Shown here in pieces: positions 1 to 24,000 of a stretch of 24,000 bases of DNA. Below the pieces are notes generated by a model. The model worked only from the letters and a program-made list of their open reading frames with translations. It did no database searches and had not been told where the DNA came from. Within the stretch, counting starts at the first letter, position 1. Each line of letters opens with the position of its first letter. The position numbers and the translations under genes were made by a program. Source of the stretch: an uncultured Veillonellaceae bacterium (GTDB taxonomy: Bacteria; Bacillota; Negativicutes; Veillonellales; Veillonellaceae); NCBI GenBank assembly GCA_945867815.1, contig CAMBIX010000005.1, positions 123,821-147,820 of the forward strand, written 5' to 3'.

Positions 1-168
1 GTCGATGCAGTGCATGTCCAGGGCTTCGATGGGCGTCGGCTTCGGGATTTTGTGCCGATCTTCTTTTTCGATGGTGATAAGCAGGGACAAACAATCCTTT
101 GCCATGAACTCGGCATCCGCTAAATCATCGCCGCAGGTGACCTGCTGGAAATCAGGAAAGAAAGAGTC
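1..168 (-). pseudogene. HicB-like (UPF0150) antitoxin fragment. Its 5' end is missing and the ORF runs off the left window edge.
   Basis: The minus-strand frame is open from 168 to position 1: DSFFPDFQQVTCGDDLADAEFMAKDCLSLLITIEKEDRHKIPKPTPIEALDMHCID. This fits the HicB N-domain pattern (FPDxPGC..GDtxeEAxxnAkeaLxxxLe...IPxP). An in-frame TAG at 169-171 removes the first beta strands. The only ATG is internal, at 105. GC content is visibly the highest in the window. Confidence 0.3.
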
Positions 169-211
169 CTAACGAAGAAAAAACAGACCTAACTTTTAGG
201 GGTTGTTTTTG

Positions 212-307
212 GCGCAAAAATATAACATGGGGCCGGGATTCCGGCAAGGGTAAAGTGTACAGCGAGCTGCCCTTGCCTGCATCCCAGCCCCATGTTTTTT
301 GTTGCGC
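212..307. repeat. Long imperfect inverted repeat (about 96-nt hairpin) upstream of tnpB
   Basis: The arms AACATGGGGCCGGGATTCCGGCAAGGG (224-250) and CCCTTGCCTGCATCCCAGCCCCATGTT (270-296) pair over 27 positions with 4 mismatches and a 19-nt loop. An outer GCGCAA/TTGCGC pairing lies at 212-217/302-307. T-runs flank the structure on both strands. Confidence 0.6.
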
Positions 308-364
308 GTAAAAGCAAGAACCAAGTGGTTCTGGAAAAGAGTTCACCCAAAGGAGCGAATGACC

Positions 365-1450
365 ATGAAAACCAATGAACGCGCAAAATACACTTACTTA
401 ACGTTACAGTTACTGCCGACCGAGAAAGAACGTGAAGCGTTGCAAACGACCTGGAACAACTACAAAGAAGCCTGCAATACTTTTTCACGGACCAAGTATT
501 GGAAACTGGCAAGAGAAAAGCATATGGATGTTTCTGCCTGCAAAAAAGAATACCTGAAATCAGCCCGCGCCTTAGCTCAAAGATTGCTTCATGGTGTTTA
601 CGAAATTAGCATCAGACACACAGTGAAAATGGCCTATAAACGCCAAGAATCTGATAAAAAATTAGCATTGATTGTCTTCGGTGAGTACGACGAAAAGAAT
701 GTTAAACATCTTACCATTCCATACTTGCGCAAACCAACTTTCAACATAGATTTTGCCAAGAAAATATACTGCTTAGATTTGGTAGACGGTTTCCAACATA
801 TAGCCTTTACTATCCCTGAAGGAATACCGGAACCGCCCGCGTCCTGGGAAGCCATCGAAGTTTACTTGCAGCCAATCTACGGAACCTGGTACTTGACATT
901 GATGTTCCCAAATCCGACAGCTAACATGGACGTCAGCCCGGATACCAACATCGTTGGTATCGACCGCGGGGAAATCAATATTGCCACGACTTACTCACTG
1001 GACAAAGGAGCCAAACGGTATAGCGCAGAGGATTACTCTCTCCCTTATGAGGGTGGCACGAAAGACGATTACCACAAGACGCTTTTTGCAAAAGATGTCA
1101 TTGTCGCAAAGGAAATTGTAGAGAGAGAATCTCCTGATACGATATTCGTTTTAGAAGATCTGCATTTCAATAAATTGCGAAAAGGATGGTCCTATCGTAA
1201 TTTCAGTGACGCGTTCATCTACCTTGCGGCCTTGCGCCATCAATGCGTATTCTTCTGCGACCCGCGCAACACCAGCCGGACCTGCCCCAAATGTGGCGAA
1301 GTCACGAATACAGAACGCAATCGCGATGAACACCGATTCATATGTCGTAGTTGTGGTTACGGCGAAAAAGAAATCGTCAATGATGATGAAAATGCGGCCG
1401 AAAACATTTACCTTCGCGGCCGAAAAGAACTTTTAAAAGATGATGTCTGA
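365..1450 (+). CDS. tnpB: TnpB / IS605 OrfB-family RNA-guided endonuclease (RuvC-like plus zinc finger)
   Basis: RuvC motif residues are present: D in VGIDRGEINIATT, E in IFVLEDLHF, D in NDDENAAENIYLRG. The zinc finger is CPKCG...CRSCG. The N-terminus YTYLTLQLLPTEKEREALQTTWNNY is typical of TnpB. SD AGGAG lies at 351-355, with in-frame ATGs at 359 and 365; 365 has the better spacing. The 299 start in the ORF track lies inside the hairpin and is unlikely. Confidence 0.85.
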   Translation: MKTNERAKYTYLTLQLLPTEKEREALQTTWNNYKEACNTFSRTKYWKLAREKHMDVSACKKEYLKSARALAQRLLHGVYEISIRHTVKMAYKRQESDKKLALIVFGEYDEKNVKHLTIPYLRKPTFNIDFAKKIYCLDLVDGFQHIAFTIPEGIPEPPASWEAIEVYLQPIYGTWYLTLMFPNPTANMDVSPDTNIVGIDRGEINIATTYSLDKGAKRYSAEDYSLPYEGGTKDDYHKTLFAKDVIVAKEIVERESPDTIFVLEDLHFNKLRKGWSYRNFSDAFIYLAALRHQCVFFCDPRNTSRTCPKCGEVTNTERNRDEHRFICRSCGYGEKEIVNDDENAAENIYLRGRKELLKDDV

Positions 1451-1590
1451 GTAAGGTTAAGAATGAGTTGAACCATGCTACACATGCACATGTGTATGTG
1501 TAGCATAAGCTACGCTTTTATCAAAAATCTTGAAAAAAAAGAAAGCCTCACAAACGGCTTGGTTAAGCGATTTGTGAGGCAATTTGCAAC
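1451..1590 (+). ncRNA. Candidate omega/reRNA scaffold or right-end structures of the tnpB element
   Basis: A 32-nt near-perfect palindrome ATGCTACACATGCACATGTGTATGTGTAGCAT lies at 1475-1506. A second hairpin pairs GCCTCACAAA (1545-1554) with TTTGTGAGGC (1571-1580) and has an inner GCTT/AAGC stem. Neither is followed by a T-run. Their position directly 3' of tnpB is where omega RNAs are encoded. The exact 5' and 3' ends are unknown. Confidence 0.3.
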
Positions 1591-1759
1591 TATTCCCATT
1601 CGATTTTTTATTTATAATACCATGTATTTTATATTTATACCACACATATTATATGTATATATTATAGTAATTGTAGTAAAATTACTGTTTTAAATTATTT
1701 TTAGTCACAGAATGGTCTCACCTATACCCTTTTTGTTTGACTCATGCTATAATACAAAA

Positions 1760-1850
1760 AGAGGAGCAAGCTTTGTAACAGCTAAGCTCATCTCCATGAA
1801 AAATAGAAAGATGAGAAATGGCCTAGTGTTTACTACATTAGGTCGTTTTT
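1760..1850 (+). ncRNA. Candidate small RNA (possible type I antitoxin) convergent with the 22-aa toxin ORF
   Basis: An extended -10 TGcTATAAT lies at 1745-1753, with no good -35. Internal hairpin CTCATCT (1787-1793)/AGATGAG (1809-1815). Terminal hairpin CCTAGTG (1822-1828)/CATTAGG (1836-1842) is followed by TCGTTTTT. The 3' end abuts the stop codon of the opposite-strand peptide gene. Confidence 0.25.
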
Positions 1851-1919
1851 CTATTTCAGAATAACGACTATAAGATTAATGATTGCTATCAATAAAGATA
1901 GTTTCTCAAAAGTACTCAT
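1851..1919 (-). CDS. 22-aa hydrophobic peptide resembling Firmicute 'holin-like' type I toxins
   Basis: MSTFEKLSLLIAIINLIVVILK. SD GGTGGTG lies 5 nt upstream of the ATG at 1919. The N-terminus MSTFEKLSLLIA resembles the MSxYExLxLMxxF start of that peptide family. Below the ORF-track size cutoff. Confidence 0.4.
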   Translation of the reverse strand: MSTFEKLSLLIAIINLIVVILK

Positions 1920-2234
1920 AGCATCACCACCTTATTGGAGATAATCCTATGTCCTTTTCACCTAAATTCTATCCTAATAAAGAAATTAAAGATTTACCTG
2001 TGAAGATTATAAGTAAAGTTATTGAATTGCGTAGATCATTCTAAAACACTACTGTAGTACAAATTTAACCGCTTTGTTGCCGTCACCATAGTGGTAGATT
2101 TTGAGTGTGTTCTTCTGACTACAAGCTATTGAATTATGTATATTCTTTTAGCTTAAGTATGTTATTCGATTTTTCCCCAACTATAAAAGTAGTAGACAAT
2201 TAAGTTTCTAGCAAAAATTTAAGGAGTATATTAA

Positions 2235-2372
2235 ATGAATGATTTAACAACCTCTCGACTCGATAGGCAAAACATCTTAAATAATTCTATCGCACTTAAG
2301 GAAATTGAAACCGAACTATCTTCTCATATACATGGCTCTATTTGGAAAGAAGAAACTTGGTTCACGTTCTAG
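2235..2372 (+). CDS. Hypothetical 45-aa protein
   Basis: MNDLTTSRLDRQNILNNSIALKEIETELSSHIHGSIWKEETWFTF. A strong SD AAGGAG at 2221-2226 lies 8 nt before the ATG. No recognisable family. Confidence 0.3.
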   Translation: MNDLTTSRLDRQNILNNSIALKEIETELSSHIHGSIWKEETWFTF

Positions 2373-2409
2373 GTCAGCTTGTTGCACCTAAAGGAGCGTG
2401 ATTTTTTTA

Positions 2410-2618
2410 TGTGGATGGAAACAATCACTTATAAATCTGGGCAAGTCAAATATAAATTCTTTGAACGATATAAATGCCCTTATACGGGTAACAGAAAAGA
2501 GATATTTCATATGGAGTTATTGTCCAATTTTCTAATCTCCGTTCTAGCAGGTATAATTAATTATTTTATCAACAACAGCTTTAGCGTGCTTCCCTTCGGC
2601 ACATTTCAGGCACAATAA
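2410..2618 (+). pseudogene. Remnant of a second integrase gene (N-terminal arm-binding segment only) fused to unrelated sequence
   Basis: MWMETITYKSGQVKYKFFERYKCPYTGNRKEI matches the N-terminal pattern of Firmicute phage/ICE tyrosine integrases (xGKxKYxFxERYxDPxTGKxKxV). After about residue 32 the sequence becomes hydrophobic and unrelated, with no catalytic domain. Confidence 0.4.
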
Positions 2619-2674
2619 ATATAAGTACTATAATAATATACAGTCATTTACTGTGTTCGTAGTATATATTATTG

Positions 2675-3733
2675 TTATATATCTTGTATTAATTTGTTAA
2701 GTTTATCCGCTACCTTTTCAGCCTCATTAGGATATAAATGTGAATAGATGTTTAATGTTGTTTTTATATCTTCATGACCTAACCGCTCCTTTATAAGCAG
2801 CGGTGTTACATTCATTTGAATTAGCAGCGAAGCGTGAGAATGCCGTAAATCATGAATACGTATTTTAGGTATTCCTGTTGCTTCGCTAGCTTTAGTTATA
2901 ATCGTGTTAATTGCCCATTGTGTTGTTCTAAACAATAGTTCTTTATCTCTATATTTATATAAATGAGTTTTATATTCCATCACTTCATCCCATACCTCTT
3001 TAGGCATGGTTACTGTCCGAATTGATTTAGGTGTTTTAGGCGTTTGTAATACGCCTCTATACAGCGTTTGCTTAACCGTAAGGCTTATATTATCACTATT
3101 AAAGCAATCGCCTGTTAACGCTAAGGCTTCACCAATACGTATACCCGTCCAATAAAGAAGATCTATAACTACTAATGCCGTAGGATTAAGCTTTTTACCT
3201 CTAATAAAAGCCTTATAAGTCTTATAATCCTTTAACGTCCAGAATTTAATATTACGGTATTCATCTCTTTTAGGCGCTCCACAAAGTCTAGCAGGATTTG
3301 ACGGCAATCCATAGAATTTTTCAGCAAAGTTAAAAACTGCATTTAATTGATTATGAACGGTTCGTAATGTGCTATCTTTTAATCCTCGTTCTTTAAGTTT
3401 ACCCTGCCATAATTTTATATCTATGGGTTTTATCGCATTTAAGGCCGTAGAGCCAAAAACAGGCAAGATATGAACCTTTCCTATCTGAAGCTTTGTACCT
3501 AGGGTAGAAGTCTTAATTTCCTTGCTTATAGTCCCAATATAAAGATTATAGCAATCTGAAAAAAGCATTTCTGCACTATGCAATTTTTTATTTAATTCAG
3601 CTTGTTCTGCTTCTTTTGCTTCTCTTTTAGTTTCATACCCTGTTTTACGCTTTCTTTTTCGTTGCCCTTTCCAATCTGTATAATAAAAGGTAATAGCCCA
3701 TTTCCCGTTTCTTTTGTCTTTGTATACACTCAT
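2675..3733 (-). CDS. int: Tyrosine recombinase / phage-type integrase
   Basis: N-terminus MSVYKDKRNGKWAITFYYTDWKGQRKRKRKTGYETKREAKEAE (arm-binding type). Catalytic region: TGIRIGEALAL, HDLRHSHASLL, LGHEDIKTTLNIYSHL (R..HxxR..Y). Confidence 0.95.
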   Translation of the reverse strand: MSVYKDKRNGKWAITFYYTDWKGQRKRKRKTGYETKREAKEAEQAELNKKLHSAEMLFSDCYNLYIGTISKEIKTSTLGTKLQIGKVHILPVFGSTALNAIKPIDIKLWQGKLKERGLKDSTLRTVHNQLNAVFNFAEKFYGLPSNPARLCGAPKRDEYRNIKFWTLKDYKTYKAFIRGKKLNPTALVVIDLLYWTGIRIGEALALTGDCFNSDNISLTVKQTLYRGVLQTPKTPKSIRTVTMPKEVWDEVMEYKTHLYKYRDKELLFRTTQWAINTIITKASEATGIPKIRIHDLRHSHASLLIQMNVTPLLIKERLGHEDIKTTLNIYSHLYPNEAEKVADKLNKLIQDI

Positions 3734-3759
3734 TTATTTACAGCTCCTGCCTTTGTGCT

Positions 3760-3788
3760 ATAATAGCTCTAGTAGCGTTTTAATCCAA
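3760..3788 (-). promoter_or_regulatory. Candidate integrase promoter
   Basis: On the minus strand: TTGGAT (3788-3783), a 17-nt spacer, then TATTAT (3765-3760). SD AGGAG (3748-3744) precedes the ATG at 3733. The promoter sits downstream of the xis terminator. Confidence 0.5.
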
Positions 3789-3840
3789 TTATTCCTTTCT
3801 TTAAAATAGGTATCCAATACTGGATACCTATTTTTTTATT
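3771..3840 (+). ncRNA. Candidate ~70-nt sRNA divergent from int, antisense to xis-to-int readthrough
   Basis: Plus-strand promoter: TTTACA (3737-3742), a 16-nt spacer, then TGcTATAAT (3756-3764). A 14-bp perfect-stem terminator at 3803-3834 plus a T-run lies about 40 nt downstream of the predicted TSS. No ORF. Confidence 0.3.
3803..3840. terminator. Bidirectional intrinsic terminator between xis and int
   Basis: AAAATAGGTATCCA (3803-3816), loop ATAC, TGGATACCTATTTT (3821-3834), then TTTATTTT. This is a perfect 14-bp stem. U-runs are available on both strands through the A/T base of the stem. Confidence 0.8.
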
Positions 3841-4006
3841 TTAAGTTATATCTTTTAAAAAGATAGTCTTTAGGGATGCGACCAGAAATTGTATAAAAGC
3901 CTTGCTCTTCAAGCTCATTATTTAATTGTTTTATGGTCTTATAAGCTGTCGGCTTTTCAATTTGTAGTATCTCCATCACATCCTGCACTCGCAGCATTGT
4001 ATTCAT
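3836..4006 (-). CDS. xis: Excisionase-family small HTH DNA-binding protein
   Basis: 56 aa: MNTMLRVQDVMEILQIEKPTAYKTIKQLNNELEEQGFYTISGRIPKDYLFKRYNLK. This fits the MerR/excisionase-type HTH pattern (LtvxEvaexLgisxxtaYxlixxln...G.....GRIpkxyfxxR). It lies next to int. Its start overlaps the upstream stop (TGATG). Below the ORF-track cutoff. Confidence 0.7.
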   Translation of the reverse strand: MNTMLRVQDVMEILQIEKPTAYKTIKQLNNELEEQGFYTISGRIPKDYLFKRYNLK

Positions 4007-4248
4007 CAGATTCTCCCTGTTACTACATAATAATCTTCACCGTATAGCTTATCCTTATTTTTAATTTTAGGATTAATCCCTATCATCTTAGAAAAAAGGT
4101 TCCTTCGGTCCCCTATCTCTATATATTCTACCCGTTTTCCTTTAGACACTTTGCATTTACCTTCATATAGCCGTTCTTCTGATCCATGTAGCCTTTTTTT
4201 AATGGCTGCATTTCTTTTTATAAAATCAGGAAAATTATTTAATTCCAT
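4006..4248 (-). CDS. Hypothetical 80-aa basic protein
   Basis: ORF with SD GAGGTGAGGAG. Its start overlaps the upstream stop (TAATG) and its stop overlaps the xis start. No recognisable motif. Confidence 0.6.
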   Translation of the reverse strand: MELNNFPDFIKRNAAIKKRLHGSEERLYEGKCKVSKGKRVEYIEIGDRRNLFSKMIGINPKIKNKDKLYGEDYYVVTGRI

Positions 4249-4586
4249 TACTCCTCACCTCGTTTTCTTGTTCTCTCTAGCCCTTTAGCTTTTTGTTTAT
4301 CTTTTTTCTTTTCTTTCTTTTTAGGATTTTTAATGCCTTTATTCTTTAATTTTTTATTAACCGATTTAACGGCCTTCATCCGTTTTTGTATCTCTTTTTT
4401 AGCGTTAATTTTATTTTTTAGCGTTGCATAAGATACTTTATCTTCTAATGCATCTAAAAACTCTTTCTTATCTAAAACGACAGCATAATTCATTAATTCT
4501 GTCATGCTGTTTATATCCATAGAATCAACAAGCTGTAACATTTCGATTTCTGTATCTATATCTCTCATACCTATACTTTCATACAA
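4248..4586 (-). CDS. Hypothetical 112-aa protein with an acidic N-half and a lysine-rich tail
   Basis: ORF in the coupled operon. The C-terminus KKLKNKGIKNPKKKEKKKDKQKAK suggests nucleic-acid binding. An alternative start at 4568 (MRDID) lies 2 nt after the upstream stop. Confidence 0.55.
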   Translation of the reverse strand: MYESIGMRDIDTEIEMLQLVDSMDINSMTELMNYAVVLDKKEFLDALEDKVSYATLKNKINAKKEIQKRMKAVKSVNKKLKNKGIKNPKKKEKKKDKQKAKGLERTRKRGEE

Positions 4587-5107
4587 AGATATACGGAAAG
4601 GAGTACCACTACTACAGCCATATATTCTTGTATGCTTCCTACTTTAAATAATCGAACACCTATTTTATCTCGTATATGCAGTCCTGGTATTTTCCCTGTT
4701 ATTCCATCTTCTATAATATGAAAAAGACAGCCTATAAGAAAAAATAAGCCAACTAATGTCCCGTTATTAATAATAAAGTATTTCACATTATAAAAATGTA
4801 AGTAATGTAAAATACTATATATTACATTATCTTCATTAAAATAATGCAATATAATATTATGATAAGCTCCTGTCCCTATCACAAATAAAGAAACGAATAC
4901 AGCAGCTACCAAGTAAGGAACGAACCAATGGCTGCCTTTTCGATGGTGATTTAAATATTGATATTTATTGCTATAAGCCCATGGTGGCGTTTCTATCCAA
5001 TCAGGGAAAGTACTGCCAATAACACTTGCGACTGTTAATATAGGATTCGTTGTTAATCCCCATATAATAGCGCCTGTAATCGCTTTATGACTAATCCATT
5101 TCATCAC
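4571..5107 (-). CDS. YdjM/DUF457-like membrane-bound metal-dependent hydrolase
   Basis: Multi-pass membrane protein with His/Asp motifs placed as in DUF457: SHKAITG..., FPDWIE, HRKGSHW, FHIIEDGITG. The start overlaps the upstream stop (ATGA). Confidence 0.55.
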   Translation of the reverse strand: MMKWISHKAITGAIIWGLTTNPILTVASVIGSTFPDWIETPPWAYSNKYQYLNHHRKGSHWFVPYLVAAVFVSLFVIGTGAYHNIILHYFNEDNVIYSILHYLHFYNVKYFIINNGTLVGLFFLIGCLFHIIEDGITGKIPGLHIRDKIGVRLFKVGSIQEYMAVVVVLLSVYLCMKV

Positions 5108-5529
5108 TTTTTATCTCCATGATCCAGCCTCCCCCGTATGCCGTCATAAGCAAACTTTAAATTTGCCCAAATATAACCAATGATATTTGGATAATCCGCC
5201 CGTTTAGGCGCCATAGCTTCATAATCTATCTCTTCTTTTTCTTCCTTTTCTTTTACAGGCAAATACTTAATAAGCAGAAAAATAGCAATATACATAACTA
5301 TCCATAAAAGAAGACTAAATAAATCAAAGAAAGAAAAAACAATATCTATCGCTATTACTACTAAAGGCAGGCATAAGACAACCCGTACAATCGGATCATG
5401 AAACATAAGATATAAAACATCCTCGGTTGTTTTATTCTTTTTCTTGGCCGTCTCTATAAGTTTCTTATCCTTTTGTATGACTTTGTCGTGATTTTTTATA
5501 TATTCGTTTACTTTGTTTTTTATGTTCAT
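5104..5529 (-). CDS. Hypothetical membrane protein (two central TM helices)
   Basis: VVLCLPLVVIAIDIVFSFF and LLLWIVMYIAIFLLI are flanked by charged segments (KEKEEKEE). There is a 1-nt gap from the upstream gene. Confidence 0.6.
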   Translation of the reverse strand: MNIKNKVNEYIKNHDKVIQKDKKLIETAKKKNKTTEDVLYLMFHDPIVRVVLCLPLVVIAIDIVFSFFDLFSLLLWIVMYIAIFLLIKYLPVKEKEEKEEIDYEAMAPKRADYPNIIGYIWANLKFAYDGIRGRLDHGDKK

Positions 5530-5530
5530 A

Positions 5531-5824
5531 TCACAATCCTAATTTTTTTCTTACATTTTCAAGGCCTTTTTCCTGAAGCCGCTTATTGTTCAGCGGCGTT
5601 ATCGGCATTGTGCCTATAACTTCGTCTAAAGAAATGCCTAAATCATTAGCAATATTGAGTACCACCCAAAGATTCGGCATCATTTTTGGATTTATAGAAA
5701 ATACACTGTACCACTTCATATATTTTTTACCGAAATCCGTTTTATTTAAACCTAGCAGCTTACGAATTTCTTCCAACCGCTTATGAAGCACCTCAGCAGC
5801 TTTTAATCGTCCTTCCAGTTCCAT
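5531..5824 (-). CDS. XRE-like HTH protein
   Basis: LEEIRKLLGLNKTDFGKKY...LNIANDLGISLDEVIG has the HTH_3 layout. SD AAGAGG. The start overlaps the upstream stop (TAATG). Confidence 0.55.
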   Translation of the reverse strand: MELEGRLKAAEVLHKRLEEIRKLLGLNKTDFGKKYMKWYSVFSINPKMMPNLWVVLNIANDLGISLDEVIGTMPITPLNNKRLQEKGLENVRKKLGL

Positions 5825-6105
5825 TAATAACCTCTTTTCATTTCATCAACACTCGCCGGCGGCTGGTGGCTCATTAAATAATTATGCTGTTCCCACCAAA
5901 TTTCTCTCTGTATAGCCAGCTCGGCTTCCATACGTGCTTTTTCTTCTTTTTCTTCTTTTATTTCTTTTCTGTAGATTAAGCGGTAAAGAAGCTTATAGTA
6001 AACAACTACACAGCAGATACCAAAGACAGTAATTGAAAATGCACCTTGCATTACATTTGTTAACCACCAGTAGTAAAATCCACCTAAAAGCAGCCACTTA
6101 ATCAT
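5824..6105 (-). CDS. Hypothetical small membrane protein (two TM helices plus a charged helix)
   Basis: MIKWLLLGGFYYWWLTNVMQGAFSITVFGICCVVVYY is followed by KEIKEEKEEKARMEAELA. First gene after the motif-rich intergenic region. Confidence 0.6.
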   Translation of the reverse strand: MIKWLLLGGFYYWWLTNVMQGAFSITVFGICCVVVYYKLLYRLIYRKEIKEEKEEKARMEAELAIQREIWWEQHNYLMSHQPPASVDEMKRGY

Positions 6106-6120
6106 GGTAATCAGTCCTTC

Positions 6121-6279
6121 TTCTCTAAATAATAATAATTTTCATTTATTTATAATTTAATTAATGTAATTTACTATTTTGTAATGTATTTTAATATTAA
6201 AAATGTTTTTAATGTATATAGTTTAATTAGTGTATTCGGCTTTGATTAATGCATTTTAACAATATGTTTTCTCAACTAA
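6121..6279. promoter_or_regulatory. AT-rich control region with a phased TAATGTA(A/T) motif array
   Basis: TAATGTAA starts at 6162. TAATGTAT starts at 6182 and 6210. Variants are TAGTGTAT at 6228, TAATGCAT at 6247 and AAATGTTT at 6201. Spacings of 20, 28, 18 and 19 bp are close to multiples of a helical turn. The region lies upstream of the leftward six-gene operon. Confidence 0.5.
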
Positions 6280-6660
6280 TTAAGCTCCAAACGTTTCTTC
6301 CCAAATATTTTGCTTTTTTTGTCTTTGCAGCTGGCTATTTTCACTGAGCGGAAGACTTACCCGTCTAACCAACACTTGCATGAATTCGTGTTCTGTGCCG
6401 TCTTTTCGCTTGTATTTATTTCGCTTCAAAGCCCCTTCCACTCGTAGTTGCAGCCCTTTACTACAACCTGTTAGCATTTCAGCTAGTTTTCCAAAAGCCA
6501 CACAGTTTAAAAAAATGAGATTTCGTTCTTTCCATTCCCCTGTTTCATCTTTGTATTTGTCACTAGCCGCTATAGTAAACTGTGCATACGGCTTACCATT
6601 TTTAGTGTATTTCAGCACAACATCTCTTACATTACGCCCTTCTAGCTCAATTTTGTTCAC
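6280..6660 (-). CDS. ssb: Single-stranded DNA-binding protein (short OB-fold SSB)
   Basis: MNKIELEGRNVRDVVLKYTKNGKPYAQFTIAAS...NLIFLNCVAFGKLAEML...LQLRVEGALKRNKYKRKDGTEHEFMQVLV follows the SSB OB-fold pattern. GTG start. The C-terminus ends in WEETFGA rather than the canonical DDDIPF. Confidence 0.9.
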   Translation of the reverse strand: MNKIELEGRNVRDVVLKYTKNGKPYAQFTIAASDKYKDETGEWKERNLIFLNCVAFGKLAEMLTGCSKGLQLRVEGALKRNKYKRKDGTEHEFMQVLVRRVSLPLSENSQLQRQKKQNIWEETFGA

Positions 6661-6662
6661 GC

Positions 6663-6806
6663 TTATCTTCTCCCTAAAATCCGTACGTACTTTAAACCCT
6701 TCTTGTCTTTAATCCAGTCAGTATCTACTTTTTCTTTGCTCAATTCATTGCTTTTTAATGCTACACAAATTGTTTTCGCCGATATGGCTTTCTTTTCATC
6801 TTCCAT
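6663..6806 (-). CDS. Hypothetical 47-aa protein
   Basis: MEDEKKAISAKTICVALKSNELSKEKVDTDWIKDKKGLKYVRILGRR. SD AGGAG lies about 9 nt upstream. The stop is 2 nt before the ssb GTG start. Below the ORF-track cutoff. Confidence 0.4.
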   Translation of the reverse strand: MEDEKKAISAKTICVALKSNELSKEKVDTDWIKDKKGLKYVRILGRR

Positions 6807-6906
6807 TTTCCATCAACTCCTAATCTTGATTTATAATGTTTATTTTCTTATTTTGCGTTCTAAGGCTTTTATTTTGTATTACATGAGGAATCGTACCTAA
6901 ATTATG

Positions 6907-6935
6907 CAAAAAGCTCTAAAAGAGCTAAAATTTTT
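6907..6935. terminator. Weak hairpin between the XRE gene and the downstream small ORF
   Basis: AGCTCT (6912-6917), aaa, AGAGCT (6921-6926), flanked by A-runs and T-runs. The stem is only 6 bp. Confidence 0.25.
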
Positions 6936-6973
6936 AATTTTATCGCTATGTTTTATAAAAAGGTTGCCGTAAA

Positions 6974-7171
6974 TTATGAGCAAACCCAAATTTCGCTGAT
7001 TTTTTTGTCATAAAGCCTTGAAAACAAAATTGCTTCCTTTACCGTCGCTTTTAACCGCCCTTCTTCAATATCCTGAACGTGTTCTAATGGTATTTGAGTA
7101 ATCCTAGAAACCTCTTCTAGGCTCAGCTTTTTTTCTTCCCTAATTCGCTTCATTGTGTTGTAAATTGTCAT
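6974..7171 (-). CDS. XRE-family HTH transcriptional regulator
   Basis: MKRIREEKKLSLEEVSRITQIPLEHVQDIEEGR is a classic HTH_3 pattern. SD GGAGG lies 6 nt before the ATG at 7171. Overlaps the 3' end of the loader gene by 32 nt. Confidence 0.8.
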   Translation of the reverse strand: MTIYNTMKRIREEKKLSLEEVSRITQIPLEHVQDIEEGRLKATVKEAILFSRLYDKKISEIWVCS

Positions 7172-7841
7172 GTGTTTCCTCCTCTAAAAATCGAAGTGGT
7201 TTACGCTGTGACTCGCCTTGGCAATTAACGATATAACAGCAATGGCTAATCCGATCTAGCATACTGGCCATATACCCAGCTTTTGTAATATCTCCTCGCA
7301 AGAGGTTTGTTGTGTATATAGTCGCTTTCTTAGCGTTGTATCGCTCGTTAACGATGGCTCGTATCTTCGTCTTAATCCAGCTGTCTTCTTTTCCATGCTC
7401 TTGTCCTAAATCGTCTAAGACAAGAAGCTGAACGGTAGATAGCTTTTGTTGCAGCTTCGCCCGCTCTTCTTCGCCAAGAGAAAAGAAGTCATCCATAAGA
7501 TTAACAAGAGAGACGAAATACACCGACAGTCCCTGTTTCATCGCTTCTCTCATAATAGCCACCGCAAAAGTGGTTTTCATAGTTCCTACCCCACCTCGAA
7601 AAATGATACCTTCGCCACGGTCTACGTGTTCTTTAAGCTTATCTGTATACGCCTTACTGGCTTTTAGAACAGGCTTTAGGCTATTAGGTATACCTAATTC
7701 TTCAACCGTTTTAAACGTATAGCCGGCAAAGCGGGTAGGAATACCTACAAGCTCGCAGGCCGTTTTCTTAGGCTTTTCAGGGCCGATGTAATACGGCTCT
7801 TCATAAATCGGCTTATAAAAGCTAGTAGAGCTGGTCGTCAT
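7140..7841 (-). CDS. DnaC/IstB-like AAA+ helicase-loader protein
   Basis: Walker A-like GGVGTMKTT, Walker B LLVLDDLGQE, then IVNERYNAKKATIYTTNL, as in the DnaC/DnaI/IstB family. The start is placed at the ATG at 7841 (MTTSS). The upstream part of the 288-aa track ORF overlaps the organizer gene and is treated as non-coding. Confidence 0.8.
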   Translation of the reverse strand: MTTSSTSFYKPIYEEPYYIGPEKPKKTACELVGIPTRFAGYTFKTVEELGIPNSLKPVLKASKAYTDKLKEHVDRGEGIIFRGGVGTMKTTFAVAIMREAMKQGLSVYFVSLVNLMDDFFSLGEEERAKLQQKLSTVQLLVLDDLGQEHGKEDSWIKTKIRAIVNERYNAKKATIYTTNLLRGDITKAGYMASMLDRISHCCYIVNCQGESQRKPLRFLEEETHDNLQHNEAN

Positions 7842-8673
7842 TTGCCCAACTATCGTCTTTATCGGCAATAGTTGATTTGCTTCGTTTTTCTCCTGCAAGA
7901 TTAAACCACTCCTTATTTCCAGTAATCGTTTTAAGCAAATATGTAGGAGGTGCTGCTTCAGTAAAATTTGCCGCATATTTAATGACCGAAGCAATTGTTT
8001 CCGCACCGTAGTGATTAAAAAGCGTATTTAACTGCAATTCCGTATTTTTACCATAACTTATTTTGGGGAAACTTGATTTATAAAGCTTAATAATATCTGC
8101 CAGAGACAGTTTAGAATCAGATGCTTCTATATTATTTCTTACTCTTATTCTGTCTCTTATATCTAAGTCTAAATTTAACTCTAATTCTGACTCTAATTCT
8201 GATTCTAATTCTAATTCTGTGTCACGTTTTGTAACAGGCTGTAACACAGGTGTCACAATGTGACGCTCATCAATTTGTTTCACATCAGACGAAGCCAGTT
8301 TTTCCTTATCTTTTTTACGTTTTTCTCGCATTCTGCGAGCTGAGTCTGTTTCACGACCAGTCATCTCAAGTGCTTGTGGAAACAATAAGTTACCGCTATC
8401 TACTAAAGTTTTGACCATTTCATATTTTTGACAAAAGGCTAAAACCATTTTTATTACTTTGGAATCTTCATTAATGATTAACGCTAGTTCTTCACTGACG
8501 TCATCTTCAATGCCATCTATTTCGATGATGCCGCTATTTAAAGCGGCTTCACTTAAGAGCCTTTGATAGACGATGACACAAGAGTCACCACCTGGCAACT
8601 GTCTCATTTTCTTAATGAGTTTTTTCTCAAAAAAATCTTTTGGCAATTTCAGCCAGATATAAACTTTTGCCAA
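7822..8673 (-). CDS. Phage-type replisome organizer (N-terminal domain) with a DnaD-like C-terminal region
   Basis: The N-terminus YIWLKLPKDFFEKKLIKKMRQLPGGDSCVIVYQRLL matches the phage replisome organizer N-domain pattern. An acidic repeat linker is present. The C-terminus LNTLFNHYGAETIASVIKYAA is DnaD-like. TTG start with SD GAGG. Confidence 0.8.
   Translation of the reverse strand: MAKVYIWLKLPKDFFEKKLIKKMRQLPGGDSCVIVYQRLLSEAALNSGIIEIDGIEDDVSEELALIINEDSKVIKMVLAFCQKYEMVKTLVDSGNLLFPQALEMTGRETDSARRMREKRKKDKEKLASSDVKQIDERHIVTPVLQPVTKRDTELELESELESELELNLDLDIRDRIRVRNNIEASDSKLSLADIIKLYKSSFPKISYGKNTELQLNTLFNHYGAETIASVIKYAANFTEAAPPTYLLKTITGNKEWFNLAGEKRSKSTIADKDDSWANDDQLY
8162..8221. repeat. Ten tandem hexamers (TCTRAN) inside the replisome organizer gene; candidate origin iterons
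   Basis: tctaag tctaaa tttaac tctaat tctgac tctaat tctgat tctaat tctaat tctgtg. These encode ELELESELESELELNLDLD on the minus strand. Confidence 0.7.
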
Positions 8674-8689
8674 TCCAAATACCTCATTT

Positions 8690-8842
8690 CTATTTTTTAT
8701 TCTTATTTTTATTATTGATAATATTTATCAATAACTTATCGTTATAATATGTAATTTTTCCAGTTTTTCTATTAACCATCGCCTTTATTTTTTTGTTAAC
8801 CTTAAATTTTTTATTAACTAAATTAAATTCTTCTATTTCCAA
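8690..8842 (-). CDS. Possible 50-aa lysine/asparagine-rich protein (TTG start)
   Basis: SD AGGAG lies 7 nt before the TTG at 8842. Translation: EIEEFNLVNKKFKVNKKIKAMVNRKTGKITYYNDKLLINIINNKNKNKK. Very AT-rich, so chance ORF maintenance is plausible. Confidence 0.25.
   Translation of the reverse strand: MEIEEFNLVNKKFKVNKKIKAMVNRKTGKITYYNDKLLINIINNKNKNKK
8712..8734. promoter_or_regulatory. Perfect 10-3-10 palindrome upstream of the replisome organizer gene
   Basis: TTATTGATAA tat TTATCAATAA. Each arm resembles a DnaA box (TTATCAATA versus TTATCCACA, 7/9). Confidence 0.4.
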
Positions 8843-8875
8843 AGCATCGCTCCTTATGTATTATTAAAGATGAGG

Positions 8876-9091
8876 TTATTTATAACCCCATAACTGATAC
8901 TTGCTTAGGCCGGTAATTTTAGAAATGGCGGTTTCTATATAATTACTACGGCTTTCCGCGTTAATTACTCTGTGCAGCGACGTATCACTACGTTTCAGTT
9001 CACCAGCTAGCTGGTGAACTGAATATCCTTTATATTTGAGCAAGGCCTTAATTGCCTTGCCATTATTTAATTTTAATTTTTCAGTGTACAT
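8876..9091 (-). CDS. Ner/Nlp-like (Cro-type) small HTH DNA-binding protein
   Basis: IKALLKYKGYSVHQLAGELKRSDTSLHRVIN...ISKITGLSKYQLWGYK parallels the Ner family layout (IxAaLrkrGtSLaaLs...LsnaL....IAkaLGvxPxeIWPSRY). First gene of the leftward operon, divergent from the cI-like genes. Confidence 0.65.
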   Translation of the reverse strand: MYTEKLKLNNGKAIKALLKYKGYSVHQLAGELKRSDTSLHRVINAESRSNYIETAISKITGLSKYQLWGYK

Positions 9092-9156
9092 TCTATTCCT
9101 TCCATTTTTTTCTCCTTTACTTTCTAATTTATTTAACCGTTAAACTTTCTATAATT

Positions 9157-9185
9157 ATTATAGAACTAATTTTAGTTCATTACAA
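9157..9185 (-). promoter_or_regulatory. Candidate leftward promoter of the Ner-like/replication/excision operon
   Basis: On the minus strand: TTGTAA (9185-9180), a 17-nt spacer, then TATAAT (9162-9157). The spacer is exactly the O1 palindrome. Confidence 0.5.
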
Positions 9186-9208
9186 GTGTTTTATAACTAT
9201 TTTTAGTT
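9163..9208. promoter_or_regulatory. Two related palindromic operator candidates (O1, O2)
   Basis: O1 is AACTAATTTTAGTT (9164-9177; the full 7-2-7 palindrome is GAACTAA tt TTAGTTC). O2 is AACTATTTTTAGTT (9195-9208), one base different. Their centres are 31 bp apart. An adjacent 7-1-7 palindrome CTATAATTATTATAG (9149-9163) carries TATAAT on both strands. Confidence 0.5.
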
Positions 9209-9246
9209 TTATTTTGCAATGTTTTTTACCTAAAGGATGTGAATAC

Positions 9247-9579
9247 ATGCCCTCAATCATCCAACGTATCTATCAACTATTAGAGGCTAAGAGTCTATCT
9301 GCTACCTCCTTGGCTAACCACTTGGGACTCCGCCAAAGCACAGTTTCAGGCTGGAAATTACGTGATAAAAACCCTCCTTCCGAACTAATCGTACCTATTG
9401 CCAACTATCTTGATGTATCGCCTTATTTACTGCTTACTGGCAAAGAACATCCTTTTATTAACAGCCTCCTTTCTAATGATGAACAACAGTTATTAAGCTA
9501 TTATCGTAAAGCTTCTGTCGAAGGCAGAACCATGATATTGCTTGCTGCTGTTCGTGAAATAGAACGTGGTTCTAAGTAA
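9247..9579 (+). CDS. XRE/cI-like HTH repressor (paralog 1)
   Basis: RIYQLLEAKSLSATSLANHLGLRQSTVSGWKLRDKNPPSELIVPIANYLDVSPYLLLTG is an HTH_3 pattern. C-terminal LSNDEQQLLSYYRKASVEGRTMILLAAVREIE. The start is placed at the ATG at 9247 (SD AAAGGA). The 9052 start in the ORF track gives a low-complexity extension across the promoter region. Confidence 0.85.
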   Translation: MPSIIQRIYQLLEAKSLSATSLANHLGLRQSTVSGWKLRDKNPPSELIVPIANYLDVSPYLLLTGKEHPFINSLLSNDEQQLLSYYRKASVEGRTMILLAAVREIERGSK

Positions 9580-9678
9580 TTAAATATAACTGTTAATTTT
9601 TACATAATTATTATACAACAAATGTTATTTAATGTAAATAGATAATATAAAATAAGTTATCTATTTTAGGTGATTATA

Positions 9679-10098
9679 ATGGATTCTATAAATGAACGCC
9701 TATTTTCTTTATTAAAGGCCAAAAATTTAAAAATAAAAAACTTAGCTAACTCTATAGGAATAAATCAAGCTAATATTTCTATGTGGAAAGCCCGTAATAC
9801 CGATCCACCGGCTAAATATATCGCCCCCATTGCCGAATTCTTAGGCGTTACTCCAGAATACTTACTTACCGGCAATCATAAGTACATGCCTCTACAGGCA
9901 GCTTATATACAGTCTTCAGCCTCTCCCCCACCGAACCTAACAGACGAAGAAACACTACTATTGACCAATTACCAAAAATTAAGCCTTATTGATAGAGTAA
10001 AAGTACGAGGGCTCACTATAGAGCTCCTCAGAGCCCAAGAAAACGCTGCTGATTTAGATACTAAAAAACACCCCATCCAAAAAGGACAGGGTGCCTAA
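9679..10098 (+). CDS. XRE/cI-like HTH repressor (paralog 2)
   Basis: RLFSLLKAKNLKIKNLANSIGINQANISMWKARNTDPPAKYIAPIAEFLGVTPEYLLTG has the same architecture as 9247-9579, including C-terminal LTDEETLLLTNYQKLSLIDRVKVRGLTIELL. SD AGGTG lies 6 nt before the ATG at 9679. Confidence 0.85.
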   Translation: MDSINERLFSLLKAKNLKIKNLANSIGINQANISMWKARNTDPPAKYIAPIAEFLGVTPEYLLTGNHKYMPLQAAYIQSSASPPPNLTDEETLLLTNYQKLSLIDRVKVRGLTIELLRAQENAADLDTKKHPIQKGQGA

Positions 10099-10126
10099 TA
10101 TTGCCATTTAGAAAGGAGTAAAAACA

Positions 10127-10783
10127 ATGTTTAAAAATGTAATAGAAAAAACAGGAAATAAACTTACTAACTATGCACGCAGAGGAGAAATGGTTGAGAA
10201 CCGTATTTCTGAAGAAGCCTTTGAAAAACGCCCCTATGTTTTAGATAACCTAGCAGAAGCTTTGGTTTACGACACGTTATACTGGATTTTTAAAGTAAAT
10301 AAATTAAACATTCATATTTTCCCACAAGTGCACTTGTCTTCGCTAATCAAACCTAAAAAAGACTTACCTAAAGAAGACCAACGAAGCTTATATTTTGAAG
10401 CAGCTAAATTAAGTGTAGATTTTGTTCTTGTCTCTGGCAACACAGTAAACGGCGACTATTTAAAGACACTTTGTATTATAGAGCTAGATGGCGAATCACA
10501 TAAGAATTCTTGGAAACAGCAAAAAGACAAAAGCCGAAACTATAAGCTAAACGGTTTTGAAATACCTATTTTACGTATCACAGATGATGAGCTACAGCCG
10601 TACCTAGATAAAGTAAAAAATAACGCTAGAAATAATAAAGGCAAAGAACCTGTTGATATATTCCCTTTCCAATCTAAAGAAGATAAAGAAGCTAAAATGC
10701 AATTACAGAATAAATTATTTGATAAGCTAAAAGCCAAAATCTCTCAAAGTGATTTCGATAAATTGAAAGCTAAATCAAACTAA
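10127..10783 (+). CDS. DUF2726-like protein (PD-(D/E)xK nuclease-related fold)
   Basis: IFPQVHLSSLI...LSVDFVLVS......LCIIELDGESH....QQKDKSRNYKLNGFEIPILRI matches the DUF2726 core (pqVxlxxli...vDFvlxd...pxxxIElDgxsH....rxxrDxxxxxxlxxaGipxlRi). SD AAGGAG. Confidence 0.7.
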   Translation: MFKNVIEKTGNKLTNYARRGEMVENRISEEAFEKRPYVLDNLAEALVYDTLYWIFKVNKLNIHIFPQVHLSSLIKPKKDLPKEDQRSLYFEAAKLSVDFVLVSGNTVNGDYLKTLCIIELDGESHKNSWKQQKDKSRNYKLNGFEIPILRITDDELQPYLDKVKNNARNNKGKEPVDIFPFQSKEDKEAKMQLQNKLFDKLKAKISQSDFDKLKAKSN

Positions 10784-10975
10784 CGGACTAAGTGATTATG
10801 AAGTTGGCGGACAGTGCTAGTCTAGCGCAGTCTGACTAATACTGTATGACCAACTGTAGCAACCAACCAACGGGCGGGCGGTAGTAAGGCTCCTCCTTAA
10901 AAGTGTTATATATCACCGACAAATATTGACTTCTACGTTAAACTATGTTAAAGGCATTTTAAAGGAGGATTTATC

Positions 10976-11428
10976 ATGAACAAATACCCAATTATGGAAA
11001 TCGCTAATTGGTTTTTGTCCAAAGAGGCCATGACTCATAAGAAAATTCAAAAGCTAACATATTATGCTGAAGCGTGGAGCCAAGCTTTATACGATACAGG
11101 AATTATTAGCGATTCACATTTTGAAGCTTGGGCACATGGCCCTGTATCACCTGATTTATATAAACATTTCAAACAATACGGTTGGAACAAAATAGAACAA
11201 GTAAAAGAGGCTCCCAAAGTAGACGAAGAAGCAGATGAATTATTAAGCTCTGTCTGGATTACCTATGGAAATAAAAGTGCTAATGAATTAGAAGTTTTAA
11301 CACATTCAGAAAGCCCCTGGCAACAAGCTCGAGCAAAAAACAATTGTCAAGATGGAGATCATTCAACAGAATATATTTTGCCAAAAGATATGGCTGCTTA
11401 TTACCGCAGCATTTATATAGGCGACTAA
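10976..11428 (+). CDS. Panacea-domain (DUF4065, SocA/GepA-like) antitoxin-type protein
   Basis: IANWFLSKEAMTHKKIQKLTYYAEAWSQALYDTGIISDSHFEAWAHGPVSPDLYKHFKQYG matches the DUF4065 signature (lKLQKLLYYAqgwxLaxxgxpLFxexfeAWxhGPVxpxvYxxyk). SD AGGAGG. Confidence 0.85.
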   Translation: MNKYPIMEIANWFLSKEAMTHKKIQKLTYYAEAWSQALYDTGIISDSHFEAWAHGPVSPDLYKHFKQYGWNKIEQVKEAPKVDEEADELLSSVWITYGNKSANELEVLTHSESPWQQARAKNNCQDGDHSTEYILPKDMAAYYRSIYIGD

Positions 11429-11432
11429 ATAA

Positions 11433-11834
11433 ATGTATAAAATAAAACCAACACCACTGACTAATGAGAGTACGATTTCTCAAAGAGGTATTCCTTTAGT
11501 TAGAACACAAAATAAGCGTTTTAGATTAACGATATCTATCAATCTTGATAAAAACTATTGTTTTCAAAAATTAAATAAAGAAGATTTAAAACAGTTAGAT
11601 AATTTTATATCCGAAACAGTTGGTAAAGACTTGTCTATTTCAGAAGTAGATACGTTATTTTTGCGAAATAAAGGGCCTGTAAAAACATCAGAAACAATAA
11701 AAGGAAAGAAGAGAGATGTAGTGCATTACGGGAAAGATAAGAAAGCTTTTAGAATACATGGCTTTTATAACGATGATGGTTATTTTGTAATTTATCAAAT
11801 TGACGCTAAACATAAAAAGCATAAGCAAAAATAG
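11433..11834 (+). CDS. Hypothetical 133-aa protein; candidate toxin partner of the Panacea-domain protein
   Basis: The start lies 4 nt after the upstream stop with no independent SD, which suggests coupling. A basic protein ending in RDVVHYGKDKKAFRIHGFYNDDGYFVIYQIDAKHKKHKQK. Family not recognised. Confidence 0.6.
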   Translation: MYKIKPTPLTNESTISQRGIPLVRTQNKRFRLTISINLDKNYCFQKLNKEDLKQLDNFISETVGKDLSISEVDTLFLRNKGPVKTSETIKGKKRDVVHYGKDKKAFRIHGFYNDDGYFVIYQIDAKHKKHKQK

Positions 11835-11911
11835 CTTGCTATATAATAAAATTAAAAGTATGAAAGTTTTTCTGTAAATTAAATAATATAAGGTCTTCTA
11901 AAATTTATATT

Positions 11912-11940
11912 TTGACAATTACTTTTAATTGCTATATACT
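11912..11940 (+). promoter_or_regulatory. Strong sigma70/sigmaA-type promoter of the ToxI-like repeat array
   Basis: TTGACA (11912-11917), a 17-nt spacer, then TATACT (11935-11940). The predicted TSS falls at the start of repeat 1. Confidence 0.7.
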
Positions 11941-11949
11941 TAATGTTAT

Positions 11950-12057
11950 AAAAGCGGTTAGCCTATCCAACCAAAATAGGAGTAAAAAAGCGGTTAGCCT
12001 ATCCAACCAAAATAGGAGCAAAAAAGCGGTTAGCCTATCCAACCAAAATAGGAGCAA
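11950..12057 (+). ncRNA. toxI: Type III antitoxin RNA (ToxI/antiQ-like): three tandem 36-nt repeats
   Basis: The unit AAAAGCGGTTAGCCTATCCAACCAAAATAGGAG(T/C)AA starts at 11950, 11986 and 12022, an exact 36-nt period. The only difference is T versus C at 11983. Each unit contains CCTAT/ATAGG pairing and an AAAAT motif. A 5-nt partial fourth unit follows. The array lies between a promoter and a terminator, directly upstream of the toxN-like gene. Confidence 0.85.
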
Positions 12058-12065
12058 AAAAGTAA

Positions 12066-12098
12066 AAGGAAGGGCGCACCCCTTCCTTTCTTTTTTTT
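12066..12098 (+). terminator. Intrinsic terminator between the repeat array and the toxN-like gene
   Basis: AAGGAAGGG (12066-12074), loop CGCAC, CCCTTCCTT (12080-12088), then TCTTTTTTTT. The arrangement matches the ToxIN architecture, in which the terminator limits toxin transcription. Confidence 0.8.
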
Positions 12099-12108
12099 AG
12101 GAGAGTTT

Positions 12109-12672
12109 ATGAAAATCTATACAATTGATACTGCGTATATTGCTTATTTAAGAACTATTGATAAAAGAGTACCTATTCAACATAAAAATTTAGTCAACAG
12201 GCCTTATGCCGGCATTATTGTAATGGAAAATCAGCAAAAATATTTTATTCCGCTCTCTTCTCCTAAGCCGAAACATATACACATGAAAAATCAATTAGAT
12301 TTTATAAAAATTGCTGACGGTAAACTAGGTGTTTTGAATCTTAACAATATGATTCCTGTGCCTGATACTGTCTACAAAGAAATAAATGTACTAGCACTAT
12401 TAAAAAGTAAATCTTCAACAGATAATCAATATGGCGGTTTATTAGACTTACAAGAAAAATGGCTAACTAAAAACAAAGATTTTATTTATACTAAAGCAAG
12501 AGCCTTATATAAAAAATATAAGGAAGAACGTCTTCCCTATTCAATTTATAAACGTTGTCTTTCTTATACTGAACTAGAATTAGGATTAAAAGAGTATTCC
12601 ATACATACAGATAAACAGCCAGAATTAACTATAAATAAACGGCAGTCACAAGGTATGGGGCGCGAACGATAA
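12109..12672 (+). CDS. toxN: ToxN/AbiQ-family type III toxin endoribonuclease
   Basis: MKIYTIDTAYIAYLRTIDKRVP, YFIPLSSPKPKH and LGVLNLNNMIPV parallel ToxN MKFYTISSKYIEYLKEFDDKVP, YLAPLTSPKKWH and LGLINLKFMIPI (as recalled). SD AGGAGAG. Confidence 0.9.
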   Translation: MKIYTIDTAYIAYLRTIDKRVPIQHKNLVNRPYAGIIVMENQQKYFIPLSSPKPKHIHMKNQLDFIKIADGKLGVLNLNNMIPVPDTVYKEINVLALLKSKSSTDNQYGGLLDLQEKWLTKNKDFIYTKARALYKKYKEERLPYSIYKRCLSYTELELGLKEYSIHTDKQPELTINKRQSQGMGRER

Positions 12673-12674
12673 TC

Positions 12675-14864
12675 TTATAGACTCCATCCACCTTTTACCC
12701 GCTCTTCTACTCGTTCCATTTCTGTCTTTTCTTTATCTTGGTCTTCTTCCTCTACGATATGCATTTGAGGCCCTACAGGCACTCTATCATCCATCACTTT
12801 AGAAAACATATTAGAGATAGATTGATTTGCTTTAGGTGTCATATGACCGCTAACGGTTGCACGATGTGCAGCCGTTTTATTTTTTTGTCCGTTTATTTTT
12901 TGTGCTAATACTTTATACCGCTTGCTATAATCTCTAACTTGAACTAATAGCTGTCTTTTAGGTGTCCGATATACATTTTTTACTTGTAAATATTTACGGC
13001 CGTCTTTAGATTCCGTAGGCACAACTTCTACCCGATATATATCTGCTTGTCCTTGAACGATAGGATCACCAATACGAACAGCAAGGATAGATACAGGCTT
13101 TTTGTTTTCCTTATACATCTTTTCAATAGCCTCTATATTTTCTGTTTCGGTATTAGTAATCGAAATATATTGTTCTCGTTCCTTAACGCCTGTATCAATA
13201 TATTGGATATTACGGCTTAGATTTAGATTGTCTTTTAATGGTATTACCCCATCTAGCTTATTATATATACTAACCGTAGTCGGCAAGCGATCCGCGTACA
13301 AGATACGATTAGGGTCATCATCAAAAAGCTGTTCCATTTTTTTATAAATTTTAGCATATTGCGACCGCTTATAAGACACAGTCTTAGATAAAGACGCTAT
13401 TTCTTTTTCTACTGCTGTATTTTGATTTGTAAAATGTTTCTTAACCGCTTCAAATTCAAAACTTAAAGCCCCATTTTTATGCGTTTCTTGACGTAGTTTA
13501 GACAACGCTTCCACATAAGGCCGTTGCTGCTCTTTAAGGAGCTTTATTCTAGCCTTACTTAAATGATAAAGCTGGCCGTTAAAGACGCTGGCATCATATT
13601 CACGGAAAGCTTTATCCATTTTAGCATAGAGTTTACGTTGTTCATTAATTTGTTTTTGAAATTCATAAACTGTTTTTGCCAACGCCTCATAACGTCCCTT
13701 TGTGGCATGCGAATAAGCCATACGCAATATATCTTTTTTAGGCGTATAGCTATGTTTTACTTGTTCAATTTGTTTATTTGTTTTAGAAATGGAATCACTA
13801 AAAGCTGCCATACGTTCTTCTGCTTTGGCCATAACATCGCCAACAGTAATAATAACGGCCTCCATTTCATCGGCTTTCGCTGTATATTCGGCTTCTTTCT
13901 TTGCCCGTTCTTTTGCTCGTTCTTGTTGAATTTCTTTAGCTAATCTACGGATTAACATGTCATGAGCAAAGATGGCCATTTTAAACTCTTCTTCAGTTTT
14001 AAAAATCTCTGTCCCTACCATATTTTTTTCAGCAGGTTCAATGAACTCACCGCTGTCATCAGTCGTACTAGTAGCTTCATCTACATCTGCTGCAATTAAG
14101 TTGCCCATAGAACGAATAAGTGCCCGCTTTTTAGGATTTTTTACACTGTCTCCTAGCTGTGGGGCTGGTTCTCTATCAAGTAGTTCAGCCTCTTCATACT
14201 GGCCATTTTTAATAAGCTCTGCCCGTTGTTCTTTAAGCGTTTTTTCACTTACGCGAATATCCATATTAAGCTTTTCAAAACGATTATTTACAATATCCGC
14301 CCATTGTTTACGAATGATGGGTAAGCTATTTCTATCATTCCAAAAAGGATTAACTTGATAACCTCCACTTACAGCCCCATTTTTCAACACGTTATACCGA
14401 GCAAAATACGTATTTTTATCTAGCTTGCGGTTTTTATCTATTGTTTTTTCTGAAAACATGATATGAACATGAATATTACGATGGTCATCAGCAAACATCG
14501 CGGTTTTATCATGTACAGCATAGGTATAAGCATGCTTATCAGCTATGCCTGTTTCTTTCAAGAACTCTTCAACGCACTTAAGATTATCTTCTAAAGAGAG
14601 TTCTTCTTGCAGTCCTAGGCGGATTTCACGATAAGCACGGCCATTTATACGGCGGTTATCTTCAGCGGCCTGCCAGAAGTCTAACTCATCTATTGCCCAG
14701 TCAGGCATATTCCCAGAGGTACAGTAAACTAGGTCTTCTTCACGATTACGCATGTGTTCATACTCGCCTTGGCGAGTAATATATTCTGCATGCGTCCGTG
14801 TATTAAGCTTATTTCCATTGCGTTGTACGCCATGGGGTAAGCTTTCGCAGTAGTAAATACTCAT
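12675..14864 (-). CDS. MobA/MobL-family (MOBQ-type) conjugative relaxase with a long coiled-coil C-terminal region
   Basis: The N-terminus MSIYY carries the catalytic Tyr region. REIRLGLQEELSLEDNLKCVEEF. The histidine triad region is HDKTAMFADDHRNIHVHIMFSEK (HxDxxxxHxH). SD AAGGAGGTG. Confidence 0.9.
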   Translation of the reverse strand: MSIYYCESLPHGVQRNGNKLNTRTHAEYITRQGEYEHMRNREEDLVYCTSGNMPDWAIDELDFWQAAEDNRRINGRAYREIRLGLQEELSLEDNLKCVEEFLKETGIADKHAYTYAVHDKTAMFADDHRNIHVHIMFSEKTIDKNRKLDKNTYFARYNVLKNGAVSGGYQVNPFWNDRNSLPIIRKQWADIVNNRFEKLNMDIRVSEKTLKEQRAELIKNGQYEEAELLDREPAPQLGDSVKNPKKRALIRSMGNLIAADVDEATSTTDDSGEFIEPAEKNMVGTEIFKTEEEFKMAIFAHDMLIRRLAKEIQQERAKERAKKEAEYTAKADEMEAVIITVGDVMAKAEERMAAFSDSISKTNKQIEQVKHSYTPKKDILRMAYSHATKGRYEALAKTVYEFQKQINEQRKLYAKMDKAFREYDASVFNGQLYHLSKARIKLLKEQQRPYVEALSKLRQETHKNGALSFEFEAVKKHFTNQNTAVEKEIASLSKTVSYKRSQYAKIYKKMEQLFDDDPNRILYADRLPTTVSIYNKLDGVIPLKDNLNLSRNIQYIDTGVKEREQYISITNTETENIEAIEKMYKENKKPVSILAVRIGDPIVQGQADIYRVEVVPTESKDGRKYLQVKNVYRTPKRQLLVQVRDYSKRYKVLAQKINGQKNKTAAHRATVSGHMTPKANQSISNMFSKVMDDRVPVGPQMHIVEEEDQDKEKTEMERVEERVKGGWSL

Positions 14865-14966
14865 TGTTTATCGCACCTCCTTTCTAGCCTATTTTCATAG
14901 GCTTATTTTTTTGCTTTTTTCGGCTTTGCCGTTTTTTCCATCGGTAGATGGCTATATGACCTCGTA

Positions 14967-15040
14967 GAGCTCATTGGTTTCTCTAATTTTATTACACGTA
15001 GTGTGTAAAAACAGAGAAACCAGTAAATGAGCATTCTTTG
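14967..15040 (+). other. oriT: Origin of transfer (oriT), RSF1010/R1162-like core
   Basis: An inverted repeat pairs GAGCTCATTGGTTTCTCT (14967-14984) with AGAGAAACCAGTAAATGAGC (15013-15032), with a nested TTACAC/GTGTAA stem. The right arm plus flank, GAGAAACCAGTAAATGAGCATT, resembles the RSF1010 oriT GAGAAACCGGTAAGTGCGCCCT (17/22 as recalled). It lies between the relaxase gene and the T4SS operon. Confidence 0.65.
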
Positions 15041-15056
15041 TTTTTTCGCTGGCCTA

Positions 15057-15090
15057 ATTATATCATGGTTTACCATTTTATAAAATAGTA
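15057..15090 (-). promoter_or_regulatory. Candidate relaxase promoter reading through oriT
   Basis: On the minus strand an extended -10 TGaTATAAT lies at 15065-15057. The -35 (TTTTAT) is weak. Confidence 0.35.
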
Positions 15091-15278
15091 TTCCTGATAT
15101 ACCAGCCAGCTTTTTTAGTGCCGCTTCGCTGCACTTCTTTTATTTTCTTGTTTTATTCCATGATGGTAAATCGTTACGATATGTTAAAATAAACGTATCG
15201 TATATTTTAATCTTTTGATTTATTTTTATGTATGATAAAATATAATTAATGTATTATCCATGAGGAGGTGATAAACAG

Positions 15279-15986
15279 ATGGAACCAATACATAGTAATT
15301 TCCCAAAAGGTAATCCTAGTGACACGTTTGAAAAAGGTGCTGGATGGAAATTTGAAAACATGTTGTATAACATGGCCTACGAACGAGATATTGCAAAGAA
15401 ACGAAATGTTATTACCTTGTTCTTGTGCATTATCTGCGTTATTGCAGTCGTGCTGGCTTATACAACCCTGTCTTATAAGACATACGTTGTTCGTGTCGAT
15501 AACGCCACAGGACAAGTACAAACAGGAGGTGAATTAAAAGCAACTAATTATTCCCCTCACGAAGCAGAAATCAAATATGCTTTAAAAAATTACATATTTG
15601 ATATTCGAACAATCCCACTTGATCCAGTGCAATTTAAACGCAATTGGGATGCAGCGCAATCTTACATGACACCTGAAGCCATGAATAAATTGTCTGCTTT
15701 AGTGCAAAAGGAAAATCCAGCTTCACAAATTGGTAAGGTTACAATTCAACCAACAATTAAATCAATCCAGCTTCAGCCTGGAACGAAATCAACTTATCAA
15801 ATTCGTTGGTCTGAGGAAACGTATAATATCAGCGGAAACAAAACAGGTAAGCCTATTAATTATGTGGGTCTATTTACAATTAAGATTGATCCACCAACAA
15901 AAGAAGAACAGCTTCTTGTAAATCCGTTAGGTATTTACATTACAGACTTAGCAATTACAAAAGAATCTGAAGGAGATACTAAATAA
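15279..15986 (+). CDS. virB8: VirB8/TrbF-family T4SS inner-membrane protein
   Basis: A single N-terminal TM helix (ITLFLCIICVIAVVLAY). The periplasmic domain ends in EEQLLVNPLGIYITDLAI, the NPLG motif of TrbF/VirB8. SD GGAGGTG. Confidence 0.85.
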   Translation: MEPIHSNFPKGNPSDTFEKGAGWKFENMLYNMAYERDIAKKRNVITLFLCIICVIAVVLAYTTLSYKTYVVRVDNATGQVQTGGELKATNYSPHEAEIKYALKNYIFDIRTIPLDPVQFKRNWDAAQSYMTPEAMNKLSALVQKENPASQIGKVTIQPTIKSIQLQPGTKSTYQIRWSEETYNISGNKTGKPINYVGLFTIKIDPPTKEEQLLVNPLGIYITDLAITKESEGDTK

Positions 15987-16828
15987 TGCAAGCATTAAAA
16001 AACAAAAAATTAATAGCTGCTACGCTCCTTGCAGCTTCGCAGCTAAGTCTGTTGGCTCCTTCTGCTTTTGCAAATAACGATAATGTATATGGCAAAGCCA
16101 ACTATACATTAAATGCAGCAACAAAAGAAGCCGCAGCCTCTGTTTATCAGTACCACCCTAATAGCGTCTACCATGTAGATACGCAAAAGAATTTTCTTAC
16201 AGATATAGAACTACATCCTGGTGAAAAAATTACTTTTATTGGTGGTGGTAACACCTCTCAATGGATGGTAACAACAAGTACAGTTAACGGTGTGCCTCAT
16301 GTGTACATTAAACCGATTGATTATGGCATTATGACTAATTTAATCGTCAATACAAATGGACGTAGTTACCATTTTGCTGTATACAGCACAAATAAATATA
16401 ATCACATTAAGTTTGAATATCCTGATGAAATACGAAAAGCTATGATGCGTGAACAGGCTCGTCCTGTTTACAAAAATAAAGCGGAAGAAGAATGGTTAAC
16501 TACGCATACACAAATCATCAACGGGATAAGTCAAGCAAAGAATCTTGATTATAATTACACCATGAAAAGCCATGGCGTAGCGAAAGAAAACATGCCAAGT
16601 GAATTTTTTAGTGACGGAACTCGCACTTATATTAAAATTCCAGCAGGCAATAAATATGATTTTCCTACGCTGTATCTTGTAAATGATAAAGGAAAATTAA
16701 CACTTATTAATTACACCGTTTACGGTCAATACTTAGTCGCTGAGCGAGTTTTTACCCGTGCAAGATTACAGTACACAACCAATAGTTATATTGATGTCGT
16801 TCCTAAAAAAGTTAAGGAGGTGAAATAA
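15986..16828 (+). CDS. virB9: VirB9/TrbG-family T4SS outer-membrane core protein
   Basis: Signal peptide MQALKNKKLIAATLLAASQLSLLAPSAFA. YHPNSVYHVDTQKNFLTDIELHPGEKITFIGGGNTSQWMV...YIKP...TNLIVNTNGRSYHFAV is the VirB9 N-domain pattern. Confidence 0.9.
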   Translation: MQALKNKKLIAATLLAASQLSLLAPSAFANNDNVYGKANYTLNAATKEAAASVYQYHPNSVYHVDTQKNFLTDIELHPGEKITFIGGGNTSQWMVTTSTVNGVPHVYIKPIDYGIMTNLIVNTNGRSYHFAVYSTNKYNHIKFEYPDEIRKAMMREQARPVYKNKAEEEWLTTHTQIINGISQAKNLDYNYTMKSHGVAKENMPSEFFSDGTRTYIKIPAGNKYDFPTLYLVNDKGKLTLINYTVYGQYLVAERVFTRARLQYTTNSYIDVVPKKVKEVK

Positions 16829-18228
16829 TGAGTTTTATTTCTAACCTACAAGATAAACTTAAGCGAAAAAAATCTGAAGATGAGTTAGATATGAATGGCA
16901 GTTTATATGAAGATGAATTAGAGCCCAGAGAGCCTAAGACAGTAAAATCAGAATCTAACGAAGATGATTTAATTGAGCTTAAAGACGAAGTGCTCGATGG
17001 GGATAATGTTTCTAAATTTAGTAAGAAGAGAATTATCGGTGCCGCCGCTGGCTGCGTGTTTGCCATTAGCTGTATATATGGCTATGCTAGTTCGGCCGGC
17101 AGCGATAAAAATACAGCGAATAAAACAGATCCCCCTCCTAGTATTCAAGGCCAAATTGATAAAAATAAGGGGCCTGCTGCTGGCATGCCTGAGAATTATT
17201 CTGATATCCAAAAGATGAAAGAAAAACAACAAAAAGAAAAACAGCAACAGCAGGTTCAAAAACCAGTAACGCCACAAACAAGGCCAACACAAACGGCAAC
17301 AATTACACCAACGAATCGGCAAACGCCATCGTATGCGACAACCGTTTCAACGCCTATTATGGCAACGACAACAACGAATAATAACGCTGCTGAAGAAAAG
17401 GCCAAAGCTGAAGCCGAAGCGGCTAAAGCTGCTATTGAGGAACAGCAAAAAATTGCTATGTCCCCTATCGCTTTTAAGCTTGCTGCTGATGCCGTTTCAG
17501 GAACCTCTGTAAATTCTGATTCGCCAAATTCTAAAGATAGTCAATCACAAGAAGCCACGTCTGCTGAAGTCTTTAATACATCTAACGGAACACTTTCACC
17601 CCGTTACTTAGAAGATGCTAATGCCGACTATGGAACGAATCAGACAGGCCAATATATCTTACAGGCAGGCAGTGTAATTAATGCCACATTAATTACTGGT
17701 ATATCAACAGATATACCTAATAATATTGTAACGGCTACTGTCCGCAGCAATGTATACGACAGCCGTACACACAGTCATCTTTTAATTCCACAAGGATCTA
17801 AAATTATTGGTCAAGTAGGTAATCAAGGTGGTAAAGGGGTTAAACGTATTGCTGTTACATGGACACGAATTATATTGCCTGATGGTCAATCGATTATGCT
17901 TCCAAAGTTACCTACCGTTGATGGTACAGGGATGCCTGGCATGAAAGATAAATATGACCAACATACCAATAGCCTATTTAAAACAGCTTTTGCTACTTCG
18001 TTAGTTACGGCTATGGCTCAAGCGGCCACGGGTGGCACCTCTGGTGATGATACTCGTTCCCCTGGTCAAGAAGCCGTATCGGGTGCTGTCGCTCAATTCC
18101 AAGACGCAGCTAATAGTTTAATTGGTCAAGCTGCTAATCAACAAGCAACCGTTGAAATTAGACCAGGCAAAGATTTTAATATCTTTGTAACGCAGGATCT
18201 AAGTATTTCGCAGTATAACGGTTTATAA
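16828..18228 (+). CDS. virB10: VirB10/TrbI-family T4SS core protein
   Basis: An N-terminal TM helix, then a Pro/Thr/Gln-rich linker. C-terminal domain: AGSVINATLITGISTDIPNNIVTATVRSNVYDS...LLIPQGSKIIGQ...RIAVTWTRIILPDGQSI...VDGTGMPGMKDKYDQH. Confidence 0.9.
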   Translation: MSFISNLQDKLKRKKSEDELDMNGSLYEDELEPREPKTVKSESNEDDLIELKDEVLDGDNVSKFSKKRIIGAAAGCVFAISCIYGYASSAGSDKNTANKTDPPPSIQGQIDKNKGPAAGMPENYSDIQKMKEKQQKEKQQQQVQKPVTPQTRPTQTATITPTNRQTPSYATTVSTPIMATTTTNNNAAEEKAKAEAEAAKAAIEEQQKIAMSPIAFKLAADAVSGTSVNSDSPNSKDSQSQEATSAEVFNTSNGTLSPRYLEDANADYGTNQTGQYILQAGSVINATLITGISTDIPNNIVTATVRSNVYDSRTHSHLLIPQGSKIIGQVGNQGGKGVKRIAVTWTRIILPDGQSIMLPKLPTVDGTGMPGMKDKYDQHTNSLFKTAFATSLVTAMAQAATGGTSGDDTRSPGQEAVSGAVAQFQDAANSLIGQAANQQATVEIRPGKDFNIFVTQDLSISQYNGL

Positions 18229-18246
18229 AAATAGGAGCTATAACCT

Positions 18247-20556
18247 ATGTATAGACTCCTATTACCACTCGTATCTATCTGTATTGGTCTTAGTTACTGC
18301 ACACAGCTTTTTGCCGAAAAAGTAGGGTATGCCCCTAACTTTTTAGGTAAACCGTTATTTACTATCGGTCACACAAGTTACTATTGGTTTTACAAATTTA
18401 TTCCATGGTGGCACACCTATCATCAGTACGTACCTAATGCCTTTGATATATGGCCCTTAGCCGTAGCTGTTGTCTTATCCATTCTTTTCTTATGGATTAC
18501 AAAACCTGTACCTGAACTTACCAGTCATGGGAGTGCTCGTTGGGCAGAATATAAAGATTTATTAAAGATGGATTTAATTAGTGGCAGCGGCGTTACAGTT
18601 GGTCTATATGACAGTTCCTTTAAGAAAAGTATGACAAGTTTCTTGCGTTGGTTAGATCTTCGTAAAAACGAAAAAACAAGTTATTTAGAAATGGCGTTTG
18701 ATAAGCGAAGAGATAGACAAATAGATAACTATAAAGAAATGCGAAATATTCTTGAAGGCAAGCTTTCACTTCCTAATCTATCTAGTAAAAGACGAGAGCG
18801 TATAAAAGAACAATTAAAGCATATAGATAAATGTTTAAATGAGCCGTTAAAAAAAATTGATGTAAAGAAAGAAAGTAAATTTATTTACTATTTCTACGTA
18901 TGGCCCTATAAAAAATTTAGTAAATTTTACGCCTCCCTCTCCCATTTTTATTTACGAGATAATTCTAATAAACATATGGCTGTTATTGCACCTACTCGCT
19001 CTGGTAAAGGTGTTGGTCTTATCATTCCTACACTTTTGGGTAGCTGGAAGAGCAGCTGTATCGTTAACGATATTAAATCGGAAAACTGGGGTGTAACCGC
19101 AGGGTATCGTAAATATAAAATGGGTCATACAACTATCAAATTTGAACCAACGGCTTCTGATGGCTCTTCGGCTCGGTGGAATCCACTAGATGAAATTCAT
19201 ATTGGTACACCATCGGAAGTTTCACAAGCTCAAAATTTAGCAGCGATTATCGCTGACTATGAAGGCAAAGGAAAACCCGACCACTGGACGGCTAATGCCG
19301 CTACGGTTATCATGTGCGTTATTTTGTTTTTAAAATATGCCCATGCGAAAGAGCCAGATAAATATCCTAACAATCCATCTTTATATACAGTTGCTTCTTT
19401 TATGAAAGCAACACTTGAAAAAGGTGAAGGTGGATTAAATGCAAAAGGTTTTATTGACACGTTAAACGATGTAGCTACCTATGAACATGTGCCTAAAGAA
19501 GGTATTAATATCAAAGAATGGAATAAAGATAAAAATCGGTATGAAACACGGCATTTCACACAGAAAGATTTAAGGAATATGTATACAGAAGCCTCATCTT
19601 TAGATGAGTTCCCTGGCAATCACCCGATTATTTTCCAAACGATGATTGAAATTACAGCCAAACCGGATAATGAACTAGGATCTATTATTTCAACCGCCAA
19701 TACGGCCTTAAAAGAATACCTAGACCCGGTACTGGCTGAAAATACGTTTGTTAGTGATTTTGATATTGACGACATTATGAATTATAGAAAGCCTGTTTCC
19801 TTATATCTGGTAACACCACCATCAGACTTACTACGGTTAGCACCTATTTTTAGACTATTCTTTGAAATGATGGTACGCCATCATGCACGAAGTATCGGTA
19901 CCTATGTAAATGGACAAGCCAAATCGGAATATAAGCATAAATGCTTATTTCTAATGGACGAATTTTCATCTCTTGGGAATCTGCAATCCTTTGCTGCTAC
20001 CCTATCCTACATCGCAGGGTACGGCATGAAAGTGTTCCTTATTAATCAAGGGCTCCCGCAGATTAATAGCATTTATGGCAAAGATAATCAAATTTTAATG
20101 AACTGTCATTTGCAAATCTTTTATGCACCAAACGATAATGATACCGCTAAATATGGCGAATCCTTATTAGGGAATAAAACGATTATTGTAAAATCTAAGT
20201 CCACGAATAGTAACGGTGGCTGGTTTAATAACGGCAGCACATCCGAACAGGCCACGGCTCGAGCCTTAATGACAGCCGACGAACTAAAGCGTCTTGGCGA
20301 CCAAGAAATTCTCGTTGCCTCTGGCTCCCCTCCTGTTCTTACGGACAAGATTAAATATTATGAAAATAACTATTTTCTTGACCGCTTGATGAATGCCCCT
20401 ATTGTTAGTGATATTGTTCGTCATATCCCTTCAAATGCTGATATTCCCATTATTCCTAATCCTAGGAGAATGGAAACCTTAGCTAAGGCTAAGGTAAAAG
20501 CGAGTAAAAAATTTGTTTATGACGATAAGGCTGTACAGACGAAGCTTGCTCAATAA
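18247..20556 (+). CDS. virD4: VirD4/TraG-family type IV coupling protein
   Basis: N-terminal TM helices. Walker A VIAPTRSGKGVGLIIPTLL. Walker B CLFLMDEFSSLG. VFLINQGLPQI. Confidence 0.9.
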   Translation: MYRLLLPLVSICIGLSYCTQLFAEKVGYAPNFLGKPLFTIGHTSYYWFYKFIPWWHTYHQYVPNAFDIWPLAVAVVLSILFLWITKPVPELTSHGSARWAEYKDLLKMDLISGSGVTVGLYDSSFKKSMTSFLRWLDLRKNEKTSYLEMAFDKRRDRQIDNYKEMRNILEGKLSLPNLSSKRRERIKEQLKHIDKCLNEPLKKIDVKKESKFIYYFYVWPYKKFSKFYASLSHFYLRDNSNKHMAVIAPTRSGKGVGLIIPTLLGSWKSSCIVNDIKSENWGVTAGYRKYKMGHTTIKFEPTASDGSSARWNPLDEIHIGTPSEVSQAQNLAAIIADYEGKGKPDHWTANAATVIMCVILFLKYAHAKEPDKYPNNPSLYTVASFMKATLEKGEGGLNAKGFIDTLNDVATYEHVPKEGINIKEWNKDKNRYETRHFTQKDLRNMYTEASSLDEFPGNHPIIFQTMIEITAKPDNELGSIISTANTALKEYLDPVLAENTFVSDFDIDDIMNYRKPVSLYLVTPPSDLLRLAPIFRLFFEMMVRHHARSIGTYVNGQAKSEYKHKCLFLMDEFSSLGNLQSFAATLSYIAGYGMKVFLINQGLPQINSIYGKDNQILMNCHLQIFYAPNDNDTAKYGESLLGNKTIIVKSKSTNSNGGWFNNGSTSEQATARALMTADELKRLGDQEILVASGSPPVLTDKIKYYENNYFLDRLMNAPIVSDIVRHIPSNADIPIIPNPRRMETLAKAKVKASKKFVYDDKAVQTKLAQ

Positions 20557-20720
20557 CTAACATTAAACATTACTTACATTATTATATTCTATACAATTAA
20601 ATTACATTGTTTACATTTTTATATTTATTTACATTTATTTATTTTATTACATTAATTTAATGCAAGTAAATATTTTTAATTACTCTACATTAAATATATT
20701 AATTGCATCAACCAAGAAAG
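20557..20720. promoter_or_regulatory. AT-rich control region with a phased TTACATT(A) motif array upstream of the traD-like/virB11 operon
   Basis: TTACATTA starts at 20574 and 20647. CTACATTA at 20685. TTACATTG at 20602. TTACATTT at 20611 and 20629. AACATTA at 20559 and 20566. Spacings between TTACATT starts are 28, 9, 18, 18 and 38 bp. This is the reverse complement of the motif at 6121-6279, so it has the same orientation relative to the downstream genes. Confidence 0.5.
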
Positions 20721-20730
20721 AGGTGATACT

Positions 20731-21123
20731 ATCGCATCTTTAACGGATTTATCTCGAAAAAAGAAACAGCTCGACTACATTAAGAGAGAAGAACAGAAAT
20801 TTAAATTAGAACTCGAAAGCCTTAGAAAGCAAAAACGCCAACAAGAACGTGTTCTGCGAGAAGCGGAACTATCCCATGTTGGCCGTCTAATTGAAATGAC
20901 AGGCTATGACATTAAAAGTATGCCTCTTATTGTAGGAGCTATTATCGAAGCCCAAAAACAAATTGCTAATAATGAAGCAGTTAAGGATGTATTTCAAAAA
21001 CATTTTGATGACTTTGTAAAAGAACATCCAATCCCAGATAGCATTATTGAAGATTTTGAATGGGCTAACAAAGAAGATATAGACGATACACCACTAGAAC
21101 AAGATGGTGATGTAAATGATTAA
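20731..21123 (+). CDS. Small coiled-coil conjugal transfer protein (Ti-type TraD-like, tentative), with a probable non-canonical ATC start
   Basis: The frame is open from 20680. SD GAGGTG (20720-20725) lies 5 nt before ATC at 20731. Translation IASLTDLSRKKKQLDYIKREEQKFKLELESLRKQKRQQERVLREAELSHVGRLIEMTGYDIKSMPLIVGAIIEA resembles small TraD proteins (KRxRDTxxKIxLGGLvvKAGl...llGALl). The first ATG (20896) has no SD. The stop overlaps the virB11 start. Confidence 0.5.
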   Translation: MASLTDLSRKKKQLDYIKREEQKFKLELESLRKQKRQQERVLREAELSHVGRLIEMTGYDIKSMPLIVGAIIEAQKQIANNEAVKDVFQKHFDDFVKEHPIPDSIIEDFEWANKEDIDDTPLEQDGDVND

Positions 21124-22147
21124 TAGTGAAATTACAGGCCAAAACGATAAATTAGATATATTACTATCTAAAGGATCGGAAGAGCTTGTAAAGCTATTTC
21201 ATCGGCCAGATATAACTGAAATCTATGTTAATGATGATGGCTATATCTGGTACCTCTCGGCGGATGAAGGGAAAGTAAAAAGTACTATCCATTTAGACAG
21301 TGAACGAATAATGGCTATCATGCGGTATATTGCTGGGGACGCTGGCAAGATTATTACTGAAGAAATTCCATCCATTAGCTGCGATATTCAAGGATATGGC
21401 TACCGCTTTCAAGGGGAAATACCACCGATTGTCTTAAATCCACAGTTTAATGTACGAAAAAAAGCAACAAAGATATTTACCCTTGAAGATTATGTGAAGA
21501 ACGGCACGATAACACCTTATTATAAGGAGTATTTAGAAAACGCCGTTAAAAATCGTAAAAATATCCTTGTTGTAGGTGGTACGGCGACAGGTAAGACAAC
21601 CTTCTTAAATGCCATTTTAGAGGCTATTTCAGAAATCACGCCTTACCATCGCATTATTTCCTTAGAAGATCTTCCAGAACTTCAATGCCGGGCCGATGAT
21701 TATTCACCTATGTTTACTGTCCAAGAAACCAATGATGGAAAACAAATCAAATACGATATGACACGGCTTCTAATGGACTGTATGCGACGTAGCCCCGATA
21801 GAATCGTTGTGGGCGAAGTTAGAGATGGCTGTGCCTATACGATGCTAAAAGCGTGGAATACAGGCCACGAAGGCGGTTGTTGCACAGTGCATGCCAACAG
21901 TGCTGAGCAAGGTCTAAGCCGTATTAAAGCCTTAGCCCAAGAAAATGCCGACGCGCCTAAAAACAACGATAACGGCGTTAAAGAACTAATCGGAGATGCT
22001 ATAGATGTAGTTGTTTCCATCGTCCATACCGACTTAGGTAATGGCCGCCGTGGTCGTATTGTAAAAGAAATTTTAGAAGTTGATAAATTTGATACAACAA
22101 AAGGTATCTATATATTACATAAAATACCGCAAACACTAGCGGTATAG
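21116..22147 (+). CDS. virB11: VirB11/TrbB-family T4SS ATPase
   Basis: Walker A VVGGTATGKTTFLNAI. RIVVGEVRDG. His box GHEGGCCTVHANSA. Confidence 0.92.
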   Translation: MINSEITGQNDKLDILLSKGSEELVKLFHRPDITEIYVNDDGYIWYLSADEGKVKSTIHLDSERIMAIMRYIAGDAGKIITEEIPSISCDIQGYGYRFQGEIPPIVLNPQFNVRKKATKIFTLEDYVKNGTITPYYKEYLENAVKNRKNILVVGGTATGKTTFLNAILEAISEITPYHRIISLEDLPELQCRADDYSPMFTVQETNDGKQIKYDMTRLLMDCMRRSPDRIVVGEVRDGCAYTMLKAWNTGHEGGCCTVHANSAEQGLSRIKALAQENADAPKNNDNGVKELIGDAIDVVVSIVHTDLGNGRRGRIVKEILEVDKFDTTKGIYILHKIPQTLAV

Positions 22148-22159
22148 AAAGGAACAAGC

Positions 22160-22558
22160 ATGTATAAGACAATTAGACAAAAAGTAAGAGTATGGCACCA
22201 AAAAGCCAACAATAGTTATATTAATAAAGTAGCTTGGCTGACATCTCTATTAGCTGCTGCTGGTATTTCTCCTTCCTTTGCCGTTAATCAAGGTGATTAT
22301 GGCGGGCAAGGTGGTAGTATTGACGTAAAACTTCCTTGGGATGGTTTTTTAAATGGCTTAGCTAAAGCCATGACAGGGCCTTTTGCTATTACTGTAGGGG
22401 TAATGGCTATTGCTGCCGCTGCATTTGCCCTATTTAAAGGCAATGGTGGTCCTGCTACGGAAAAGATTATTATGGTTTGTTTTGGTGTAGCCATTGTATT
22501 CTTCGCACCAACGGTGGTATCTTACTTATCTCAATCTGCGGGCGGACTTACGATTTAA
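22160..22558 (+). CDS. virB2: VirB2/TrbC-family pilin
   Basis: A long signal/leader sequence ends in SPSFA. The mature part contains LPWDGFLNGLAKAMTGPFAITVGVMAIAAAAFALF and a second hydrophobic helix. Confidence 0.8.
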   Translation: MYKTIRQKVRVWHQKANNSYINKVAWLTSLLAAAGISPSFAVNQGDYGGQGGSIDVKLPWDGFLNGLAKAMTGPFAITVGVMAIAAAAFALFKGNGGPATEKIIMVCFGVAIVFFAPTVVSYLSQSAGGLTI

Positions 22559-22569
22559 GGTGATTTTAT

Positions 22570-22839
22570 ATGGATGAAAATAAACTTCCTGAAGGGTTTG
22601 AAATCCCCATTCACCGGTCTTTATCTCAGCCTTTCTTGATTGCGGGTCTTCCTCGTGTACTGTTTTTTATCGTTGTTTTCTTTGGCGTTATCGGGCTTAT
22701 GTTTTTTAAGTCTGTAATTGCCGTTGCTTTAGCAGCTATTTTGTATGTAGCTATTCGCTACTTTGCACACAAAGACCCACAATTTCATAAGGTTATTATG
22801 ACTAATAAAAATTATAAAAATTATTATTTTCCAGGCTAG
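22570..22839 (+). CDS. virB3: VirB3/TrbD-family T4SS protein
   Basis: IHRSLSQPFLIAGLPRVLFFIVVFFGVIGLMF...HKDPQFHKV follows the VirB3/TrbD pattern (LtRPxxxxGvxrxxxxxn......KDPxf). Confidence 0.8.
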   Translation: MDENKLPEGFEIPIHRSLSQPFLIAGLPRVLFFIVVFFGVIGLMFFKSVIAVALAAILYVAIRYFAHKDPQFHKVIMTNKNYKNYYFPG

Positions 22840-22848
22840 GAGATATAT

Positions 22849-23100
22849 ATGGACGACATGAAATTAACAGAGGCTACTATGGCCTGTGAATCAAAAGCCG
22901 AAAAATTTAAACAGCTGGGTACCCAGCGTACACAAAATGTTTTGCATGCAATTAAAGTCCTTAGCCGCTTATCTAACCGTTCTTCTTATGAATATACAAA
23001 TGAACAGGTTAAATATATTTTCTCTACGATTAAGCAAGCGTTAAATGAGGCTAAAAAAAACTTTAATGAAAAATCAAATGGGAAATCATTTAAATTATAG
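22849..23100 (+). CDS. Hypothetical 83-aa soluble helical protein inserted between virB3 and virB4
   Basis: MDDMKLTEATMACESKAEKFKQLGTQRTQNVLHAIKVLSRLSNRSSYEYTNEQVKYIFSTIKQALNEAKKNF. No TM helix or signal peptide. SD TAGGAGA. Family not recognised. Confidence 0.6.
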   Translation: MDDMKLTEATMACESKAEKFKQLGTQRTQNVLHAIKVLSRLSNRSSYEYTNEQVKYIFSTIKQALNEAKKNFNEKSNGKSFKL

Positions 23101-23111
23101 GAGGTGGTATT

Positions 23112-24000
23112 ATCAACCTATTTAAAAAGAGTGATTATAAAAAGCGCTCTTATTCCCAAGAAGTAGGTATATGGCATGAAGAACCTCGCATGAGCTGGAT
23201 GCTTCCATGGATGTTCGTTGATGATAACGGTATTGTCAATTGTGCAGATGCCTCTATGTTTGGTGTTTATAGTTTCCGAGGGCCTGACCTCGATAGTGCA
23301 ACACCTGAAGAATTAGTTGCTTTTAATGCCAATGTAAATAATGTGATTAGACGCCTTCCTAAGGGCTACGTTCTTTATTTTGAAGCCCAGCGGGTGCCAG
23401 GCAAGCATTACGACCATAGCGAAATGCCAACAGCCATTTTACAAGCCATGGAAGATAAACGAGCTGAATTCTTTGAATCAGGCGCCTTTTACGAATCACA
23501 GTATTATTTTGTGGTTTATCATGAACCGCCTCAAAAATACAAAGAGATGTTTAAAAATCTCTTTATTGAAGACGCTAAGAATAAAGCGGAACAAATCGAA
23601 TCTGATGCAGGGCTAGATATTTACTACAAAATGAAGGAAGATTTTAGAAAGAATCTTAATCAAGTCGGCCTTATGCTAAGCGTTGTATTTAAAGACCTGA
23701 AGGCTTTAATTGACCCATCGGAAGTTGTTACTTACCTACATTCTACAGTGTCAGATACGATACAGAAAGTTAATTACAACCCATCACGGTTGATTAACAC
23801 CTATGTAAGTGATGCCGCCTTAGCTGGCGGTATCCGAGATGCCAAATTAGGCAAGCAGTATATGAAGGTATTAACCATTTTAGACTTCCCGCCTATGTCC
23901 TATCCTGGCATTTTCGATGATTTTAACCAATTAAATATTAGATACCGCTGGTCTAGTCGATTTATATGTATTGATACCTTAACGGCTAAGAATTTAATGC
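23112..24000 (+). CDS. virB4: VirB4/TrbE-family T4SS ATPase (N-terminal part, runs off the window), with a probable ATC start
   Basis: The frame is open from 23094 to the window end. xNLFKKSDYKKR...MLPWMFVDDNGIVNCADASMFGVYSFRGPDLDSATPEEL parallels TrbE N-termini (MLNLAEYRKR...LPWAALV..GVVLNKDGSF...FRGPDLDSAT). SD GGAGGTG (23100-23106) lies 5 nt before ATC at 23112. The first in-frame ATG (23190) has no SD. Absent from the ORF track, probably because it has no stop in the window. Confidence 0.85.
   Translation, partial: MNLFKKSDYKKRSYSQEVGIWHEEPRMSWMLPWMFVDDNGIVNCADASMFGVYSFRGPDLDSATPEELVAFNANVNNVIRRLPKGYVLYFEAQRVPGKHYDHSEMPTAILQAMEDKRAEFFESGAFYESQYYFVVYHEPPQKYKEMFKNLFIEDAKNKAEQIESDAGLDIYYKMKEDFRKNLNQVGLMLSVVFKDLKALIDPSEVVTYLHSTVSDTIQKVNYNPSRLINTYVSDAALAGGIRDAKLGKQYMKVLTILDFPPMSYPGIFDDFNQLNIRYRWSSRFICIDTLTAKNLM

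Follow-up and report, generated by a model that had tools for sequence, protein, structure and literature searches.

What is the small basic protein whose gene directly follows that of a Panacea (DUF4065) protein on a mobile element of an uncultured Veillonellaceae bacterium, and do the two together constitute a toxin-antitoxin pair? The locus lies within 24,000 nucleotides of contig CAMBIX010000005.1 (the whole stretch analysed, hereafter the window). It was singled out in a sequence-only reading, which described two open reading frames (ORFs) at 10976-11428 and 11433-11834 and put them forward as a candidate PanAT-type toxin-antitoxin or defence pair with a new toxin. Both ORFs are indeed present, and so are the motifs quoted for them, KIQKLTYYAEAWS and FEAWAHGPVSPDLYKHF in the first product and RDVVHYGKDKKAFRIHGFYNDDGYFVIYQIDAKHKKHKQK in the second.

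The gene pair and its surroundings

The pair comprises the following elements:

10961-10968, + strand: Shine-Dalgarno (SD) sequence of the Panacea gene, AAGGAGGA, read from the sequence, 7 nt 5' of the ATG at 10976
10976-11428, + strand: panA, 150 aa, stand-alone Panacea/DUF4065 protein (Pfam PF13274, PHROG 1281)
11429-11432, + strand: 4-nt spacer ATAA between the panA stop and the start of the toxin-like gene (ORF list and sequence)
11433-11504, + strand: N-terminal tail of the toxin-like protein, residues 1-24 (pLDDT, column conservation)
11505-11834, + strand: core domain of the 133-aa protein, residues 25-133 and stop codon; MAG6450 family, predicted branch of PanT cluster T1 (NF046006, AlphaFold, Foldseek)
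11664-11666, + strand: codon of R78, conserved in 91% of family members
11724-11726, + strand: codon of H98, invariant, a candidate catalytic residue at the end of the hairpin's second strand (model strands)
11751-11753, + strand: codon of R107, invariant, inside the FRIHG motif
11802-11822, + strand: C-terminal motif D124-x-x-H127-x-x-H130 (DAKHKKH), with D124 and H127 invariant and H130 conserved in 81%

The operon has a single strong ribosome-binding site, the SD of the Panacea gene, which reads AAAGGAGG and lies 7 nt ahead of the first ATG; no SD of comparable strength is seen in front of the second ATG at 11433. The TAA stop codon of panA ends at 11428 and is followed by ATAA and then by the ATG of the second gene (11433-11834, + strand), which encodes 133 aa. 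Since the second gene is preceded by no comparable SD and by a spacer of only 4 nt, its translation is probably coupled to that of panA. The sequence-only reading had already noted the 4-nt distance, the missing SD and a basic product ending in ...RDVVHYGKDKKAFRIHGFYNDDGYFVIYQIDAKHKKHKQK, all of which we confirm (the pI is 9.8). Analysis of the 192-nt leader revealed no significant structured RNA (fold z-score -1.0), and Rfam gave zero matches anywhere in the window.

The first gene had been taken for a Panacea/DUF4065 gene, and rightly so: the 150-aa product, which carries KIQKLTYYAEAWS and FEAWAHGPVSPDLYKHF in its ORF translation, matches Pfam PF13274 (SocA_Panacea) over residues 24-116 with E 8.2e-19 and 69 bits against a cut-off of 25.7, and PHROG 1281 with E 1e-37. 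It is acidic (pI 5.3) and has no extra N-terminal domain. Because its score against the SocA equivalog model NF047745 is 55 bits, below the cut-off of 190, it is best classified by these profiles as a Panacea protein but not SocA. We predict that it serves as an antitoxin and/or a sensor.

The following genes surround the pair:

2675-3733, - strand: tyrosine integrase
7140-8006, - strand: IstB-like ATPase
9670-10098, + strand: cI-like HTH protein
10127-10783: DUF2726/DUF559 nuclease-like gene, immediately upstream of the pair
12675-14864, - strand: MobA/MobL relaxase
15279-18228, + strand: VirB8, VirB9, VirB10
18247-20556, + strand: VirD4
21116-22147, + strand: VirB11-like ATPase

Immediately downstream of the pair there is a complete AbiQ/ToxN type III toxin-antitoxin system with three 36-nt repeats. 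Judging from this gene content, the pair forms part of the cargo of an integrative conjugative element (ICE), and its spot between the DUF2726 nuclease-like gene and the AbiQ system appears typical for defence cargo. The earlier placement in an ICE cargo island close to two toxin or nuclease modules thus holds, with the DUF2726 gene on one side and AbiQ/ToxN on the other. The VirD4 encoded in the window is 59% identical to VirD4 of a Megamonas funiformis plasmid, and the GC content is about 35%; taken with VirB9 and VirB10, these features make a host among the Negativicutes probable.

Family membership and conservation of the pair

The 133-aa protein (pI 9.8, without a hydrophobic segment) had been regarded as unassignable to any toxin family. 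It is, however, matched by the NCBIfam model NF046006 ('MAG6450 family protein') with E 3.1e-36 and 124 bits against a cut-off of 40, i.e. at three times the cut-off score and over model positions 1-103 of 103, which by profile criteria makes it a clear member of this family. The name, to judge from its form, presumably derives from locus MAG6450 of M. agalactiae PG2, a 'conserved hypothetical protein' whose transposon mutant is viable and shows reduced growth on goat mammary epithelial cells (PMC3179502), and which has also served for the insertion of a marker (PMC4251992).

When 1.84 billion representative proteins were searched exhaustively with a profile, 148 family clusters at 50% identity emerged with E up to 1e-3; at E up to 1e-10 there were 101. 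Almost all of the members are stand-alone proteins of 110-160 aa; those with named sources come from Listeria innocua, L. monocytogenes, L. seeligeri, Lactococcus lactis, Parvimonas micra, Mycoplasma yeatsii, Metamycoplasma buccale and uncultured Caudoviricetes. The branch as a whole ranges over Listeria, Lactococcus, Streptococcus prophages, lactobacilli, Parvimonas, Mollicutes and the ICE in the window. Among phages, only Streptococcus phage Javan59 was matched by tblastn, and searches of PLSDB (tblastn and megablast) found no plasmid carriage.

How closely the two genes belong together was assessed in a sample of 27 family genes, for which 29 sources were drawn on: the window itself, metagenome contigs, genomes and a single phage record. 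A Panacea gene lies directly upstream and on the same strand in 26 of the 26 family genes with readable upstream DNA; the 27th was left out, as it lies on a 710-nt contig in which the upstream ORF runs off the end. The sequence-only reading had named conservation elsewhere as a test and absence of co-occurrence as grounds for abandoning the pair, and the genes co-occur at all 26 loci. These loci represent about 13 distinct lineages, in which the spacing between panA and the partner gene varies from -29 to +7 nt, the partner shares 27-54% identity with the window copy, and the PanA orthologues are 48-57% identical to the PanA of the window. Without exception, an acidic PanA (pI 4.7-6.3) goes with a basic partner (pI 9.3-10.1) that is devoid of a membrane segment. 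The pairing is far beyond chance. The flanking genes vary between lineages, so the conserved unit consists of the two genes only. In at least seven lineages the pair is located directly downstream of a phage holin/endolysin cassette, and in one of these it is found between the lysin and an integrase; this post-endolysin site is where prophages usually carry "moron" or defence cargo. The pair is thus real, tightly coupled and widely conserved, and it is laid out like a PanAT toxin-antitoxin or defence system.

Pairs of this kind have been catalogued by Kurata et al. 2022 (PNAS 119:e2102212119; PMC8832971), who predicted 1,268 PanA-PanT pairs with 88 toxin clusters. In their Dataset S1, Granulicatella balaenopterae DSM 15827 has exactly one pair, assigned to toxin cluster T1, with gene order A|T and a gap of 1 nt. 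In our sample, the Granulicatella locus encodes a 152-aa PanA (53% identical to the PanA of the window) and, after a 1-nt gap, a homologue of 127 aa; the latter shares 48% identity with the window protein and reaches 114 bits against NF046006. It matches the T1 row by genome, gene order and the 1-nt gap, rather than by accession. The family of the window protein may thus be regarded, on the basis of this match, as a branch of PanT cluster T1. T1 also lists pairs from M. agalactiae 5632, M. mycoides capri GM12, M. feriruminatoris, Lactococcus, Streptococcus ovis and a large number of other phyla (PMC8832971). It is the first PanT cluster and apparently represents the largest group of predicted PanA partners. 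In SI Table S1 (PMC8832971) the tested T1 members bear the label 'mRNase', a prediction for which we located no HHpred annotation in Dataset S1; the text of the NetFlax supplementary tables yielded no T1 accessions.

The cluster extends beyond the MAG6450 family. The T1 member of Salmonella phage Emek corresponds to orf161, whose 62-nt overlap with the Panacea gene fits the dataset row. As a single sequence it aligns weakly with the family (hhalign E 2.8e-4; 14 bits against NF046006), but a 50-sequence profile of the proteobacterial subfamily built around it matches the MAG6450 profile with 94.6% probability and E 7e-8 over 94 columns (hhalign). At the corresponding alignment positions, the proteobacterial subfamily does not conserve H98, R107 or H127. 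We take the profile match to mean that T1 forms a single superfamily, divided into two or more divergent branches, and that it is, at the level of sequence profiles, broader than the MAG6450 family.

Predicted fold and conserved residues

The family name carries no function, and searches of the 133-aa protein against Pfam, PADLOC, PHROGs and the PDB sequences returned nothing significant. PADLOC has no model for either protein of the pair. The faint similarities to RnlA_toxin_N, Rtt106 and an 'endolysin' PHROG are weak and were dismissed as noise or by-products of neighbouring genes. Scanning each of 113 family members against Pfam with E up to 1 revealed no RelE-like or other toxin family, and PDB searches with 113- or 50-sequence profiles matched no toxin chain; the sole PDB match of the 113-sequence profile, MCM4, was traced to a chance motif, HY.K...R.HG. 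Alignment with hhalign to E. coli RelE, YafQ and YoeB gave no signal (E 0.26-0.85). The PanT of Listeria phage B025 was also considered as a relative and rejected, since it belongs to cluster T9 (MazF-like).

A first AlphaFold model, calculated from 19 sequences, had a pLDDT of 77 and a disordered N-terminal segment of 24 residues (pLDDT <50 at residues 1-3 and 12-24). A second model, limited to residues 25-133 and based on 124 aligned sequences, reached a pLDDT of 93.2 and a pTM of 0.85. It exhibits the topology β-α-α-β-β-β-β, in which the first β-strand is short and a C-terminal tail comes last, one β-hairpin more than in the RelE core (β-α-α-β-β-β). With either model Foldseek found no match in the PDB with E <0.1, nor anything informative among the viral structures of BFVD, and in the two sets combined there was none at E <0.07. 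Among the overlapping PDB matches, the RelE/ParE superfamily is the only family that recurs (TM 0.35-0.56, E >0.1), represented by M. jannaschii RelE (3bpq_D; TM 0.47/0.56, Foldseek probability 0.60-0.84), E. coli RelE (4fxe_F), HigB2, BrnT, ParE and S. pneumoniae HigB (6af3/6af4; TM up to 0.43). Thus, of the HMM and structure searches suggested by the sequence-only reading, the former led to NF046006 and the latter to weak RelE/HigB matches.

Among 113-143 members, H98, R107, D124 and H127 show little or no variation, while R78 is conserved in 91% and H130 in 81%; all six residues are present in the window protein. The D124/H127/H130 motif may supply a general acid/base, as do the His/Tyr C-termini of RelE-family RNases, and a His/Arg/Asp/His set on a small basic α/β protein would fit an endoribonuclease of the RelE/YafQ/HigB type. 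Most likely, we predict, the 133-aa protein is a very divergent RelE/HigB-like endoribonuclease, the model-based link to RelE being a weak one. The disordered tail is also conserved, with Leu-Thr motifs in which L9 is retained in 88%, T10 in 63% and L22 in 90% of 143 members. In one dissected case a stand-alone Panacea protein contacts an unstructured N-terminal segment of its toxin (PMC10440598), and on the strength of this contact and of the conservation of the disordered tail we propose residues 1-24 as a candidate PanA-binding segment.

A similar protein has been discussed in the context of the minimal cell JCVI-syn3.0 and M. mycoides capri. MMSYN1_0416, whose gene adjoins the DUF4065 gene MMSYN1_0417, yields HHpred matches to RelE homologues only, none of them significant, and was read as a distant RelE-like interferase with a conserved C-terminal catalytic His, an extra terminal His and an added β-hairpin (mSphere 2026, PMC13621843). 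The extra hairpin and the C-terminal His recur in the model and in the D-x-x-H-x-x-H motif of the window protein. These common features, together with the listing of the GM12 pair in T1, make MMSYN1_0416 a probable member of the MAG6450 family. The authors of that study call the two genes a 'non-cognate' pair and draw no tie to PanAT (PMC13621843).

It follows that the proposal of a candidate PanAT pair with a new toxin stands as far as the PanAT-type layout is concerned, and falls with respect to the novelty of the toxin. The supposedly undescribed toxin has a family name, its Granulicatella homologue fits a T1 row, and a probable member from Mycoplasma has been called RelE-like; the family is hence already named, catalogued as T1 and probably also proposed as RelE-like.

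Proposed mode of action and relation to known systems

The reading that we favour, by a narrow balance of judgement, is that of a type II-like PanAT toxin-antitoxin or abortive-infection operon, in which a divergent RelE-like mRNase is silenced by PanA. Both proteins would be made from one message with its single strong ribosome-binding site. PanA would bind the 133-aa protein directly and keep it inactive, probably with the involvement of the disordered N-terminal tail, until the toxin is freed or activated, either because the element is lost or because the Panacea domain senses a phage cue. The toxin would then cut mRNA and halt translation, leading to cell arrest, with H98, R107, D124 and H127 as the likely active site, to which R78 and H130 would contribute. 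In the systems tested so far stand-alone Panacea proteins neutralise their toxins directly, and Ernits et al. lean to a sensor role for the Panacea domain (PMC10440598).

A rather improbable alternative is that the partnership is conserved without any poison-antidote relation, and that the basic protein is a nucleic-acid-binding effector or regulator, for instance in prophage or ICE biology. The available experiments lend it some weight. Three T1 members have been assayed in E. coli: those of E. coli MOD1 and phage Emek were non-toxic, and the third, from C. cadaveris, was toxic and not rescued by its own PanA (PMC8832971). The literature contains no report of a MAG6450-subfamily member shown to be toxic or neutralised, or of any T1 pair validated as a full toxin-antitoxin system. 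In syn3.0, MMSYN1_0416, the probable M. mycoides homologue, is quasi-essential and its DUF4065 neighbour is dispensable (the table flags a possible polar effect; PMC13621843), which is the reverse of what is seen in a classic toxin-antitoxin pair, and the viable M. agalactiae MAG6450 transposon mutant has only a co-culture growth defect. The lack of a significant match between the 133-aa protein and any toxin family points in the same direction. On the other hand, the antitoxin-first gene order, the coupled translation, the pairing of an acidic with a basic protein and the location in mobile elements are all PanAT traits, the invariant His/Arg/Asp/His set suggests an enzyme rather than a passive binder, and one T1 member is toxic after all. 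Moreover, the non-toxic members represent the distant proteobacterial subfamily, which does not conserve H98, R107 and H127.

It is likewise unlikely, in our estimate, that the protein is a PanA-neutralised toxin of a different type, i.e. not a RelE-type ribosome-dependent mRNase but a distinct small nuclease or other effector with a His/Arg/Asp/His site of its own, acting for example on tRNA, rRNA or DNA, or independently of the ribosome. This explanation would account for a model with a pLDDT of 93 that finds no PDB or viral structure at E <0.07, for the modest TM of the best RelE/HigB matches (0.35-0.56) and the extra β-hairpin, and for the outcome of the profile searches, which gave no RelE-like Pfam or PDB match and null hhalign results with RelE, YafQ and YoeB. 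As regards the RelE-like reading, the toxins RelE, HigB, YafQ and YoeB are, like the 133-aa protein, small and basic and encoded after an acidic (predicted) antitoxin; two helices packed on an antiparallel sheet in an α/β fold, conserved Arg/His residues and a catalytic-type C-terminal His may also be common to both. They differ in that their sequence-profile similarity to the window protein is undetectable and their Foldseek similarity lies below significance, in that the window protein has one more β-hairpin than the RelE superfamily and a disordered N-terminal tail of 25 residues, and in that their antitoxins are RelB, HigA, DinJ and YefM, whereas the predicted one of the window is a Panacea protein.

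Going further, MAG6450/T1 might constitute a class of non-RelE small nucleases with an H-R-D-H site and with Panacea as a phage sensor, together forming a widespread prophage and ICE abortive-infection module whose effector fold and trigger would both be undescribed; this we consider quite doubtful. That the adjacency is fortuitous, or the second ORF not a real gene, is practically untenable in view of the NF046006 match (E 3e-36), the 148 homologue clusters and the presence of panA upstream in every locus examined.

The window copy is one more occurrence of a computationally described pair and in itself adds little. The T1 members tested to date, however, either belong to a distant branch or were assayed in a heterologous host, and the MAG6450 branch, being widespread and endowed with invariant His/Arg/Asp/His residues, is therefore the obvious one for testing. 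Should the predicted toxin-antitoxin activity prove true, the MAG6450 family name would gain a function, and a common type of prophage and ICE defence cargo, for which PADLOC currently has no model, would be added to the defence catalogues. If, besides, MMSYN1_0416 is a member, a puzzling quasi-essential gene of the minimal cell would be explained.

Among the systems characterised or predicted to date, SocAB, a type VI toxin-antitoxin system of Caulobacter, has in common with the pair in the window the Panacea domain of SocA and PanA, but the partner in the window belongs to the MAG6450 family and is unrelated to SocB, a DnaN clamp blocker, and there is no evidence that PanA of the window acts as a ClpXP adaptor. 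As to NF046006, the window protein matches the whole model. The closest parallel is provided by the T1 pairs, in which, as in the window, a stand-alone Panacea gene comes first and a small partner of the same family follows within a few nucleotides. They are conserved across phyla and found in prophages, whereas the copy in the window resides on a conjugative element; and while the Emek and E. coli MOD1 members form a distant proteobacterial branch without H98, R107 and H127, the window protein keeps all three.

The mobile element and its edge

The panA-panT pair is carried by an integrative conjugative element (ICE). The backbone of the ICE, which flanks the pair on both sides, is listed first, followed by a further ORF:

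2675-3733 and 12675-22147: tyrosine integrase, MobA/MobL relaxase, VirB8, VirB9 (CagX), VirB10 (TrbI), VirD4 coupling protein and VirB11-like ATPase
299-1450: 383-aa ORF with a Cas12f1-like TNB domain (TnpB/IscB-type, E 3e-11)

The VirD4 protein exhibits 59% identity to its counterpart from a Megamonas funiformis plasmid, which suggests that the host of the ICE is a diderm Firmicute (Negativicutes). A nucleotide search of PLSDB returned no match. The stretch around the TNB-domain ORF, with a GC content of 45% vs about 34% elsewhere, probably represents an insertion of the IS200/IS605 type, located where the element ends.

Genes and signals flanking the PanAT pair

The pair, which comprises panA (10976-11428, + strand) and the gene of the toxin-like 133-aa protein (11433-11834, + strand), is bordered by the following features:

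9670-10098: cI-like HTH repressor
10127-10783: 218-aa restriction-endonuclease-like protein (DUF2726, E 5e-14; DUF559, E 7.6e-5), just 5' of the pair
11912-11940: near-consensus promoter, TTGACA-17-TATACT
11950-12062: three tandem 36-nt repeats, 98-100% identical
12065-12089: terminator hairpin, after the repeats and before the toxin gene
12109-12672: 187-aa ToxN/AbiQ toxin (Pfam ToxN, E 1.8e-41; PADLOC AbiQ, E 5.9e-34)

PADLOC gave no match for the product of the nuclease-like gene. Two ORFs that share a similar HTH motif precede this gene, and Pfam confirmed the cI-like HTH repressor in just one of them (9670-10098). The nuclease-like gene accompanies PanAT in the near-identical copies of the element (loci L001-L003) but does not do so in other lineages.

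In the panA leader, CTCCTCCTTAAAAG (10890-10903) is almost complementary to the Shine-Dalgarno region of panA, TTTTAAAGGAGGA (about 10956-10968), and in read-through transcripts such pairing could mask the ribosome-binding site, but the z-score of the overall leader fold, only -1.0, leaves this unproven. The leader also contains the palindrome GTGTTATATATCAC (10903-10916), just 5' of a weak -35-like TTGACT (10926-10931).

Directly 3' of the pair, the features at 11912-12672 constitute a complete type III toxin-antitoxin module. Its repeat RNA matched no Rfam family, and the interval from the panT stop codon to the promoter of the module yielded no terminator.

The MAG6450 family and its relatives

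The 133-aa protein, a member of the MAG6450 family (NCBIfam NF046006), also exhibits a weak match (E 0.0034) to the C-terminal third (positions 204-300 of 318) of PHROG 13463, annotated as "endolysin". Since MAG6450-family genes are usually located directly 3' of endolysin genes, the match may stem from ORFs that were fused or mis-called within the PHROG rather than from a lysis function.

Two Panacea genes in tandem were observed in the metagenomic contig L025 (209-2817), and likewise in L026. In L025 the first is followed after about 550 nt by an unannotated 99-aa ORF, whereas the second shares an overlap with a MAG6450-family gene encoding 154 aa. This arrangement may represent an array of stacked PanA genes that includes a second partner of another kind.

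Within PanT cluster T1, the MAG6450 family is homologous to the proteobacterial/phage branch (hhalign E 7e-8; alignment A4), represented in Salmonella phage vB_SemP_Emek (locus L021, 14764-15637). That branch lacks H98, R107 and H127, three of the four invariant residues of the MAG6450 family, at the aligned positions, and conserves others instead: the Arg of AFRF, the Arg of GYR, a D and the C-terminal L-Y-x-H. Because both of its members tested by Kurata et al. (PMC8832971) were non-toxic, the two branches may differ in activity.
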